Shown: one piece after another, positions 1-64,000 of the stretch
How positions within the stretch are numbered: position 1 is the stretch's first letter
Layout: every line of letters begins with the position of its first letter
From: a virus
DNA length: 64,000 bases
Reading direction: 5' to 3' (one strand)
IMG/VR virus record: IMGVR_UViG_3300044648_000206
Coordinates: 8,265 to 72,264 of that record
Notes under the pieces: generated by a model
Seen by the model: the letters and a program-made list of their open reading frames with translations, nothing else
What the model was told of the DNA's origin: nothing
Database searches by the model: none
Program-made: the position numbers and the translations under genes

Positions 1-368
1 CCGTTGACCGAGCGCAGGCCGTTGTAGCCCAGCCGGAAGTGGTCGATGGTCTTCTGCTCGAAGCGGTCGCGCCAGTACGGGGTGGCCACGCCTGGGCGGT
101 GGAAGAGGTCCAGCCAGCTCTCGGGGTAGACCTTGACTTCCTCCAGCTCGTCGAGCATCTCGAGGATGCCCTGACCGAAGTGGAAGTCGTCGCTCTCGAC
201 GATCGTCTTGGTGTCCCCGGTGGAGCCGCAGACGTAGCAGAACCAGACGCCCTTGATCACGTTGACCGAGGCGCTGGCGTGGCTGTCGCCGTGGACCGGG
301 CAGCGGAAGGCCCGCTCTCGTCCTCTACCCCGGGTGAGAGCTTCCTCGAGACTTCTGTAGGTGGGCAC
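1..368 (-). CDS. DNA primase, N-terminal CHC2 zinc-binding domain (runs off window edge)
   Basis: Manual translation from GTG368 (GGAG upstream): MPTYRSLEEALTRGRGRERAFRCPVHGDSHASASVNVIKGVWFCYVCGSTG. CPxH...WxCxxC is the DnaG-type Zn finger; lies downstream of the helicase. Not in the ORF track. Confidence 0.85.
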   Translation of the reverse strand, partial: MPTYRSLEEALTRGRGRERAFRCPVHGDSHASASVNVIKGVWFCYVCGSTGDTKTIVESDDFHFGQGILEMLDELEEVKVYPESWLDLFHRPGVATPYWRDRFEQKTIDHFRLGYNGLRSVN

Positions 369-528
369 GGCCGGCTCCAGTCAGTCGCACCTCGTAGGTG
401 CCCGGGACGGGGGTGACGTTGACCTTGATCAGGTCGGCGCAGAGCAGCGTGGCGAGGGCCAGCTGCTGGCCGCGGATCAGGGTCCAGCCCCGGTCAGGAA
501 GGCTCTGCAGGAGCTCTACTGAGATCAC
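325..528 (-). CDS. hypothetical protein
   Basis: ORF in the co-oriented run; overlaps both neighbours by 35-44 bp. Confidence 0.4.
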   Translation of the reverse strand: MISVELLQSLPDRGWTLIRGQQLALATLLCADLIKVNVTPVPGTYEVRLTGAGRAHLQKSRGSSHPG

Positions 529-682
529 GCGGGTCAGCCTCCCAGACCAGGTCGACGGTCTCCCAGCAGCCCGGCTGCAGGCACTGGAGGCCGGAGTGCT
601 CGCCGCACAGGTCGCAGCCCGAGACGTCGGTCTCCTCCCAGAGGTGACCGCTCGGGTGGGTGCAGGGCTCAGGTGTGTTCAT
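494..682 (-). CDS. small Cys/His-rich protein
   Basis: MNTPEPCTHPSGH...CDLC...CLQPGC; ATG overlaps the upstream TGA. Confidence 0.6.
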   Translation of the reverse strand: MNTPEPCTHPSGHLWEETDVSGCDLCGEHSGLQCLQPGCWETVDLVWEADPRDLSRAPAEPS

Positions 683-885
683 CAGGTCCTCTCCAGAGGG
701 AGCTTGCTGCGGGGTATGTAACCCATCGGCGCTCGACGGGCCTGCATCTCGTAGAAGGCCTCGCCGACCATGCACACCTGGCGTCCGAGCGCCCAGACGT
801 GGTGCAGGTCCTTCTGCCGGTGCTCCTCGAGACCGCCGGAGCCGCGCGGGCACGACAGGTACTGGTAGAAGTCAGTCCCAGCCAT
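682..885 (-). CDS. hypothetical protein
   Basis: Stop/start coupled on both sides. Confidence 0.55.
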   Translation of the reverse strand: MAGTDFYQYLSCPRGSGGLEEHRQKDLHHVWALGRQVCMVGEAFYEMQARRAPMGYIPRSKLPLERT

Positions 886-1157
886 CAGATCTCCACGTAG
901 ACGGTTCGGCAGCCCACCGCCATCACCACGCCGGCCGAGGGCTCACGGTCGAAGCGCATCTTCTTGCGGGCCCGGTTCCCCGTGGTCGGCCGGGTCGCGG
1001 TGGCCATGTAGATGGCCGTCAGATGCGCGTCGACCTCCCCGCGGTCGGTGGCGATCACGTGGTAGGTGGTCGCGTCCACACGGGGAGGTCGACGAAGAGC
1101 TACATCGACCTCGATGTAGAAGGTCGCTTGCTCGTGCTGCACGGGGCCCACGTCCAT
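885..1157 (-). CDS. hypothetical protein
   Basis: Protein-like composition; stop coupled to next start. Confidence 0.55.
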   Translation of the reverse strand: MDVGPVQHEQATFYIEVDVALRRPPRVDATTYHVIATDRGEVDAHLTAIYMATATRPTTGNRARKKMRFDREPSAGVVMAVGCRTVYVEI

Positions 1158-1264
1158 CCGAAGAGCTCGCTCCAGTACACCCGCTGCTTGATCCCGGAGT
1201 ACCGGCCGACCATCTTCGCGCAGTCCACCGCACTGGCCCAGGTGATTCCAGTGTCAAACCGCAC
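1100..1264 (-). CDS. hypothetical 54-aa protein (not in ORF track)
   Basis: GTG start, MRFDTGITWASAVDCAKMVGRYSGIKQRVYWSELFGWTW...; fills the gap between neighbours. Confidence 0.4.
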   Translation of the reverse strand: MRFDTGITWASAVDCAKMVGRYSGIKQRVYWSELFGWTWAPCSTSKRPSTSRSM

Positions 1265-1445
1265 GGAGCTCACGCCGCACCTCCACCGCCGGCTCGGTGA
1301 TGTGGCTGGCGCCCTGGGCCCGGGTGGCCGAGCAGCGAACGCACTTGCGGTACCAGGGGCTGCCGTCCTCAGGATGGACGGTCTCCATGTAGTGCTGTCC
1401 CTCGATGCAAACCTGTGCCAGAGCAGTTGAGTCTGTGAAACGCAT
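1254..1445 (-). CDS. small hypothetical protein (C/H, CxxC)
   Basis: Start overlaps the helicase stop (TGATG). Confidence 0.6.
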   Translation of the reverse strand: MRFTDSTALAQVCIEGQHYMETVHPEDGSPWYRKCVRCSATRAQGASHITEPAVEVRRELRAV

Positions 1446-2719
1446 CAGTCCAGGTCCTCTCGGTCACGCAGGTCGTCGGCCACCTCGCGCGAGATCTCGT
1501 GCAGCTGGCCGTCGTTCGGCAGGAAACGATTGAAGTACCGCGCGCCAGAGTCGCCATGTCGATGCTTCTCGATCGAGTTGACCTGGCTGGTCTTGCTGTA
1601 CTGGGTCATCGTGGTGAGCAGGTCCCCGTCCCGGCCCATGGCGTCCGAGCCGGCGAGGTTGCTGGCCTTGGGCGGGTACTTGGCAGTCTCGCCCTCACGG
1701 TTGACCTGCACCAGCACCATCATCCGCGTGTCTTTGGCGATGGTGATCTTCTTGAGCTCGCCAGAGAGCATGGCCAGGATGCGCCAGTCCTCCATCATCG
1801 ACTTGCCGCTGGTGCTGGTCATCAGGTCGATGTAGTCGATGACGTTGAGGTCCACGTCACCGGCCCGGGCTGCGACGGTGGCCGGTGTGCAGGCCCCGTC
1901 CGAGGGGTCGAACAGGAACAGCTCGCCCGGCACCTCGTCGCGGATCTTGTTGACCAGCTTGCGGTAGGCGACCATGTCGAAGGTCCGGGTCCGCATCGCC
2001 CGGTGGTCCACCGGCAGGCCCAGCTTGGCGCCCAGGAGGACGTGCAGCCGGGTCAGGACCTGCTCGTGGGGCATCTCCAGGGACCAGTAGTTGACCCGGC
2101 GACCCTCCAGCAGGGCCGTGGCGGTCACCTCGAGCGCGCCCCAGCTCTTGCCCTTGCCGAGGCGGGCGGCGTGGAACCAGAGGTAGCCCTTGCCCATGCC
2201 CCCGGTGACGTGCTGGAGGGTCTTCCAGGGCAGCGTGATCGTGTCCGGGCGCTCGGCGTACCGAGTCAGGAAGCTCAGGTCCCACAGGGCGTTGGAGGGC
2301 GGCTTGACGCCCGCCAGCGGGGTGTAGTTGGCCAGCGCAATGGCGGCCTCGGAGTACTCCCCCTCCTGGATGTAGATCGTCGCCTCGCGCACCGCGGAAC
2401 GCAGGTTCCGCTGGTCGGCGATCTGACGCACCTCGTCGGCCGCGAAGGCCGCGTCGGTGGTGTCGGAGAAGGGGAACTCAGGGAACTTGGACAGCAGCGC
2501 GTCCTGAGCCGGGCATCGCCCGTAGGTGGCTGCGTAGGAGAGCACCCAGCGGTACTCCGTCTGGAACCCGACGAACATCTCGGGTTCGATGCCGTGCTGC
2601 TGGCCCAGGCCAGCGTCGTGGCTGTTGATCAACGCACTGATCAGCAGCGCCTCTGCAGTCTGCCGCACTCGGTTGCAGGCCCCCTCAACTCGGCGTTCCG
2701 TGGTTGGTGGGTGAACCAT
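1445..2719 (-). CDS. DnaB-like replicative helicase
   Basis: Walker A ARLGKGKS, YWSLEM, VIDYIDLM, QVNREG, KHRHG = SF4 helicase motifs. Confidence 0.92.
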   Translation of the reverse strand: MVHPPTTERRVEGACNRVRQTAEALLISALINSHDAGLGQQHGIEPEMFVGFQTEYRWVLSYAATYGRCPAQDALLSKFPEFPFSDTTDAAFAADEVRQIADQRNLRSAVREATIYIQEGEYSEAAIALANYTPLAGVKPPSNALWDLSFLTRYAERPDTITLPWKTLQHVTGGMGKGYLWFHAARLGKGKSWGALEVTATALLEGRRVNYWSLEMPHEQVLTRLHVLLGAKLGLPVDHRAMRTRTFDMVAYRKLVNKIRDEVPGELFLFDPSDGACTPATVAARAGDVDLNVIDYIDLMTSTSGKSMMEDWRILAMLSGELKKITIAKDTRMMVLVQVNREGETAKYPPKASNLAGSDAMGRDGDLLTTMTQYSKTSQVNSIEKHRHGDSGARYFNRFLPNDGQLHEISREVADDLRDREDLD

Positions 2720-2964
2720 GTCGGAGCAACGTGACCGAGAGCAAGCACCGGACGTGACAATGGTCCGAAGTGACTACGGGTGGCGGGACTTTAGCCCTGA
2801 GTAGGCTCGGCCTGAACCGGGGCAACATGGGAAAGGCCCGGCCAGATGGGGTGCGCTGGACGCCTGAGGCGTCTCACCATCTGGCCGGGCCCAATGCCTG
2901 GCTCTCCAGGTACCAACCACGGGAGCCGAGCTGACATCCCCGGCAGGGATGCGGTGAGTATGTA

Positions 2965-2998
2965 CCACCCACAGCCTGTGGACAACCCTTGTGGACGA
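2965..2998. promoter_or_regulatory. DnaA-box cluster
   Basis: TGTGGACAA at 2977-2985 (reverse complement TTGTCCACA, the actinobacterial consensus), TGTGGACGA at 2990-2998, and a weak opposing CCACA half-box 3 bp upstream. Confidence 0.6.
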
Positions 2999-3392
2999 GA
3001 TTCTTCCGCGTCGGTGCTTGCAGCCGAACTACACCGGTGTAACTTCCTCCCCCAGAGGTGCCCGGGTGTGTCCCCCGGGTGAGCCCCGACCCAGCTCGTT
3101 ACCGGACGGCCGGCGAGTGATCAGCCCCTGAGGTCGGGGAAGTGAGCCCGCCGTTCCCCGGAGGTAGCGCCCGGGGAGTCGATGTAGCTTCGGAGCATCG
3201 GCGCAGACGTCGCAGCCCCCTGGATTGGTCGTAGATCATCTGGGTAGGGCCGACGTCTGCCCGCTACAACTTCATCTGCTTCGCAGACTCGTTGGACTCG
3301 TAGATCAAACCCCTGCGATCTACTCGTAGACACCAGACGAGCGTGGGTACTTCTATGCCCGCCGGTCATCTGCTATGTTCCGGCCCGTGCGC

Positions 3393-3421
3393 TTGACCTT
3401 GGTCAACTTTTCGCCTACAAT
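3393..3421 (+). promoter_or_regulatory. sigma-A/HrdB-type early promoter P1
   Basis: TTGACC-17 bp-TACAAT; near-identical copy at 9912. Confidence 0.85.
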
Positions 3422-3461
3422 GGACTCACGCGGGCAGAGCTATGTCCGCACACAGGTTGAG

Positions 3462-3505
3462 GAGCGCCCTCTACACGTCTTTCGGGACGAGTAGGGGGCG
3501 TTTCT
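3462..3505 (+). terminator. leader hairpin / attenuator-like terminator
   Basis: CGCCCTCTAC...GTAGGGGGCG stem followed by TTTCTC. Confidence 0.55.
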
Positions 3506-3530
3506 CATGTCTGCAGGAAGGGACCGATTC

Positions 3531-4391
3531 ATGTCAGGAAAGCTCCCCAAGCTCCCCCAACTCCCTGTCACCACCTGGGAGTGGATCAGCCCGGCAATCG
3601 CTGCCGAGATGCTGACTCACAACACGATGAACCGACCGATCATCGACTCGGCCGTCGCAGAGTGGGTCAGAGAGATGGAGAGTGGTAACTGGGTGCCCAC
3701 GCACCAGGGCATCGCCTTCGACGTCTCCGGTGTGCTTCTGGACGGTCAGCACCGTCTCGCTGCCATCGTCAGGTCCGGCAGAACCGTGCTGATGCAGGTG
3801 ACCAGGGGACTGCCGCCGGAGGTCATGCCCACCATCGACTCGGGGCGCAAGCGCACCTCCGGGCAGATTCTGGCAATGGCCGGCGTCAAGGACAGCAACC
3901 TCATCGCCGGCATCGTCAAGGTGGTGCTCTGCTACCGGGAGACGGTGCTGACCGGTGGCGACGTGCAGAACTTCACGGCGCTACTGGGGCGTAGCCGGAC
4001 AGCCCGGGAGATTCAAGACGCCGCGGGCAAGATGGAGGGCATCGAGATCATCTCCACGCCGGCGCGCCGAATGAGTCGGGCCGCTGCTCTGCAGAGCCCG
4101 GCCGCTGTCGGCGCTGCGCTGTACCAGTGCTTCCTGGCAAACGCACTGACCACCGAGCAGTTCGTCGAAGGCATCGTCGAAGGATCTGAGCTCAGGTCCG
4201 GCGATGCTCGTCTGACCATGCGCAACCGCGCTCTGAGCGGCAACCTCGGGCAGAAGCGCGGCGGTAGCGCGACCCAGGCCTACTCGTTCGGCTTGGTGAT
4301 GGGTGCGTGGCGCGCCTTCCACAGTGGCAAGTCCTGGCACAAGGCGCAGGTGCCGACGAACCTGTTGCAGATCGGACCGATCAACGTGTAA
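3531..4391 (+). CDS. ParB/Srx-like (DGQHR) domain protein
   Basis: ISPAIAAEML..N..NR...QGIAFD..GVLLDGQHRLAAIV; first gene after P1 (alternative start 3507). Confidence 0.8.
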   Translation: MSGKLPKLPQLPVTTWEWISPAIAAEMLTHNTMNRPIIDSAVAEWVREMESGNWVPTHQGIAFDVSGVLLDGQHRLAAIVRSGRTVLMQVTRGLPPEVMPTIDSGRKRTSGQILAMAGVKDSNLIAGIVKVVLCYRETVLTGGDVQNFTALLGRSRTAREIQDAAGKMEGIEIISTPARRMSRAAALQSPAAVGAALYQCFLANALTTEQFVEGIVEGSELRSGDARLTMRNRALSGNLGQKRGGSATQAYSFGLVMGAWRAFHSGKSWHKAQVPTNLLQIGPINV

Positions 4392-4413
4392 CCAACCAGA
4401 AAGAGGGACCGCT

Positions 4414-4941
4414 ATGCAGGAGCAACAGGCACTACCCCGGGACGCCGATGGCACGCTCATCACGAGCGCCATCTTCGGCGAGGACTGGGTCGTCGAAGTC
4501 GAGTACAACACCGATCACGACGGGCGCGTGATCAACCCCGAGCTGGAGGACTACCCGCGCACCGTGCACGGGGGCTTCTACAGCAAGGAAGAGGCCGACG
4601 AGTGGGCTGAGGGGTTCTGCCCGGACGACACCGACATCAACGAGGTGCGCGTCATCCCCCTCAACCTCGTCCGTCCGCGACCGAGCAAGGGGACTGACAT
4701 GATCTACGTCCTGCTGACCGACACGAACGACGGCAGCGCGCTCATTGCCTGCCCCACTCCGGAAGCAGCCGACAGCGTCGGCGCGGCCGCCATCCTGAAC
4801 GACGGCGGCGTCAGCGCCTGGCTGGTCCCGGAATCAGCGGTGATCGACCACGAGAAGGTCACCGAGATCCTCAAGCAGGGAGGCCGCATCGGAGACATCG
4901 CGGCTGCCCGCCTACCAGAACAGGGGACAGCCCGTGACTGA
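4414..4941 (+). CDS. hypothetical protein (possible fusion; second in-frame RBS+ATG at 4699)
   Basis: RBS GAGGG before ATG4414; AAGGGGACTGAC-ATG at 4699. Confidence 0.65.
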   Translation: MQEQQALPRDADGTLITSAIFGEDWVVEVEYNTDHDGRVINPELEDYPRTVHGGFYSKEEADEWAEGFCPDDTDINEVRVIPLNLVRPRPSKGTDMIYVLLTDTNDGSALIACPTPEAADSVGAAAILNDGGVSAWLVPESAVIDHEKVTEILKQGGRIGDIAAARLPEQGTARD

Positions 4942-5380
4942 CGAAGGACCCGTCAACCCCCTGCTGGCGCTGGCGCTGACCAGCAGCCGCGAGCTCGACG
5001 CGATGGTTGAGCTGCACGGCAATGCCGGCGCAGCGGTGTTCGCCCAGCTGCGGATGCACCTCGGTCAGCAGTTCACCGATGACCAGATCTGGGACTTCTT
5101 GACCGACACCGCCGAGATCGCTCTCAAGAAGATCGTCGAGGTACCGGAGAACGCCCCTCTGGAAGCCGTCCAGTCAGCCTGGATGATCGCCCTGCGGGCC
5201 ACCCTGGCCATGACCGTGGTGACCGGCGCCAAGGCCGCCAGGGCTGGTCTGGCGGCCTCTGACGAGGTCCTGGCGCACAACATCGCCGAGGCGCTCGAGC
5301 GCAACAGCCCGGTCGCCTTGGTGCTGGGGGAGGCCGAGCGCAAGGTCATCCGCGAAGCCATCGCGGAGGCCCGGCCATGA
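4934..5380 (+). CDS. hypothetical helical protein
   Basis: RBS, coupled ORF, strong GC3 bias. Confidence 0.7.
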   Translation: MTDEGPVNPLLALALTSSRELDAMVELHGNAGAAVFAQLRMHLGQQFTDDQIWDFLTDTAEIALKKIVEVPENAPLEAVQSAWMIALRATLAMTVVTGAKAARAGLAASDEVLAHNIAEALERNSPVALVLGEAERKVIREAIAEARP

Positions 5381-5676
5381 CGATCTTCAACATCTGTCTG
5401 CGGGCCACCACGCTGTCCGCAATCAGCCTGTTCGTGGTGCTGCTGCTCGGCGGCTGCTCCAGCGGTCCCTCCGAGGCTGAGTGCGCGGAGGCCAAGGCGA
5501 TCGCCGCCGAGTACATCACCAACGTCACCTCGCTGATCGGCGAGGAGGGCGTGGACATAGAGAAGGTGGCCGACCAGCAGTACGACCTGGCGGCCTTGAC
5601 GGTGAAGGGCTGGCCGGACTGCTTCGACGCCAAGGACCGGCGCTGGGCCAACCGACAGCTGAGAGGGAGATCATGA
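5377..5676 (+). CDS. putative lipoprotein
   Basis: Hydrophobic signal ending in lipobox-like LLGG-C. Confidence 0.65.
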   Translation: MTIFNICLRATTLSAISLFVVLLLGGCSSGPSEAECAEAKAIAAEYITNVTSLIGEEGVDIEKVADQQYDLAALTVKGWPDCFDAKDRRWANRQLRGRS

Positions 5677-5969
5677 CCAAGCCCGGGTTCATGCGTCGTT
5701 GGGAGCTCGACGCGATGATGATGACTCCCCGCCAACTGCACCGGGGGCAGACGAAGACCCTCTTCTGGATGTTCTTCTCTGCTCTCGGTGCTTTCACGTG
5801 CGCGCTCTACATCCAGCACTACGCCTGGTGGCCGGTCTTCGGGGCCTCCAGCATGGCGACCGTCATGCTGAGCAACTTCGTCCGGTTCATCGTGCTCGAC
5901 AACGAGATGGAGCGCCGCAACAGGGTCTCCCACGTCCAGGCTGACGCGCGTCGGCCTGACCGCTGGTAG
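5673..5969 (+). CDS. two-TM membrane protein
   Basis: MTKPGF...; two hydrophobic segments; ATGA overlap. Confidence 0.65.
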   Translation: MTKPGFMRRWELDAMMMTPRQLHRGQTKTLFWMFFSALGAFTCALYIQHYAWWPVFGASSMATVMLSNFVRFIVLDNEMERRNRVSHVQADARRPDRW

Positions 5970-6003
5970 ACCAACCCAACCCCAACAAGAAGGGACCGCT
6001 CAG

Positions 6004-6390
6004 ATGGAGGTCGAGAAGACCGGGGCACCGGCTCCGGCAGAGAAGAAGTCGTGGTGGGCTCGAGGCGTGGACAAGGTCGACATCACGCCCCAGGTCATCC
6101 GCGACGACGTCATGTTCACCACCGTCCGCTTCCGCGAGGGCTACAACCAGTCCGAGGTGGACGACTTCCTTGACCGCTGCGCCGACAAGATGGAGGCGGT
6201 CATGAACGAGAACAACGCGATGAAGGTGATGCTGCACCGCCTGGGCATCAACGTGGAGCAGGCGATGCTGGGACTATCCCAGCCCGAGTCGCTCGCCGAC
6301 CCGGCCGAGCTGCGCACCCTGGGCCGGCACGCCGCACCCAGCCCCGCCGCCGAGGTGCCCAAGCTCACCCTGCCTGGGGACCAGTCATGA
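6004..6390 (+). CDS. DivIVA-domain protein
   Basis: ITPQVIRDDVMFTTVRFREGYNQSEVDDFLDR matches the DivIVA N-terminal motif (LTP.D....F....F..GY...EVD.FLD), then a short coiled coil. Confidence 0.85.
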   Translation: MEVEKTGAPAPAEKKSWWARGVDKVDITPQVIRDDVMFTTVRFREGYNQSEVDDFLDRCADKMEAVMNENNAMKVMLHRLGINVEQAMLGLSQPESLADPAELRTLGRHAAPSPAAEVPKLTLPGDQS

Positions 6391-6689
6391 AGGCCTCGCA
6401 GGCTATGACGGGCGTCGAGGTCCTCGACCGGGCCTCTCTCCGGGTGCGGAACTGGAAGGTGGCCCGCACCATCGTTGGCTGGGCGGTGCTGCTGGTGCCG
6501 GCCGGGAGTTACCTCCTGGTCTGGCTGACCACCGGCTACAAGATCAGTTGGTACAACGTCGCGCTGGCGTGGGTCATGCTCTACACGACCTACGTCCTCG
6601 TCGACCTGGGGCTGCAGCGGGCGATCAAGAAGCACCCGCTGTACTACCTGGTGGCGCTCCGCCGGGAGTTCGGCGTAACCGACCAATGA
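6387..6689 (+). CDS. two-TM membrane protein
   Basis: Two hydrophobic helices; ATGA overlap. Confidence 0.65.
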   Translation: MKASQAMTGVEVLDRASLRVRNWKVARTIVGWAVLLVPAGSYLLVWLTTGYKISWYNVALAWVMLYTTYVLVDLGLQRAIKKHPLYYLVALRREFGVTDQ

Positions 6690-6952
6690 GGAGCGTCCTG
6701 GTCAGCGCGGAGCTGGCGCTGGTCTGCCCGTACTGCTCGGCGCAGAACACCATCGCCGAGGTGGAGCGGGCGCACCGCTACAACACCGTGCACGAGGCCG
6801 ATCGGCGCCCGGACGGCTCACTGGCTGTCCAGGTGTCGATCGGCACCGCGGACTACTTCCGCCACCTCGAGCACATCTGCACCAAGTGCGGAGCCAAGGT
6901 CGGCTGGCCGCCCAGGGGCGAGAAGAACATCGAGATCAACTACACGGAATGA
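6686..6952 (+). CDS. zinc-ribbon protein
   Basis: CPYC...CTKC. Confidence 0.65.
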   Translation: MRSVLVSAELALVCPYCSAQNTIAEVERAHRYNTVHEADRRPDGSLAVQVSIGTADYFRHLEHICTKCGAKVGWPPRGEKNIEINYTE

Positions 6953-6961
6953 GGGACTGAC

Positions 6962-7603
6962 GTGACCCAAGCACTGACCACCCGCGAGATCCTCGAGCAG
7001 ACGCTGAGCTACTTCCAGCCGGTCCGCTCGAACGTGATACTCGAGGCCGGCGAGCGTCCGATCGTCGACGTGCCGTGGACCAAGAACACCTGGTTCGACG
7101 GCCCGGAGAAGGACGACGACGACGACGGCACTTGGTACCCGGGCAAGGCCGAGGAGATCACCCAGGCCTGCTCGATGGGCGCCATGATCCTGGCCGCCCA
7201 CCTGGAGCTGTCCTGGGCGTCGAGCACCCAGGAGGAGTGGCTGCACCTGTTCAAGAACGACCCCAACTTCGCCCGGGCCGTGGTACTGCTCAGCCTGGCG
7301 ATCCGCAAGATCAACCCGGAGTGGGCGCCGATGTACGACGACCTCGACGTGCCGACGTGGCAGGAGTGGACCTACAGCCTCGCCTACGGCTACAGCACGG
7401 CGACGTTCGCCGGCAAGAGCGTCCGGCTCGACCCGGAGGTCTACACGGCGCTCTACCAGCGGGTGCTGCATGACCTGCCGGCCGCCGCGTTCGCCAAGGA
7501 CCTGGTGATCCGGTGGAACGACGACGACGACCGGACCTTCCCCGAGGTCCACGAGATGTTCACCCACGCCATCAAGATGGCCATCGACGAGGAGGCCGCA
7601 TGA
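6962..7603 (+). CDS. DUF6197-like phage protein
   Basis: ACSMGAMILAA ... IRWNDDDDRTFPEVHEMFTHAI pattern (recalled family resemblance). Confidence 0.55.
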   Translation: MTQALTTREILEQTLSYFQPVRSNVILEAGERPIVDVPWTKNTWFDGPEKDDDDDGTWYPGKAEEITQACSMGAMILAAHLELSWASSTQEEWLHLFKNDPNFARAVVLLSLAIRKINPEWAPMYDDLDVPTWQEWTYSLAYGYSTATFAGKSVRLDPEVYTALYQRVLHDLPAAAFAKDLVIRWNDDDDRTFPEVHEMFTHAIKMAIDEEAA

Positions 7604-7935
7604 GGTCCACCAAGGAGATCGAGCAGGAGATCCTCCGACTGCAGAAGGAGCTGGAGGAGGCGCGCAACGCCCGGCCGGTCGAGCCGGACGCTGACCCGGC
7701 GGTGATCTTCTTTCAGAAGACGTTCTCCAAGAACGGCAGCCGGGTGAAGCAGGTCTACAGCTACACGGCGGTCAAGGGCGGGGACATGTGGTCGATCACC
7801 GGCAACAGCCCCGGCCGCAACCCCAACCCGAAGACCTGGGACGACCTGGTGGACTTCATCTGCCAGGGCGAGAAGGACACCCCGCAGGTGTGGCTCGCCA
7901 GCGAGCTCACGCCGCTCGACTTCGAGAAAGGGTAG
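7600..7935 (+). CDS. hypothetical protein
   Basis: Coiled-coil start then YSYTAVK..DMWSITG...KTWDDLVDFI. Confidence 0.7.
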   Translation: MRSTKEIEQEILRLQKELEEARNARPVEPDADPAVIFFQKTFSKNGSRVKQVYSYTAVKGGDMWSITGNSPGRNPNPKTWDDLVDFICQGEKDTPQVWLASELTPLDFEKG

Positions 7936-7942
7936 ATCGCAC

Positions 7943-8353
7943 GTGCCTCCAGCCCGACGCAAGCAGAAGAGCGGTCGCTCCGGCATCCCCAACGGAGCGA
8001 CCCGAGACCGACAGGTCTCCAAGCAGTACCGCGAGCGCAAGCACAACGAGAGGCGCGCTGAGCGGCTGGAGGAGGTCCGTGACCAGCAGCGGCGGCTTGA
8101 CGCGCGCATCCGCGCCGAGCAGGCTGCCGCTGCTGTCACGGAGAAGACGGAGGCCGCGCCGGTCGCCGTCGAGAAGCCCGACCCGCACCAGGCCGAGCTG
8201 GCCGAGCTGCGGCAGAACATGGAGAAGCGCGCCTTGTGGTCCCTCGGCGAGGCGCGCAACTTGATCAGACAGGGCTACTCACTCGAGGGCACTGTGCGCC
8301 GAACAGGCTGGAGCCCCGAGGATCTGGCCGATGTGGAGGTTGGTGTGTGGTGA
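7943..8353 (+). CDS. basic coiled-coil protein with C-terminal HTH-like segment
   Basis: ARNLIRQGYSLEGTVRRTGW. Confidence 0.6.
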   Translation: MPPARRKQKSGRSGIPNGATRDRQVSKQYRERKHNERRAERLEEVRDQQRRLDARIRAEQAAAAVTEKTEAAPVAVEKPDPHQAELAELRQNMEKRALWSLGEARNLIRQGYSLEGTVRRTGWSPEDLADVEVGVW

Positions 8354-8895
8354 CGGCGCAAGCTGCCGATGGACCGGGACAATTTCACTCCATCCCCCCG
8401 GAGCAGACCTTCGGGTGGTGGAACGGCGTCGAAGACGCCATGGACAACTTCGGACTGACGCATGAGAACGTGCTGAGCATCGTCCATGGGCCTGAGTCGA
8501 TCCGCTGGGCCGAGCGTCCACCTGGTCACGACGAGTGGCCGACCGAGAAGCGCCAGCGGGGTGACGTGCAGGTGGTCATCACCTGGCCGCCCGGGGAGCG
8601 CCCGATCATCTGGGCGGTCTACGTGCTGTCCAAGCTGGACCCCGGGCGCAGTCACGCGACCGGATCGGTGGGCGGTGCCACCGGGGCATCGCAGAACCCG
8701 ACCTCGGTCCGGGAGATCAAGCGCCGACTGGTCGCCCGAGGCTTCACGATCGAGCCCGGCGGCAAGGGCGACCGGGTGATGTGGCAGGGAGACTTCTTCT
8801 GGCTCCTGCACACCACCCCGGGCGAGTACCGTTCGGTGCCCAACGTCTGGTCGGCGATCAAGCGGAAGGCCATGACCCGAGGAGTGGAGTTGTAA
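8350..8895 (+). CDS. hypothetical protein; RNase-like N domain and HicA-like C domain (tentative)
   Basis: GGAGGT RBS; C-terminus REIKRRLVARGFTIEPGGKG...HTTPGEYRSVPNVWSAIKR. Confidence 0.5.
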   Translation: MTAQAADGPGQFHSIPPEQTFGWWNGVEDAMDNFGLTHENVLSIVHGPESIRWAERPPGHDEWPTEKRQRGDVQVVITWPPGERPIIWAVYVLSKLDPGRSHATGSVGGATGASQNPTSVREIKRRLVARGFTIEPGGKGDRVMWQGDFFWLLHTTPGEYRSVPNVWSAIKRKAMTRGVEL

Positions 8896-9195
8896 GTGAT
8901 CAGTTTCCAGGCGAAGGTCGAGTCCTCGCCCAGTCCGTTCTCTCGGCACTGCCGGGTGCACATCTACTCGATGGCGACGACGGGGTCGGCCTACCTGGGG
9001 ACACTGCTGATGCCGGACGCCGAGGCCGAGGCGTTCGTCGAGTTCATCAACCAAGCGACTCTGGAAAGGACTGACATTGGCCGGGAGCAGCTACTACGAC
9101 CTGCCACACGTGACGCCCCAGCTGCCGCCGAAGAACCTGAGCGAACAGGAGTTCCGGGCCTGGGAGCGCCGGAGCGCACAGATCACGCTGGCTGA
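8896..9195 (+). CDS. hypothetical protein
   Basis: GGAG RBS; overlaps next ORF by 119 bp. Confidence 0.5.
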   Translation: MISFQAKVESSPSPFSRHCRVHIYSMATTGSAYLGTLLMPDAEAEAFVEFINQATLERTDIGREQLLRPATRDAPAAAEEPERTGVPGLGAPERTDHAG

Positions 9196-9361
9196 GCTGG
9201 CCGGCAGTCCCGGTGAGGTGGACCGGGAGGCCCTGCTCGAGACGCTGGAGGCGCTGGGCTTCATCGACACCCCGCCACCGACGCTGCCGGCCCACTGGAA
9301 GAAGAAGACCGGCGGCATCGCCCCGGACGCGCCACGCACCGCTCGGCGCGACCGGCCATAG
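9077..9361 (+). CDS. hypothetical protein
   Basis: AAAGGACTGAC RBS, TTG start. Confidence 0.6.
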   Translation: MAGSSYYDLPHVTPQLPPKNLSEQEFRAWERRSAQITLAELAGSPGEVDREALLETLEALGFIDTPPPTLPAHWKKKTGGIAPDAPRTARRDRP

Positions 9362-9363
9362 AC

Positions 9364-9416
9364 GCAGGAGCCCCCGGGGTGGTGCTTAGCGGTCCCTCCC
9401 CCGGGGGCTTCTGCTT
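9364..9416 (+). terminator. intrinsic terminator-like hairpin
   Basis: GCAGGAGCCCCCGGGG / CCCCGGGGGCTTCTGC inverted repeat right after a stop codon. Confidence 0.7.
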
Positions 9417-9438
9417 GTCCGCAGAGAGGAGGTGAGAG

Positions 9439-9915
9439 ATGTGGGGTGACTACGGACCCCAGTACGACGTCACCGACAACGAGTACCTGGCCGAGATCAG
9501 CACGGTCTCCCGGGACATCGCCGAGGACGTCATGCTCGAGGAGTACGCGAAGCAGAACGTGATGCGGCGGTGGCTCTTCGACGTCATCACCGCCTGCGCT
9601 TGGGGCTACGAGCTGCATGAGGAGTGCGGCGGTCCTGGGCAGCCTGAGTGCCCGTTCTGCGTGCACTGGACCGGGCCGGTGGTCAAGGTCCGGGCCACCG
9701 CCCGGGCGGCCAAGCGGATGATCGCCGAGATCGCCGAGAGCGAGGATCTCGATCCCTTCGACGTCATCAACAACGAGGACCCGGAGGTGTTCGCGCGCCA
9801 CGTCCTTGTCTCCCAGGCCTTGGTCGAGGAGCTGTCGGGGGCGGCCGCGGACTACGCCAAGGAGATCCAGCACAAGCGCACACTGTGGGCGAAGGAGCTC
9901 GAGGGGCTCGATTGA
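9439..9915 (+). CDS. hypothetical protein
   Basis: Strong RBS AGGAGGT; C..H..C..CPFC cluster. Confidence 0.7.
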   Translation: MWGDYGPQYDVTDNEYLAEISTVSRDIAEDVMLEEYAKQNVMRRWLFDVITACAWGYELHEECGGPGQPECPFCVHWTGPVVKVRATARAAKRMIAEIAESEDLDPFDVINNEDPEVFARHVLVSQALVEELSGAAADYAKEIQHKRTLWAKELEGLD

Positions 9916-9940
9916 CTCTCGACAACTTTTCGCTTACAAT
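9912..9940 (+). promoter_or_regulatory. sigma-A/HrdB-type early promoter P2
   Basis: TTGACT-17 bp-TACAAT; spacer CAACTTTTCGC shared with P1. Confidence 0.85.
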
Positions 9941-9946
9941 GGAGGC

Positions 9947-10135
9947 ACGCGGGTAGATCTATGCCCGTTGGTAGCCCGGTTGCAGGGCGTGGAACATGCT
10001 TCCACGAGGTGACTGGCCGGACTGCCTCCCCACTCTCCCGGTGTCGTCCGTCATCCCCCGTCAGGCGGCACCGGGGCTCTACGGCCCCTCAGCGCGGTCA
10101 CCCCCGTTACTGCGCTGAGGGGCTCTTTCATGCCC
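9947..10135 (+). other. structured 5' leader (four hairpins, last terminator-like)
   Basis: CGGGTA/TGCCCG; GGTAGCCCGGTT...GGCCGGACTGCC; CCCGGTGTCG/CGGCACCGGG; GCCCCTCAGCGCGG/CTGCGCTGAGGGGC+TCTTT. Confidence 0.55.
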
Positions 10136-10149
10136 GGAGGGAGGGCACC

Positions 10150-10347
10150 ATGAAGCAAGGACTGCACCACGTCACTGGCTACCTGGCCTTGTTCGTGGTG
10201 CTTCTGCTGTTCCTGGGGCCGATCTGGGCTTTCCTGATCGGCTTCTTCGGCGTGCTGCTCGGTCCGATCTGGATCGGGCTCTTGCTCTGGTTCACCGGTC
10301 GGGCCATGCTGGTCGACCTATGGGGAGCCATCACACGCCGCCTCTAG
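10150..10347 (+). CDS. small membrane protein
   Basis: GGAGG RBS; hydrophobic, LGPIW repeated twice. Confidence 0.7.
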   Translation: MKQGLHHVTGYLALFVVLLLFLGPIWAFLIGFFGVLLGPIWIGLLLWFTGRAMLVDLWGAITRRL

Positions 10348-10504
10348 CTACGGGGGCTCACCGCGTCGGTTTCACCCCTGACGCCGGCACGGTGAGTTCC
10401 CGTTGGGCCCGTCCCAGCCGTCTCCCGGTCCGCCGGGTGAGATCCAGCGGCTGGGGCGGGCCTCCTGCTGTCATCAGTCAGGGGACCCACAGAAAGGACT
10501 GACA

Positions 10505-10714
10505 ATGGTCGGCTCGCTGACTGTGCTCAGGTCGGGTGAGGACACCCGCACCTGGGACACCGCTCAGCCGGACTCCGTCGAGGAGGTGCGCGCCAAGTTC
10601 GACGAGATCGTCGGCGCTGGTGGCACCGCTCTCGCCGGTGACGGCACCCGTCTCGACAAGTTCGACGAGACGCAGCCCGAGATCACCGTCCTCCCGCAGT
10701 ACCAGGGCGGCTGA
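10505..10714 (+). CDS. ubiquitin-like (ThiS/MoaD/CysO-type C-terminus) 69-aa protein ending in GG
   Basis: AAAGGA RBS; ends EITVLPQYQGG-stop. Confidence 0.65.
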   Translation: MVGSLTVLRSGEDTRTWDTAQPDSVEEVRAKFDEIVGAGGTALAGDGTRLDKFDETQPEITVLPQYQGG

Positions 10715-10730
10715 TCGTTCCGTGTGACCA

Positions 10731-10777
10731 GTGCCGCCCCGGGGCCATCTGCCCCAGTCCAGGCCTCGGGGCGGCAC
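10731..10777 (+). terminator. hairpin between the Ubl-like gene and its partner genes
   Basis: GTGCCGCCCCGGGGCC / GGCCTCGGGGCGGCAC. Confidence 0.55.
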
Positions 10778-10797
10778 GTCACGGAGAGGGGGTTGCA

Positions 10798-11235
10798 ATG
10801 TTCCGATCATCTGCGCGGGACAGCTGGACCGCGCTGGACGACGTGGTCATCCCGCAGCTACGGAAGCTGCTTGGTGACCGGTTCCCGCTCGAGGAAGAGA
10901 TCATTCAGATCTCGTGGGACAACGACCGGATGGAGCGCACGCTCTACTCGGTGCCGGTGACGAGCCTGCAGTCCGGCACCGTCTGGCGGGTGCTCTGCCA
11001 CGGCGGGATCAGCAACAACCTGCGGGTCGAGGCCCGGGGGAGATTCCGCGTGGCCAAGAAGGGCTCGCTCTGGCAGCTGAACGTGGGCGACCGGATGTGC
11101 TCGCAGCCAAGGGTCTGGCACGACGAGACCCCTCGGACCGGCTTCCGCATGGAGGACCACCTGGCGCGGTTCTACGCCGCCCAGGTCTTCGGACTGTGGG
11201 CAGCCGAGGACAAGCTGCTGGCGGTGGGAGAGTGA
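10798..11235 (+). CDS. conserved-Cys protein, paralog A
   Basis: VTSLQSGTVWRV..GG..NNL...MC...YAAQVFGL...EDKLL; aligns with the next ORF. Confidence 0.7.
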   Translation: MFRSSARDSWTALDDVVIPQLRKLLGDRFPLEEEIIQISWDNDRMERTLYSVPVTSLQSGTVWRVLCHGGISNNLRVEARGRFRVAKKGSLWQLNVGDRMCSQPRVWHDETPRTGFRMEDHLARFYAAQVFGLWAAEDKLLAVGE

Positions 11236-11588
11236 AGCGCCTACTGGACTACCTCAGCCCAGAGGAGGCCGCGGGTGTCCTGCCGCCCAGACGCCACGCG
11301 ACGTGGCCGTACGAGGGCCACATCCGGCTCGCGAGCGTGAGCACCGGCAACGTCTGGGACCTCAAGCTCGGCCCGTACTACGACGGCAACATCCAGGCCG
11401 TCGACATCAAGCAGCGAGTGCGGGCCCGGGACGGCTGGGTCGACGACGGGCACTGGGTCTGCGTCGGGGTGGTGACTGACCCGCAGTACCTGTTCAGTCG
11501 GCCGTCTGACTTCGAGCTGTCTTACATCGCCCAGTACCTGGCCCTCAAGTTCGACGAGAAGAACTTCATCGGCAGGGGGTACCTGTGA
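11232..11588 (+). CDS. conserved-Cys protein, paralog B
   Basis: GTGA overlap; LLDYLSPEE...LASVSTGNVWDL..G...GNI...VC...YIAQYLALKFDEKNFI. Confidence 0.7.
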   Translation: MKRLLDYLSPEEAAGVLPPRRHATWPYEGHIRLASVSTGNVWDLKLGPYYDGNIQAVDIKQRVRARDGWVDDGHWVCVGVVTDPQYLFSRPSDFELSYIAQYLALKFDEKNFIGRGYL

Positions 11589-11905
11589 CCGAGCACATCG
11601 ACAGTGGGCCGAGCGAGGAGTTTCCCGACCGGCCCGACCACCCGCACTTCCGGCTCCTGGCCAACCTGGCACAGGACTTGGACGGCGACACCGGGGCCCG
11701 AGCCCCTGGTCCGGAGGCCTTCTTCGAGGCCGAGAAGCTGGACGAGGCCTCGGTGTCCTACATGGCGGCCCAGCGCACCAACCGGGCCATCATGGCGGCC
11801 ATCCAGCTGGGGATCTCGAGCCCCGAGGTCATCATCCAGGCGGCGGTGATCGACGGCTTCGCCCTGGGCTACCTGATGGCCCTGAACCGCCCGGACCTCC
11901 CGTGA
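11585..11905 (+). CDS. hypothetical protein
   Basis: Coupled ORF; FPDRPDHPHFRLL...IDGFALG. Confidence 0.7.
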   Translation: MTEHIDSGPSEEFPDRPDHPHFRLLANLAQDLDGDTGARAPGPEAFFEAEKLDEASVSYMAAQRTNRAIMAAIQLGISSPEVIIQAAVIDGFALGYLMALNRPDLP

Positions 11906-12108
11906 CGTGGGGAGAGTCCTTGGAGGACGCCCGGAAGCGGCGCACACTCCAGGTACGACGCCTGACCCGCGAGCTACACATGGCCGAAGCCAGGCTCGCG
12001 CACGTCGAGTACATGATCCAGCAGCGCGACCGCCAGGCCCAGGAGGGCAAGCACCGGCGGCCGCAGCCTCAGCTGGTCACAGACACGGCTCCCCCAGGAA
12101 GGAGTTAG
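11902..12108 (+). CDS. small coiled-coil protein
   Basis: GTGA overlap. Confidence 0.55.
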   Translation: MTWGESLEDARKRRTLQVRRLTRELHMAEARLAHVEYMIQQRDRQAQEGKHRRPQPQLVTDTAPPGRS

Positions 12109-12195
12109 GGAGGAGTCGAGCCCAGCCAATCTGGGCAGCCGCCGCAGTAGAGGCGGCCACTTCGATGAGAACGCAACCAACAGGAGAGTGACATC

Positions 12196-12915
12196 ATGAG
12201 CGCAACCACTGCGCCCCCAGAGGACAAGGTCGCCGGCGCTGCAGCTGACGCCACCGAGTCCTTCATCAAGGTGATCGGCCGGAAGATCCGCGCCGGCGCC
12301 ACCCGCACCAAGCTGTTCGCCATCCGCGTCTGGACCGGCGGTCGGCGCAACACTGCCCGGGGAGCCAAGGCTTCCTGGCACGGCATCAAGGTCGCAGCGA
12401 GGTGGGTCGCCTTCGGCGTCACCTGGGTGCTGATGGCCATCGGGCTGGCGGTCTACACGATCTTCCGCTGGCTCGGCATCGTGGTGATCAAGCTGCTGGA
12501 CCTGCTCCTGCTGGTCATCGTCGCGGTGCTCACCGGCGTCGCGTTCGTGCTCGAGTACGCGGTCTACTTCGTGGTCCGGGTTGCCCTGTTCGTCGGGCTG
12601 CTGCTCGGATCGCTCTACTTCCTGCTCCGGGACGGCAAGACTGCGGTCAAGACCGACTGGGAGCTGTTCTGGGTCGGCCTCAAGCCGCGGAACTGGAAGT
12701 ACATGACTCTGGGGACCATCGCCGAGATGGTGGTCACCAGCAAGGCGGCTCCGCCACGGCGCACGGCGGAGTCCAACGGTCGGGGCTCTCGTCCTGCGGC
12801 GGCCACGCGCACGGCGCGGAACCAGGCGGGCAAGGGGAGGCCCACGCCGAGGCGGTCCACCCGGCGGAGCTCGAAGCTGCCTGGTGCCCGCGTCCGAGGC
12901 GCAGCAACTGCGTAG
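12196..12915 (+). CDS. membrane protein with basic C-terminal tail
   Basis: AGGAG RBS; ~75-residue hydrophobic stretch; followed by hairpin 12933-12976. Confidence 0.7.
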   Translation: MSATTAPPEDKVAGAAADATESFIKVIGRKIRAGATRTKLFAIRVWTGGRRNTARGAKASWHGIKVAARWVAFGVTWVLMAIGLAVYTIFRWLGIVVIKLLDLLLLVIVAVLTGVAFVLEYAVYFVVRVALFVGLLLGSLYFLLRDGKTAVKTDWELFWVGLKPRNWKYMTLGTIAEMVVTSKAAPPRRTAESNGRGSRPAAATRTARNQAGKGRPTPRRSTRRSSKLPGARVRGAATA

Positions 12916-13019
12916 GCCCGACCGTTGATGACGGCCCAGCCCCCGGTAACCCGTCAGTCCGCCGGGGGCTGGGTCTCATCGCGATTGGTGCGCCCACCAT
13001 GACAGGAAGGAAGGACTCC

Positions 13020-13301
13020 TTGCCTGACAGTGCAGCGACCACTTCATCGAGACAGTTCGTTCGACTGTGGTCCAACAGCGTCCTGCTCCAGGCTCACGCC
13101 TCGCGGGACTCCAAGTTTCTGATAGTCCCGGTGCTCCGCAACAAGTCGATTGCGGGGTGGCGGGTCTACGAAACCTCGACCGGCCAACTCCTGGTTCCTG
13201 AGACTTCCGTGACCGGCGTACCCGAGGGGTACGCCGATGGAGTCTGGGAACAGCTCTACCAGGCCAGGGATTGGATCACCACTCTCTACGGGAGGACGTG
13301 A
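13020..13301 (+). CDS. hypothetical protein
   Basis: AAGGA RBS, TTG start; C-terminal part of the 12402 ORF. Confidence 0.55.
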   Translation: MPDSAATTSSRQFVRLWSNSVLLQAHASRDSKFLIVPVLRNKSIAGWRVYETSTGQLLVPETSVTGVPEGYADGVWEQLYQARDWITTLYGRT

Positions 13302-13639
13302 TGGCGCGCGTAGCGTTCGACGTCTCCCTGACCGATCCCTCGGTGGAGTTTGAGGGGTGCACGGTCCGCAAGATCGAGTACGAGCACACCGCGACGACCA
13401 AGCGGGTGTGCATCGAGCTCGACACCCGAGAGGTGCCTGAGGGGCCGGACATCATCCTCCCCGAGGGCACCTGGACGGTGGTCGATCGGCAGGACGACGC
13501 ACGAGCCGGTGCCGTCCTGCCGATCGTCGGCGAGTTCGCCACCAAGAGCGAGGCCGAGGCCGCGATCGTCGGCCTGGAGTACCTGGTGCCGACCGCGGTC
13601 AAGGAGGGCCGCTTCGGCATCGACAGCCCGGAGGAGTAG
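13301..13639 (+). CDS. hypothetical protein
   Basis: GGAGG RBS; TGATG coupling; followed by hairpin 13644-13682. Confidence 0.7.
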   Translation: MARVAFDVSLTDPSVEFEGCTVRKIEYEHTATTKRVCIELDTREVPEGPDIILPEGTWTVVDRQDDARAGAVLPIVGEFATKSEAEAAIVGLEYLVPTAVKEGRFGIDSPEE

Positions 13640-13734
13640 ACATTGGCCCGGGTGGATCTCTTCGCGGAGGTTCACCCGGGCCGCTCTGCTTTCTGCTTAG
13701 ATTCTGCTGTCACCTCTGGAAAGGACCATGGACC

Positions 13735-14142
13735 GTGCCGATTGACGTACAAGCCGTCTTCGCTGATGCCTCCGACATGATCGACGGAGGCAGCCTCGGT
13801 GAAGACGTGGACTTCGACCATCGAGACCTGCTGCGCGAGGTCGCCGAGCTGATCTCGGAGGCGCTGGGCAACCTGCACGGCATCGGCGACGACCCGATGC
13901 AGAACGACGAGCTGCTCCGCACGGCCGTGACCGGGGTGGCGCTCAAGAGCTTCCTGGCCGGGAACCTGGCCGGGCTCGCCAGCTCCGGTGCCCCCGGCGG
14001 TGGCGAGAGCGGTGTGGTGGTCCGCTGCAGCCCCGGCGAGCTCGAGCAGATCGGGCTCGCTGCGATCCGGGACGGCGTGCTCACCTTCCACCTGGTCTCT
14101 GACATCGAGCCGCCCTCCGAGGACGACTCGGCAACTGACTGA
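13735..14142 (+). CDS. acidic hypothetical protein
   Basis: Strong GC3 bias. Confidence 0.6.
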   Translation: MPIDVQAVFADASDMIDGGSLGEDVDFDHRDLLREVAELISEALGNLHGIGDDPMQNDELLRTAVTGVALKSFLAGNLAGLASSGAPGGGESGVVVRCSPGELEQIGLAAIRDGVLTFHLVSDIEPPSEDDSATD

Positions 14143-14230
14143 CCCCTGCCCCTCCAGACGGGGGTGGCGGTCGGGCGGGTGCGAGGACCCCGACCGTCAC
14201 TCCCAACCACCCCTGAACGGAGGAAGATCC

Positions 14231-14518
14231 TTGCGTGCGCTGATCCAACGGTTCGCTGCGGTCGTCATCGCCAAGCTGCGCCGCTTCGTCCAGTACTACA
14301 CGGACGCCCATCGAGAGAGGGCTATGGAGCCGTGGGAGGAGAGCATCGCTCGAGCGTCATTGCTCTGGCTACTCGAACAGGTGACCAGCAGGTTCCATCG
14401 GTTCCCCTGGCTCAACCCGATGACAAGGGCGCACGTCCAGGAGGAGTTCGAGAAGATAGTCGTGATCCTGCGCTCGGACTGGGTGGCCGACATCCACCAG
14501 GACGGGGCCAGCGCGTGA
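14231..14518 (+). CDS. hypothetical protein
   Basis: GGAGG RBS, TTG start. Confidence 0.5.
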   Translation: MRALIQRFAAVVIAKLRRFVQYYTDAHRERAMEPWEESIARASLLWLLEQVTSRFHRFPWLNPMTRAHVQEEFEKIVVILRSDWVADIHQDGASA

Positions 14519-14748
14519 GCAGTAAGGAACCCCGGCCGGTGAGGTTTCACGACCTGCCGGCCGACTACTACCCCTTCGTGATCGAGTTCGTCGACGAGAC
14601 CGAGGGCAAGGTGGTCCACACCGTCGAGGTGCCCGACGCCAGCGCAGTCGCGATCCCGCGCCTGAGCAAGGAGCTGGGCGTGCCGATCGGCGTCCGGGTC
14701 ACCTACGCCAACGGCAAGGTCATCTACGAGGGGGCTGCGTCGCCGTGA
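14515..14748 (+). CDS. hypothetical protein
   Basis: GTGA coupling at both ends. Confidence 0.6.
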   Translation: MSSKEPRPVRFHDLPADYYPFVIEFVDETEGKVVHTVEVPDASAVAIPRLSKELGVPIGVRVTYANGKVIYEGAASP

Positions 14749-15230
14749 TCAAGATGTGCCAGACATGCTTCCGAGCTCTGTTCGAGCTTCGGGACGCTGC
14801 GACCGGCCAGATCATCGGCTACGCGCACCACTCGGCTGACGAGACCATCTTCGCGAGAGAGGGGATGGCTCACCAGCCGATCGCCGTCGATCCTGACCGG
14901 CGCTTTCTGTTCCGGCGTTGCGACCTCTGCAACGTCCCGCTCAACCCGCAGATCCCAGTGATCAAGCTGCCGTGCCAGAGCTACCTGCGCCCAGACGGCC
15001 TGCTCTCGGACGGCGACTACGAGCTGTGCCAGACCGACGCCGAGCTGGTGGCGGTCGGTCGCTGGGGCTTGCTGGGGGAGCGGGTGCACGCCAGCTGGCG
15101 CATGTTCCGTGACCCGCTGGACCACCCACCCACGTTCGACGAGGTGCTGACCTGGATGGGTGCGCTGCGCAACGCCGTGCTGGGTCCGCCTTACGAGGAG
15201 GAGCCATGGACCGCTACATCCCCAAGATGA
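14745..15230 (+). CDS. Cys-containing hypothetical protein
   Basis: CQTC, CDLC motifs. Confidence 0.6.
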   Translation: MIKMCQTCFRALFELRDAATGQIIGYAHHSADETIFAREGMAHQPIAVDPDRRFLFRRCDLCNVPLNPQIPVIKLPCQSYLRPDGLLSDGDYELCQTDAELVAVGRWGLLGERVHASWRMFRDPLDHPPTFDEVLTWMGALRNAVLGPPYEEEPWTATSPR

Positions 15231-15388
15231 TGACCGGAGGACTCAAGCGTTGGGGCCTCTGGGACACGCAGGAAGGAGCCTGGTGGGAAGGCGAGTTTCC
15301 CACTGCCCAGTACGCCGCGGGCGTGCCCTACTGGAAGACCTCCAGGGCCGTCGTCGAGGCAGCTGTGGCGATCAACCGAGAGGACTGA
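15206..15388 (+). CDS. small hypothetical protein
   Basis: GGAGGAG RBS. Confidence 0.6.
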   Translation: MDRYIPKMMTGGLKRWGLWDTQEGAWWEGEFPTAQYAAGVPYWKTSRAVVEAAVAINRED

Positions 15389-15392
15389 CACC

Positions 15393-16565
15393 ATGGAGAA
15401 GATCAACGACAAGCTGCTGAACTGGGCCTCGATCCTCGAGGACAACACCCGCCGGCAGGCCGAGGCCACCTCGCGCCTGCCGTTCGTGTTCCCGCACGTA
15501 GCCCTGATGCCCGACGCCCACCTTGGCAAGGGCGCCACGGTCGGCTCGGTCATCCCCACCGAGCGGGCCATCATCCCGGCGGCGGTCGGGGTGGACATCG
15601 GCTGCGGCATGATCGCGGTCCGCAGCCAGTGGACCTGGACCGAGTGGCAGATCGTGACAGGGCCGAACCAGGCGCCGCTGCGGGAGGCCATCGAGCGGGC
15701 CATCCCGCTCTCGGCCGGTCGCTACAACGAGCGCCTGATCAACTCGGCCGATGCCAAGGCCCGCGAGCTGGACCGCACCGAGGGCATCGAGACGGCCGAG
15801 AAGATCGCCCCGTCCTGGCCCCGCCAGCTGGGCACCCTGGGCTCGGGCAACCACTTCATCGAGATCACCGTCGATGAGGCGGACCGGGTGTGGCTGTTCC
15901 TGCACTCCGGCTCCCGGGGCGTGGGCAACAAGATGGCCCAGAAGCACATCAAGACCGCCCAGGAGCTGTGCAAGCGGTGGCACATCCGGCTCGAGGACCC
16001 CGACCTGGCCTACCTGGTCGAGGGCACCGACGAGTTCTGGGCCTACATCCGCGACCTGCGGTGGGCCCAGAAGTTCGCCCTGCTCAACCGCGAGGAGATG
16101 ATGGACCGCCTCGTGAAGTGCGTGGAGGAGTTCACCCAGGTCCCGGTCATCCGGGAGCAGACGATCAACTGCCACCACAACTACACCGAGCAGGAGAAGC
16201 ACTTCGGTCGGCCGGTGTGGCTCTCGCGCAAGGGAGCCATCGACGCCTCCGAGGGCACCTGGGGGCTGATCCCGGGCTCCATGGGCGCGGCCTCCTACGT
16301 GGTGCAGGGCAAGGGCAACCGGGTGGCCCTGAACAGCTCCCCGCACGGAGCTGGCCGGGTGTTCTCCCGGGGCGTGGCCAAGCGGACCTTCACCCTGGAG
16401 GACCTGGCCGACCGGATGAAGGGCATCGAGTGGCGCGAGTCCAAGGCCTTCCTGGACGAGCACCCGGACGCCTACAAGAACATCGACGTCGTGATGGCTG
16501 ACGCCGCCGATCTGGTCGAGGTGAAGCACGAGCTGCACCAGGTGCTCAACGTGAAGGGGGACTGA
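15393..16565 (+). CDS. rtcB: RtcB RNA ligase
   Basis: MPDAHLGKG, VGVDIGCG, LGTLGSGNHFIE, LHSGSRG, HHNY, RKGA, IPGSMG, SPHGAGR, DEHPDAYK. Confidence 0.96.
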   Translation: MEKINDKLLNWASILEDNTRRQAEATSRLPFVFPHVALMPDAHLGKGATVGSVIPTERAIIPAAVGVDIGCGMIAVRSQWTWTEWQIVTGPNQAPLREAIERAIPLSAGRYNERLINSADAKARELDRTEGIETAEKIAPSWPRQLGTLGSGNHFIEITVDEADRVWLFLHSGSRGVGNKMAQKHIKTAQELCKRWHIRLEDPDLAYLVEGTDEFWAYIRDLRWAQKFALLNREEMMDRLVKCVEEFTQVPVIREQTINCHHNYTEQEKHFGRPVWLSRKGAIDASEGTWGLIPGSMGAASYVVQGKGNRVALNSSPHGAGRVFSRGVAKRTFTLEDLADRMKGIEWRESKAFLDEHPDAYKNIDVVMADAADLVEVKHELHQVLNVKGD

Positions 16566-16825
16566 TGAAGGGCCCCGAGGGCTACGGCCGGTACAACGAC
16601 GACCCGGACTTCGTGGGGTGCCCGCGTGCGAAGTCCGACATGACGCCCTGTGTGGCCCGTGACGGCTCGATGGCCGTCGTGGACACCGGGGAGTGCGTCG
16701 GCTGCGGTCGACGCCCTGGCGGCCTGCTGGACGAGCTCCTGCAGGCAACTGGGGAGCAGCACCCCGGCGGGCAGGACGCGGACGCCCTCCGTGACCTGGT
16801 GCTGGTCGTTACGGAGCCGTCATGA
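16565..16825 (+). CDS. small Cys-rich protein
   Basis: CPRA....TPC.ARDG......CVGC. Confidence 0.65.
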   Translation: MKGPEGYGRYNDDPDFVGCPRAKSDMTPCVARDGSMAVVDTGECVGCGRRPGGLLDELLQATGEQHPGGQDADALRDLVLVVTEPS

Positions 16826-16953
16826 CCGTCTGCTACCACTCACCGGACCGTCAGCACAGGTGGGAGCCGTTGAGGCGTGGCGACGATCCGCCCCGCAAGG
16901 TCTGCTCCGCTTGCGGTGAGGTCGCTGCCCAGCCCACGAAGGGAGGGAGCTAA
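16822..16953 (+). CDS. 43-aa Zn-binding mini-protein (not in ORF track)
   Basis: MTVCYHSPDRQHRW...KVCSACGE; coupled on both sides. Confidence 0.5.
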   Translation: MTVCYHSPDRQHRWEPLRRGDDPPRKVCSACGEVAAQPTKGGS

Positions 16954-17141
16954 TGCCGGTCTCGATCATGGACGTCGAGTTCGTCAAGGTAGGGGAGACC
17001 AAGCACAACTACGTCTTCCGGCAGCCGAAGCACATCAAGACCAACCTGCACACGACCATCCTCTACATCAACAAGGCCCAGTTCCCAGACGGGCCTCCCG
17101 ACCGGATCACCGCGGTGATCGAAGCTCGAACGAAGGGCTGA
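16953..17141 (+). CDS. small hypothetical protein
   Basis: GGAGGGAG RBS; followed by hairpin 17168-17201. Confidence 0.65.
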   Translation: MPVSIMDVEFVKVGETKHNYVFRQPKHIKTNLHTTILYINKAQFPDGPPDRITAVIEARTKG

Positions 17142-17267
17142 TACCAGCAACAGAAACCTGGCTCCACCGGCCGCCTGACCCTCCGTGGGTTGGGCGGCCG
17201 TTGTCGTTTCGCGTCCGATCAGGGCGCCACTTAGACCGAACCACACATCTCTCATGGAGGACCGAAC

Positions 17268-18701
17268 ATGAAGCTGGAGTTCGTCGAACGACGAGCCGAG
17301 TACAGCGTCTACCGGGACCGGCGCGGGAAGCTGGTCTACCTCAAGGACGCCCCCGAGCTCAACGTCACCAACCCGCCGCTCTACCAGATCGAGACGCGCA
17401 CCCTGTTCCCGCCGCGCAGCAGCGACAACTCGAACCTCTACAACCACTGGATCAAGGCCCAGCGCAAGGGCATGACCCGCAAGACGTGGGTCGCGTTCCT
17501 GCAGGCGGTGCTCACCGACCCGGAGCCGGCCGAGGGGCTCACCTGGTGCAACCGCTGCGACGTCCCCACCGCGGAGGCGCTCGGCTCCAGGAGGTACGGC
17601 AGGGAGGACAGCGAGGTGGCCTGCGCCTCCTGCGCGACCTTCCTGCGGGAGTGCGACATGTGCCACACCCGCGTGGCGAATCGCGAGACGATCGGAAACC
17701 AGCGGGTCTGCCTCGAGTGCCGGAACGAGAACTTTCGGGCCTGCCGAGCCTGCGGTATCTACATCTCGAACGACGAGTACGAGCTTCACCACAAGCACGG
17801 GGTGGGTTGTTGCGAGTCCCCTGCCCTGGACTTCCAACTCCGGTGGCTCGACAACCCTCCGCTGGTGAGCGACACCAAGACGGTGATCACCATGGGTGCC
17901 GGCCAGGTCGACCCGGCCGGCTACGACCGGCTCGAGGCGTGGCTGAACCAGAACGGCTTCTTCCACGAGTCGGCGGTGCTTCGCAGGATCGAACCGACCT
18001 GGCAGAAGAAGGAGGGCAACTTCCCCAAGCGGCTGAGCAAGGAGGTCTGGAAGACCTACGGCCGCAAGGTGCCCGAGCCGGCGATGGCCATGATCGGCAC
18101 CATCGGTGCCGAGCACTCGGCCAAGCACGCCGAGCTGACGGTGATGGTCAGCCGGCGGCTCAACGAGTCGGCGTCCTTCTGGTACCACGAGGGCTCCTGC
18201 TGGTGGAGCAGCGCCTACGCCAGCCGCTGCGCGCTCAAGACCAACGGCGGGTTCGGGATCGTGACCTACTCGAGCCCGCGGCACTCCAAGCCCAACGGCC
18301 GGTGCTGGGTGCTGCCGGTGAAGAGGGGTGAGCGCGGCTACCTCAAGCCGACCTTCGACACCATGGACCCGGACGGCTTCATCGTGTTCAACGGCTACGG
18401 CGCGCTGGTGGACTACTCCGGCGCCCGGGTCATGGCGGCGTTGGCTGGGATGAGCTACACCAAGATCCAGTTCGCGCCGAAGAACCCGCTCTACGTCAAC
18501 TCCGGCGGCTACCTGGTCGGCAGTGAGGAGTTCGTCTCCCAGTTCACGGACGGGGTGGTCTACATGCACACCATGGAGGCGCACGCCAAGCTGTTCGAGC
18601 AGGAGCAGAAGGAGGCCGAGCAGGTGGCCCTCGGCGAGGAGCTCCCCAAGCTCCCTGCGAAGAAGCGTGCGGTCAAGAGGCAGTTCGATGTCGTCGCCTG
18701 A
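17268..18701 (+). CDS. multi-Zn-finger protein with SCWW...GRCW C-terminal domain
   Basis: Five CxxC pairs followed by a globular domain; GGAGG RBS. Confidence 0.7.
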   Translation: MKLEFVERRAEYSVYRDRRGKLVYLKDAPELNVTNPPLYQIETRTLFPPRSSDNSNLYNHWIKAQRKGMTRKTWVAFLQAVLTDPEPAEGLTWCNRCDVPTAEALGSRRYGREDSEVACASCATFLRECDMCHTRVANRETIGNQRVCLECRNENFRACRACGIYISNDEYELHHKHGVGCCESPALDFQLRWLDNPPLVSDTKTVITMGAGQVDPAGYDRLEAWLNQNGFFHESAVLRRIEPTWQKKEGNFPKRLSKEVWKTYGRKVPEPAMAMIGTIGAEHSAKHAELTVMVSRRLNESASFWYHEGSCWWSSAYASRCALKTNGGFGIVTYSSPRHSKPNGRCWVLPVKRGERGYLKPTFDTMDPDGFIVFNGYGALVDYSGARVMAALAGMSYTKIQFAPKNPLYVNSGGYLVGSEEFVSQFTDGVVYMHTMEAHAKLFEQEQKEAEQVALGEELPKLPAKKRAVKRQFDVVA

Positions 18702-19914
18702 GGTGCGAGAAGAGGTCCGGGAGCCGGAGACCATCCGGGGCCGGATCATGGCGGCCTTCGACCGCGACGAGCTGAGCCGGATCTGCACGCTGCCGGAACG
18801 GCGGTTCGCCAAGGCTTACGGGCTGCGGCGGTACAAGGTCGAGCAGCCCCAGCCGTACCGGTCGGGGACCGGGGTGCTGGTCGCCCCTGCCGCGCCCCCG
18901 TCGTACCGGTACACCTGCCCGGACGACTTCTTCGCCTACCGGGACAACGGGTCGAACATCCTGGCGGTGGCCCACCTGGACACCGTCGTGATGCCGATCG
19001 ACCGGATGTGCGACTTCGCCGAGACCGCCGATGGCACGGTGGTGCACTCTGGTGCCCTGGACGACAGGCTCGGCGCTTACGTGATCCTCGACATGCTCCC
19101 GAAGCTGGGGATCAACGTGGACGTGCTGCTCACCACCGGTGAGGAGTCCGGCAAGTCCACGGCCAAGTTCTTCCAGCCGCCCAAGGGGAAGGACTACCAC
19201 TGGATGATCGAGTTCGACCGCGGTGGCACTGACGTCGTGATGTACCAGTACGACTCCAGGGACATGGATGAGATCGTCCGCTACTCGGGTGCCAAGACCG
19301 GCAACGGCGCGTTCTCGGACATCTGCTACCTCGAGCATCTGCTGATCAAGGGCTTCAACTGGGGCGTCGGGTACCAGGACTACCACGGGGTGCGCGGCTA
19401 CGCCTACCTCGAGGACCTGTTCCAGATGCTCACCTACTTCGTGCGGTTCCACGACATGTGGGCCGACACGAAGCTCGACCACGACCCCAAGGACAAGAAG
19501 TCCGGTCGGGGCTGGTGGCGTGGTGGCGGCGGTGGTCACCACCACGGTAGGCATGACCACAGGAGAGGAGGACCTGGAGGGCTCTGGGGCGCCCAGAGCG
19601 GCAGTGGGGGTTGGTGGGACGACCCGCCACCCACGGTCAAGGACAAGAAGGACAAGGACGACGGAGAGGACAAGAAGCGAATGAGCAGTGCTGCAAGCGT
19701 GCTCGACGACATCGAAGGGCCGGGGCCGATGGTCTTGGCCGGAGACACCCAGGGCGAGATCGAGGTGATCTCGCTGGACGAGGTCCTGGAGGCGGTGGGC
19801 AGCGACGGGCTGGACAAGCTCGTCGACGACCCGCGCCTGGCGGGCTCGCCGAAGTGGGGCGACAGCCTCGCGACGTCGGACCCGACCGACCCTGAGTTTG
19901 TGAGCCCGGCATGA
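18688..19914 (+). CDS. M28/M20-like zinc exopeptidase with low-complexity tail
   Basis: AHLDTV, ALDDRLG, TGEESG, EFDRGG, FSDI, GVGY.DYH metal-ligand pattern. Confidence 0.8.
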   Translation: MSSPEVREEVREPETIRGRIMAAFDRDELSRICTLPERRFAKAYGLRRYKVEQPQPYRSGTGVLVAPAAPPSYRYTCPDDFFAYRDNGSNILAVAHLDTVVMPIDRMCDFAETADGTVVHSGALDDRLGAYVILDMLPKLGINVDVLLTTGEESGKSTAKFFQPPKGKDYHWMIEFDRGGTDVVMYQYDSRDMDEIVRYSGAKTGNGAFSDICYLEHLLIKGFNWGVGYQDYHGVRGYAYLEDLFQMLTYFVRFHDMWADTKLDHDPKDKKSGRGWWRGGGGGHHHGRHDHRRGGPGGLWGAQSGSGGWWDDPPPTVKDKKDKDDGEDKKRMSSAASVLDDIEGPGPMVLAGDTQGEIEVISLDEVLEAVGSDGLDKLVDDPRLAGSPKWGDSLATSDPTDPEFVSPA

Positions 19915-20669
19915 GTGCCCCGGGGACGAAGCTGACGTTCGACGTCAGCGGGACGCTGCGCGGCGACGGCCGGGTCACCATCGGCTGCCAGCCGTTCACC
20001 ATGGCCGAGCTGACCAACTCGGCCGAGGAGGTGACGGCGGCCCGCAACACGGTCACCGTCCGGCGTGCCGTGGGCACCGTGGGCGAGGGCGACAGGGTCT
20101 CGTTCGCCGGGACCGGCGGCCGGACCTTCGCGGAGCGACAGGTCCGTGGGGTCGCCCGCAACCTGCAGGTCGAGGAGCCCCAGGCGGCTCGGATCGCGGC
20201 CACCTCGGTCGACGACCCGGCCCCTGGCAGCGTCCTGCAGGCCACGAAGGGCAACAAGCGCCACCTGTTCGTTCTCGTCGAGGAGGACGGCGAGCTGGTG
20301 GCCTACCGGAACCGCCGGAACCCGGACTACATCGAGGAGTGGCAGGACAAGTACTCCTCGGAGAAGGGCTGGGTCTGGTCGGTGCTCGGCAGCGAGTCGG
20401 CCGAGGCGGGTGCCCAGGCGGTCAACGCCCAGGCGAACCCCAACCCGGCCACCCTGCGCTGGCAGGAGGGTGACCAGGTCGAGTGGATCGACGGCCGGGT
20501 CCCGAGCACCGGTCCGCGGACTCGGGACTCCCAGGGCCGGTGGTGGCGGCAGAACGGCCACCGCCGCACGGCCGGTCGGCGCTGGAACTGGACCGACGAC
20601 CGCTACGACCGCATGATCGCGGCGGGCAAGGTCCGCATCATCACGAAGGGCGGTGTGCACTTCACCTGA
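19911..20669 (+). CDS. hypothetical protein
   Basis: ATGA overlap; last gene of the plus arm. Confidence 0.65.
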   Translation: MSAPGTKLTFDVSGTLRGDGRVTIGCQPFTMAELTNSAEEVTAARNTVTVRRAVGTVGEGDRVSFAGTGGRTFAERQVRGVARNLQVEEPQAARIAATSVDDPAPGSVLQATKGNKRHLFVLVEEDGELVAYRNRRNPDYIEEWQDKYSSEKGWVWSVLGSESAEAGAQAVNAQANPNPATLRWQEGDQVEWIDGRVPSTGPRTRDSQGRWWRQNGHRRTAGRRWNWTDDRYDRMIAAGKVRIITKGGVHFT

Positions 20670-20672
20670 GCC

Positions 20673-20826
20673 CCGGTCAGGGCACGGAACCCTCCCCCAG
20701 GGGTCCTGGCCGGCGTCCGTAGGCGGGCATGGTGTCGGAGGAGATCTCCGAACGGGTCCGTTCGCCAGAAGCCCTGTGAAACACCCGCCTGCGGGCACTA
20801 CCCTTGAGTACGTCCTTCCAGAGGAC
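20673..20826 (+). ncRNA. candidate structured RNA
   Basis: Bulged hairpin plus a multibranch fold closed by GTCCGTAGGCGG/CCGCCTGCGGGC; no ORF. Confidence 0.35.
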
Positions 20827-20827
20827 A

Positions 20828-20865
20828 GAGGCCCCGGTCCCCTTCGGGGGGCCGGGGCTTCTTCA
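20828..20865. terminator. terminator between the convergent arms
   Basis: GAGGCCCCGGTCCC-CTTCGG-GGGCCGGGGCTTC then TTC. Confidence 0.8.
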
Positions 20866-20874
20866 TGCCCAGAT

Positions 20875-23800
20875 TCAGCTTCCGGTGCCCCGACCCCGGG
20901 TCAGCTTGCGGAACCGGGCCTCCTCGTTCATCTTCTTGGTGAAGGCCTGCGGGTCGTCGGCCACCACGTGCAGGTTGCCGATCGAGAACTGGGTCCGAGC
21001 GTCGACGTGCATCCCGCCGGCACCCCCGCCGTTGCGCACGGTGGACGGGATGGTCCGCATGTTGGCCACCGCGTTGCGGGTGACCTGCTCGAGCAGGCCG
21101 GACATGAAGGCCACGCCCCGGCTGTTGAGCGGGATGATGGCCTCGGGGCCCTCCTCGGCCACCAGACCCAGGCGTGGGGTCACCGCGATGCCGCCCAGGG
21201 CGTTGCGCTTGACCCGACCCTCCGTGGCCCGCGCGGACGGCGGGCTGTAGGTGCCCACGTTCGGGTCGGTGGAGCTGTAGAGGTCCTTGAACAGCTCGGG
21301 GAACTTGGACTTGAGCTTCTCCAGCTCGCTGACGACCTTGTCGCCCATCTTGCCCAGGTTGGCCGTGATCAGGTCGCTGGCCGCCACCAGGACGTCGGCG
21401 AACTCTCCGCTGACCTCCTCGCTCATGCGGACCAGGTCCTCCTTGGCCCGGCGGGTCTGCTTCTCGTAGGCCTCGGCCTGGCGAGCCAGCACGCGCTCGT
21501 GCGCCGAGACCGCCCGCTTCGTCATGATCTCGTAGTTCTCGGCCATGTCGGCCAGGGTGCGGGCGTTGGCCTCCCGAGCCCGCTGCTGGGCGCGCTCGAA
21601 GTCCTCTGAGGCCCGCTCCATGCCCCGGCGGTAGTCCGCCATCATCCGGCGGTAGTCCCGGCTCAGGTCGGACTGGGTGAGGTCCTCGGTGACCTCCTGG
21701 CGCCGGGCAGCCCGCTTGTTGAGCTTGTTGACCAGGTTCGGGTTCGCCTTGGCGTCCTCGGCGATCCGAGCGGCCTGCTGGGCGTTGGCCGGGTCGGCCA
21801 GCTTGAGCATGTCGATGGTCTTCTGGCTCAGCCCGAGACCCTCGAGCTTGCGCAGGTTCTCCACCTGGTCGTCGATCATCCGGTTCTGGTTCTTCATGTT
21901 CTCGATGACCGAGGCGGCGCTCATGGTGAACTCGCTGCGCCGGCGCGCGAACGGGTCCGCGATCGAGGAGGCGGTGTCCTCAGCCTGCCGCTTGAGCGAC
22001 CGGTTGAAGTCCTCCTGGTTGCGGGCCATCGAGAGGTTGAAGTCCGCGGTCTGCTGCGACATCGAGATGTTGAAGTCGCGCTGGCTGCGGGCCCGGGACC
22101 GGTAGTAGTCGTCCTCGCTGTGCTCCATCGAGCGCCAGAAGTCCTGGTTGGCGTACTCGATCGAGAGCCGCATGTCCTCGTCGGACCGGCGCATCTGCAC
22201 GGCGAAGTTCTTCTGCGCCTGCACGATCTGGACCATGTAGTCGTAGTAGGACTTCTTCTGGCCCTCGAGCTCCTGGCGGGCCGCGTTGAGCCGCTCCTGG
22301 TGGTCGGGCGCGTCGGCGCTCTCGGCCGACACCGACCGGAAGTTGGCCACCGAGGAGTCCAGCCGGCCGACCCGGCCCTGGTAGCCCATGGCCGCCTGGC
22401 GCTGCTGAGCGTTGAGCTGCTGGGCGGACTGGGCCAGCTGGTACAGCGGGTCGCTGGTGTCCTTGATCGTCGCCTTGAGCTTCTGCAGCTCGGCGTCGGT
22501 GGCCGCGAACGTGTCGCCCATGGTCTTGGACTTGACGCTGGCCTCGCTGAGCTCCGAGAGCCCGGTGGGCGGGCCCTGGACAGCGGTCTTGCCGGTCTCC
22601 TTGGCCTTGTCCAGCAGGGTGAGGATGCCCTGGTACTGCTTGTTGACGTCGCCCGGGTTCTTGATGGCCTCCTGCACCGTGGGGTTGAGCAGCCCGACTC
22701 GGCCGATCGCGCCCTGGGACATCAGGCCGGACCGGTAGGCCGAGGGGTCGGTGTTGCGCAGCTGCAGCAGCTCAGGTGTGCTGGCGCCGCCGAAGTCGAC
22801 GCCCTCCTTGCGCAGCTCCTTGACGGCCTTGGCGACCTTCTTGTTGTCGTTCTTGGCCAGGAACTCGTTGAAGAAGTAGTCCGCGACCTCGGACTCGGTC
22901 ATGCCCTTGGTCTTGTTGGCGAAGCTGGCCGACTGGAAGCCAGTCTTCTCACCGTCGAGGAAGGACTTCTCGAAGCCCTGCACCGTCTGGTAGGCGGTGC
23001 GGCCGCCGCGGGTCTTCGGGCCCAGCGGCGAGGACTCCACGTCGAGGTTCTTACCCAGGGCCTTGCCCACCAGCTCGCGGGTCTCGTTGACCTGCAGCTG
23101 GGTGGCGTACTTGTCGTTGTACTGCTTGGCGTTCGCGCCGTACTGGCCCTCGAGCGCGCCGTAGACCGCCTCCAGCATCTTGGCCGCAGTCGGGTTCGAG
23201 GCCCCGAAGAAGCCCTTGATGCCCTGGCCCTGCTCGGAGTCGATGTCCTTGACCAGCGCCCCGTAGTTGACACCCTTCTCGGCGTCCAGGCGCTTGAAGT
23301 AGGTGTCGGTGGCGTCCTGGGCCTTGCCCCGGCCCTGAGCCTGGGTGATGTCGGCCTGCACCAGCTGCATCTGGCGGGGGTCCTCCATCCCCATCAGCTG
23401 CATCAGGGCGGCGCGCGACCCAGTGGTCTTGAGGTTCTCGAAGATGTCGTTGGTGAGCTTGCGCTCAGGCATCCGGGCCAGCGACGCGACGTCGTCCGAG
23501 ACCTCCCGGGTGGCGTCCATGCTCTTGGGCACCGGAAGCGCCTTGGTGGCGCTGATCACCGCGTCGGTGAACCGGCCAAGCTCGGAGGTGGACAGCCCCA
23601 GGGCGGCGTTGTAGGCGTCGATCGGCGAGGACTCCGGTGCCTCGACCTGGCCCTGCTTCTGGATGTCCCGGACAGCGAACGCACCGGCAGCGGCCAGACC
23701 CACGCCCGCCACCCACGGGTTGGCGCCCATGAGGCCGTACAGCGCGCCTCCAGCGCCCTTGGCCACCCCGCCGGCGGCCTGCATGGTCAGCGAGGCAGCG

Positions 23801-25686
23801 GCCCGCACACCGGCCGCCTGGAGCTTCATGAAGGTGACGGCGGTGGCACCGGCCTGGGTGGCCAGCACCCGGCCCGCGCTGGCGTTGGCCAGCTGCGCCG
23901 TGGTGGCCATCGCGGTCGCCCGGTTCATCTCCTTGACCCGACGACCGAAGTCCTCCGGGTCGCGCATCGCCCCGGCCAGGTCCTTGGTCGAGGCCGGAGC
24001 GCCGGAGCGGATGCCCTGGATGAAGGCGCCCCAGTTCTGCGGCATGGCAGCTCGAGCGATGTTGCCGACGTTGCCCATCACCGGGGCCGGTCGCGAGAAG
24101 CCGTCTGTGCGGGACTGCCGGTAGAAGTCCCGCTGCATGTTCATCACGAAGCGCGAGGCCTGGAACGGGGCTGCGATGGCGCGGTTCATCAGCCGGCCGG
24201 GCTGGTTGCCGCCCATCGCCTGGCCGAAGCCCTGAGCTGCCAGGTAGCCCGGGCGCTCCCACCAGCGCATCTCCCGGGCGGTGGAGCGAGCCAGGGCAGC
24301 CGCACCCATGGTGCCGGCGGCCGGAGTGGTGCCCATCGCCTGGGCCTGGCCGACCTGGTAACCGCCCCGGATGCCCTGCATGGTCTGGGACTTGGCCACC
24401 ATGCCGACACCGGCGATGGTCGCCTTGAGCCCACCAGCCGCCATCGCGCCACCCATGAGCAGCGCGCCGGCCGAGCCGAAGGCGCCGATGGCGGTGGCTG
24501 CCGCGCCCATGTACCCCGCGATCGGGGCCACCGACGCGGCCATGTCGTTGAAGCCCGAGGTGGCCATCGTGAGGAACTTGAGCATCGGCTGGCCGGCCTC
24601 GGTGGTCACCTCCTGCATCATGTTCTTGGTGCGCTGGAGCTCGTCGTAGAGCCCGTCCATGGCCGCCGCCGAGCCGGAGTCCAGGGCCGAGGTGGTGCTG
24701 TAGGCGCCGGTCGCCTCGGCGATGGCCTTGCGCAGACCGCCGGACTGGGAGACGGCCTGGATCGAGCGCAGCGCCCGGACGCCGTCGTAGCCCAGTCGGT
24801 CGAGGGTCTTGATCGAGTTCGGACCCTCCTTGTTGATCTGCTCGAAGACGGCGGCCAGGGCCTCGCCCTTGTCCATCCGCTTGAACTGCTCGGAGGTGAC
24901 CCCGATGAGGTTCGCGTACTTGGCGATCTCCGGGGAGCCGGTGGCGATCTGACGGGTGATGTCCGTCAGCATCGTGTTGAAGGTGTTGGCCGCGGCGAAG
25001 CCGTCAGCCCCGGCCTTGGTGAACGCGGTGGAGACGCCCAGCACGGACGCCTGGCTCATCTCGGCGGTGCGCGCGGCCGGTGCGATGGCCGCAGCGAAGG
25101 AGAGCACCCCGGAGGCGCTGACGCCGGCGTTCTTGGAGACCTGCAGCAGGCTGTTGGCGAAGACGTCCATCGTCCCCGCGTTGATGGTGCCCATCTGCTT
25201 CTGCAGCTCGACCATCTGCTGGGTAAGGCCGGGCAGGCTCTCTCCGGTGGCCGCACTGAGCTTGACCATCGACTCGGAGACCAGGCGCAGGTTCTTGCCG
25301 CCGGTCTGGCCGAGCTTGTCCATGACGTTGACCAGCTGGACGGCCTCGTCGCGGGCGATCGGGAAGTCACGGGTGATGGACTTCACCTGGTCGCGCATCT
25401 TGCCGAACGACTTGTCGGTGATGACCGCCGTGGCGTTGAGCGTCGACAGCTGCCGCTCGAAGCGGCCGGCCTCGACTCCGAGCGCGGTGACTCCAGCGGC
25501 GCCACCGGCGCCGAAGAGCATGAGCTTCTTACCGGCTCGCTTGCTGAGCCCGTCCAGCTTCTGCACGAGGCGGTCGACGGAGGCCGCCAGCTTGTCCGTC
25601 TCCTGGACCGCTGCGCCCATCTCCCGCTTGTACGGGTCGACTTCCGCGCCGAGCCGCACTGTCGCGTCGCGCGTTGCGTCGCTCAC
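20875..25686 (-). CDS. tape measure protein
   Basis: 1603 aa, Ala/Gly-rich helical, TP901-like N-terminal core, C-terminal ALGGI..P.LGLVAEEGPEAIIPL motif; follows the tail chaperone. Confidence 0.92.
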   Translation of the reverse strand: MSDATRDATVRLGAEVDPYKREMGAAVQETDKLAASVDRLVQKLDGLSKRAGKKLMLFGAGGAAGVTALGVEAGRFERQLSTLNATAVITDKSFGKMRDQVKSITRDFPIARDEAVQLVNVMDKLGQTGGKNLRLVSESMVKLSAATGESLPGLTQQMVELQKQMGTINAGTMDVFANSLLQVSKNAGVSASGVLSFAAAIAPAARTAEMSQASVLGVSTAFTKAGADGFAAANTFNTMLTDITRQIATGSPEIAKYANLIGVTSEQFKRMDKGEALAAVFEQINKEGPNSIKTLDRLGYDGVRALRSIQAVSQSGGLRKAIAEATGAYSTTSALDSGSAAAMDGLYDELQRTKNMMQEVTTEAGQPMLKFLTMATSGFNDMAASVAPIAGYMGAAATAIGAFGSAGALLMGGAMAAGGLKATIAGVGMVAKSQTMQGIRGGYQVGQAQAMGTTPAAGTMGAAALARSTAREMRWWERPGYLAAQGFGQAMGGNQPGRLMNRAIAAPFQASRFVMNMQRDFYRQSRTDGFSRPAPVMGNVGNIARAAMPQNWGAFIQGIRSGAPASTKDLAGAMRDPEDFGRRVKEMNRATAMATTAQLANASAGRVLATQAGATAVTFMKLQAAGVRAAASLTMQAAGGVAKGAGGALYGLMGANPWVAGVGLAAAGAFAVRDIQKQGQVEAPESSPIDAYNAALGLSTSELGRFTDAVISATKALPVPKSMDATREVSDDVASLARMPERKLTNDIFENLKTTGSRAALMQLMGMEDPRQMQLVQADITQAQGRGKAQDATDTYFKRLDAEKGVNYGALVKDIDSEQGQGIKGFFGASNPTAAKMLEAVYGALEGQYGANAKQYNDKYATQLQVNETRELVGKALGKNLDVESSPLGPKTRGGRTAYQTVQGFEKSFLDGEKTGFQSASFANKTKGMTESEVADYFFNEFLAKNDNKKVAKAVKELRKEGVDFGGASTPELLQLRNTDPSAYRSGLMSQGAIGRVGLLNPTVQEAIKNPGDVNKQYQGILTLLDKAKETGKTAVQGPPTGLSELSEASVKSKTMGDTFAATDAELQKLKATIKDTSDPLYQLAQSAQQLNAQQRQAAMGYQGRVGRLDSSVANFRSVSAESADAPDHQERLNAARQELEGQKKSYYDYMVQIVQAQKNFAVQMRRSDEDMRLSIEYANQDFWRSMEHSEDDYYRSRARSQRDFNISMSQQTADFNLSMARNQEDFNRSLKRQAEDTASSIADPFARRRSEFTMSAASVIENMKNQNRMIDDQVENLRKLEGLGLSQKTIDMLKLADPANAQQAARIAEDAKANPNLVNKLNKRAARRQEVTEDLTQSDLSRDYRRMMADYRRGMERASEDFERAQQRAREANARTLADMAENYEIMTKRAVSAHERVLARQAEAYEKQTRRAKEDLVRMSEEVSGEFADVLVAASDLITANLGKMGDKVVSELEKLKSKFPELFKDLYSSTDPNVGTYSPPSARATEGRVKRNALGGIAVTPRLGLVAEEGPEAIIPLNSRGVAFMSGLLEQVTRNAVANMRTIPSTVRNGGGAGGMHVDARTQFSIGNLHVVADDPQAFTKKMNEEARFRKLTRGRGTGS

Positions 25687-26044
25687 GGGCCGCCTCTCGT
25701 CGCTGTCGGACGATCCGTCGAGCGTCTTCGACGGACCCGGAGGAGATCAGGCGGACCGTGGTGCCCGGCGAGCTTCCTGCCTCCTCCTGGACGGCTTCCT
25801 TGAGGTAGCAGCCCATGCAGAAGTGCTCGACCGGGGAGTAGGCACGCTTGTTCTCCTCCCACTCCCAGCCTGCGGTTCCGCACAAGCCACACCGCTCGCT
25901 CTCCTCGAGCAGCAGGGCGAGGATCTGGGCCTGGCTGTCCGCCGACCGGTCGAGGAAGTCCTCGGGGTCGATGCCCTGGTCGGCGCAGTACTTCGTCCGA
26001 AGGTAGAACGCGGAGTCGTACCTCAGACGGTCGCGGTAGGGCCC
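25529..26044 (-). CDS. tail assembly chaperone, -1 frameshift extension (gpGT-like)
   Basis: -1 frame opens across GGGCCCT at the end of the chaperone; YDSAFYLRTKYC...CGLCG...CMGC. Confidence 0.7.
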   Translation of the reverse strand, partial: GPYRDRLRYDSAFYLRTKYCADQGIDPEDFLDRSADSQAQILALLLEESERCGLCGTAGWEWEENKRAYSPVEHFCMGCYLKEAVQEEAGSSPGTTVRLISSGSVEDARRIVRQRREAARERRNARRDSAARRGSRPVQAGDGRSGPGDGQAGGLRRPPRAEAGRAQQASR

Positions 26045-26457
26045 AGGCGCAGCCCCGTGGAGCAGATCTCCATGCACTCGGCGAACAGCGACATGAGCTC
26101 ACCGCGGTTCCAGTCCGGCGAGGTCCACAGGTCGCCCCACTCCTCGGTGGACATCGCGGGCTCGACGATGACCCGGGAGAGCAGGGCCGGCGCGAAGGTG
26201 TTGATGTTGAACGTCGACCCAGCGGCCCGCTGCTCGATGTTGGGCGGGCAGTCGGTGACCAGCCGGTCGTAGTCCTTGGCCGAGATCGACCGGAAGAGGA
26301 AGCTCATCTCCTCGTCGTTGATGACGAAGGGAAGCTCGCGCTCCTGGCGCGGCTTCTTGCGGAGCTTGTCCAGCGTGGCGCGAGGCACCGGCGCCTGACG
26401 AGTCGTCTTGGGCGCCGGCGCCTCAGCGTCGGTCGTCTTCTCAGCAACAGCGGCCAT
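26023..26457 (-). CDS. tail assembly chaperone (gpG-like)
   Basis: Between tail tube and TMP; FRSIS..DY..L...PP...FNINTFAPALL. Confidence 0.8.
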   Translation of the reverse strand: MAAVAEKTTDAEAPAPKTTRQAPVPRATLDKLRKKPRQERELPFVINDEEMSFLFRSISAKDYDRLVTDCPPNIEQRAAGSTFNINTFAPALLSRVIVEPAMSTEEWGDLWTSPDWNRGELMSLFAECMEICSTGLRLGPTATV

Positions 26458-26495
26458 CGTGGTACTCCAGGGGTGTCAGGGGTGGGTAGAGCGGA

Positions 26496-26972
26496 TCAGG
26501 CGACGATCGCGGCCTCGTTCGGCTCGATGTTGATCGAGCAGGTGACCGTGAAGGTCTGGACCGTGTTGTTGGCCATGTTCGCGGCGGTACGCGACACGAC
26601 CGTGACCGGCCAGACCTCGACCGTGTCGCCGGCGATCGGCAGCTGGTCGGTGCCCGAGCCGCCGAACCGGGACACGATGAAGAAGCCCTGGGTGCCACGC
26701 TCGAGCGTCTCCCAGGCGTCGTCCGACACGTCGTCGCGGTAGAAGTCGGCCGAGAAGGTCGCCTGCGACGTGCCGACGATGCTCGTCTCGAAGAGCGAGT
26801 CGAAGGACGGCGTGGGGACCGTGTTGCCCTGGCTGGAGGCGTTGAGCCCCATCAGGAGGCCAGTCAGGTCGACCGCCGCAGCGACCTCGGCGGCGGTGGG
26901 CTCGAGGTCGGCAGCCGCAACAACAGTCGCGAAGCCGACCCAGGTCTGCTCGTTGGGGATTACGCGGCTCAT
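26496..26972 (-). CDS. major tail (tube) protein
   Basis: PTAAEV.AAVDLT...VPTPSFDSLFETSIVG...GDTVEVWPV; synteny. Confidence 0.85.
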   Translation of the reverse strand: MSRVIPNEQTWVGFATVVAAADLEPTAAEVAAAVDLTGLLMGLNASSQGNTVPTPSFDSLFETSIVGTSQATFSADFYRDDVSDDAWETLERGTQGFFIVSRFGGSGTDQLPIAGDTVEVWPVTVVSRTAANMANNTVQTFTVTCSINIEPNEAAIVA

Positions 26973-27283
26973 GCCAGCTCCTCGTCAGCGTCGGCCACGG
27001 TGGCCTCGTCTACTTCCGATGCTCCGGAGTCCGTCCACTCAGGAACCGGCACTTCTGCTGAGGCCTCACCGTCAGCCGGCACCAGCTCGCCGAAGGACAG
27101 AACGAACTGCGGCTCGGGCGGCTCCGGCTCGGCCAGGTAGGCCTCGCTGGTCTCGGCGACCGTGAGCGACTCGTCGACCGGGAGCCAGCCGAACTTCGCC
27201 CAGGCCCGCAGCGAACTGCGGTGGACCTCCGAGACGGCACCCAGCCCGGGGTGGTGGACGTGCACGAACGTGCTGCGGGACAT
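26969..27283 (-). CDS. hypothetical virion-region protein
   Basis: AAGGAG RBS; HPGLG....V..SS...W...GW motif with acidic tail. Confidence 0.65.
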   Translation of the reverse strand: MSRSTFVHVHHPGLGAVSEVHRSSLRAWAKFGWLPVDESLTVAETSEAYLAEPEPPEPQFVLSFGELVPADGEASAEVPVPEWTDSGASEVDEATVADADEELA

Positions 27284-27297
27284 GACCTCTCCTTGAG

Positions 27298-27774
27298 TTA
27301 CTGGCTGAGCCAGACCGTGATGGTGTCGACCTCGCCGAAGGTGGAGGCGACCTGAGTGCCATCGACACGGCCGACGCCGCCGATGGCCGGGTACCAGATC
27401 TGCTGCACCCGGAAGAGCGCCCCGTCGAGGGTCACGTCGGTCCGGGTCAGGGAGCGCAGGCTCTTGCGGGCCTCGTGCGCCAGGGCCTCGGTCATCTTGC
27501 GGCTGATGCCGAAGGTGGACAGGCCGTAGGGCAGCTGCCAGCCGTCCTGCGGGTCCGAGAAGCTGCCGCTGGACAGGGTGGCCGTCTGTGGGGTCAGGAC
27601 GTTGTAGGGCGTGAAGGTGGAGCCCTCCTCGCCCGGGTTGCCGGTCCAGCCGGCGTCCTTGAGCCCCTCGACCCGCTTGGGAGCCTCGGCGTCCCCGCAC
27701 CGGAAGCCGGTCGCGGTCTCGATGGTGGCGATGAGCAGGTCGGTCAGTGCTCCGCGGTGGATCAGGGTCTTCAC
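27298..27774 (-). CDS. tail terminator
   Basis: Synteny; GDAEAP..GW.G.P...FTPY. Confidence 0.65.
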   Translation of the reverse strand: MKTLIHRGALTDLLIATIETATGFRCGDAEAPKRVEGLKDAGWTGNPGEEGSTFTPYNVLTPQTATLSSGSFSDPQDGWQLPYGLSTFGISRKMTEALAHEARKSLRSLTRTDVTLDGALFRVQQIWYPAIGGVGRVDGTQVASTFGEVDTITVWLSQ

Positions 27775-28253
27775 AGCGCGCTCCTGGGGCCTTTGGTGAT
27801 GAGCAGCTGGCCGCGCTCGGCGAGCTCACCGGCGTAGGGGTCCAGGGCCTGGATGGCGGCCGGCCGCATGAAGGGCTGGGCGTGCACACCGGGGTGGCGC
27901 ACGACCTTGGCGTAGACGGTCTTGCCGCCCACCTGGAAGACCAGGTAGGGCTTGTCCTTGGGCCGGATCTCGATCATCTTCCCGGGGAACTCGCCTCGGG
28001 TTCCGGTGCCGAACTCCTGGTAGGCGCCGTAGGGCACGGTGGGGCTGATCTCGGCCACCAGCCGGTCCACCCAGGTGATCTGGATCGAGGCGGCCAGCTT
28101 CCCGGTGTCCACCGGAGCCGCGGCGGCCGCGAGGGTCTGCACCTTGACGGCCGTCTCCTGGATGAGCTGCAGGGCGACCTTGTCGATCCCCTCCCCGCTG
28201 GCGTAGGCCAGGTCTGCTGAGAGCTGGCGCAGGTCGGCCGAGGCCGCCGTCAC
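27771..28253 (-). CDS. HK97 gp10-like tail completion protein
   Basis: APVDTGKLAASI...YGAYQEFGTG...HPG..AQPFMRPA. Confidence 0.85.
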   Translation of the reverse strand: MTAASADLRQLSADLAYASGEGIDKVALQLIQETAVKVQTLAAAAAPVDTGKLAASIQITWVDRLVAEISPTVPYGAYQEFGTGTRGEFPGKMIEIRPKDKPYLVFQVGGKTVYAKVVRHPGVHAQPFMRPAAIQALDPYAGELAERGQLLITKGPRSAL

Positions 28254-28681
28254 GCTTCCCACCAGCGGTTGGCCCGGTAGGCCTTGACCGAGAGCTGGCG
28301 GGTGGCCCGCATCAGGCCGCCGCCGCCGACATCGGTGATCGAGAACACGTCGTCCTCGAGGTCGGTGTCGGCCCCGAACGAGTCCACGATCACGATGTCG
28401 TCGACCTTGGGCACCGCCGCGTTGTAGGGCAGCGAGATGATGGTGGCGCCGGTCTGGATGACCGCCTCGCCGGTGAAGATGGCCGCGCTGGCCTGCTCGG
28501 TGTAGATCCGGGCCCGGCCGCTGTAGAGCACCGTGGCCACCCCGCCAGTAGCCACCAGGGTGTTCTCGTCGTAGACCGGCGGGACGACGTGCAGCACCCG
28601 CACCTGGCCGAGCATGTTGGCCAGGGCGCGCTGCCGGACGTACCGGAGCGTTCGGGTGCTGTACGGCGGCCGCGCGGGCAT
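28250..28681 (-). CDS. head-to-tail stopper (DUF6093-like)
   Basis: Synteny; LYSGRARI...ISLP...DDIV.V. Confidence 0.7.
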   Translation of the reverse strand: MPARPPYSTRTLRYVRQRALANMLGQVRVLHVVPPVYDENTLVATGGVATVLYSGRARIYTEQASAAIFTGEAVIQTGATIISLPYNAAVPKVDDIVIVDSFGADTDLEDDVFSITDVGGGGLMRATRQLSVKAYRANRWWEA

Positions 28682-29166
28682 CAGAGCGCGTCCTCCGGGT
28701 AGCCGTTGTCCCAGCCGGACTGCTTACCCTTGCCGGCGTAGTCCTGGCTGCCCGCCCGCAGGTTGTCGTGCATCCCCTTGCCGAAGGACAGCGGCTTGAT
28801 CGTGGGGTCGAACTCCTCGCCGAAGATGGTGCCGCCGGCGGTCGGAGCACCCCCGGTGCCGACGAAGTCCTTGTACTCCTGGCGCAGCCGCATGGCCAGC
28901 TGCTCGTACTTGGTCTGCAGGCTCTCCACCCCGACCGAGACGCCGTCGCCGGAGACCGAGACCTCGCGGGCGAACTTGGCCGCCAGCCGGTCGGCACAGA
29001 CCGCAGCCGCGTAGACCAGCGAGCCGGTGACCGGCTCCCACTGGTCGATGACGAACTGGATCTCCTCGTCCGGCAGGAGCTGGTCCGACTCGTCGGTGTC
29101 CTGCAGGTGGAAGCGGACCGTGTCCAGGTCGGACGCGGACGGGTCACCGGAGTAGGACCAGGTCAC
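28681..29166 (-). CDS. head-to-tail adaptor
   Basis: MTWSYSGDP.ASDLD.VRF.LQDTD...LL.DEEI. Confidence 0.8.
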   Translation of the reverse strand: MTWSYSGDPSASDLDTVRFHLQDTDESDQLLPDEEIQFVIDQWEPVTGSLVYAAAVCADRLAAKFAREVSVSGDGVSVGVESLQTKYEQLAMRLRQEYKDFVGTGGAPTAGGTIFGEEFDPTIKPLSFGKGMHDNLRAGSQDYAGKGKQSGWDNGYPEDAL

Positions 29167-29170
29167 GGGG

Positions 29171-29713
29171 TCACCCCTCGGTCAGGTGCGCGATGATGTC
29201 GGCCTTCTTGGCGGTCTGGTCCAGGCCGGCGTTCATGCCCAGGGCACGCAGCTCCGGCCAGGGCATCTCGGCGAGCTCGGCCGCCGTGCGCTTCACCGGA
29301 GGGACCACCTCGGTGGTCTCGGAGATCAGCGGCTCCGGCTCCTCGAGGTACTCCGGCTCCTCGACGACCTCGGGCTCCTCCGGCTCCGGCACGGGCTCCG
29401 AGGCGCCCGGACCTACCGCGACCCGCACCTTGGGCTTGGTGGTCTTCCGCTTGGCCTCGGCCTCCCGGGCAGCCTGGGCGGCGTCGTGGTCGGCCTCGGT
29501 GAAGCCGTGCAGCTCCCAGATCTCGGGCTCGCAGTAGGACAGCGCGGCCTCCAGCTCCCCCTCGAGCACGGCGGTGCGCTCGATGAAGAAGGTGTGCTCC
29601 AGGCGGGCCAGCACGTGGCCCTTCCACTGGAGGGCCTCGGGGACCAGATCCCCGGGCTCACGCTTGTCGACGCCGACCTTGATCGGCTTCCGGACTCGGT
29701 GGCAAGTAGGCAT
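29171..29713 (-). CDS. hypothetical protein with C-terminal Rho-N/HeH-like helix pair
   Basis: LAEMPWPELRALG...GL....KKADIIAHL. Confidence 0.65.
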   Translation of the reverse strand: MPTCHRVRKPIKVGVDKREPGDLVPEALQWKGHVLARLEHTFFIERTAVLEGELEAALSYCEPEIWELHGFTEADHDAAQAAREAEAKRKTTKPKVRVAVGPGASEPVPEPEEPEVVEEPEYLEEPEPLISETTEVVPPVKRTAAELAEMPWPELRALGMNAGLDQTAKKADIIAHLTEG

Positions 29714-29739
29714 GTCTTCACCCTCCTGGGCCTTTCAAG

Positions 29740-29787
29740 CCAGAAGGGGGAGCAGCACACCCCTGAGGCGCTGCTCCCCCTTCCGGG
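29740..29787 (-). terminator. hairpin after the capsid gene
   Basis: Long GC-rich inverted repeat (CCGGAAGGGG..GAGCAGCGC / GTGCTGCTC..CCCCTTCTGG). Confidence 0.65.
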
Positions 29788-29803
29788 GCGTTACGAAGGT
29801 GGA

Positions 29804-30829
29804 TCAGACGACGACGGTGTTGAGGAACACACCGCAGTCACCGCTGACCAGCTTCATGTCGTAGGTCATGGAGGCCTCGATGCGGTCGACCTCCGTACGC
29901 TCCAGGCGGAACTGCTTGACCCGGATGCCGGCCTTGTTGCCGACCGAGTAGCCGTTCCACGTGAAGGTGTAGCCGGCGCTCGGGGTGTTGATCCCGGGCG
30001 AGTCCGGCGCGTAGAAGAGCGCCGCCGACTTCTTGCCGTAGACCCGCGTGTAGGTCGCCGCAGCGTCCTGGGCAGCAGCGTCGTTCATCTCGCCGACCCC
30101 GGTCTTGCGGGCGCGAGCGACGACCAGCTTGCCGATGCCGAAGAACTCCGCGACCAGGTCCTCGGTCACGACACCCTTCTGGGTGTACTTGATCCGGTCG
30201 AGGATCTGCGGGTGGTTCTTGAGCGCCTTCCAGACGTCCACGCCGATGACCATCTTGTTCGGCATGAACCCGGTCAGCTCGTCGAAGGCCTCGAACCAGT
30301 CCGTGGTGTCACCCAGCGGGTCGGACGCGGCCTGGTCCCACTGCATGAAGTTCGCGGTGGCAGGCGAGAGACCGGCGGCCGTGGTGCCCGTGCCGGCAGC
30401 GGTGCCGGTGTACTCGTAGGCCCACTTGCCCGAGGCGAAGAAGTCCGCGGCCCAGTCGATGTCCCGCTTGAGCAGGAGCTGGCCCGTGATCAGCTTCGTG
30501 GCGTCCGAGTCCAGCTTGAAGTTGCTGTCCGCGTTGGCCCGGGTCTGGTCGTCGATGTCCTTGTGCACGGCGTACACGTCGCAGTAGTACTGGTCGGACG
30601 TGACGCGGTACCCGGTGCCGGCCGACTCCGTGGCCGGGGCGCGCTTCGCGGCCTCGGTGCGGAGCCAGTCCGACTTCGAGTACTTCCAGAAGATGTCCGA
30701 CCGGTGCTCGACCGGGACGCTCGGGAAGATCTTCGTGGCGAGGTAGCGGTCCGCCTGCTGGGCGTACCGCACCGAGACGCTGGAGAGCGGCCCGTTGATG
30801 TGGAGGTCGCTGGCGTACGGGTTAGGCAT
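29804..30829 (-). CDS. major capsid protein (lambda gpE-like HK97 fold)
   Basis: 341 aa; LSSVSVRY....YLATKIFPSVPV...PNKMVIG..VW.ALKNHP; follows decoration and scaffold genes. Confidence 0.88.
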   Translation of the reverse strand: MPNPYASDLHINGPLSSVSVRYAQQADRYLATKIFPSVPVEHRSDIFWKYSKSDWLRTEAAKRAPATESAGTGYRVTSDQYYCDVYAVHKDIDDQTRANADSNFKLDSDATKLITGQLLLKRDIDWAADFFASGKWAYEYTGTAAGTGTTAAGLSPATANFMQWDQAASDPLGDTTDWFEAFDELTGFMPNKMVIGVDVWKALKNHPQILDRIKYTQKGVVTEDLVAEFFGIGKLVVARARKTGVGEMNDAAAQDAAATYTRVYGKKSAALFYAPDSPGINTPSAGYTFTWNGYSVGNKAGIRVKQFRLERTEVDRIEASMTYDMKLVSGDCGVFLNTVVV

Positions 30830-30846
30830 GGCTTCTCAGTCCCTTC

Positions 30847-31269
30847 TCAGTTCCGTCGCAGGAGCACGGACATGAGCTCCCCCGAGACGCCGGCGGTGAG
30901 GGCGATGCCCGTGCAGAGGCCCTCGTCGTCCGTACCGGCGACCCAGGCGACAGCCAGGCCGCTCGCGTTGACCTTGACTCCGGAGCCCGCGGTGATCGCA
31001 CCGCCGGCCAGGACCTTGCTGACACCGTCGACCGCGACCGTGGCCGCCTCGCCGGTGTTCTGGGGCTTGTTCTGCAGCACGCCGATGACGCGCTCGTTCG
31101 CGGCGGCGACCGCGAGGCCCGCAGTGCGGGCGCCCGTCACCTTGACGAACTTGTACTGGTGGCCACCGTTCGGGTTGGCCGAGCCGGTGACTCCGGGCGG
31201 GCCGGTGTAGACGGCGATGCTCGAGTCAGCCTCGAGCGTGATCTCGCGAAGAAGCTCTTCGTAGGCCAT
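30847..31269 (-). CDS. capsid decoration/cement protein (DUF2190-like)
   Basis: QYKFVK...IGVLQNKP..GEAATV...GVSKVLAGGAITAG. Confidence 0.75.
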   Translation of the reverse strand: MAYEELLREITLEADSSIAVYTGPPGVTGSANPNGGHQYKFVKVTGARTAGLAVAAANERVIGVLQNKPQNTGEAATVAVDGVSKVLAGGAITAGSGVKVNASGLAVAWVAGTDDEGLCTGIALTAGVSGELMSVLLRRN

Positions 31270-31293
31270 GGCTGTGTTCCCTCCTCAGCTCTC

Positions 31294-32082
31294 TCAGCGG
31301 CTCTGGCGCTCGGCCAGGTAGCGGTCGTACGCCGCCGGGTCGGCCTCGAAGGCCTTCTCGATCAGCTCGTGCGAGTCGGAACCGCGGGTCGACAGCGCCT
31401 TGGACAGCTCGCTGTCGGGCTCCGGCGAGAGCAGCTCCTCGACGACCGAGAAGGCGTCGTGGTTGCTGCCGGTGCCCGAGGTGCCCAGCTCGGCGAACGC
31501 GGCGCCGGCCGACTCCAGGGCCTTGTTGAGGACCACGCAGTCGTCGTGCGACAGCGTCTCGGCGGCCCGCATCAGGACCGGGCCCAACGCCTGCGGGGTG
31601 ACCCCGGGGACGCCGTAGGACTCGGCCTTGCTGACGTACTCGCGGGTCAGGCGCAGGTCGCGCTCGGCCTTGGCGATGGCCTGAGCCTCGCGGGCCTCGG
31701 CCTGGGCCTTGCTGACCTCGCCCAGGGCCTTGGTGATCACGTCGTCGCGCTCGACGTCGCCCAGCGCCTTGGAGAGGTCCTCGCGGACCTGCTCGGCGAA
31801 GGACTTGCCGACCGGCTCGAGCTCCTGCTCGACCTCGGCCTCGGCGCCCTCGGTCTCGTCGGCCGCCTCGATGGCGAACGCCCGGCCGTCCTCGGAGAAG
31901 ACGACGGTGCCGACCTCGAGCTCGTCGATGTCCTCGATGAGCTCGTTGTTCTCGTTGAAGTACTGCACGGTCTCCTCCGGAGCTCGCTTTGCCAGGGCGA
32001 CTCGTGCGTGCTGGTTCGCCGGCCGGTCGACGAGGGAGACCTCGTCCACCTCGATGTCGTGTAGCCAGTTCGCAGTCGTCAC
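31294..32082 (-). CDS. scaffolding protein with N-terminal protease strand
   Basis: AAGGAGG RBS, GTG32082; DEVSLVDRPANQHA then an acidic coiled coil with ten phi-x-K motifs. Confidence 0.75.
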   Translation of the reverse strand: MTTANWLHDIEVDEVSLVDRPANQHARVALAKRAPEETVQYFNENNELIEDIDELEVGTVVFSEDGRAFAIEAADETEGAEAEVEQELEPVGKSFAEQVREDLSKALGDVERDDVITKALGEVSKAQAEAREAQAIAKAERDLRLTREYVSKAESYGVPGVTPQALGPVLMRAAETLSHDDCVVLNKALESAGAAFAELGTSGTGSNHDAFSVVEELLSPEPDSELSKALSTRGSDSHELIEKAFEADPAAYDRYLAERQSR

Positions 32083-32097
32083 GCAGATCGCCTCCTT

Positions 32098-32120
32098 GAC
32101 TCCACGGTCTGAGGCGCGTC
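32098..32120 (-). promoter_or_regulatory. putative late promoter (scaffold/capsid)
   Basis: GACGC-N6-GACCGT-N6-A. Confidence 0.55.
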
Positions 32121-32316
32121 CCACCGGTCCTGATGGCAGAGTTGTGCTGAGGCACTTGCGTTTCGCTCAGAGGAGTGCGTAGGGTCGTCTCGAGGCGGCG
32201 AGAAGAGTCAGCTCGACACTGGTTCTCAGCCGCCGTGCTGCCGCTACTACCTCCGAGAGAGGGAACGGGCAGCAGAGAGCCCCAGCCATCTCATGCGTGG
32301 CTGGGGCTCTCCCTTG

Positions 32317-33687
32317 TCAGTCGCCCTTGACGGGGGACCACTTCTGGCCGGCGTTGGCCCGCTCGATGACTCGAGCGACCTTCTTCTGCTTGCGTGCCGC
32401 GACCGGGACGACCTTCTTCTCGCCGCGGGTCTTGGCCCGCATGTAGAGGTTGGTGGCTCGGATGCGAGTGTCCTGCTGCTTGCCGTTGAAGGCCAGGTTC
32501 AGCGTGCGGGCCAGGTTCCGGTCGCTCAGCGCCTTGGCCACCTTGGTCTTGGGCTCGACCTTCTTGGCCTCGGCCCGCTGGATCGCCGCGAAGTTGTAGC
32601 CGCCGACGCCACCGACACCACCGGCGCCGATCGACAGCTGCTGAGCAGCCCGGTCCAGGTGCCGGGCGTAGGCCTGCCCGCGCGGGGTCTTGCCCAGCTT
32701 GGTCGCCTTGGGCAGCAGCTTGGCCCCGCCCAGCGTGCCCAGGGCTGCGAGGCCCAGGGTGGACCCAGCGATGGTGGTGGCCGACTGGACCTTCTTGCGG
32801 TGGGCCAGCTCGCGGTTGCCCATCGTGGCCGACTTGGCCAGCTCGAGGTCCGCCTGGTGCGCCAGCCGGCCGGGCTCCTGTGCCTTGGACATCTCCTCGA
32901 GCCTCCGGGCGCGCTTGTTGGCGATCTTCTTGCTCCGGGTGCCCGTCGCCGCAACCACAGAGCCGGCCGCCACGGTACCCATGGTCTTGAGGCCAGGCTT
33001 GCCGTGCATGACCGCCTCGGCAGCCTTGCGGCCGACCTTGGTCGGGACGTCCATGGAGCGCAGCTGCATCTTCTGCTTGAAGCCCGGGTAGTCGTTGAAG
33101 GCCGCGTCCCGCAGGGCGGCACCACCCAGGGCACCACCAGCTGCACCGGCCACGCCCTGCCCGGTGTTCTCCACCCGGTTGGCCCGGGCCTCCCGGCGCT
33201 CCCACTTCTGCTGAGCCACCGTGTAGTCCCGCTTGGCCAGGGTCGCCTTCTTGCGCTTGGGCTTCTGGGTCGCAGCTGCGCCCAGGGAGGCGCCGGCGGC
33301 CGCCGTAGCACCGAAGCCGGTCACCAGGGCTGCCTTGGGCTTGGCCAGGTGAGCCACGACCTTGGTCGTCCGGTAGCCCTTGATCGACCGGCGGGCCGCC
33401 TTCTGCTCGCCCTCGGCCTTGGCCTTGAGCTTGTCGGCCATGCCCCGAGCGGCAGCGCCCTCACCCTCGGTGCCAGCGCGGTCAGCCAGGTTCTTGACCT
33501 TCTCGTACTTGCGCCAGGTCGGGGCAGCGTCGCGCAGCTTGGTCTCGTTGGCGGCCGCCCGTCGCGTGGCCCTGATCCCGGCCTGCTGCGCTCCGACCGC
33601 GGCCGGGGCACCCAGGAAGTAGGCGCCGGCCAGCCCACCAGCGGCCGCGTTGGCGCGCTTGCGTCGCTTGTAGTCGGAGGTCGGCAT
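32317..33687 (-). CDS. basic Gly/Ala-rich putative internal head (cargo) polyprotein
   Basis: Repeated Gly-zipper helices flanked by K/R; LAKR, MSKA, LAKS, VAKA. Confidence 0.6.
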   Translation of the reverse strand: MPTSDYKRRKRANAAAGGLAGAYFLGAPAAVGAQQAGIRATRRAAANETKLRDAAPTWRKYEKVKNLADRAGTEGEGAAARGMADKLKAKAEGEQKAARRSIKGYRTTKVVAHLAKPKAALVTGFGATAAAGASLGAAATQKPKRKKATLAKRDYTVAQQKWERREARANRVENTGQGVAGAAGGALGGAALRDAAFNDYPGFKQKMQLRSMDVPTKVGRKAAEAVMHGKPGLKTMGTVAAGSVVAATGTRSKKIANKRARRLEEMSKAQEPGRLAHQADLELAKSATMGNRELAHRKKVQSATTIAGSTLGLAALGTLGGAKLLPKATKLGKTPRGQAYARHLDRAAQQLSIGAGGVGGVGGYNFAAIQRAEAKKVEPKTKVAKALSDRNLARTLNLAFNGKQQDTRIRATNLYMRAKTRGEKKVVPVAARKQKKVARVIERANAGQKWSPVKGD

Positions 33688-33689
33688 GA

Positions 33690-34220
33690 TCAGCCGCGAC
33701 CCTTGAGGTAGCCCTTACGCTGGTTGCGGTTGTTGCCCGCGATGGCCCCGCCGACCGAGCCGACCGCGCTACCAAGGGCGGCACCGCCCGCGCGGCCACC
33801 GGAGAGCACCCCGCCGGCCACCGAGCCGCCGAGCGAACCCAGCACCGCGCCGCCGTACTCGTTGCCGGCGGCCCGAGCGCGCTTGCCCTTCTTGGCAGCG
33901 GCGATGCCGTGGATGCCAGGCGCGAGCGCAGCGGTGGCCTTGCGGCCGGTGGTGGACTCCTGCGGCTTGGCCTTGGACAGCTCGAACGGGTCAGCGTCGG
34001 CCGACTTCTTGAAGGGGAGCAGGTCGCTCATCCGGTTGTGCGACCGCGCGCCGGGGCCGGGGCCCTTGCCCGCCTTGCCGCTGTCCCAGGCGCGGAGCAC
34101 CTTCTTGGCCGTCTTCGGTGCCTTGGGCACGCCCGACACCGGCGACTTGCCCGAGGCCAGGATCAGGCCGCGAGTGACGCTCTGCTTGGAGACGTTGAAC
34201 GGGTCGGACTCGATGCTCAT
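33690..34220 (-). CDS. basic Gly-zipper putative cargo protein
   Basis: MSIESDPFNVSKQ...DADPFELSKA; C-terminal GxxxG repeats. Confidence 0.6.
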   Translation of the reverse strand: MSIESDPFNVSKQSVTRGLILASGKSPVSGVPKAPKTAKKVLRAWDSGKAGKGPGPGARSHNRMSDLLPFKKSADADPFELSKAKPQESTTGRKATAALAPGIHGIAAAKKGKRARAAGNEYGGAVLGSLGGSVAGGVLSGGRAGGAALGSAVGSVGGAIAGNNRNQRKGYLKGRG

Positions 34221-35518
34221 GACGCTGCCCCCTCCAGGGCCTTCTGCACACGGGAGCCCTTCCCGTGGATGCTGAAACCTGCACGCTCGCCGGTCTTGAC
34301 CTGGTTCCAGGTGGCGTCGTCGTTGACGTGGTAGCCGACCCACCAGCCGGTGGGCATTCCCTTGGCGATGTCAGCCGGCACGCCCAGCTGCTCGAGCTTC
34401 TCCGGAGTGGCCACGAAGGACTCGACCATGTCCGAGACGTGCAGCGCCCGCTCGCCCTGGCGCTCGTGCTGGTTGCCGCCGACCCGGGACTTCACCACGT
34501 AGGCGTAGGCGCTCTTCTCGATCTCGTCGATCGGCGCGTAGTCACCCTGCAGGTCGACCACCGGCTTGCCGTCGACCGTGGAGAGGTTGCACCAGCCGAA
34601 GACGAGGCGCTTGTCCTCGTCCATCTTGGAGATCTCACCGGTGTAGACGTAGTCCACCTGCTCGGCCTTCTCGACTCCTCCGACCCGGTGCTTGCCCTTC
34701 GGGGCAGGCCCGGTCTCCGGGAGCCGGATGGGAGCCAGCTTGCGCTGGGCGGCCTTCTTGCCGGCCCGGCGCCCGACCGCGTAGCCGGTACCGGCACCGA
34801 CCGCAGCCGTGGTGACCAGCGCGGCCTTGGCCGCCTTGGGCGCGGTCTTGAGGGCGTCCTCGGCCATCTCCGCACGGGCGGTCAGCTTGGCCCGGCTCAT
34901 CCGGTGCTTGGGCTCGGACTTCTCGATCAGGTTCTCAGCCAGCTCGATCGCAGTGGCTGTGCTGATCTGGCCCTGGCGGCGCGCCTCGACGATGTCGTCC
35001 AGGGCCTTCTTGACGTCCTTCTTGGACTCCCGGGCCAGCACGCGATTGGCCACCAGGTCGCCGCCGGTGTTGGCCGTCTGCAGGCCGAGAGCGCCCAGCG
35101 CCACCGCAGCACCGGCGCGGCCGGTACGCGGGCTGATCTTGGGCAGCTTGTCCGCCGCGGCGTGCATCTTCCGGGCCACCTTGCCGCCGCCGAGCAGTCG
35201 CTCGTCGCGAGCAGCTGCGCCGAGCGCGGTAGCGCCGGCGGCCAGGCCGACCACGTTGGAGGCCAGGCCTACCTTGGCCTGCAGCTTCTCCCGCTCGGCC
35301 TTGGTGCGCTCGCGCTTGTCGACGCACTTGCACTTGTCCTTGGAGCACTTGCAGGTCTTGCAACGGGCAACCTTGAGACCGCCGTTGACGTGCACCTCGG
35401 AGGCGTCCATCTTGGACACGTCGTAGGCCTCACGGGGGTCCACCGCGTCACCGAACAGGAGGTCTACGACCTCGCGGAACACGGGGTCGACCTCGTGGAG
35501 CTTCGAGATCATGTCCAT
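34217..35518 (-). CDS. XkdF-like capsid maturation protease with N-terminal cargo-like region
   Basis: KRLVFGW...VVDLQGD...EIEKSAY...NQH...VESF...GWWVG....W..VK.GERAGFSIHG. Confidence 0.85.
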   Translation of the reverse strand: MDMISKLHEVDPVFREVVDLLFGDAVDPREAYDVSKMDASEVHVNGGLKVARCKTCKCSKDKCKCVDKRERTKAEREKLQAKVGLASNVVGLAAGATALGAAARDERLLGGGKVARKMHAAADKLPKISPRTGRAGAAVALGALGLQTANTGGDLVANRVLARESKKDVKKALDDIVEARRQGQISTATAIELAENLIEKSEPKHRMSRAKLTARAEMAEDALKTAPKAAKAALVTTAAVGAGTGYAVGRRAGKKAAQRKLAPIRLPETGPAPKGKHRVGGVEKAEQVDYVYTGEISKMDEDKRLVFGWCNLSTVDGKPVVDLQGDYAPIDEIEKSAYAYVVKSRVGGNQHERQGERALHVSDMVESFVATPEKLEQLGVPADIAKGMPTGWWVGYHVNDDATWNQVKTGERAGFSIHGKGSRVQKALEGAAS

Positions 35519-35541
35519 GGCTCTACCTTCCGGTTCCTGTC
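35519..35541 (-). promoter_or_regulatory. putative leaderless late promoter (protease)
   Basis: GACAG-N6-GAAGGT-N6-ATG. Confidence 0.55.
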
Positions 35542-35544
35542 ACG

Positions 35545-37734
35545 TCACGGGTGGTTGTGACCGTCGATGCGCGGGATGTCTTTCCAGCTGGGGTCGTCGT
35601 CCGTGACGCGCTCGAGGATGACTTCCTTCCACGCCCGGATGCGCGGGTTCTCCCGCCGCACGTCGTCGTCGAGGCGGTGCATCCGCACCTCGGCCACCCG
35701 GTAGCGCCCCATGATCATCGGGTTGACCGCTCCGTCCACGTCCGGGATGAAGCCGTCGAACCGGTTCTCCTTGAAGGTGAAGACCTGCGGCACTCGCATG
35801 AAGTCGGGCCGAGACTCGTGGACCGCCTCCAGGGCGGCCTGCACGTCCTCGTTCTCACTGATCAGGTGGAAGAGCAGCGACTCCTCGAGCGAGGCCTTGT
35901 CCTGGAAGGTGTACCCGTCGACCAGCTCGTCCTCGTCCTCGATCATGTTGAAGAGGTCCTGCCGGAGCTGGGTGTAGTCGCCTCGGTGGTAGGCGGTGCG
36001 GGTCTTGGCCCGCAGCCCGGCCTCCCGGAAGACCTTGACGATCTCGCCGTCCTCCATGTTGTTGACGATGTCGGCGAGGTTGTCCTTCATGTCCTCGTAG
36101 ACGACGTTCTCCTGGTCCCAGACGTCCTGCATCAGGGTCTGGTCCTCGGCCACCAGGTCGTCGGTGTAGTGGTAGAAGTCGTCCAGTCGCCGGATCATGT
36201 CGACCGGGGAGCGCCCCTGGTGGGCCTGGATCGGCATCGGCACCGACCGGTCCACCTTGTGCTTCTCGTAGGCAGCCTCGGCGGCCATCTCGTCGAAGTC
36301 CAGCACCACGCCGGTCCGCAGCTCGGGCACCCCGACCGCAGGCTCCCCCGCCCGCTCCGGCTTGTACTCGTTCTTCTGGGCGAAGTAGGCGTCGGCCGGC
36401 AGGAAGACCCAGTGGTCGTCGTCGGGCGCGACCTCCTCGGCGTCGACCTCCTGCAGCTGGCCGTTGACGATGATGTAGATCCGGCGCCGGCGGCCGGTGG
36501 TCTTCATCTTGGAGCCCTGCGGGGCGAAGATGTCGCCGGGCGCGAACAGGTCAGGCGCGCCGAACAGGGTGGGCGGCGGGGCGAACAGGGTGGGGGCCTG
36601 GGCCCCGAACAGGTCCGGCGGCGACGACTGGGTGCCGAACAGGTCCGGGACCTTGGTGCCGAACAGGTCAGGCACCTCCTCGACCTGCTCCTGGCGGGCC
36701 CGCTCGAACATGGCGGCCGCCTCGTTGGTGTCGCGCTCCTTGACCGGCATCGGCCGGGCCACCCGCTTGACCCGCGACTCCTTGCGCGCGAACTGGCCCT
36801 GGCTGTCCCGGTCGTACGGGTCGTCGCCCAGGGCCTTCTCGACGTTGATCTCCGGGTAGACCAGGGCGAGCTCGCACCGGCAGTTCGGGTGGACCCCGGG
36901 CGCCCACAGCCGCTGGCCGTTGGGCAGGGTGAATTGCTCGGAGAGCCGGACCTCGCGCTTGTGCAGCGGGCCGCAGACCTTGCAGACCAGCTCGTCGTCG
37001 GCGGTGATCCACCGCTTCCGGGTGCCGTAGGGCATCTGCCCGGCCTGCTCCTCGTAGAGCCAGACGATGCTCTTGGCCACCTCGCGGGCGTGCCAGGCCT
37101 CGGTCTGGCCCAGGACGTCGGCCCGGGCCAGCATGGCCCGCTCGAGCGCCCGGCGTGCCCCCGGCCGGATCAGGTCGCTGATCGGACCCTCCTGGACGGC
37201 CTGCTGAGCCACCCAGGACCGCAGCCGGCGCTCGTCCAGCCCGTAGCCCTCCATGGCCCGCAGCCAGCTCAGGGTGGGGCTCACGCCCCGCCGCAGCTGC
37301 TCCCGGTACCCGGCGACCACTGCGTTGGCGCTGGTGGCGTGGACCTGCTGGCCGAGCCGGGCCGCGTAGTCGGCTGCCACCGCAGTCAGCTCGGGGCCGG
37401 TCAGCCCCTGGGAGGCCATCACCTGGGCGATGGCCGGCTGGGTCACCCGCATCCACATCGGGGCGTGCCGGGTGAAGAACAGGTGCAGCGCGCCCTCGGG
37501 GTCCGGCGGCGGGCCGGGCATCTCCCGGCGGGCCTTGGCGATGGCGTACAGCCGCCAGGCCATGTAGGAGCCCGCGATGATCACCACGGCCTTGAGGAAG
37601 TCGCTCTCCTCGGCCGTGTCGTCCTCGGACGGCGGCGGAGTGAAGGGCAGGTTGTCCCGCAGGAAGGCCTCAGGGTCGCCGGAGGCGAGGAAGGCCGCCC
37701 CCGGGTCCTGCAGCTCCAGCGGGGCTTGGGTCAC
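35545..37734 (-). CDS. MuF-like minor head protein with long C-terminal extension
   Basis: KRWITADDELVCKVCGPLH...PGVHPNCRC (MuF signature). Confidence 0.85.
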   Translation of the reverse strand: MTQAPLELQDPGAAFLASGDPEAFLRDNLPFTPPPSEDDTAEESDFLKAVVIIAGSYMAWRLYAIAKARREMPGPPPDPEGALHLFFTRHAPMWMRVTQPAIAQVMASQGLTGPELTAVAADYAARLGQQVHATSANAVVAGYREQLRRGVSPTLSWLRAMEGYGLDERRLRSWVAQQAVQEGPISDLIRPGARRALERAMLARADVLGQTEAWHAREVAKSIVWLYEEQAGQMPYGTRKRWITADDELVCKVCGPLHKREVRLSEQFTLPNGQRLWAPGVHPNCRCELALVYPEINVEKALGDDPYDRDSQGQFARKESRVKRVARPMPVKERDTNEAAAMFERARQEQVEEVPDLFGTKVPDLFGTQSSPPDLFGAQAPTLFAPPPTLFGAPDLFAPGDIFAPQGSKMKTTGRRRRIYIIVNGQLQEVDAEEVAPDDDHWVFLPADAYFAQKNEYKPERAGEPAVGVPELRTGVVLDFDEMAAEAAYEKHKVDRSVPMPIQAHQGRSPVDMIRRLDDFYHYTDDLVAEDQTLMQDVWDQENVVYEDMKDNLADIVNNMEDGEIVKVFREAGLRAKTRTAYHRGDYTQLRQDLFNMIEDEDELVDGYTFQDKASLEESLLFHLISENEDVQAALEAVHESRPDFMRVPQVFTFKENRFDGFIPDVDGAVNPMIMGRYRVAEVRMHRLDDDVRRENPRIRAWKEVILERVTDDDPSWKDIPRIDGHNHP
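36524..36675 (-). repeat. in-frame tandem P(D/T)LF(G/A) repeats
   Basis: VPDLFGTKVPDLFGTQSSPPDLFGAQAPTLFAPPPTLFGAPDLFAPGDIFAP; GAACAGGT recurs on the plus strand. Confidence 0.8.
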
Positions 37735-40700
37735 CGCTGGTCGTCCTCACGGCGCTCCGCTGACCCGTCGATGACCCGGGGGTCCTGGCCGCTGGCGATG
37801 TGCCGGGCGGTCGACGGGTCGTTGGTCTGGATCACGATGTCCCGGTCCCGCATGGCCGCCTCGCGCTCCCGCCGCTCGAGGTCGGCCTGGTCGGCCAGGT
37901 GCTTCTCGGCCTCGTCCTTGCGACGCAGCGCCTGCTTGTAGATCATCGCGTTGCGGATGTTCTGCTCGTAGCGCGGGGCGTGCGAGGGCCGCAGCCGGCC
38001 CTCACTGCCCAGGGCCGCCTGGTAGAACCGGTACTGCTCGCGGATGTAGTCGTCGATGTCCTGCTTCTCGCCGACGTGGATCTTGGCCTTCTTGCTCTCG
38101 GCCACCCGCTGGTACTGCGCCGGCGTCCGGCCCGGGCCAACCTCGTCGCCGAAGTCGTAGGTCACGTCCATCGCGTTGCCGAGCATCATCTCGACCAGGT
38201 CCCACTCCCGGCCCTTCTTGGCCTGCTCAGGACGCTCCAGCCGGTCGACCGAGTCCTGCGGGACGCTGCCGAAGCCCTTGTCCATGAAGGTCCGCACGTC
38301 CTCGAGTAGGCCCTTCTTGGCGGCCGCCGGGTTGCGGCGGGCCTCCTCCAGGAAGGTCCGGTCGTCCATGGCGTACAGCCAGCGCATGTTGTCGTCGAGC
38401 TGGTTGCGCACCGGGCCGATCGCCGTCGCCCGGCCGGTGTTCGGGTCGGTGATGGAGGTACGGCCACGCAGCTCCCGACGCAGGGCGACCATCGCCTCGA
38501 GGTCCTGGTCCGGCCGGCCACCCGCAGCAGGAGCCTCGGTAGCCTGAGCCTTCTCCTCGACCTTCGCGGGAGTCTTGTCCCGGGACGGCAGAGCGGTGAC
38601 CAGGCGGTTCTGGTGGCGCACCGTGTCGGCGGTGAGCTTGCCGGTCGCGCCGTGCGGTCCCGGCAGCCCAGGGATGCCCTCGATCGAGGTGTCGTAGTAG
38701 CCGACCAGTGCGCCTTCGGGCCGGTTGAACCGGGGCTTCACGTAGCCGTAGTCGAAGCCCTTGGGGTCCCGGTTCCGCCAGTCGACGTTGGTGATGTAGT
38801 AGGGGAACTGCTGCTGCAGCGCCTCCATGGACTTGTGGTAGCCCATGCCGTTGAGCTCGAGCGGGGACCGCTTGGCGCGCTCCTCGGACTCGGCCCGGGA
38901 CAGGACCTCCTCGAACTCGTCGTTCCAGCCCTTGGAGCCGATGACCGCCTCCGGGGTGGCAAAGCCGGCCGCCACGTACTGGCGGGCCTCCTCCTCGACG
39001 AACTGCGGGGCGGTCAGCGGCGCGCTGAGGTGACCGTAGAGCGCGTTGTGCTGGGCCCGGCGGGAGGCGACCTCACGGCCGATCTCCTCCTGGGCCAGCG
39101 CCGTCCAGTCCGCGGCGTAGCCGTCCTGGGTCTTCATGTGGGACGCCTTGGCGTTGACGAAGTCCTCGGCCAGCTTCCGCTTCTGAGCCTCGGAGAGCTG
39201 CGGGTCGCGCTTCTCCTCCTCGATCAGCTCGGAGAGGCGCTCGTCGTACTCCTTGCGGTCGGTGCGGTCCCGGGGGTTGAGCCCCTCGGCCGCCACCATC
39301 GCGTGCAGGTCGCGCATCCGCTCGGCCGGGATCTCGGCCAGCCGGACGTCCTGGGACTTCACCGCGTCAAGCAGGTGGCCGTACCGCTTGACCATCCGGC
39401 CGGCCTTGTCCGAGTAGCGCCGGGTGCCCCGGAAGGACTCGTCGAACTCGATGGTGAAGACACCGTTGTGGCTGACCACGGTGACCGAGCGGGCGCCGCT
39501 CATCAGGCCGGTGTAGATGTCCTCGGTGGTCGGGCCGCCGAAGGTACGAGTCCGGATGTAGTCCCCACCCCGCAGCTTGCTCAGGGTCTTGAGGTTGAAG
39601 GGCAGGTACCAGTCGTCGCCGTAGCCGACAGCCTGGGTGACGACCTTGCCCTTCTTGTCGATGATGACGCCCTCGGAGGGCGGGATCGTGCCGGACTTGC
39701 GCTGCAGGTGCATCAGCTCGGCGTCGGGCAGCCGGTTCTGGAAGTAGGAGACCAGCTTGGACTCCTGGTGCACCGCAGGGCCGTGCCCGTGGCGCTCCCA
39801 CTTGCCGTAGATCACCTGGTCGCGGCTGCTCGAGGAGACCACCGACTGCAGGCCGGGGTCGGGGCGCTTCTCCACGCCCCGGTAGCGGTAAGCCGCCCGG
39901 TCGGCGTGTGGGCCGATGACCTTCTGGGCCTCCGGACCGTACTGGCCGGCGATCTCGGCCGTCCGCAGCGCCATCTGGGCCTGGTAGGGCAGGGTGGGGC
40001 CGGCCAGGTCGCTGAGCAGCTTGGAGCCGGCCCGCATCCGGCGGAAGACCCGGCTGGACGGGTTGCGGACGTCCTCGGCGTCGAGGGTGTCCCAGTCCTC
40101 GGCGAAGGTCTTGAAGTTCTCCAGGCCGGGAGCCTTGCCCGTCTCCGGGTCGAGCGTCATGGCACGAGCCGCCCGACCGCCCGCAGCCGGGGAGCCGGTG
40201 AGCCCACCGACCAGGTTGAAGGCCGCGCCCTCCACGTTGAGCCCGCCGTCGACGATGACCGAGGCCTCGACCAGCTTCTTCTCCGCCGGGCCCTTGAACT
40301 TGGAGGCGTCCAGGTAGTCGTCTGGCTTCTGGCCCGGCACGTAGGGAACCGAGACCCGCTCGAGACCACCGAGCGGGCCCTTGCGGTAGAGCAGGCTGAC
40401 GGTGGCCGTCCCGGCCGGCACCTCGGTGAACTCGTCAAGCATCCCGGCCAGCTGCAGGTAGGCCTGGTGGTACTGGGCCCGGTCCCGGCGGCTGAGGTGC
40501 TTGGCCTTGTCCTCCTGCATCCCGATCGAGCCGGCGAACCGGCCGCTCATCGGCTTGGCCCGGTCGTTGTACCGGATGATCTTCGTCTTGGACTTGAACT
40601 GGCCGGTGCGCGGGTCGTGGCCCTGCAGCTGGGCGAAGCGCCGGCGCTCCTCGGTGGTCAGCGAGCCGAAGCCGGCCTTGGAGACCACCTCGGCCACCCG

Positions 40701-40958
40701 GTGCAGGTGGTCCACGTCGTCACCGCTGGCGCGCTTGGAGACGTAGGTGCGGACCACACCCTCCTTGAGGTAGGCAGCCCGCTTGGAGACGATGGTGTCG
40801 ATCCGGTGCTGGAGGACGTCCTGGTGGACCTCCATGTCGTGCTGGAGGGCGCCCCAGACGACCATCCGGGCGTACTCGGCCGCAGCCTCGGGCTCGAGCG
40901 ACATGATGTCGTCGTAGACCCGCTTCGCGATGCCGGTCAGCGGCCGCAGCGTCGTCAC
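37731..40958 (-). CDS. large putative internal head protein with degenerate JAB/MPN-like domain
   Basis: GTG start after AGGAG; EGVIIDKKG...G....LPF...GGDYIRTRTFGGPTTEDI...VTVVSHNGVFTI. Confidence 0.65.
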   Translation of the reverse strand: MTTLRPLTGIAKRVYDDIMSLEPEAAAEYARMVVWGALQHDMEVHQDVLQHRIDTIVSKRAAYLKEGVVRTYVSKRASGDDVDHLHRVAEVVSKAGFGSLTTEERRRFAQLQGHDPRTGQFKSKTKIIRYNDRAKPMSGRFAGSIGMQEDKAKHLSRRDRAQYHQAYLQLAGMLDEFTEVPAGTATVSLLYRKGPLGGLERVSVPYVPGQKPDDYLDASKFKGPAEKKLVEASVIVDGGLNVEGAAFNLVGGLTGSPAAGGRAARAMTLDPETGKAPGLENFKTFAEDWDTLDAEDVRNPSSRVFRRMRAGSKLLSDLAGPTLPYQAQMALRTAEIAGQYGPEAQKVIGPHADRAAYRYRGVEKRPDPGLQSVVSSSSRDQVIYGKWERHGHGPAVHQESKLVSYFQNRLPDAELMHLQRKSGTIPPSEGVIIDKKGKVVTQAVGYGDDWYLPFNLKTLSKLRGGDYIRTRTFGGPTTEDIYTGLMSGARSVTVVSHNGVFTIEFDESFRGTRRYSDKAGRMVKRYGHLLDAVKSQDVRLAEIPAERMRDLHAMVAAEGLNPRDRTDRKEYDERLSELIEEEKRDPQLSEAQKRKLAEDFVNAKASHMKTQDGYAADWTALAQEEIGREVASRRAQHNALYGHLSAPLTAPQFVEEEARQYVAAGFATPEAVIGSKGWNDEFEEVLSRAESEERAKRSPLELNGMGYHKSMEALQQQFPYYITNVDWRNRDPKGFDYGYVKPRFNRPEGALVGYYDTSIEGIPGLPGPHGATGKLTADTVRHQNRLVTALPSRDKTPAKVEEKAQATEAPAAGGRPDQDLEAMVALRRELRGRTSITDPNTGRATAIGPVRNQLDDNMRWLYAMDDRTFLEEARRNPAAAKKGLLEDVRTFMDKGFGSVPQDSVDRLERPEQAKKGREWDLVEMMLGNAMDVTYDFGDEVGPGRTPAQYQRVAESKKAKIHVGEKQDIDDYIREQYRFYQAALGSEGRLRPSHAPRYEQNIRNAMIYKQALRRKDEAEKHLADQADLERREREAAMRDRDIVIQTNDPSTARHIASGQDPRVIDGSAERREDDQR

Positions 40959-42052
40959 TTCTTCTCCTTCGTTCGGCGAGCGGCCGCGACGGCTGCTGCA
41001 CTTGCCCCGAGGGTGACTGCGGTCCCCAGGGCGGTTCCCGACTTGCCCCGGTGCGTCCACCCGAGGGCCCTGTGGGTCTTGGCCCCCGGCATGTCCTTGG
41101 GGTAGTTCCGGTACATGCCTGCGGTGAAGGCACCGTGCATCGCCTTCACGTTCTTGAGCTTCTTGTCGGTCTTCGACCGGGACATCCCGGACGCCTCGTG
41201 CTTGCGTGCTGCTGAGTGCTTGGCCTGGTAACCGGCCAGCTGGTACCCAGCCTGTCCTGCCCCGCCACCCAGGACGGCGGCGACCGCGGTCTTCTTGGCC
41301 TTCTTCTCGTCCTTGGAGGCGACCCGCTCGGCACCGTAGGAGGCTCCGCCACCTGCCGCAGAAGCCGCAGAAACACCGGCGCCCCAGCGTGCGGCGTCCA
41401 TGGCCGGGCCGCGACCGTAGGCCTTGGTGATGTCCTGGCCGGCCGCGATGGCGTCGAAAGCCTTGTTGATCCGGGCCTGCTGCTCGCTCTTGGTGGGCAG
41501 CAGTCGCTCCCGCTCACCGCTGGAGAACTCCCGACCCTCCTCGTAGCGGGTAGGTCCGGTCGTCGGGGGAGTCGGGGTCTTCTTGGTGGCCACCTGGCGC
41601 AGCTTGCGCCGGTTGCGGGCACCCGCGCGGAACCGCACCACGGTGTCCTTCGGGGTCAGCTCGTCGTCGTCGAAGCGGAACCGCTTCTTGGGCAGGCCAG
41701 ACTCGAGCTTGGCCCGGTGGGTGCGGTTCTTGTCCCGGATGGCGACGTAGGCGTCCTTGGTGTCGTTGATGAGCCGCCGGTCGCCCTGGTCCGAGGCGAA
41801 GGTGCGCATCCCGGACCGGTTGAGCGCGACCACGGTCCGCTTCATCTTCCGGTCGACGTTGTAGGTGTTGCCGTTCGGGGCGTCGAAGGTGGTCTGCTTG
41901 TGCCGGGGCTCGACCGAGTCGACCTCCGAGCGCCGCTTGTACGGCTCCTTCGGCGCCTTGGGCGGCTTGCCGAACCGGTTGGCGTGGATGTACCCACCAG
42001 CGCCGGCGACCGCGGCGCCAGCCCCGATCGCCACCGCCTTGCGCCGGCTCAC
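40955..42052 (-). CDS. basic Gly/Ala-rich putative cargo protein
   Basis: GTGA-coupled to portal; Gly-zipper helices; INKA, ITKA. Confidence 0.6.
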   Translation of the reverse strand: MSRRKAVAIGAGAAVAGAGGYIHANRFGKPPKAPKEPYKRRSEVDSVEPRHKQTTFDAPNGNTYNVDRKMKRTVVALNRSGMRTFASDQGDRRLINDTKDAYVAIRDKNRTHRAKLESGLPKKRFRFDDDELTPKDTVVRFRAGARNRRKLRQVATKKTPTPPTTGPTRYEEGREFSSGERERLLPTKSEQQARINKAFDAIAAGQDITKAYGRGPAMDAARWGAGVSAASAAGGGASYGAERVASKDEKKAKKTAVAAVLGGGAGQAGYQLAGYQAKHSAARKHEASGMSRSKTDKKLKNVKAMHGAFTAGMYRNYPKDMPGAKTHRALGWTHRGKSGTALGTAVTLGASAAAVAAARRTKEKK

Positions 42053-43857
42053 TTCTTGCCCTTGGGCGGGGCCTTCTTCGGCGTGGCCTTCTTGGCAGGC
42101 TTCTTGGCAGCCGACTGCTGCTGGGCCTTCTGGCGCTCGAGCAGCAGCCGCTGGCGCTGCGACATCCGGGAGTAGGTCAGCTCCTGCTTGCCCTTGTCAC
42201 GCTCGAACCGCAGGGACTGCTTGTTCCGCTCGGACTCGGTCTTGAGCCCGGTCTTGTGCCGCTCCTGCTCGATCTGCAGCTTGGTCTTGTGCGCCTCGTC
42301 CTTGTGGCGCATGTCCTGCTCGGCCATCTGCCGCTTGATCTCGATGTCGGTGTCCTGGACCGCTGAGGGGTCCGGCTGGGGCTGCTCCATCTGCATCTGC
42401 TGCTGCTGCAGACCGAGAGCGCCCTGCTGGGCCTCCATCTGCATCCCGAGCATCTCCATGCGCTGCTGGGCGACCCGCATGACGTCGGCCTGCCGGCTCT
42501 CCAGCTCGAGGGCAGCCTCGGCCTCCTCGGACAGCTGGGGCAGCCGGGCGGCGTCCCGGACGAACTTCTCGAGCTCGGCGTCCGGGAACCAGACCACGCC
42601 AGCCTGAGCCATCTGGCCCATGAACTGGCCGAGCTGGGTGAGGTCGGGCGGGTCGACGTCGTTGGGCACGATCTTCGGCAGCTTCTCCGGGGTCCATGCG
42701 TTGATCTTGAACAGACGCGGGATGGCGTTCCGGTTGAAGACGTCGGCGATGGCCCGGGCGATGGAGTTGATCGCCGTGCGGAACAGGCCGGACTTGTCGG
42801 TGTGCATGGCGTAGGAGCCGACCGACTCGTGACCGACCAGGATGAAGTCGGCCAGAACGGTCATCAGCATCCGCTGCTCGTACCGCTGGATGATGGCCGA
42901 GGTGTCGAAGGCCCGGGTGCCGCCGGAGCTGAGCAGCTCGAAGTCGAACAGCGGCTGCTTGGTTTCCTGGTCGTACAGGGTGGGCAGGACGATGCCCTCC
43001 TGCTCGTCCCGGCGCACCGAGCGGACCATGCGCTTGTAGGCCTCGACCATCTTGGCCTTGTCGGTGCCCGGCTGGGCGTTGAGGTAGTCGGCCGGCACCC
43101 GCCCGACCGGCATACCGGCCAGGTCGCGCTCGGCGCCGATGGCCTCGATCTCCTCGAGGCGCTTCTTCATGTACCAGGGCCGGTAGGCGTTGCGCAGGAT
43201 CGAGCGGCCCTCGGGGTTGTTCTTCACCGAGTTCGGCCGGAAGAGCAGGCACTTCTCGATCGGCAGCGGCACCGGGCGGTAGCTCGGCGGCGCCATCTGG
43301 ATCATGCCCTTGAGCGAGCCGTTGTCGTCGAAGACCCACCGCAGCAGGGTCTCCTGCGCACGCAGCGGCATCTTGCGCCAGCCGATCTTGCCGTCCGTGT
43401 ACTGGCTCTTCTTGAGCGGGTCCTCCTCCCAGGGGCCGACCCGGCGCTTGTAGCAGATCTCGTTCATGGCCCAGCCGTAGGGCAGCATGGTGAGGATCTC
43501 GGAGATCAGGTCGTCCCAGGTGTGGGACATGTCCTCCATGCACTGCTCGACGAACTCGGCAGCTTCCTTGTCCTCCGGGGCGTCCCCGGCGGCCTCCACC
43601 CGCCACTCGACCTGGCGCAGCAGCCGGTCGATGGCGAAGAGCAGCGCACCCACGATGGGGTCGTTGGTCTCCATCTCCCGGAAGATCTGGACGGCCTTGC
43701 GGCCGCGCAGCTGCGGGAGGAACTCCTCGTCGATGTACCCGCCCGTACGGCGCAGGCCGGTCTGCCCCAGCTCGACGTGCGTCGGCACGTTCGTGGGCAT
43801 CTCGTCGAGGGCCTCGAGGCTCTCGTCCTCGTACCCGAGGTGGGGGCTGACGGTCAT
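42049..43857 (-). CDS. portal protein (Mu gp29/DUF935-like) with Q/K-rich C-terminal extension
   Basis: EM..NDPIVGALL...YGW...EI.YK...NNPEGRSILRNAYRPW...ERDLAG.P; follows TerL. Confidence 0.9.
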   Translation of the reverse strand: MTVSPHLGYEDESLEALDEMPTNVPTHVELGQTGLRRTGGYIDEEFLPQLRGRKAVQIFREMETNDPIVGALLFAIDRLLRQVEWRVEAAGDAPEDKEAAEFVEQCMEDMSHTWDDLISEILTMLPYGWAMNEICYKRRVGPWEEDPLKKSQYTDGKIGWRKMPLRAQETLLRWVFDDNGSLKGMIQMAPPSYRPVPLPIEKCLLFRPNSVKNNPEGRSILRNAYRPWYMKKRLEEIEAIGAERDLAGMPVGRVPADYLNAQPGTDKAKMVEAYKRMVRSVRRDEQEGIVLPTLYDQETKQPLFDFELLSSGGTRAFDTSAIIQRYEQRMLMTVLADFILVGHESVGSYAMHTDKSGLFRTAINSIARAIADVFNRNAIPRLFKINAWTPEKLPKIVPNDVDPPDLTQLGQFMGQMAQAGVVWFPDAELEKFVRDAARLPQLSEEAEAALELESRQADVMRVAQQRMEMLGMQMEAQQGALGLQQQQMQMEQPQPDPSAVQDTDIEIKRQMAEQDMRHKDEAHKTKLQIEQERHKTGLKTESERNKQSLRFERDKGKQELTYSRMSQRQRLLLERQKAQQQSAAKKPAKKATPKKAPPKGKK

Positions 43858-43880
43858 GAAGTCATCGTCTCCGTGCTGTC
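43858..43880 (-). promoter_or_regulatory. putative leaderless late promoter (portal)
   Basis: GACAG-N6-GACGAT-N6-ATG. Confidence 0.55.
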
Positions 43881-43891
43881 TTGTCGCTCGG

Positions 43892-45463
43892 TCAAGCCAT
43901 CAGGGACAGCTCATTGCCCCGCTTACGCTTCTCCGGCATGTGCACCTGGCCCTCGATGGGCTCGGCGGTCGGGTCGTGCTCGTTGCGGTTGTCGACCTCG
44001 AAGTGCCTGGCGTACCTGTTGGTGTCCTTGCCCTTGCCCATGACCAGGGGGATGGCCGGCGCCCCGCCCTTGGAGAAGCGGTAGTAGGCCAGGGCCAGCG
44101 CACAGACCTCGTCGGGCAGGTGGAAGCCTTGTGCCTTGGCATTGGAGTAGAGGTCGCCCACCTGGGCGTACTTGTGCGAAACGTAAGCGGTAGGGATGCG
44201 CGGGACCTTGAACATGTCCCGCTCCACCGCGTTGACGTACTCAGAGAGCATCGAGGCGCGCTTGTCGCCGGTCATCATGAAGCCGTGCGCCCGGTCGTCG
44301 ATGTAGTCGGCCACCACGTTGCCCAGACCGGTCCGGTCGTACTCGCCCTGGGCGCCGTACCGCTGCATGGCGTCGTTGAACATCTTGACCATGAAGGGGT
44401 AGGGCCGGCGGTTGAGCCGGGCCCAGTAGACGAGCTCGAGGCCCTGGGTGTCCACCCGGTCGGTGCGGATCACCGTGATGACGGTGTAGTCCTGCTCCTT
44501 GGCCCAGTCCGCCCCGATGATGTAGGTGCCCGGGTGCTCGGGGTCGGCGAAGACGTACTCCTCGTAGTCCTTGGCCTCCTTCTTGCGCAGGGGCTCCATG
44601 GGCAGGGAGAACATCCGCTCGACGGCCTCGGAGTCGAAGGCACGGTTGCCGATCGAGGGCTCACCCAGTTCGTACTCCACGCGCCACATCTCGGCCGGGA
44701 TCGAGGCCTTCTTCTCCTCGATGGCCTTCTCGGTCAGCCAGCCGTCCTCGGGGTTGGCCGTGTCCTTGTAGCACCAGGTGTACTTGGGGATGTTCTTCTC
44801 GTCGGCCCGCTTGTAGATCTCGGTGAAGGTGCCCTCGGCGTTCTGCCAGGTCGAGCACATCACGGTGTAGGGCTCGACCCATTCGCCCAGGTAGTTCTTC
44901 TGCCGCATGGGCTGGCCCAGGGCCGCGTCCAGGATGGCCAGCTCCATCTCGTCGATCTCGTCGAGGAGCAGGAACGGCGGGTGAGGACCACGGACGGTCC
45001 GCTGGGAGGCGGTCAGCGGTCGGATGCGGGCCCGGTTGGTCAGCTTCATGACCTGGGCGCCCTCGTCCTTGAGCATGTACCGCGGGGCGTTCTTGAACTC
45101 GAGCGCGGCCCGCATGTGCTCGTGGATGTTGGCCGACTGGGCGAAGGAGCCACCCAGCAGGTTGACGTCGCAGCCCATCATGAAGGCCTTGGTCAGGCCC
45201 AGGATCGAGAGCATGAAGCTCTTGCCCGACAGACCACGAGAGCCGTGCCACAGCGCGATGCTGGTGACCGAGCTCTCGGGGTCGATCGAGTTGCGCCCGA
45301 AGTAGGCGTCGGCGAAGGCCTGGAACGGCGAGCAGTGCTCCGGGCAGACCTTGCCCCGGGGGATGGTGACGCCCCAGAGCGCCTTGACCATCCAGTACAG
45401 CTCGTCGTCCGTCGTCGGAGGGCGGCCGAGGACGAACCCCGGTCCTTGCGACTCGATGGCCAT
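43892..45463 (-). CDS. terminase large subunit
   Basis: GSRGLSGKS (Walker A), LLLDEIDE (Walker B), CST coupling motif, IGADWAKEQDYT and PDEV nuclease motifs. Confidence 0.9.
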   Translation of the reverse strand: MAIESQGPGFVLGRPPTTDDELYWMVKALWGVTIPRGKVCPEHCSPFQAFADAYFGRNSIDPESSVTSIALWHGSRGLSGKSFMLSILGLTKAFMMGCDVNLLGGSFAQSANIHEHMRAALEFKNAPRYMLKDEGAQVMKLTNRARIRPLTASQRTVRGPHPPFLLLDEIDEMELAILDAALGQPMRQKNYLGEWVEPYTVMCSTWQNAEGTFTEIYKRADEKNIPKYTWCYKDTANPEDGWLTEKAIEEKKASIPAEMWRVEYELGEPSIGNRAFDSEAVERMFSLPMEPLRKKEAKDYEEYVFADPEHPGTYIIGADWAKEQDYTVITVIRTDRVDTQGLELVYWARLNRRPYPFMVKMFNDAMQRYGAQGEYDRTGLGNVVADYIDDRAHGFMMTGDKRASMLSEYVNAVERDMFKVPRIPTAYVSHKYAQVGDLYSNAKAQGFHLPDEVCALALAYYRFSKGGAPAIPLVMGKGKDTNRYARHFEVDNRNEHDPTAEPIEGQVHMPEKRKRGNELSLMA

Positions 45464-45876
45464 CAGCTTGGTTCGGAGGGGTGCGGGACGTCGCCGTCCG
45501 AGAGCCCCCGGATCTCCTCCACCCGAGTGATGTGCCGCTCGAGCGCCACACGGAGCTGCAGCAGGTCGGCATGGGTGGCCTTCTCAGCCACCTGGTCGGC
45601 CAGCTGGCGGAACTCCAGACGGTCGATCTTCTCGATCTCCAGGTCGGTCAGTCGCGCCATGACGCCCTTCCGGCCAGGAACACCGTCTCGGTCCGGCACG
45701 CCGAACCAGTCGTCGAGAAACTCGTTGGTCCGACCCATCAACGTGAAGATCGGTGAGCCGAACGCCCTCCACAGCACTGTTACGCCGCCGCTGACGACGA
45801 TCACCGCTCCGAAGAACCAGAGCATCCCCGGGACGGTGATCGTCCAGCCTGCGGGCTCCGCTGCCCCCGCGAACAC
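45463..45876 (-). CDS. membrane protein, lysis cassette
   Basis: N-terminal TM; FLDDWFG.P.R.GVP.R.GVMARL. Confidence 0.7.
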   Translation of the reverse strand: MFAGAAEPAGWTITVPGMLWFFGAVIVVSGGVTVLWRAFGSPIFTLMGRTNEFLDDWFGVPDRDGVPGRKGVMARLTDLEIEKIDRLEFRQLADQVAEKATHADLLQLRVALERHITRVEEIRGLSDGDVPHPSEPS

Positions 45877-45878
45877 GC

Positions 45879-46115
45879 TCAGGCCTCGGCGGGCTTGTTC
45901 TTCGCCTTGAAGACCATGTAGGCAGCTACCGCAGCCGTGACGATGCGGTAGACGTCACCCGAGGTGAGTGAGCCGTCCTCCGCCCCGTTCTGCACTGCCT
46001 GGACCACCTCGGCCCCGACGAAGAGGACGGCGGGGGCCGTAGCTGCTACAGCCTTCCAGTACTTGGGGAGCTCGTCGCGGAGCCAGCCCGCGACGTTGCC
46101 CGTAAGCTCGAACAT
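45879..46115 (-). CDS. holin
   Basis: Two TMs, YWKAVAA, basic tail; directly after endolysin. Confidence 0.7.
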   Translation of the reverse strand: MFELTGNVAGWLRDELPKYWKAVAATAPAVLFVGAEVVQAVQNGAEDGSLTSGDVYRIVTAAVAAYMVFKAKNKPAEA

Positions 46116-46131
46116 CTCAGCCTTCCCTTGC

Positions 46132-46803
46132 TCAGCGGACCCGGAGCTTCTCGCCGGGCTTCAAGAGCTCTCGGTTGAGCTGCCAGAGCCGCAGCGGCGT
46201 GATGCCGTACTTCCGGCTGACCGAGAGAATGGAGTCGCCCGAGACCACCGTGTGGTACTCGTGGCGCTGCTCGTCCATCCAGGGGACGAGCTTGTTGTTG
46301 AACCAGCGCACCCGGTTCAGGCCCGGGCAGGGCTTGCCCTGGGCGTTCCAGAGGTCGAACAGCTTGTGGTAGCCCACCCCACCCTGGGAGACGTCACCAG
46401 GGCGGCTCATCTTGACCTTGCGCAGCGGGTAGCCGAACTCCTTCGAGCTCCAGCTCAGGAAGTCCTTGATCGCTGCCTTCTGCTCCTTGGTCCACCAGCC
46501 CGGGCCCAGGCCCTGGGTCTCGACCGAGATGAAGCCGTAGCGCCGGCCGTCCCGGCCGATCCAGCTGTTGCCCCCGCCGTTGGCGTCGGCCTCCCGGCCG
46601 AAGACGCGGTACTGCTCGACCGAGCCGTCCTTGCGGATGTGCAGGTGGCTCTCGATGCCACCGCTGGGACCGTTGAACCAGTTGAACAGCGACCAGGCGC
46701 TGCCCGCGTCGACGTGCAGGATGGCCCCGACCGGGATGATCTCCGGGTCGTTGCTGCCAGCCGGGATCAGGCGGGCGTCCGCCTTCGGGTACAGCTGCTG
46801 CAT
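46132..46803 (-). CDS. endolysin (amidase_2-like + LysM)
   Basis: ILH, SHLHI..DG.VEQY, ISVET, GYH, K.CPG; C-terminal YHTVVSGDSILSVSRKYGI...N. Confidence 0.88.
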   Translation of the reverse strand: MQQLYPKADARLIPAGSNDPEIIPVGAILHVDAGSAWSLFNWFNGPSGGIESHLHIRKDGSVEQYRVFGREADANGGGNSWIGRDGRRYGFISVETQGLGPGWWTKEQKAAIKDFLSWSSKEFGYPLRKVKMSRPGDVSQGGVGYHKLFDLWNAQGKPCPGLNRVRWFNNKLVPWMDEQRHEYHTVVSGDSILSVSRKYGITPLRLWQLNRELLKPGEKLRVR

Positions 46804-46842
46804 GACGAACTCCTCACCGAGGAGCTCTGGGCTGCTCCCCTC

Positions 46843-46865
46843 CTTCTCAGGCTGGGAGCGTTGTC
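46843..46865 (-). promoter_or_regulatory. putative late promoter (lysis/terminase)
   Basis: GACAA-N6-CAGCCT. Confidence 0.5.
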
Positions 46866-46888
46866 CAGTCAACCCGTAGCATCAGCCC

Positions 46889-47095
46889 ATGAGCGAACTG
46901 CCCGAGGGCTGGGACAGGTGCCGGGTCGTCACCACGCTGCGCAACCAGCGCACGGCCAAGGGCGTGCGGTCGCTCACCCGCTGCACCAGCTGCGGGTTCA
47001 CCACCGAGGACGAGCAGGAGCGTCGCGAGCACTACCCGCGCTACCTGCTGGGGCTGATCACTCACCCACCTGCTCGAGGCACTCCGAGCACTTGA
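46889..47095 (+). CDS. small Zn-ribbon-like protein on the opposite strand
   Basis: TAGCAT-N6-ATG leaderless start; CTSC...H; phage-like codon usage. Confidence 0.55.
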   Translation: MSELPEGWDRCRVVTTLRNQRTAKGVRSLTRCTSCGFTTEDEQERREHYPRYLLGLITHPPARGTPST

Positions 47096-47312
47096 GGTAG
47101 CCCTCGCAGACGTTGTCGTTGCCGCACTCGTTGCAGATCAGGTCTTGCAGCTCGTCGTAGATCACGAACTGCACCCGGGCGCCACGGACGGCGCGGGCCT
47201 CCTTGCGGCTGTCCCGGTGGAAGCCAGCCCCGGTCTGGTTGATCGGCATGGACCAAAAGTCTGGACCAAGTTGCCCCGTGTGCGTGGGAAGACGGGGCCA
47301 GCCTCCCTCCAA
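47058..47312 (-). CDS. small hypothetical protein with CxxC pairs (start uncertain)
   Basis: CNEC...CSEC. Confidence 0.45.
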   Translation of the reverse strand: MEGGWPRLPTHTGQLGPDFWSMPINQTGAGFHRDSRKEARAVRGARVQFVIYDELQDLICNECGNDNVCEGYLKCSECLEQVGE

Positions 47313-47355
47313 CCAACCTTTGTTATGGCGAGGCCATAGCTAAGGTTGTGACGCG

Positions 47356-47426
47356 CGAGGGTGCCCGGAATCGAACCGAGTCCAGCGGGTTTGGAAGCCG
47401 CGATGCTGCCGGTACACCACACCCCC
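47356..47426 (-). tRNA. tRNA-Trp(CCA)
   Basis: Acceptor GGGGGTG/CACCCTC, loop TT-CCA-AA, T arm CTCGG-TTCGATT-CCGGG, G discriminator, no encoded CCA. Confidence 0.85.
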
Positions 47427-47475
47427 TCTGAGGAGGGGTGATCACCATCGGCGCATGGGAGGCACCGTAGCAGGG

Positions 47476-47547
47476 TGCCCTCGGCCGGAGTCGAACCGAC
47501 GCGCCCGGAGTTTCAGGCCGGAGCTCTACCACCTGAGCTACGAGGAC
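47476..47547 (-). tRNA. tRNA-Phe(GAA)
   Basis: Acceptor GTCCTCG/CGAGGGC, D arm GCTCAGGTGGTAGAGC, loop CT-GAA-AC, T arm GTCGG-TTCGACT-CCGGC. Confidence 0.88.
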
Positions 47548-47552
47548 CAAGG

Positions 47553-47651
47553 GCGAGGCCCCGGGCCGTGTCTCCGACACTCAGGGGTCACAGGGCGAAT
47601 CGAGTGCCCAGCCCGAGCACCGTTAGGCCGGTCGGCCACCCGGGGCCTCGC
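47553..47651 (-). ncRNA. tRNA-like structured RNA / pseudo-tRNA
   Basis: 13-bp perfect closing stem, tRNA-like D arm, anticodon-like arm (GGG), no canonical T loop. Confidence 0.45.
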
Positions 47652-47660
47652 GGGGTCAGC

Positions 47661-47816
47661 CTACTGTCCCGCCAGCAGGATGGTTAGTGCGGCCTTCACA
47701 CGCTCCGGGTCAGGGTCCGGGACGTGGTCACAATCGTGGCCATCGGGCAGAGTGCAGAGGCCGTAGACGCCAACCTCGTTGGTCTCGACGATGCCACCGC
47801 AGGGGATCTCGGTCAT
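47661..47816 (-). CDS. 51-aa Cys/His mini-protein (not in ORF track)
   Basis: AGGGG RBS; C...CTLPDGHDCDH. Confidence 0.5.
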   Translation of the reverse strand: MTEIPCGGIVETNEVGVYGLCTLPDGHDCDHVPDPDPERVKAALTILLAGQ

Positions 47817-47826
47817 GCCCCTGAGG

Positions 47827-48192
47827 TTACAACCAGAGCTTCTTGTCCCCGTTGCGAGCGTCGGTCTGGCTGCCTCGAGCGGTGACCCGGCCGGGGCTGG
47901 TGTCCGAGTCCTGCGGGGCGTAGTGCGCCTGGGGGTGCCGCGGCCGCATGAACTCGATCATGGCGAAGTTGGCCACGTCCATCAGCCACTCGGTGTTGCC
48001 GTCCTCCTCGTAGCGGGCCAGGCGGACCTTGAGGCTGGCGATGGCGTCCAGGTCGTGCGGGTAGGCCGCCTTGAGCGGGCCGTACTTGTAGAACGAGACC
48101 CCCATCCGGTCGAGCATCCCCTTGAGGAAGGCGAGGTCGAACTCGCTGCGCGGAGCACCGGTCTGCAGCTCGACGTGCTGAGGCATGGTCAT
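47827..48192 (-). CDS. hypothetical protein, possible all-alpha NTP-pyrophosphohydrolase (MazG-like) fold
   Basis: YKYG...EWLMDVANFAMIEF. Confidence 0.45.
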   Translation of the reverse strand: MTMPQHVELQTGAPRSEFDLAFLKGMLDRMGVSFYKYGPLKAAYPHDLDAIASLKVRLARYEEDGNTEWLMDVANFAMIEFMRPRHPQAHYAPQDSDTSPGRVTARGSQTDARNGDKKLWL

Positions 48193-48195
48193 CTC

Positions 48196-49407
48196 CTACA
48201 GGAGTTCGAGGTTCTCGAAAGGGTAGCCATCCTGGCCCCGGGTGAGGGTGAAGACCACCAGGCCCGGGTCGGAGTCGTCCCCGCTGATCTGGCGGTACCA
48301 GTCCGAGCCGTTGTCCATGGTCGGGCACTGCAGCCACCACTTGGACCGGTCGGTCCAGGGGTTGCGCCCCGAGGGCTGGACCCGCAGGTGGTGGTAGTGC
48401 CCGGTGATCAGGATGTCCGCGTGCGCGATGGGCTGGCCGCCGTGGACCTGCTTGGCCCACCACAGCGGGATGCCCTCGGGCCGAGGCGCCTGGTGACCAT
48501 GGGCCAGCCCGATGATCCGGCCGGCCACCTCGAGCGAGAGCGTCTCCTCGAACGTCTCGGGCCACTGGACGTCCACGTGCCCGAAGCTGGCCCCGTCCAT
48601 GGCCAGGGCGCGCCGCAGCTGCTTGAGCATGAAGATGCCCCAGTCGTCCCCGGGCGTGCCCAGCTGGTCCTTGCCCTTGCGCCACCGGCAGTGGTTGGAG
48701 CCGATCCCCCGCACGCCTACCCGCAGGGTCCGCTTGGCCAGCAGGTTGACCATCTGGAACAGCACGGTGGAGGCCACGTCCACCTGGTCCATGATCGACA
48801 GGTCGTTGGTCGACATCTGGTTGCCGGTGTTCTCGAAGCCCTCGATGGCATCCCCGACGTCGAAGAGCATGGCCGCCTCGGGCTTGACCCGGCCCAGGTA
48901 GTCGTCCAGCCGCTCGAGGGACTGGCCCATCCGGGCGATGAGCTCAGGGGTGCCGCCTCGGCGGGCCACCTTGCCGGTCTGCGGGTCGGCGTAGCCCACG
49001 ATGGTCACGCGCTCGGGCTGGGCTGAGTCGGGCTTGGGCAACCTCTTGACCCTCCGGGCCTCGGCGAAGAGCAGGGGCAGCTCGCGGATGTAGGCCGAGC
49101 GCCGGCGGACCTTGATCTTGTAGCGGTGCATCCGGACGGTGACGTTGTCGCCCTCCTTGGTCCGGTGTGTGGCGTCCCAGCCGGTCGACTCCACCGGCTC
49201 GATGACCTCGACCTCCTCGGGGTCCAGGCCCGAGTCGCGCACGAAGACGTCCCAGGTGGTGGGTCGCTCGGTCAGCGCCGGGGTCTCGATCAGCCCCTGG
49301 TTGCCGTCCCAGGACCACTGGAGCCCGTCTGGGGCGGGCTTACGCGCGGGTTGGGCCTCACCACCACTCCGGTCCAGCGCGGCCCGGAGATCGTCTTCCA
49401 GGCTCAC
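48196..49407 (-). CDS. calcineurin-like metallophosphoesterase
   Basis: ADPQ.GK, GDAIEG, SNH, AHGH, GHYHH. Confidence 0.85.
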   Translation of the reverse strand: MSLEDDLRAALDRSGGEAQPARKPAPDGLQWSWDGNQGLIETPALTERPTTWDVFVRDSGLDPEEVEVIEPVESTGWDATHRTKEGDNVTVRMHRYKIKVRRRSAYIRELPLLFAEARRVKRLPKPDSAQPERVTIVGYADPQTGKVARRGGTPELIARMGQSLERLDDYLGRVKPEAAMLFDVGDAIEGFENTGNQMSTNDLSIMDQVDVASTVLFQMVNLLAKRTLRVGVRGIGSNHCRWRKGKDQLGTPGDDWGIFMLKQLRRALAMDGASFGHVDVQWPETFEETLSLEVAGRIIGLAHGHQAPRPEGIPLWWAKQVHGGQPIAHADILITGHYHHLRVQPSGRNPWTDRSKWWLQCPTMDNGSDWYRQISGDDSDPGLVVFTLTRGQDGYPFENLELL

Positions 49408-49640
49408 TCGTCGTCCATGCCTGGGGCCTGATGGGTGCGGTGGTCGTAGTACTGCTTCTCCCCGATGAAGTGGCCGTTCCTCTCCATCGCGGCCCGCACC
49501 TTCTTGATCGCCACCAGGCGGACTGCCTCGTCGAGGAGTGCTGCTTCCTCAGCCGGCAGGGTCTTGAGCAGGGCGCAGATCTTGCAGACCCGCACCTCAA
49601 AGGCCCCGTAGAGGCCACGTAGATCGTCGGCAAGAGCCAT
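49404..49640 (-). CDS. small CxxC/HxxH protein
   Basis: GGGGAG RBS; CKIC...HRTH; coupled to the phosphoesterase. Confidence 0.65.
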   Translation of the reverse strand: MALADDLRGLYGAFEVRVCKICALLKTLPAEEAALLDEAVRLVAIKKVRAAMERNGHFIGEKQYYDHRTHQAPGMDDE

Positions 49641-49690
49641 GCGCTCCCCTTGACTTAGCAAGGTCCAGCGATAGACCTTGCCTCTATCGC

Positions 49691-49713
49691 CAGTGGAGCC
49701 TGGGAGTCAAGTC
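49691..49713 (-). promoter_or_regulatory. putative late promoter
   Basis: GACTT-N6-CAGGCT. Confidence 0.45.
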
Positions 49714-49729
49714 GCCCCTGGTCAGAGGC

Positions 49730-52700
49730 TCAGCGGTAGCCCTTGCCGTTGCGGGTCTGCAGCCGCGGGTACTGCGACCGCTGCTCCGAGCTGGCCCGCT
49801 GCGGGTTGCCCGGGTTGAGCAGCCGAGGGGTCTGGCTACCGTCCGTGCGCAGCCCGTTGTCGTCGTCGCGCTGGATCATGCGCAGCGGGGGCTCCACCCC
49901 GGTGACCGGCGGGGGCTCGAGCGGCGGGCAGTCGTCGTTGACCAGGGTCGCGGTGCCGATCTCGACGTTGTCCAGGTAGGTGGTGTTGCCGTGCGCGCCC
50001 CAGAGCACCCGGTCGATCAGGCCGTCCGTACCACCGTTGCGGGTGTCGCCGACGTTGAGCTGGGAGTGCAGCACGTCGTCCCGGTAGACCCGGATGAAGC
50101 CACTGGTCCCGTCCCCGATCTTGACCTGGACCTTGTAGCGGTGGCTGCCGGCCTGCACCAGCCCGGTCGAGGTGAGGACGGTGGCGGCGCCGACCTGCCA
50201 GGTCACCGTGCCGGTCAGGTTGGCCAGGTTGCCGTAGATGTGGCGGGTGGTCGACCCGCCCTCGTAGAAGCTGACGAACTCCCCGCCACCGATGCCCGAG
50301 AGGTCGGCCGGCGGCTCGAAGTCGAACTCGACCTGGATGGTGTCGCCCTCGGCCGCGCCCAGGTCCTGGTAGGCGTCCTGGGGCGAGGTGACGAACTGGA
50401 ACCGGCCGCTGACGATGGCGAACGGGTCAGCGTGGGTCCAGGCCGCCGTGCTCGAGCAGTCGTCGGTGAAGATGATCGTGCCCAGGTCGTACTGCTGGCC
50501 GGTGTACATGAAGGCGTAGCAGGGCTTGCGCAGCACGATCTCGAACTCGAGGTCCTGGCCCTCGATGTGCCGGGTGAACGACCAGGTCGGGGTGCCGCCC
50601 TGGTAGCCCATCGTCGCGTCGTCGAGCACGAAGTCGACCCCGAAGCCCGCGTAGTACTCGTCGGCGTTGGTCCAGGTGTCGGTGTCGGCGGTGATCACGT
50701 ACTGCCACTCCGGTGGCTCGCGCCAGGCCGTGGTGATGGCCGTCCGGACCCCGCTGGTGAAGGTGACCTCACCGATCTTGAGCGTGCCGGCCATCGTCCG
50801 CATGTCGCCCGGGAGCCCGATCGGCCAGCCCCCCGGCGGGGTGTTGGTCCGGCAGACCAGCAGACCGCTGGCGTTGCGGTAGAGCCCCCACTCGGGCGCG
50901 GCCGGGCTGTTGTTGGGCAGCTCCCACCACTCACCGGTGATGACCGTGCCGAAGGTCCCCGAGGCCGGGTGCGCCGAGGAGCCCTGGGCGGCCGGACGGA
51001 CCTTGAAGCTGACGATGTCGGCGCAGTTCTTGGAGTACACCGCCTCGGACGCGCCAGAGGGCAGCGAGCCGGTGTAGGACCAGATCTCCGAGGCGTAGGC
51101 CAGCGCCAGCGGGTTGAAGACCGAGAAGCCCCAGTAGGTCGACCAGTTGCACAGCGCCCCGGCACCGAGCCCGGGCGGCAGGATGCTGGCGAAGCCGCCC
51201 GAGGACAGGTCAGCGCCGTTGGCTCCTGAACCGTCACCCACCCCGCTGTACTGGTTCGAGCCGCCCATGTCCCAGATCTGGGAGCCGTTGAGCCGGTAGG
51301 CGCCGGGCAGCCAGGTGTTGGGCGGGTCCCAGCCGATCTCGGTGTTGTTGCCGGTCTCGTCGATGCTCTGGTCGCCACAGTGGCAGCGCAGGCTGGCCAG
51401 CCAGTAGGCGTCCGGGTCGTCGTGCGGGGACGGGTAGCCGGCGAAGCCCCAGATCGAGGTGTAGCCGTGGTACTGCTTGGTCTGGTGGAACGGGTTGGAC
51501 CCGGTCTGGCCCGGCACGTCCCCGTTGCCGTAGTTGGCGAGGCCCGGCAGGTCGGTGTTGTCGAAGACCACGTCGGCCGGCTGAACCCAGGGCCCGCGGT
51601 AGAGCATCGACCAGTTCAGCCGCATCAGCCCGTGCCGCAGGTTGTTGAACGAGCCGCCCGGCGGGGTGGCTGTGGGTGACTCGTCGCTCTCGGCACCACG
51701 AGTCTGGCAGCACAGCTGGATGAAGTAGGTCTCCCCCGGCGTGAGTGTGTCGAGGATGATCTTCGCGTTCGAGCCCTCGCTGCTGAACGGGTAGTAGCTG
51801 CCCGAGTCGTCGTTCTCGGCCACCTCGACCAGGGTCGCGTGCACCGGGGCCAGCGGGGTCGGGCTGGTGTAGATCCGCAGCCGGGTGTCCAGGCGCACGA
51901 ACTGGCCGGTCTCGCCATCGGTGACGCTGGTGGTCAGGGTGCCGAAGCAGTCGAACTGGACCTTCTCCGGCCCACCCACCGTGGGGCAGGTCCACTTCCA
52001 CCACAGCGAGCCGTTGGCATCCAGCCCCAGGCCGCCGTAGACCTTGTTGTAGACCACGCCGTCGCCAGCTGGCCCGTTCTTGACCTCGCCCACCTCGTAA
52101 GAGGAGAAGAAGTTCGAGGCACTGACCTGACCCGAGGGCGCCGAGCCGATGTCGGTGGCATTGGCCAGGTTGTCGTTGGCCGGCGCCACCTCGCTGTTCG
52201 GCCTGATCCGCAGGCTGAGCACGCTGATGCCGTTGCCGGTGCGCAGGTTGACCGTGCGCGCGGTCGAGGTGCCGTCCGGGAAGTGCCAGACCGCGTCGAC
52301 GTAGAGGATGTTGTCCGCGTCGAAGGGCCCGCTGATCCCCATCGTGCCGGTCATCACCGCGTTGCGGCTCTGCTGGAAGGACGTCGTCCCGTCGAAGATC
52401 GAGCCGATCTTGATGTAGGTGCCGGTGGAGATCGTGTACTTGTAGACCCGCAGGTAGACGTCGGCGTCGATCGCCCCGGAGAAGGTCTCGAAGTCGATGG
52501 TGCCGGTGGTGGCCGCGTCGTTGTAGGCCCGGAAGCCATCCAGCACGCTGGTGTCGTGCAGGAACCAACCCTTGCCGTCCGGCGGGGGCTCGGTAGCGCC
52601 GTGGAAGGTGCTGGCGCCGCCTCGGGTGTTCCAGGGCGTCGAGTAGCCGACCACGCCGCCGGGGTCCGGGATGGACAGCGAGACGGTGCCGCTGGTCTCT

Positions 52701-52783
52701 GAGCCGGGGACCTCGATCCGGGAGCCAGCCCCGTAGGTCGAGTCCTCCCGGGTGAAGCGCAGGTCGATGTTGGAGGCGGGCAA
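49730..52783 (-). CDS. minor tail / receptor-binding protein
   Basis: 1017 aa, beta-rich; PANDN.ANA...SLWWKWT repeat domain; C-terminal lectin-like domain. Confidence 0.65.
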   Translation of the reverse strand: MPASNIDLRFTREDSTYGAGSRIEVPGSETSGTVSLSIPDPGGVVGYSTPWNTRGGASTFHGATEPPPDGKGWFLHDTSVLDGFRAYNDAATTGTIDFETFSGAIDADVYLRVYKYTISTGTYIKIGSIFDGTTSFQQSRNAVMTGTMGISGPFDADNILYVDAVWHFPDGTSTARTVNLRTGNGISVLSLRIRPNSEVAPANDNLANATDIGSAPSGQVSASNFFSSYEVGEVKNGPAGDGVVYNKVYGGLGLDANGSLWWKWTCPTVGGPEKVQFDCFGTLTTSVTDGETGQFVRLDTRLRIYTSPTPLAPVHATLVEVAENDDSGSYYPFSSEGSNAKIILDTLTPGETYFIQLCCQTRGAESDESPTATPPGGSFNNLRHGLMRLNWSMLYRGPWVQPADVVFDNTDLPGLANYGNGDVPGQTGSNPFHQTKQYHGYTSIWGFAGYPSPHDDPDAYWLASLRCHCGDQSIDETGNNTEIGWDPPNTWLPGAYRLNGSQIWDMGGSNQYSGVGDGSGANGADLSSGGFASILPPGLGAGALCNWSTYWGFSVFNPLALAYASEIWSYTGSLPSGASEAVYSKNCADIVSFKVRPAAQGSSAHPASGTFGTVITGEWWELPNNSPAAPEWGLYRNASGLLVCRTNTPPGGWPIGLPGDMRTMAGTLKIGEVTFTSGVRTAITTAWREPPEWQYVITADTDTWTNADEYYAGFGVDFVLDDATMGYQGGTPTWSFTRHIEGQDLEFEIVLRKPCYAFMYTGQQYDLGTIIFTDDCSSTAAWTHADPFAIVSGRFQFVTSPQDAYQDLGAAEGDTIQVEFDFEPPADLSGIGGGEFVSFYEGGSTTRHIYGNLANLTGTVTWQVGAATVLTSTGLVQAGSHRYKVQVKIGDGTSGFIRVYRDDVLHSQLNVGDTRNGGTDGLIDRVLWGAHGNTTYLDNVEIGTATLVNDDCPPLEPPPVTGVEPPLRMIQRDDDNGLRTDGSQTPRLLNPGNPQRASSEQRSQYPRLQTRNGKGYR

Positions 52784-52786
52784 GGG

Positions 52787-55114
52787 TTAGCTCCCGGTCT
52801 GCGGCTGGTTGTAGACCCGGCCGAGGAAGTACACGTCGGAGGTGTGCTCGGCGTAGAAGGCGCACCACAGGGTGATCGCCTCGGCGGGCTGGGGCTCGCC
52901 TGCGTCAGCTGCGGGCTCGTCCCAGAGCGGGTTCTCCGGGGTCGAGTTGTCGTGACCCCAGCTGGTCTCGTCGATGAGCAGGCCAGTGGCGGGGAAGCCC
53001 GCTGAGCTCAGCCCAGGGCTGTGCCCGGCCTTCTGGTCGAAGTTGCCCCAGCCGATCACCAGGGAGGCGTCCGGAGCGTCGTTCGGGGTGGCCACGCCGG
53101 TCTCGTCGTAGGACTGGAAGGCGCCCTCGCGGAAGGGGCTGTAGTCCGTGCCCTCGTGCGGCATGAAGTCGGCCACCGGACTGGGCCGGGTGTAGTAGAT
53201 CGACACGTGGAAGGGGATCTCCAGCACGTTGCCGTTGACGTCGTAGGCCGCCACCTCGATCCGCCGGCTGGTGAACTTCTGGGCCGTGAGCATGGGCACC
53301 AGGGACCAGCGGTTGCGCGAGGCCGAGGCGTTGGCGTCCACCCGCACGAACGGGCCACGGGAGAACCCGTCCTCCCGGATCGAGTAGCCCGAGGGCGGGT
53401 GGTTGCGGGTCCAGCTCTCCCAGGGAAAGCGGTTGGTGTAGGCCATCCCCGCGAAGTAGTTGTACCGGCTGTTGAAGCCCTCGCGGCGGTTCTTGCCGTG
53501 CCGGGCGTACCGAGGGATGTAGCCCGAGCCCGCGTAGTAGTCCCAGGGCGCCAGGATGTCCTCGATGGTGGCGCTCTTCTTGTTGACCTGGAGGAGCTTG
53601 CTCGGGGTCAGCGGGTCGATGTTGCGGGCCCGGGCCTCCTCCAGGGTGAGCAGGTCGCGGTACTTGGTGTCGATCTTGCACTCGACCGAGTTGGACTGCG
53701 GGCGGGACACCACCTCGGCGATGTGGAAGCGCACGCCCGTGGTGCCCGAGCCCTTGATCCCCTTGATCAGGACGGTCATCCCCGCCTTGATCTGCCACTT
53801 GGTCATGTTGGAGGGGTCGCAGCGCAGGCTCAGGGTGCCCATCAGGCCCGCGTCCTGCACCCGCTCCAGCCGCTTGGAGGCGCTGGTCTCGGCCTGCTCG
53901 AGGTCCACACCAGGCGGGTACTGCGTCTTGGACTCGTGGACCATGACGTTGGCGTCGTAGGAGGCATTGGGCACGCCATCGACCGGCGGCGGGAAGACCT
54001 CGGCCTTGGCGGCCAGGGGCTCGTACTCGGTGCGGTTCCACGCGCCCGTGACGTAGGCGTTGCGCCAGGTCACTCCGTCGACGCCGGTGCCCTCGCCGTA
54101 GAGCTCGTTCTCGATCTGGGTGTAGTCCTCGCTGACCTGGATGCGCACCCCAGGCGTGCCGGCCCACAGCTCGAAGTCAGGAGTCCGGTTGCGGTCACGC
54201 ACCTCGAGCACCGGCTGACGGTTGGGCTCCATGCGCAGCGCCCACTGGTTGCCCGGGGTCACGCCGCAGTCGTCCGTGGTGAACATGATCGCCAGGATGT
54301 CCTGGAAGTAGCCGGTGAGCGTGGCGTCCCAGTTGCCGGTGTTGCGGGTCGAGTAGCCCGTCTCCAGGCGGTTGGGGAAGCCCACCGGCGTGTAGAGGTT
54401 GGGCTCGCCCTCGCCTCGGGGAGGAGTGATCTTCGTCCAGCCCGTAGGGAACCGCTTGAGCAGGGGCAGCGTGCGCAGGGAGGGCTTGCCCATCCAGTGG
54501 CCCTGGTTGCCCGGGCCGTAGTCCGGGTGGGAGATCTCGAAGAGCAGGTTCTCCAGGCGGAAGGGGCGGCGCGGGTAGAACGGCTTCTGCTTGAAGTAGT
54601 CCAGCTGGAACAGCGCCCCCTGGCACTGGATCTGCAGGCCGCCGGCACTCTCGTCCCCGTTGAGGTCCCGGGAGGCCACGAAGCCCTCCCAGATCCTGGT
54701 GCCCGCCCCGTAGGTCAGGCTGACCGCGTCGGTGACCGGGTTGCGGAAGTCGGTGCCCGCAGCTGCCTCGTACCACCAGATGTCGACGTTGGCCGGGTTG
54801 TCCTCGGTGCCCAGCCACCCGAAGGCGTCCAGGTCGTCGAAGATCGTGATCTGCGGGAAGTTGATGGTGGCCGCACCTGGGCCGAAGGGGTCCAGGAAGG
54901 AGTAGTTCTCCAGCATGGTCGGCACGCCGCGGAAGTAGGTGACGTCGGTCATCGAGCCACCCTGCGGGCCCATGGCGATGACGAAGAAGCCGGCTGCCGT
55001 GGTGTCCACACTGGTGGGCTGCCAGTTCTGGGGCTGCCCGTCGACCAGGGTCGGCGTGGGCATGTTCACCACGGTCTTGGTGATGGCCCGGATCTGGCTC
55101 GCGAGGACGCCCAT
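52787..55114 (-). CDS. minor tail protein (hub/Tal-like)
   Basis: RIWEGFVAS...IQCQGAL; N.LYGEG; I.AGMTV.I typical of siphovirus hub proteins. Confidence 0.7.
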   Translation of the reverse strand: MGVLASQIRAITKTVVNMPTPTLVDGQPQNWQPTSVDTTAAGFFVIAMGPQGGSMTDVTYFRGVPTMLENYSFLDPFGPGAATINFPQITIFDDLDAFGWLGTEDNPANVDIWWYEAAAGTDFRNPVTDAVSLTYGAGTRIWEGFVASRDLNGDESAGGLQIQCQGALFQLDYFKQKPFYPRRPFRLENLLFEISHPDYGPGNQGHWMGKPSLRTLPLLKRFPTGWTKITPPRGEGEPNLYTPVGFPNRLETGYSTRNTGNWDATLTGYFQDILAIMFTTDDCGVTPGNQWALRMEPNRQPVLEVRDRNRTPDFELWAGTPGVRIQVSEDYTQIENELYGEGTGVDGVTWRNAYVTGAWNRTEYEPLAAKAEVFPPPVDGVPNASYDANVMVHESKTQYPPGVDLEQAETSASKRLERVQDAGLMGTLSLRCDPSNMTKWQIKAGMTVLIKGIKGSGTTGVRFHIAEVVSRPQSNSVECKIDTKYRDLLTLEEARARNIDPLTPSKLLQVNKKSATIEDILAPWDYYAGSGYIPRYARHGKNRREGFNSRYNYFAGMAYTNRFPWESWTRNHPPSGYSIREDGFSRGPFVRVDANASASRNRWSLVPMLTAQKFTSRRIEVAAYDVNGNVLEIPFHVSIYYTRPSPVADFMPHEGTDYSPFREGAFQSYDETGVATPNDAPDASLVIGWGNFDQKAGHSPGLSSAGFPATGLLIDETSWGHDNSTPENPLWDEPAADAGEPQPAEAITLWCAFYAEHTSDVYFLGRVYNQPQTGS

Positions 55115-55380
55115 CAGACCCAGACCTCCTCAGCGCGGGCCTTCTTGCAGACCCAGCAGATGCGGATGGGGAAGGCGTCCCCGTTGCGGAAGGGGCCGTC
55201 CGTGAGGAGCAGCCCACCGCAGCTGGCACAGCCCGGCCCCTTGCCGTTGATGATCACCAGGGGAGTGCAGCAGGAGGCGCCACACACGGCGGCCGCACTG
55301 GGCACGCGCGCCGGAGGGGCCTTGAGGCTGGCGAGGTACTCGTCTCGCTTCTCTTTGGACGTGAACTTGAGCCCAGCCAT
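55114..55380 (-). CDS. small Cys-rich protein
   Basis: Three Cys clusters; coupled. Confidence 0.55.
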   Translation of the reverse strand: MAGLKFTSKEKRDEYLASLKAPPARVPSAAAVCGASCCTPLVIINGKGPGCASCGGLLLTDGPFRNGDAFPIRICWVCKKARAEEVWV

Positions 55381-55541
55381 CAGGTCACCTCTCCAGTCCA
55401 GCTACCGCAACCACGCTCGATCGCGCACGCGCAGGTGTAGGTCCGCTCCACGGTCTCGGTGGGCGTGATCCAGTTGCGCACTACCGTCCGGACGCACTGG
55501 TGGCCGTAGAAGCCCTGGACGATGCAGCCCTCGCAGATCAT
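55380..55541 (-). CDS. small Cys-rich protein
   Basis: MICEGC...H.C...CAC; GGAGG RBS. Confidence 0.55.
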   Translation of the reverse strand: MICEGCIVQGFYGHQCVRTVVRNWITPTETVERTYTCACAIERGCGSWTGEVT

Positions 55542-55759
55542 GCGGCCCGCACCTCCACGTCCTGGTAGCTGGCCCAGCCGGTCAGCTCGTCCTGCATCAT
55601 GATCAGGGCCTCGTCGTAGGGCTCCATGCCGACACTCAGGGCGCCATCGAACGTATGTGCGGCCAGGCAGGTGTTCTTCTTCCCGCAGCGGCACTCGTTG
55701 GGGCAGGAGAGCGCCTGGTGCCGGCCCTTCTGGTCGGTCAGGTAGTGGCGGTGCCTCAT
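55538..55759 (-). CDS. small Cys/His-rich protein
   Basis: MRHRHY...CPNECRC...C; ATGA coupling. Confidence 0.55.
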   Translation of the reverse strand: MRHRHYLTDQKGRHQALSCPNECRCGKKNTCLAAHTFDGALSVGMEPYDEALIMMQDELTGWASYQDVEVRAA

Positions 55760-55932
55760 GGGGTCGCCTTGGTGATGGAGACGCCGGCCTTGTAGGTCAT
55801 GTCCAGGGCCTTGTGCCCGCACCTCTTGGCCAGGCGCCGGCGGGCGATGTCGGGCGGGAAGCCTCGACCGTCAGGGGTCACGACCTCGGTCTCACCGCAG
55901 GTCGGGCAGGTCACGGTTGCTGGAGTTCTCAT
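55756..55932 (-). CDS. small Zn-ribbon protein
   Basis: CPTC...CGH; ATGA coupling. Confidence 0.55.
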   Translation of the reverse strand: MRTPATVTCPTCGETEVVTPDGRGFPPDIARRRLAKRCGHKALDMTYKAGVSITKATP

Positions 55933-56498
55933 GGGATCACCGGGGTGAACGCCGCTGGAGGGGCCAGCCAGGAGATGAGCTGGGAGAAGTGACCCTGGGT
56001 GCCGGCCTTCTCCTTGATCCCCTGCTGGATGAGGTACGTCTGGCCGGCCACGGGCGAGAGCAGCGTGGTGGTGGCCGTGCCAGACGCTCCGGTCGGGTTG
56101 TGCTGGGCCACGATCAGCCCCTGTGCCGGCGGGGCGGTGAGCACGTTGGTGGCGTAGACCCGCACGCTGCCGCCTCCTGAGCCGCTCTGCCCTGCCCAGT
56201 CGAAGGCCCAGGTGATCGAGTACGGCGGGCTCGAGGGGCAGGTCCACAGCCACCAGATGGTCGCCAGCAGGCCGTTGGTGTACTCCCCCGCCTCGGTGTT
56301 GGCGTAGTTGAGCCCGTAGGTCGGCAGGTAGCCGTTCTCGTCGCTGATGTCGTCCGCAGCAGCCAGCGCGTTGTTGTACGGCGCCACCAGGACCAGCGGG
56401 AGGACTTCCTCCACCGCTGTGGGCAGCCCGAGCCGCTTGTTGCGGATGGGCAGCGCGCTCTCTGTGCGCGTGGGCAGCCCCAGGACGACGGTAGGCAT
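55929..56498 (-). CDS. putative minor tail protein
   Basis: TIWWLWTCP...GQTYLIQ resembles the SLWWKWTCP...GETYFIQ domain of the 49730 protein. Confidence 0.55.
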   Translation of the reverse strand: MPTVVLGLPTRTESALPIRNKRLGLPTAVEEVLPLVLVAPYNNALAAADDISDENGYLPTYGLNYANTEAGEYTNGLLATIWWLWTCPSSPPYSITWAFDWAGQSGSGGGSVRVYATNVLTAPPAQGLIVAQHNPTGASGTATTTLLSPVAGQTYLIQQGIKEKAGTQGHFSQLISWLAPPAAFTPVIP

Positions 56499-56526
56499 CA
56501 GCTACCGTCCGATCCGAACTGCATTG

Positions 56527-56549
56527 TCGACAAGTCTGTACTCAGCGTC
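56527..56549 (-). promoter_or_regulatory. putative late promoter
   Basis: GACGC-N6-CAGACT, overlapping palindrome TTGTCGACAA. Confidence 0.5.
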
Positions 56550-56550
56550 A

Positions 56551-56994
56551 TCAGAACGGTCCGATCGTGGGGATCGGGGAGCGCGGGATCTGGAGCTGCA
56601 GCTGTACCTGGTTGCTCACCATCCGTGGTCCGGTCCAGAGCACCTGGTAGTCCGCTGCCTCACAGGCCCAGGCGTAGCTGGTGCCGTTGAAGGTGGAGGT
56701 CAGCGTGTAGGTGGCCTGCTTGAAGGCGTTGAGGATCGTGCCCAGGTTGGTCTGTAGACCCGCCGCATTGGCTCCCAGCACCTCCAGGGTGAGGTTCTCG
56801 ATGACGTTGGCCCGCCGCCGGCTCACCGTGATGTCGCCATCCACCCACTGCGAGCGGACCTGCTCTCGGTCCCAGGTGACCGGGCCAGGGGTGCTCTCTG
56901 CCGCCACGTAGCTGATCGTGTGGTCGTTGAGCTCGAGCGTGGCCAGGGACAGCAGGGTCCGGGTGATGGTCAGGCTCAGGGTGATGTCAGGCAT
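56551..56994 (-). CDS. distal tail (Dit)-like protein
   Basis: W.RE.V.S.WVDGD..V..RR...L.V.G; size and beta pattern. Confidence 0.6.
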   Translation of the reverse strand: MPDITLSLTITRTLLSLATLELNDHTISYVAAESTPGPVTWDREQVRSQWVDGDITVSRRRANVIENLTLEVLGANAAGLQTNLGTILNAFKQATYTLTSTFNGTSYAWACEAADYQVLWTGPRMVSNQVQLQLQIPRSPIPTIGPF

Positions 56995-57280
56995 CGCTGT
57001 CTCCTACCAGGGCCATCGCCCACGTCGTGTAGACCTTGCCGGGCTGGCCAGGGATCGGGATCAACTCTCCATCAGCGTCTCGAGCGAACAGCCGGGCCTG
57101 GATGGTGTCCTTGGTGAAGGTCACCGACAGCACGTCCTGGGTGCGCCACCCGGCGGCCTGGCAGAGCTCGACCAGCAGCGAGCGTTGCACCACTCGTACC
57201 TCGGTCTGCGCCACGGGGCCCTCCTCGATCGAAGGACCGGGCGGCTGTGCCCAGAGACGGCCGCCCGGCCCTGTTCCCAT
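56987..57280 (-). CDS. hypothetical protein
   Basis: Co-oriented ORF; start uncertain. Confidence 0.5.
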   Translation of the reverse strand: MGTGPGGRLWAQPPGPSIEEGPVAQTEVRVVQRSLLVELCQAAGWRTQDVLSVTFTKDTIQARLFARDADGELIPIPGQPGKVYTTWAMALVGDSDA

Positions 57281-57293
57281 CCTGGGTGGGCTG

Positions 57294-57446
57294 TCAGCCC
57301 ACGATTGGCTCGCTGAGGTAGGCGACCTCGGCGTCCTCCGGGTACTCCCCGGTGTAGGTCGCCTCTCGGGCCTCTTGCTCGGTCACGAACTGGTCGAGGA
57401 TGTTGCCCTCGATGTCGGTCAGCGCCCAGCAGGAGCGCCGGCTCAT
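57294..57446 (-). CDS. 50-aa hypothetical protein (not in ORF track)
   Basis: MSRRSCWALTDIEGNILDQF...; ATGA coupling. Confidence 0.5.
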   Translation of the reverse strand: MSRRSCWALTDIEGNILDQFVTEQEAREATYTGEYPEDAEVAYLSEPIVG

Positions 57447-57679
57447 TCCCCAGCCATCCCAGGAGGTGCCTGGCGCAGCGAGCCCATGATCGTGGTCTTG
57501 AGGGTGTCCCGGAACGTCTCGACCATCCCGAGCATCTCGATGGCGTGCAGCGACTCGCCGGCGTGCTCCCGGTAGGTGATCTCGCCGTTCGGCTTCATGA
57601 TCTTGGTGAGCACGACGGCTCCAAGGGCGATCTCGCCCTCCTTGAGATCCGGGAGGATGACTCCGTTGTACGCGGTCAC
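57443..57679 (-). CDS. hypothetical protein
   Basis: GAGGAG RBS; GAVVLTK...G...E.LGM. Confidence 0.65.
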   Translation of the reverse strand: MTAYNGVILPDLKEGEIALGAVVLTKIMKPNGEITYREHAGESLHAIEMLGMVETFRDTLKTTIMGSLRQAPPGMAGE

Positions 57680-58167
57680 GACTGCTCCTCAGGGGTGAAT
57701 GGTTCGACAGACGCGGGCTCCCCGGCCTGGTTCTGCAGCTCTCGCACGTAGTCCTCGGAGGACCCCGTGATCACGATCGTCTTGACCGACTGACCCTCGG
57801 TCTCGTGGAGCTTCTCCACGCCCTCCAGGCGGGCGATGGTGGCCACTGCTCGCAGGCAGAACTCGGCCGCCTTGGTGTCGCCCATCTCGGCCTTGGTCCA
57901 CTGGGTGTCCAGCAGGGCCTCGATCCGGTCCACGCTCATCTGCAGGGCCTCGGCCCGGCGCTCCCGGGACAGGTCGGCTGCTGCCACCTGCAGGTAGCGC
58001 CGGACCATGACCTCGGCAGCGTCCGCCGTGGCGTAGCCGACCTGCCGGGCGATGAGGGGCCAGCTCAGGCCGCGCATCCGCAGCGCGTGGGCGGCCACCA
58101 CCCGCTCTTCGTCGGAGTTGAGCTGCTCCGGGACGGCCAGCTGGCCATCCTCGCGGTCGTCGGTCAT
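57676..58167 (-). CDS. terminase small subunit-like HTH protein
   Basis: A..LR.RGLSW..IA.QVGY...RIEALL...W.KA..GD.KA.......A.L.G. Confidence 0.65.
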   Translation of the reverse strand: MTDDREDGQLAVPEQLNSDEERVVAAHALRMRGLSWPLIARQVGYATADAAEVMVRRYLQVAAADLSRERRAEALQMSVDRIEALLDTQWTKAEMGDTKAAEFCLRAVATIARLEGVEKLHETEGQSVKTIVITGSSEDYVRELQNQAGEPASVEPFTPEEQS

Positions 58168-58283
58168 CGGCCGAAGAGCTGGTTGAGGACGCAGAACGTC
58201 ACGATGAAGATCAGGACGCTCAGCAGCATCTGGAAGCGGCGGCGCTCCCAGGGTGCGAGCTCGCGCCGGCGGTCCTTGCTCAT
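58164..58283 (-). CDS. 39-aa single-TM protein
   Basis: GGGAGG RBS; coupled on both sides. Confidence 0.5.
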   Translation of the reverse strand: MSKDRRRELAPWERRRFQMLLSVLIFIVTFCVLNQLFGR

Positions 58284-58777
58284 GCCGCGGCCTCCCTGTT
58301 GAACTCCGAGGGCACGAGCCGGGCCTCGGTGGGCACCAGCTGCAGCGCACGCTCGTAGGCAGCGAGGTTGCCGCCCAGGATGTCGTCGTAGATCTCCTCG
58401 AGGTCCTGGCCCTCTTCGTCGACCAGGTGCCAGATCCGCTTGCGGGTGCGGCCCGAGGTGCCGGCCCAGATGCCGTACTCCTCGCGGTTCTCCCCCTCCA
58501 GGCCCAGCGCGGTGGCCAGGCAGATGTCCATGACCGGGCACTCGATGCAGATGGCCTTGGCTCGGGCGATGTCGCTCATCGAGATGGCCGGGCGCTCGCT
58601 GATGTCCCGGGCGCCGAAGAAGGTCTTCTCCTCGGCACCGACGCAGAGCGCGTCCTGGTGCCACTCGGGGCCGTGGTAGTTACTGGGAGGGGTGTAGTCG
58701 ATCAGCTCGTCGAGGTCTGGCTCGTAGTCGAGATCCTGGTTCGCGGCCAGGAACTCGTCAGCCGACTGCCAGGTCAC
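58280..58777 (-). CDS. whiB: WhiB-family transcription factor
   Basis: W...ALC......FF...AKAICIECPV...CL...YGIWAGTS..TR: four Fe-S Cys plus G(I/V)W motif; start uncertain. Confidence 0.92.
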   Translation of the reverse strand: MTWQSADEFLAANQDLDYEPDLDELIDYTPPSNYHGPEWHQDALCVGAEEKTFFGARDISERPAISMSDIARAKAICIECPVMDICLATALGLEGENREEYGIWAGTSGRTRKRIWHLVDEEGQDLEEIYDDILGGNLAAYERALQLVPTEARLVPSEFNREAAA

Positions 58778-59312
58778 TTCGTGCTTGATCCATACCCCCG
58801 GCAGCAGCTCCTCCGAGGTGCAGGGTGCGGGCGTAGATGGCAATGCACGTAGCGTCGACCCGGTTCTGGTCACCCGCACACTGAGCGTGGTAGCCGGGGT
58901 AGGTCCGCTCGAGCCATCGAGCGATGAGCTCTTTGGAGGCGCTTCCATTCCCAACGGTCCCCTTCTTCCATGCCGAGTTGGAGACGAGGCCGGTGGTGGC
59001 TCCACCCAGCTGCATCCCGACAGTGGTGACGGCGCTCACCTGGGCGAGCTTGATGAGCGTGCGCACGTTGCCGGGTCCGGCCAGCGGGGGCTCCTCGACG
59101 AGGGCCACGTCGCCTGGCATCGGCAGCGAGCGGATCGCGGTGCCCAGAGACTCGAGCTCGTGGGCACGATCGAAGATCGACTGGTCCTTGACCTTGCCGC
59201 GCAGCTTGGCGACGGTCTCGAACAGCGACAGTGACCCGTCAGGTGCTATGCCTGCCGCGGTGTAGCTCCGAACTCCGAGGTCGACGCCCCAGTAGTGGGT
59301 CACACGGAGCAA
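58758..59312 (-). CDS. ruvC: RuvC-like Holliday junction resolvase
   Basis: GVDLG, VEEP, WKK.TVGNG.ASKE, N..DA..IA. Confidence 0.85.
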   Translation of the reverse strand: MLRVTHYWGVDLGVRSYTAAGIAPDGSLSLFETVAKLRGKVKDQSIFDRAHELESLGTAIRSLPMPGDVALVEEPPLAGPGNVRTLIKLAQVSAVTTVGMQLGGATTGLVSNSAWKKGTVGNGSASKELIARWLERTYPGYHAQCAGDQNRVDATCIAIYARTLHLGGAAAGGMDQARSDLAVG

Positions 59313-59408
59313 GGTAGAGGCGCAAACTACACGAGTGTAACTACCACGCCGTAAGATGACTCGAAATGACTACGCGGGGTGGCTGGTCGGCAGGCCTCCC
59401 GCTGGACC

Positions 59409-59747
59409 TCAGAGCCCCGTGACCCGGCCTGCCGGGCGAATGACGATCTCCGGGCTGTCGGTGAGCCGCACGTAGACGTAGTTCGTGCCCGCTGACAGCT
59501 GCTGGGCGCTGGGCGGGACGTCTCCGGAAGGCACCGCCGAGCCTGCCAGTAGGGCGGTGAAGGTCCGGACGTGGTCGCCGTTCTCCTCGATCACCTCGAC
59601 ATCTGTCCAGGTGCCGGCCACCCAGGTGGCGCTGGCGCCCGGGTAGCCCGGGTCGGTGCTCACGTGGAACTCGAGCGTGCCATCCAGCTCGAAGTCAGCC
59701 GTGGCCGTGAAGGGCACGTACTCGATGCCGAGTGCCGGCAGCTTCAT
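59409..59747 (-). CDS. tail-associated beta protein (BppU-like, tentative)
   Basis: Y.YVRLTDSPEIVIRPAG; coupled to the repeat fibre. Confidence 0.55.
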   Translation of the reverse strand: MKLPALGIEYVPFTATADFELDGTLEFHVSTDPGYPGASATWVAGTWTDVEVIEENGDHVRTFTALLAGSAVPSGDVPPSAQQLSAGTNYVYVRLTDSPEIVIRPAGRVTGL

Positions 59748-62700
59748 CAGGTCTCCTCAGGTGACACATTGAGCTGGTGGCCATCCGGCCCCACCACCAT
59801 CGTCTTGGCCCCGGCCACTCGCACGAACATCTTGTGCTGGCGGCCGCGGCTGATCCGCAGGCTGACGTCCCGGTAGCTCGAGGCGTTCACCACGGTGATC
59901 GGGGTGTCCAGCTCGAACGGCTGACCCAGCCCCATCTGCTTGAGCTTGGACAGTGCCTGGGCCTGCTCGGTCTCCACCAGCTGACCCAGCGTGTGCTGGT
60001 GCACCCGCTGCACGCCGAGCACCACGCCGGTCTCGGTGGCCTGGCCGAGCGTCTTGCGCTTGACCCGGTTGGTGGGCTGAGCGGTGTCCTCCTCGGTGCC
60101 GAAGCCGACCAGGCGGGTGTCCCGGTCGTCGATCGGGCGCGCCAGGTCCGTCTCGGAGGGCTGACCCAGAATGCGCAGCGAGATCCGGGTGAGGGCAAGC
60201 GCGCTCGAGGCGTCGGTGGCCAGACCCAGCGTCTTGCGCTTGACCCGGTTGATCGGCTGCCCAGTGTCGCTCTCGACGGCCGGCCCGATGTTCCGGATGG
60301 TCAGCCCGGGGTCGAAGATGGTGAGGACCTGGGCCTGGTCGGTCTCGGTGGCCAGGCCGAGGGTCTTGACCTTGCGTCGTGCAAGCGGACTTGAAGAGTC
60401 CGACTCCGATGTCAAGCCAAGCGCCCTCCGCTTGACATCGGTCAGCGCCTGGCCGGCGTCGATCTCGGTGGCCAGGCTCAGCGCGGTGACGCTGCGCCGG
60501 GTGAAGACCTGCGCGGTGTCAGCCTCGGTCGGAAGCCCCAGCGCGCGAGTCTTGCGCCGAGAGGTGGCCAGCGCCGAGTCCGCCTCGGTGACCAGACCCA
60601 GTGTCTTGACCTTGCGCCGGGTGATCGGCTGGCCGGTGTTGCTCGAGGTGGCCAGCCCGATCGGGATGGCCGTGACCTGGCCGAGCGGCAGGGCCACGTC
60701 GCTCTCGGACGGCTGGGTCAGCGCCTTGGTCTTGCGGCGGGCCAGCGGCTGGGCGAACTCGGTCTCGGCCGGCAGCGCCATGGTGCGGCGCTTGATCCGG
60801 GTGACGGCCAGGCCGCTGTCGGTCTCACTGCCCTGCCCCAGCACCCGCAGGATCGGGTCGACCTTGGTGAGGGCGAGCGCGCTGTTGGTCGAGGAGGGCT
60901 GGGTGAGTGCCTTGATCTTGCGCTTGGTCAGCGCCAGGACGGTGCTGGTAGAGGTCGCCAGACCCAGTGTCTTGACCTTGCGCCGGGACAGCGGCTGGGC
61001 GGTGCTGATGCTGCTGGGCAGACCCAGGGTGCGGACCTTGCGCCGGGTGGGTGCCAGTGCCGTGTGGGTAGCGGTCGCGAGCCCGATCGCGACGAACTGG
61101 GTGCCCGGCTCGCTGATGCCCAGCGAGGTGTTGGTCGAGCTGGCCAGCCCCAGGGCGCGCGTCTTGCGCCGGCTGAGGGCCAGCGGGGTGCCGGTGACCG
61201 TGGCCAGGCCGAGGGTCCGTACCTTGCGCCGGGTTGTGGCCAGCGGGGTCTGGGTCGAGCTGGCCTGGCCCAGCACACGCAGGATGGGGTCGACCTTGGT
61301 CAGGGTCAGGGGCGTGTTGGTCTCAGTAGCGAGGCCGAGTGCGCGTACCTTGCGACGGGTGACTGTGACGCCCTGGTCGACCTCGACCGCCTGCCCCAGC
61401 GCACGGACCTTCTGCCGCGTGATCGCCTGGCTGGTGTCGCTCTCCGAGGCCTGACCCAGCGTCTTGGTCTTGCGGCGAGCCAGCGCAAAGCCGCTGTCAC
61501 TCTCGGTCGCCAGTCCGATCGGCACGATGGTCTGACCAGGCTCGGCGACCCCGAGGCTGGCATCAGTCTCAGAGGCCAGGCCCAGCGTCCAGGTCTTAGC
61601 CCGAGTGATGGCCAGCGGGGCGTCCGTCTCGGTCGCGATGCCGAGGGTGGCCACCTTCCGCCTTGTCACCGACAGCGCAGAGTCACTCTCGGTGGCCAGC
61701 CCGAGGGTGACCACCTTGACCCGGGTCAGCGGCTGCGGTGCGTCAGCCTCGGTGGCCAGGCCGAGCTCGCGGCGCTTGACCGTCACCAGCGGCAGCGGGC
61801 CGGAGAACGGGCCGACCACGACGTTGTCGAACTCGGCGTGGAGCGCGGTGGTGCCCGACGAGGCGAGGACCAGGGCGGCCTGGTCCTGCAGCGGCACCAT
61901 GGTGTTGAACGCGGACCAGAACGCCTTGGTGATCTTCCAGGTGTGCCAGTCGGCCGGCTCGGCGCCGCCGGCGTCCCAGACCTTGGCCCAGGCGTGGTAG
62001 TGGTCGGCTGACTCGACGGCCCGGAACCGCACCCGGTAGAGGGTGCTGGCGACCAGCGCGCCGGTCCCCGAGGCGACGGAGGAGCTGGTGAGCAGGTTGA
62101 TGCCGTCGACCCGCAGGCCGAAGATGATGTTGCCGCTCATGTTGACGCGCAGGTGCAGCCCGGCCACGTCGGTGCGCACCGGGATGGAGGCCAGGTCCTC
62201 CCAGGCGCCGTCCGCGCCGAGGTAGATGCCCAGCTGGGCCAGCGAGACCGAGGTGTCGCTGAGGGTGAAGTCGAGCGAGAGCTCGGCGCTTCCCACCGGG
62301 TGCGGGGTGTTCAGCACCGCCTTGGAGTGCGAGAAGGAGCTGGTGCTGATCGCGAGGCGACCCTTGTTGCCCTGGATGGTCTGCGAACCCGAGGTGCGGG
62401 TCGACGCGGTCCAGTCTCCCGGCCAGGCCGCGCCGTCCGACCCAGTGAAGTCGCTGGTGCTGGCCGGCACCGCGTCGGTGGCCAGACCAAGCGTCTTGAC
62501 CTTGACCCGAGCCAGCGCGAAGGCCTCGTCGGTCTCGCTGCCCAGCCCCAGCGACGGGGTGGCCCGGGTGATCCCCAGCGAGGCGTCGGTCTCGGTGGCG
62601 ATGCCCAGCGTCCTGGTCTTGGCCCGGGTGAGCGTGAAGGCCTCGTTGGTCTCGGTGCCGGGGCCGATCACCGCCGCCTGGACGAACTTCACGGTCATCG

Positions 62701-64000
62701 GCAGCGCCTGGTCGCCGGTGCCCGGGACCTCGTAGCTGGTGTTCCACTCGATCGCGCCGATGTTGATCGTGTTGCGCACGCTCGGCGCACCGCCGGACGC
62801 GGTGCCGGCGACGTCGACCCGGACCGTGCTGGCACCCATCGAGGCGGCGTCGAAGGTGACCGAGACGACCTGGGTCTGGCTGGTGACGTTGACCGACCCG
62901 CTGGAGGCGATCACCGTGCCGTCCGGATCGGTGACCGTGACGTTGACGGTCGGGGTGCCGGTCTGGCTCGGGTCGAACTCCATGACCAGGACCCGGACTT
63001 CCTGCAGCCCGGTGCCGTCCTTGAGCGGGAGAGTCGGGGTGGCCATCTCGGCGATGGCCTGGACGCTGACGTTGTTGCTCGACGCGAGCAGCCAGTTGCC
63101 GTCCGGGGAGTCCGGGTCGTCGTCGATGTCGGTGACCGAGCCGCTCAGCTCGGTCTGGCTGATGATCGAAGACGGCGCCAGCCGCTCGCTGCCCGAGGAG
63201 GGCGGGCTGGCGCTGGAGGCGATCTGCAACGTCTTGCGCTTGGCCCGGGTCAGCCCCAGTGAGCTGTCGGTCTCAGTGGCCAGGCCGAGGGTCTTGACCT
63301 TGCGCTGGGTGATGGGGTCGGGCGACCAGAACTCGATCGAGTCCAGGGTCATGTTCGAGATCTCGTCGAACAAGATGCCCCGGTCGCTGCGAATGGCGCC
63401 CAGCGCGGTGAAGTCGTAGGAGTTGCCGAGGCTGTCGCTCACGACGTTGCCCAGCGCGGTCACCGTCAGCTCGCGGAACCCGCCCGAGGCCGCCGGCAGC
63501 GCAACCGTCCAGAGCGTCGTGCTGGTCGTGCCGACCTTGTGGATCACTGAGTAGTCGACGTCAGTGATCAGCGCCGCGAGGTAGGAGCCGGTCGAGCCGG
63601 TGCCATCCACCCGCAGCATCAGGTCGAGCAGCCCACCACTGACCTCGATCCAGCGCAGTCGAGCACTGACGTCGTCCATCCGCAACGAGGTGCGGTACGG
63701 CCCGGGGCCGACGAAGGCGAGGCTGCCATCGCCGACCAGCGAGTCATCAGAGATCCCGCCGTTGTAGTCCACCGACCAGGTGAGCCCCTCGGCCTCGCGC
63801 CCGTTGAGGCTGTAGCCGGACTGAGCGCCACCAGTGAAGGTGTCGATGGCCCGCTTCGGCGCATCGCTCTCAACGACCAGGCCGAGGGTCTTGGTCTTGC
63901 GTCGGCTGAGCGCGAAGGCGCTGTCGGCCTCGGTTGCCAGGCCGATCGGCACGACCGTGTCGCCGCCGCCCTGGACAGCGGTGATGACCAGCGGCGAGTC
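59747..64000 (-). CDS. long repeat-containing tail fibre/virion protein (5' end beyond window)
   Basis: Frame open to the window edge; dozens of ~20-aa LG(L/Q)ATE(T/S)DxAxxLTRxKx(K/R)T repeats with inserted beta domains. Confidence 0.75.
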   Translation of the reverse strand, partial: DSPLVITAVQGGGDTVVPIGLATEADSAFALSRRKTKTLGLVVESDAPKRAIDTFTGGAQSGYSLNGREAEGLTWSVDYNGGISDDSLVGDGSLAFVGPGPYRTSLRMDDVSARLRWIEVSGGLLDLMLRVDGTGSTGSYLAALITDVDYSVIHKVGTTSTTLWTVALPAASGGFRELTVTALGNVVSDSLGNSYDFTALGAIRSDRGILFDEISNMTLDSIEFWSPDPITQRKVKTLGLATETDSSLGLTRAKRKTLQIASSASPPSSGSERLAPSSIISQTELSGSVTDIDDDPDSPDGNWLLASSNNVSVQAIAEMATPTLPLKDGTGLQEVRVLVMEFDPSQTGTPTVNVTVTDPDGTVIASSGSVNVTSQTQVVSVTFDAASMGASTVRVDVAGTASGGAPSVRNTINIGAIEWNTSYEVPGTGDQALPMTVKFVQAAVIGPGTETNEAFTLTRAKTRTLGIATETDASLGITRATPSLGLGSETDEAFALARVKVKTLGLATDAVPASTSDFTGSDGAAWPGDWTASTRTSGSQTIQGNKGRLAISTSSFSHSKAVLNTPHPVGSAELSLDFTLSDTSVSLAQLGIYLGADGAWEDLASIPVRTDVAGLHLRVNMSGNIIFGLRVDGINLLTSSSVASGTGALVASTLYRVRFRAVESADHYHAWAKVWDAGGAEPADWHTWKITKAFWSAFNTMVPLQDQAALVLASSGTTALHAEFDNVVVGPFSGPLPLVTVKRRELGLATEADAPQPLTRVKVVTLGLATESDSALSVTRRKVATLGIATETDAPLAITRAKTWTLGLASETDASLGVAEPGQTIVPIGLATESDSGFALARRKTKTLGQASESDTSQAITRQKVRALGQAVEVDQGVTVTRRKVRALGLATETNTPLTLTKVDPILRVLGQASSTQTPLATTRRKVRTLGLATVTGTPLALSRRKTRALGLASSTNTSLGISEPGTQFVAIGLATATHTALAPTRRKVRTLGLPSSISTAQPLSRRKVKTLGLATSTSTVLALTKRKIKALTQPSSTNSALALTKVDPILRVLGQGSETDSGLAVTRIKRRTMALPAETEFAQPLARRKTKALTQPSESDVALPLGQVTAIPIGLATSSNTGQPITRRKVKTLGLVTEADSALATSRRKTRALGLPTEADTAQVFTRRSVTALSLATEIDAGQALTDVKRRALGLTSESDSSSPLARRKVKTLGLATETDQAQVLTIFDPGLTIRNIGPAVESDTGQPINRVKRKTLGLATDASSALALTRISLRILGQPSETDLARPIDDRDTRLVGFGTEEDTAQPTNRVKRKTLGQATETGVVLGVQRVHQHTLGQLVETEQAQALSKLKQMGLGQPFELDTPITVVNASSYRDVSLRISRGRQHKMFVRVAGAKTMVVGPDGHQLNVSPEET

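Follow-up and report, generated by a model that had tools for sequence, protein, structure and literature searches.

In a soil phage, a short gene whose product ends in Gly-Gly, followed by genes for two small proteins with an aligned cysteine, raises the question of whether a virus carries its own protein-tagging system. The locus lies in a window of 64,000 nucleotides (positions 8,265 to 72,264 of the virus record IMGVR_UViG_3300044648_000206), and every feature described here is on its plus strand. The original prediction took the first gene to encode a ubiquitin-like protein (Ubl) and the other two to encode paralogous conjugating proteins. Translation confirms the first of these, ORF A (10505-10714), as a frame of 69 codons for an acidic protein (pI 4.2) ending EITVLPQYQGG directly before the stop codon, and a ribosome-binding site, GAAAGGA (10492-10498), is read 6 nt upstream of its ATG. 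ORF B (10798-11235) encodes 145 residues and follows after a spacer of 83 nt. ORF C (11232-11588) encodes 118 residues, as in the form on record, and begins with a GTG that overlaps the TGA of ORF B (GTGA).

The family to which ORF A belongs, as a divergent member, is large and unnamed. A k-mer homology search with ORF A returned only ORF A itself, and among GenBank phages neither tblastn of ORF A nor blastn of the locus gave a match. A full HMMER scan recovered 20 small relatives (E 9e-9 to 9e-4), 19 of them ending in GG and one in GGE; the long matches P0005, P0007 and P0020 are repeat proteins matched in many stretches and were excluded as spurious. A related-locus search started from P0008 gave a single match, inside a tail-like protein of 463 residues, which was rejected as false. 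HMM searches of flanking DNA added seven Ubl copies, five with a GG end and two with an AG end. Among these 27 homologues, found regardless of how they end, GG is present in 24, GGE in one and AG in two, and the conservation of the terminal GG on which the original prediction depended is thereby borne out. F32, F53, G68 and G69 (ORF A numbering) are invariant across the alignment of the HMMER relatives. A degenerate DNA pattern drawn from the relatives was then used to extend the family. It matched at least 119 stretches of metagenome DNA and 113 of viral DNA, and the 226 ORFs that these matches yield in frame all pass the family HMM, as do 67 of the 74 pattern matches on bacterial genome contigs. 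These 226 and 67 loci are uninformative on GG conservation because the pattern itself demands GG followed by a stop. Related-locus searches started from ORF B and from P0022 found nothing.

The fold expected for a Ubl is also recovered. A single-sequence AF2 model of ORF A (pLDDT 77, pTM 0.62) places its elements in the order strand-strand-helix-strand-strand, with strands at residues 4-8, 14-18, 41-44 and 59-63 and a helix at 22-37, and a typical family member reaches pLDDT 86 within the complex model described below. Foldseek ranks ubiquitin, ISG15 and SUMO first, none with an E better than 1.3e-2, and the VIA list consists of beta-grasp folds throughout, its best Z being 5.1. Together, the model and the Foldseek and VIA rows lend moderate rather than strong support to a beta-grasp-like fold for ORF A. 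By sequence, ORF A and five typical Ubls have no Pfam match at E ≤1, the ThiS, MoaD and ubiquitin models included; the family has no match in NCBIfam or PHROGs, and a search of PDB sequences with the Ubl profile gave no relative below E 0.02. In the ESM Atlas, the closest cluster that bears a name is of the ThiS family, with a weak score of 0.77. ORF A does not fit the features of Pup, which is disordered and ends in GGQ or GGE: it is predicted to be folded and ends in GG. A GGE end is seen in one of the 20 Ubl relatives.

The Ubl gene does not stand alone. Where enough downstream sequence is available, 136 of 151 loci have an ORF with a common partner domain no more than 1.5 kb beyond the Ubl gene and on its strand; the partner ORF is present at 49 of the 67 genome-contig loci. 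In 123 of 153 loci, an in-frame start falls at -8 to +30 nt relative to the Ubl stop codon. The genomic linkage of a GG-terminated Ubl with a cysteine protein family, proposed from a single locus, is very strong. Neighbour clusters 2, 3 and 6 (antisense ORFs over the Ubl gene) and 5 (out-of-frame GC-rich ORFs) were disregarded; no other neighbour family occurs in more than 15 of 206 loci, and no conserved third gene was found. The partner protein has a variable, often low-complexity N-terminal part and a conserved C-terminal domain of about 100 residues. Among 215 aligned domains a Cys is conserved in 206, an Asp in 207 and a Pro in 196; on inspection, most of the nine Cys exceptions reflect misalignment or a cut at 130 residues that missed the domain. 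Partners end in Ala-Ala in 62 of 219 cases, an ending that recalls a protease degron. The partner family has no match in Pfam, NCBIfam or PHROGs, PADLOC matches neither Ubl nor partner, and the partner profile finds nothing below E 0.02 among PDB sequences.

ORFs B and C carry divergent copies of this partner domain. ORF B lacks the usual long N-terminal region and has the conserved residue at Cys101 (codon 11098-11100); in ORF C it is Cys77 (codon 11460-11462). The proposal that B and C are paralogues stands when they are compared through the family profile and is not significant when they are compared with each other. With the whole 72-kb record divided into 906 six-frame segments, the partner-domain HMM ranks the frame of ORF C best (E 0.0032, 15.4 bits) and that of ORF B second (E 0.019, 11.2 bits), and the motifs originally noted as shared by the two (G-x-VW, G..N[LI], the Cys and AQ...L...E..[LF]) are conserved columns of the domain. 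Pairwise BLASTP gives E 0.43 on an unrelated stretch of nine residues, and the local alignment score of B with C is matched by 258 of 2000 shuffles, or by 52 to 247 of 1000 with other gap settings. K-mer homology searches with B and C returned only themselves. The profile result establishes B and C as members of the partner family. Gene 2 of the module is thus duplicated in this phage and trimmed to little beyond the domain; two or three partner genes are also present at nine other loci. ORFs D (11585-11905) and E (11902-12108) continue the same translational chain, each joined by a GTGA overlap to the preceding ORF. Neither matches the partner HMM (E 0.36 and 0.37) or shares a neighbour cluster with other Ubl loci, ORF D has no Pfam or PHROG match, and there is no sign that D and E belong to the module.

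The predicted structure of the partner domain bears on whether its cysteine could carry a Ubl. The model (pLDDT 92.4, pTM 0.82) comprises two helices, a four-stranded meander and two further helices, and the near-invariant Cys, residue 59 of the model, sits at the end of strand 54-59, ahead of helix 68-81. Compared by order only, these elements resemble those of the E2 (UBC) fold and its relatives, including a Cys that follows the last strand and precedes the next helix. RWD and UEV domains are catalytically dead members of the E2 fold. Ubc9, RWD, FANCL and UEV chains head the VIA list, and UBC, RWD and UEV folds make up 13 of its best 50 rows; this list is weak, its best row being Ubc9 at Z 4.3 (rmsd 3.4 Å over 80 aligned residues) with no chain at Z 5, in a fold search where chance alone typically brings models that have no match to Z 7-8, and a second VIA search reached Z 3.3 at most. 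The partner fold thus has no clear relative among solved structures. The differences from E2 enzymes are considerable. The domain has about 100 residues against about 150 for E2, the family consensus holds Gly-Asn-[VI] 15 residues before the Cys in place of an HPN motif, and Foldseek found no match in the PDB (best E 0.74). ORFs B and C and five typical partners have no match to Pfam UQ_con or Prok-E2 at E ≤1. Given the low Z of Ubc9 and the lack of both an HPN motif and a Pfam E2 match, the partner was not classed as an E2 enzyme.

Ubl and partner are predicted to form a tight complex. This was modelled with custom alignments for a typical pair, that of locus L096, rather than for ORF A with B or C of this phage. 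Three runs gave ipSAE 0.67, 0.69 and 0.69 against 0.02 for the best control; of 80 solved complexes 58 attain this ipSAE mark, as do 2 of 110 mismatched pairs, counts that apply only roughly here because custom alignments were used. The runs share at least 93% of their contacts, and the partner chain has pLDDT 86. In the model, the last seven Ubl residues (68-74) lie along partner residues 66-74, in a groove of the partner's most conserved residues formed by the Cys loop, the Pro, the Asp and the helix after them; the conserved Cys is here C66. The placement of the GG tail at the partner cysteine, as envisaged originally, is predicted by the model of the typical pair, which passes its controls. 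The predicted interface has 94-98 contacts on a domain of 110 residues, a size more suggestive of a permanent heterodimer than of a transient contact between enzyme and substrate.

In Ubl systems the C-terminal Gly is activated by an adenylating enzyme (E1). The earlier observation that the window holds no E1 extends to the whole 72-kb record, which is 93% complete and has no ThiF-family gene (PF00899). Among 40 other carrier records, 6 hold such a gene and 34 lack it; of the 25 that are at least 90% complete, 4 hold it. In four of the E1-bearing records, 14-52 kb separate it from the Ubl gene. Neither JAB nor other DUB, E2 or E3 genes occur as conserved neighbours of the Ubl loci. The use of a host-encoded E1 is possible. 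The module is found in hundreds of uncultured phages of soil and groundwater with GC contents of 30-73%; it is carried mainly by phages, yet is not specific to them. In one planctomycete family it is a near-universal, single-copy core gene pair (75 of 81 genomes). A genome-wide search at E 0.01 with a partner profile from a smaller alignment misses the divergent partner in four Isosphaeraceae-type genomes, where a larger local HMM finds it. Prok-E2_B was found in none of 151 Planctomycetota genomes and in no control.

Our data are consistent with a model in which ORFs A, B and C form one functional unit, a divergent copy of a widespread unnamed two-gene module that works by a thioester relay; with the tagging step included, this is a plausible reading towards which we lean slightly less than away. 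In the module, gene 1 encodes a predicted beta-grasp protein of about 70 residues with a Gly-Gly C-terminus, and gene 2, usually coupled to it at a distance of a few bases, encodes the partner. Because the phage encodes no E1, activation of the Ubl C-terminal Gly is proposed to fall to an adenylating enzyme of the host, of the MoeB, ThiF or MoeZ type. The partner Cys may then take the activated Ubl as a thioester in the manner of an E2 and pass it to targets picked by the variable part of the partner, in which case B and C could provide two target specificities. Since neither this phage nor most carriers encode an E1, covalent tagging is a step that we infer. In its most specific form the model describes a minimal Ubl conjugation module of GG beta-grasp protein and Cys carrier that lacks an E1 and borrows the sulfur-carrier E1 of the cell, whereby phages would tag host or phage proteins and B and C would differ in targets; we regard this form as tentative and somewhat doubtful. 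The Cys carrier would in that case be an unrecognised, very divergent relative of E2 or an independent invention. Counted against tagging are the two AG ends among the 27 unbiased family members, the weak E2 likeness, the absence of an E1 and the large interface.

Several of these observations suit a permanent non-covalent complex, in which the GG tail plugs or completes the Cys pocket, much as antitoxins occlude the active site of their toxins, and the Ubl regulates, chaperones or inhibits its partner with no conjugation at all. In molybdopterin synthase the GG tail of MoaD inserts into MoaE, and the predicted complex is likewise one of two proteins with a beta-grasp GG tail buried in the partner; the partner differs in having no match to MoaE in Pfam or by fold, and no molybdopterin genes are nearby. 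The confidence and extent of the predicted interface, a tight gene coupling that suggests equimolar synthesis, and the lack of an E1, a JAB protein or any other conserved neighbour all fit such a complex. A small acidic upstream protein with a larger downstream one also recalls type II toxin-antitoxin pairs, with which the predicted tight complex agrees as well. The degron-like Ala-Ala end of many partners likewise suits this reading. However, a plug needs no terminal Gly, yet Gly ends the aligned core in all 27 members (26 stop there and one adds Glu), and a binding pocket needs no Cys, yet the Cys is near-invariant. The module matches no toxin, antitoxin or defence family, and single-copy core status in a bacterial family would be unusual for a toxin-antitoxin pair. 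A purely non-covalent role is possible but somewhat doubtful. ThiS, MoaD, CysO, SAMPs, TtuB and Urm1 offer a different precedent, that of sulfur-carrier or dual-function Ubls. Such proteins need only a stand-alone E1 (PMC9574740, PMC2948915). A host E1 would here convert the Ubl Gly to a thiocarboxylate, and the partner would use the sulfur, its Cys forming an acyl-disulfide or persulfide. The small beta-grasp fold with its GG end fits this role, as do the ThiS-family cluster nearest in the ESM Atlas, the MoaD and SAMP structures within the weak VIA matches of ORF A, the lack of nearby E2, E3 and DUB genes, an E1 that could be encoded elsewhere and shared, and core status in one bacterial family. 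The Ubls nevertheless match no ThiS or MoaD model even at E 1, and their obligate partner has an unclassified Cys domain unlike MoaE, ThiG, CysM or TtuA in sequence or fold. No biosynthetic genes are linked, and the variable N-terminal parts and the duplication of the partner within phages fit a choice of targets better than metabolism, making a sulfur carrier unlikely.

The original prediction also allowed for a decoy, with ORF A soaking up or blocking a Ubl, Pup or defence pathway of the host and the Cys proteins as unrelated neighbours. The portal of this phage has its nearest counterparts in Arthrobacter phages, and actinobacteria have Pup. Bacterial Ubl-based defence does exist, and the conjugation operons that serve against phages include Bil (Ubl, E1, E2 and DUB), Bub and related systems, and CBASS Cap2 (10.1101/2023.09.04.556158, PMC10557695, PMC11601596, PMC10097602, PMC11601603). 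Against a decoy stand the linkage of Ubl and partner and their predicted complex, a predicted folded beta-grasp structure with GG in place of the disordered GGQ or GGE tail of Pup, and the lack of a PADLOC match. The presence of the pair as core chromosomal genes in one bacterial family argues further against a purely anti-defence or decoy role; as a sole purpose this part of the earlier proposal is disfavoured, and the decoy reading as a whole is highly improbable. The module does share with Bil, Bub and Cap2 the adjacency of a C-terminal-Gly beta-grasp protein and a conserved-Cys protein, and the weak E2-type likeness of the partner extends to a BubCD chain (Z 3.2). It differs in that those systems encode an E1 and usually a deubiquitinase, whereas no E1 or JAB gene is linked here, in matching none of their components in PADLOC or Pfam, and in consisting of two genes carried mostly by phages rather than in defence islands. 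The bacterial Ubl conjugation systems described in the parts of the literature consulted all have their own E1, usually with an E2 and a deubiquitinase, and all lie in host defence operons.

The GG-terminated Ubl with its Cys partner is mainly phage-borne, needs no E1 gene of its own and has no counterpart among curated families. Should it conjugate, it would be the smallest Ubl system known and the first shown in phage use. It would also offer a route by which sulfur-carrier E1s were co-opted for tagging, which bears on the origin of ubiquitin signalling. Otherwise, it remains a pair of phage proteins that is very common, lacks any annotation and is confidently predicted to form a complex. 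In either case the bacterial family that holds the module as a core gene pair provides a tractable way to its function.

The original prediction further proposed that hairpins around ORF A set the ratio of Ubl to its partners. Strong hairpins do flank ORF A, as shuffle tests confirm. Two adjacent stem-loops (10350-10403 and 10405-10463) lie between an upstream ORF for a small membrane protein and ORF A, and the region that contains them (10345-10504, 160 nt) folds at -96.8 kcal/mol (z -5.98), as good a value being reached by none of 200 shuffles. A stem-loop in the spacer between ORFs A and B (10723-10783), with no U-tract following it, has a core stem of -51.7 kcal/mol (z -4.35, again none of 200 shuffles as good). 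A scan for consensus promoters and terminators found none near ORFs A-C. RNA-library contigs end at 10722-10724 in all four runs, a weak hint in favour of an excess of Ubl over its partners. Such an arrangement is unusual for the family, whose two genes are as a rule coupled at a distance of a few bases. In some runs the same contigs cover B, C and D incompletely, which is no evidence of absence. Hairpins like these are frequent in this phage and not special to ORF A: when the window is folded in sliding segments of 60 nt, 46 regions come out similarly strong, and about 20 of the 46 fall within the first 21 kb.

The Gly-Gly-ended ubiquitin-like protein (Ubl) encoded by ORF A and the Cys-domain partners encoded by ORFs B and C belong to two families that are tightly linked in the genome, one with a conserved terminal Gly-Gly and the other with a conserved Cys. 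ORF A (10505-10714, + strand, 69 aa) is preceded by a GAAAGGA ribosome-binding site, and its product terminates in ITVLPQYQGG-stop. K-mer searches with ORF A returned no relatives. When 1.84 billion representatives were scanned in full with HMMER, 24 proteins scored E 0.001 or better: A itself, 20 small relatives and three long repeat proteins, the last set aside as spurious. The small relatives (67–83 aa, E 9e-9 to 9e-4, 37–54% identity) align end to end, are all of metagenome origin and are named no further than 'hypothetical protein'. They terminate in GG in 19 cases and GGE in one; F32, F53, G68 and G69 never vary, and W17 and V25 hardly do. A degenerate DNA pattern built on the conserved residues (W-D, V, F, F-D and GG-stop) hit the window once and none of 100 shuffles, and recovered at least 119 metagenome, 113 IMG/VR and 74 genome-contig stretches. 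An in-frame ORF is present at 226 of the 232 metagenome and viral loci, all 226 passing the family HMM (205 distinct sequences), and at 68 of the 74 genome loci, where 67 pass. Because the pattern itself requires GG-stop, these loci are uninformative on GG conservation. Seven more Ubl copies, found in the flanks by HMM only, end in GG (five) or AG (two), giving a pattern-independent tally of 24 GG, 1 GGE and 2 AG among 27 termini. The Gly-Gly end, on which the original prediction of a phage tagging cassette was built, is therefore conserved among homologues found independently of it.

Neither A nor typical Ubl members match Pfam, NCBIfam, PHROG or PADLOC, and a PDB sequence search found no relative. 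ESM Atlas neighbours fall solely in clusters that lack a name, most of them viral; the closest cluster with a name is ThiS, at a weak score of 0.77. The single-sequence AF2 model of A (pLDDT 77, pTM 0.62) has a strand-strand-helix-strand-strand topology. Its top Foldseek rows are ubiquitin, ISG15, SUMO and PB1 domains (E 1.3e-2 or worse), and VIA returns β-grasp chains throughout (best Z 5.1), including RnfH, MoaD, SAMP1 and Urm1-like chains. The modelled topology and the VIA rows support, with moderate confidence, the β-grasp fold originally proposed. A typical Ubl matches only two of 50,697 GenBank phage records, an uncultured phage of 595 kb and Virus Rctr197k, with the genes given as hypothetical; a typical partner domain matches none of them. 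In Virus Rctr197k (KX853510.1; carrier locus L309:1318-1572) a CRISPR repeat region, adjoined by a transposase-like gene, is annotated ~1.2 kb upstream of the Ubl-partner genes.

At 206 loci all the ORFs lying up to 6 kb from the Ubl gene were clustered, which revealed one dominant neighbour, a ~215-aa protein encoded directly downstream on the same strand at 145 loci; no further real neighbour family occurred in more than 15. This partner comprises a Thr/Ser-rich, low-complexity N-terminal region, in which W-x-x-W motifs occur at least twice in 81 of 151 partners (e.g. L096:1029-1679:+ and L155:4481-5200:-), a charged helical stretch and a conserved C-terminal domain of ~100 aa with the consensus g..yri..g..gn.......g.....lC.......P..D....q.l.l...e..f...an. 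Among 215 partner domains the Cys is conserved in 206, the Asp in 207 and the Pro in 196, the nine Cys exceptions being on inspection mostly artefacts of the 130-residue cut or of alignment. When an HMM of this domain was applied to the 151 loci with at least 800 nt downstream, 136 carried it within 1.5 kb downstream of the Ubl gene, which bears out the predicted linkage; at the other 15 the partner mostly overlaps or lies upstream. An in-frame start falls −8 to +30 nt from the Ubl stop at 123 of 153 loci, most commonly at 1, −1 or 2 nt. Nine loci have two or three partner genes, and at five a second Ubl adjoins a second partner. Some phages hold two complete pairs (loci L083, L182, L158, L226 and L185); in two double-pair phages the second Ubl ends in AG and its partner retains the Cys. 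The partner C-terminus is Ala-Ala in 62 of 219 cases and Val-Ala or Arg-Ala in others (L003-L308, e.g. L187:379-1068:- and L066:3310-4041:-), reminiscent of ssrA-type C-terminal degrons. ORFs B and C have no such terminus.

The proposed paralogy of ORFs B (10798-11235, + strand, 145 aa) and C (11232-11588, + strand, 118 aa) does not reach significance in pairwise comparison and stands through the family profile. BLASTP aligns the two at E 0.43 on an irrelevant stretch, and their local alignment score is reached by 258 of 2000 shuffles (52–247 of 1000 at other settings). The domain HMM, built from the protein that follows the Ubl gene elsewhere, scores C at 15.4 bits and B at 11.2 bits, with the subsequent ORFs D and E below zero. 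In a six-frame control of 906 segments of the phage record, C ranks first (E 0.0032) and B second (E 0.019), with the third at E 0.17. The motifs earlier described as common to B and C coincide exactly with the conserved columns of the domain, and a MAFFT alignment shows the nearly invariant Leu, Asn, Cys, Asp, Gln, Leu and Glu retained in both, the Cys being Cys101 in B and Cys77 in C. B and C thus belong to the domain family, and the phage carries the module with its partner duplicated and cut down to the domain; the Thr/Ser-rich N-terminal region is absent from both. GTGA overlaps join B/C, C/D and D/E, and the 83-nt hairpin spacer between A and B is unusual for the module.

AF2 modelled the partner domain from a 62-row alignment (pLDDT 92.4, pTM 0.82) with helices at 2-9, 13-22, 68-81 and 83-89 and strands at 24-28, 34-38, 45-48 and 54-59, the last closed by Cys59. 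Foldseek found no solved relative (best E 0.74), and an exhaustive VIA search no chain at Z 5 or above. The best VIA chain was Ubc9 (Z 4.3, 3.4 Å, 80 residues), with UBC, RWD, FANCL or UEV folds, including a BubCD chain, in 13 of the best 50 rows, and a second look gave unrelated chains at Z 3.3 at most, all values within noise by the tool's own yardstick. The E2 likeness of the modelled partner should be treated as no more than a lead. Matches to the model in BFVD are two viral proteins without names (E 8e-6 and 2.4e-4) and a weak one from Agrobacterium phage Atu_ph07 (E 0.17).

ESMFold2 models of the Ubl and partner domain from L096, a typical pair (59-row alignment each), reached ipSAE 0.67, 0.69 and 0.69 against 0.02 for the best control, with at least 93% contact agreement and a partner-chain pLDDT of 86. 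The ipSAE mark is passed by 58 of 80 solved complexes versus 2 of 110 mismatched pairs, counts that are approximate here given the use of our own alignments. The models support rather than demonstrate binding and place the Gly-Gly tail at the partner Cys as anticipated. Since Ubl residues 68-74, including both glycines, contact partner residues 66-74, from Cys66 to the conserved Pro74, the conserved residues of both proteins are predicted to converge at one site; the tail also contacts 77, 80-81, 84-85 and 96-98. Sequence and fold searches found no solved complex of like kind, so the score is unlikely to stem from model memory.

As the original prediction stated, no E1 is encoded: the ThiF family is absent from the phage record. 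Among 40 further records of carriers, just 6 include it (4 of the 25 at least 90% complete), and Prok-JAB occurs in 6 of 41, only one above cut-off. In four large carrier phages (G001, G009, G020 and G024) ThiF and JAB genes lie side by side, 14–52 kb from the Ubl gene, and may represent a separate phage-borne E1-JAB pair. Given this scarcity, any activation of the Ubl must be host-supplied or unconventional. In the publications found, PMC11601603 among them, every Ubl system described (Bil, Bub, CBASS Cap2 and the sulfur carriers) comes with an encoded E1. An E1-less pair of Ubl and Cys-domain protein in phages is not described in the published titles and abstracts found, and supplementary tables may hold such families unnamed.

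The module also resides in chromosomes. One subfamily (MAKLRLLKTGHGD...PAIQGG) accounts for 35 genome-contig matches (L239, L250, L281, L296 and 31 further loci), whose records bear the titles Isosphaeraceae, Singulisphaera, Tundrisphaera, Tautonia or other Planctomycetota; its ~287-aa partner shares the C-terminal domain and differs in its N-terminal portion. The Ubl gene is found in 75 of 81 sampled genomes of the planctomycete family, nearly always once, making the pair a near-universal single-copy chromosomal pair there. The neighbours are housekeeping genes that differ between genomes, including aldehyde dehydrogenase, glycosyltransferase, methionyl-tRNA synthetase, DUF1501 and HhH-GPD glycosylase. 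Contigs of Acidimicrobiia, Chloroflexota and Dehalococcoidia also contain matches, and carrier loci range from 30% to 73% G+C. The pair, core to one family amid varying neighbours and spread across carriers, therefore forms a self-contained module: it fulfils a cellular role in one lineage and often travels in environmental phages.

Our tentative first choice for its function is a thioester-type hand-over, a chemistry that we infer. The terminal Gly of the Ubl would be activated by a host MoeB/ThiF/MoeZ-type enzyme and the activated Ubl passed to the partner Cys. We rank this first because acyl transfer would call for just such a meeting of a strictly terminal Gly with a near-invariant Cys, and because the variable N-terminal parts and duplicated partners resemble target selectors. 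The large predicted interface and the missing E1 would suit a permanent, non-covalent Ubl-partner complex, which is possible if doubtful. The Ubl fold and the core-gene status of the pair would fit a sulfur carrier, a role made unlikely by a partner that is not synthase-like. The decoy once offered as an alternative is very improbable in view of the Ubl-partner linkage and the chromosomal copies.

The 72,264-bp IMG/VR record, of which the window (68% G+C) spans bases 8265-72264, has an estimated completeness of 93% and represents a tailed phage, with genes for a DnaB-like helicase, RtcB, a tape-measure protein, Mu-type portal, E-type major capsid protein and XkdF-type protease. A soil actinobacterium is the likely host since the portal is nearest to Arthrobacter phage portals (47% identity); every run containing the stretch is a soil or terrestrial metagenome. 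The RtcB RNA ligase is full-length (E 1.9e-112) and another product weakly matches M28 peptidase (E 4.6e-5), the two genes lying at 15393-16565 (+) and 18523-19914 (+).

The hairpins reported to flank ORF A were confirmed, with two stem-loops upstream (10350-10403 and 10405-10463; z −5.98) and a stem-loop core downstream (10723-10783; z −4.35), neither region equalled in stability by any of 200 shuffles. A sliding fold found 46 regions of comparable strength in the window, and such hairpins are a general habit of the phage's small-gene region. None of these hairpins has a U-tract. Some 20 highly stable GC-rich stem-loops that lack U-tracts are found between the small genes of window 1-21000 (+ strand), among them those near 6791, 8081, 9361, 12921, 13471 and 13631; they are possibly terminators of the actinobacterial, factor-independent type or else sites of RNA processing. 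A small and strongly hydrophobic ORF (10153-10347, + strand, 64 aa), without a family match, ends just 5′ of the upstream hairpins. Part of the stretch is present in six RNA-library runs, of which four, soil metatranscriptomes from four studies represented by contigs only, were compared with the window. Window-identical contigs (10327-10724) cover ORF A in all four and end in each at the base of the downstream hairpin (10722-10724); short pieces fall on B, C or D in two. DNA carry-over is possible in such contigs, which do not rank genes, and they hint weakly at transcription of ORF A, with a transcript 3′ end or a stall of reverse transcriptase frequently falling at the hairpin.
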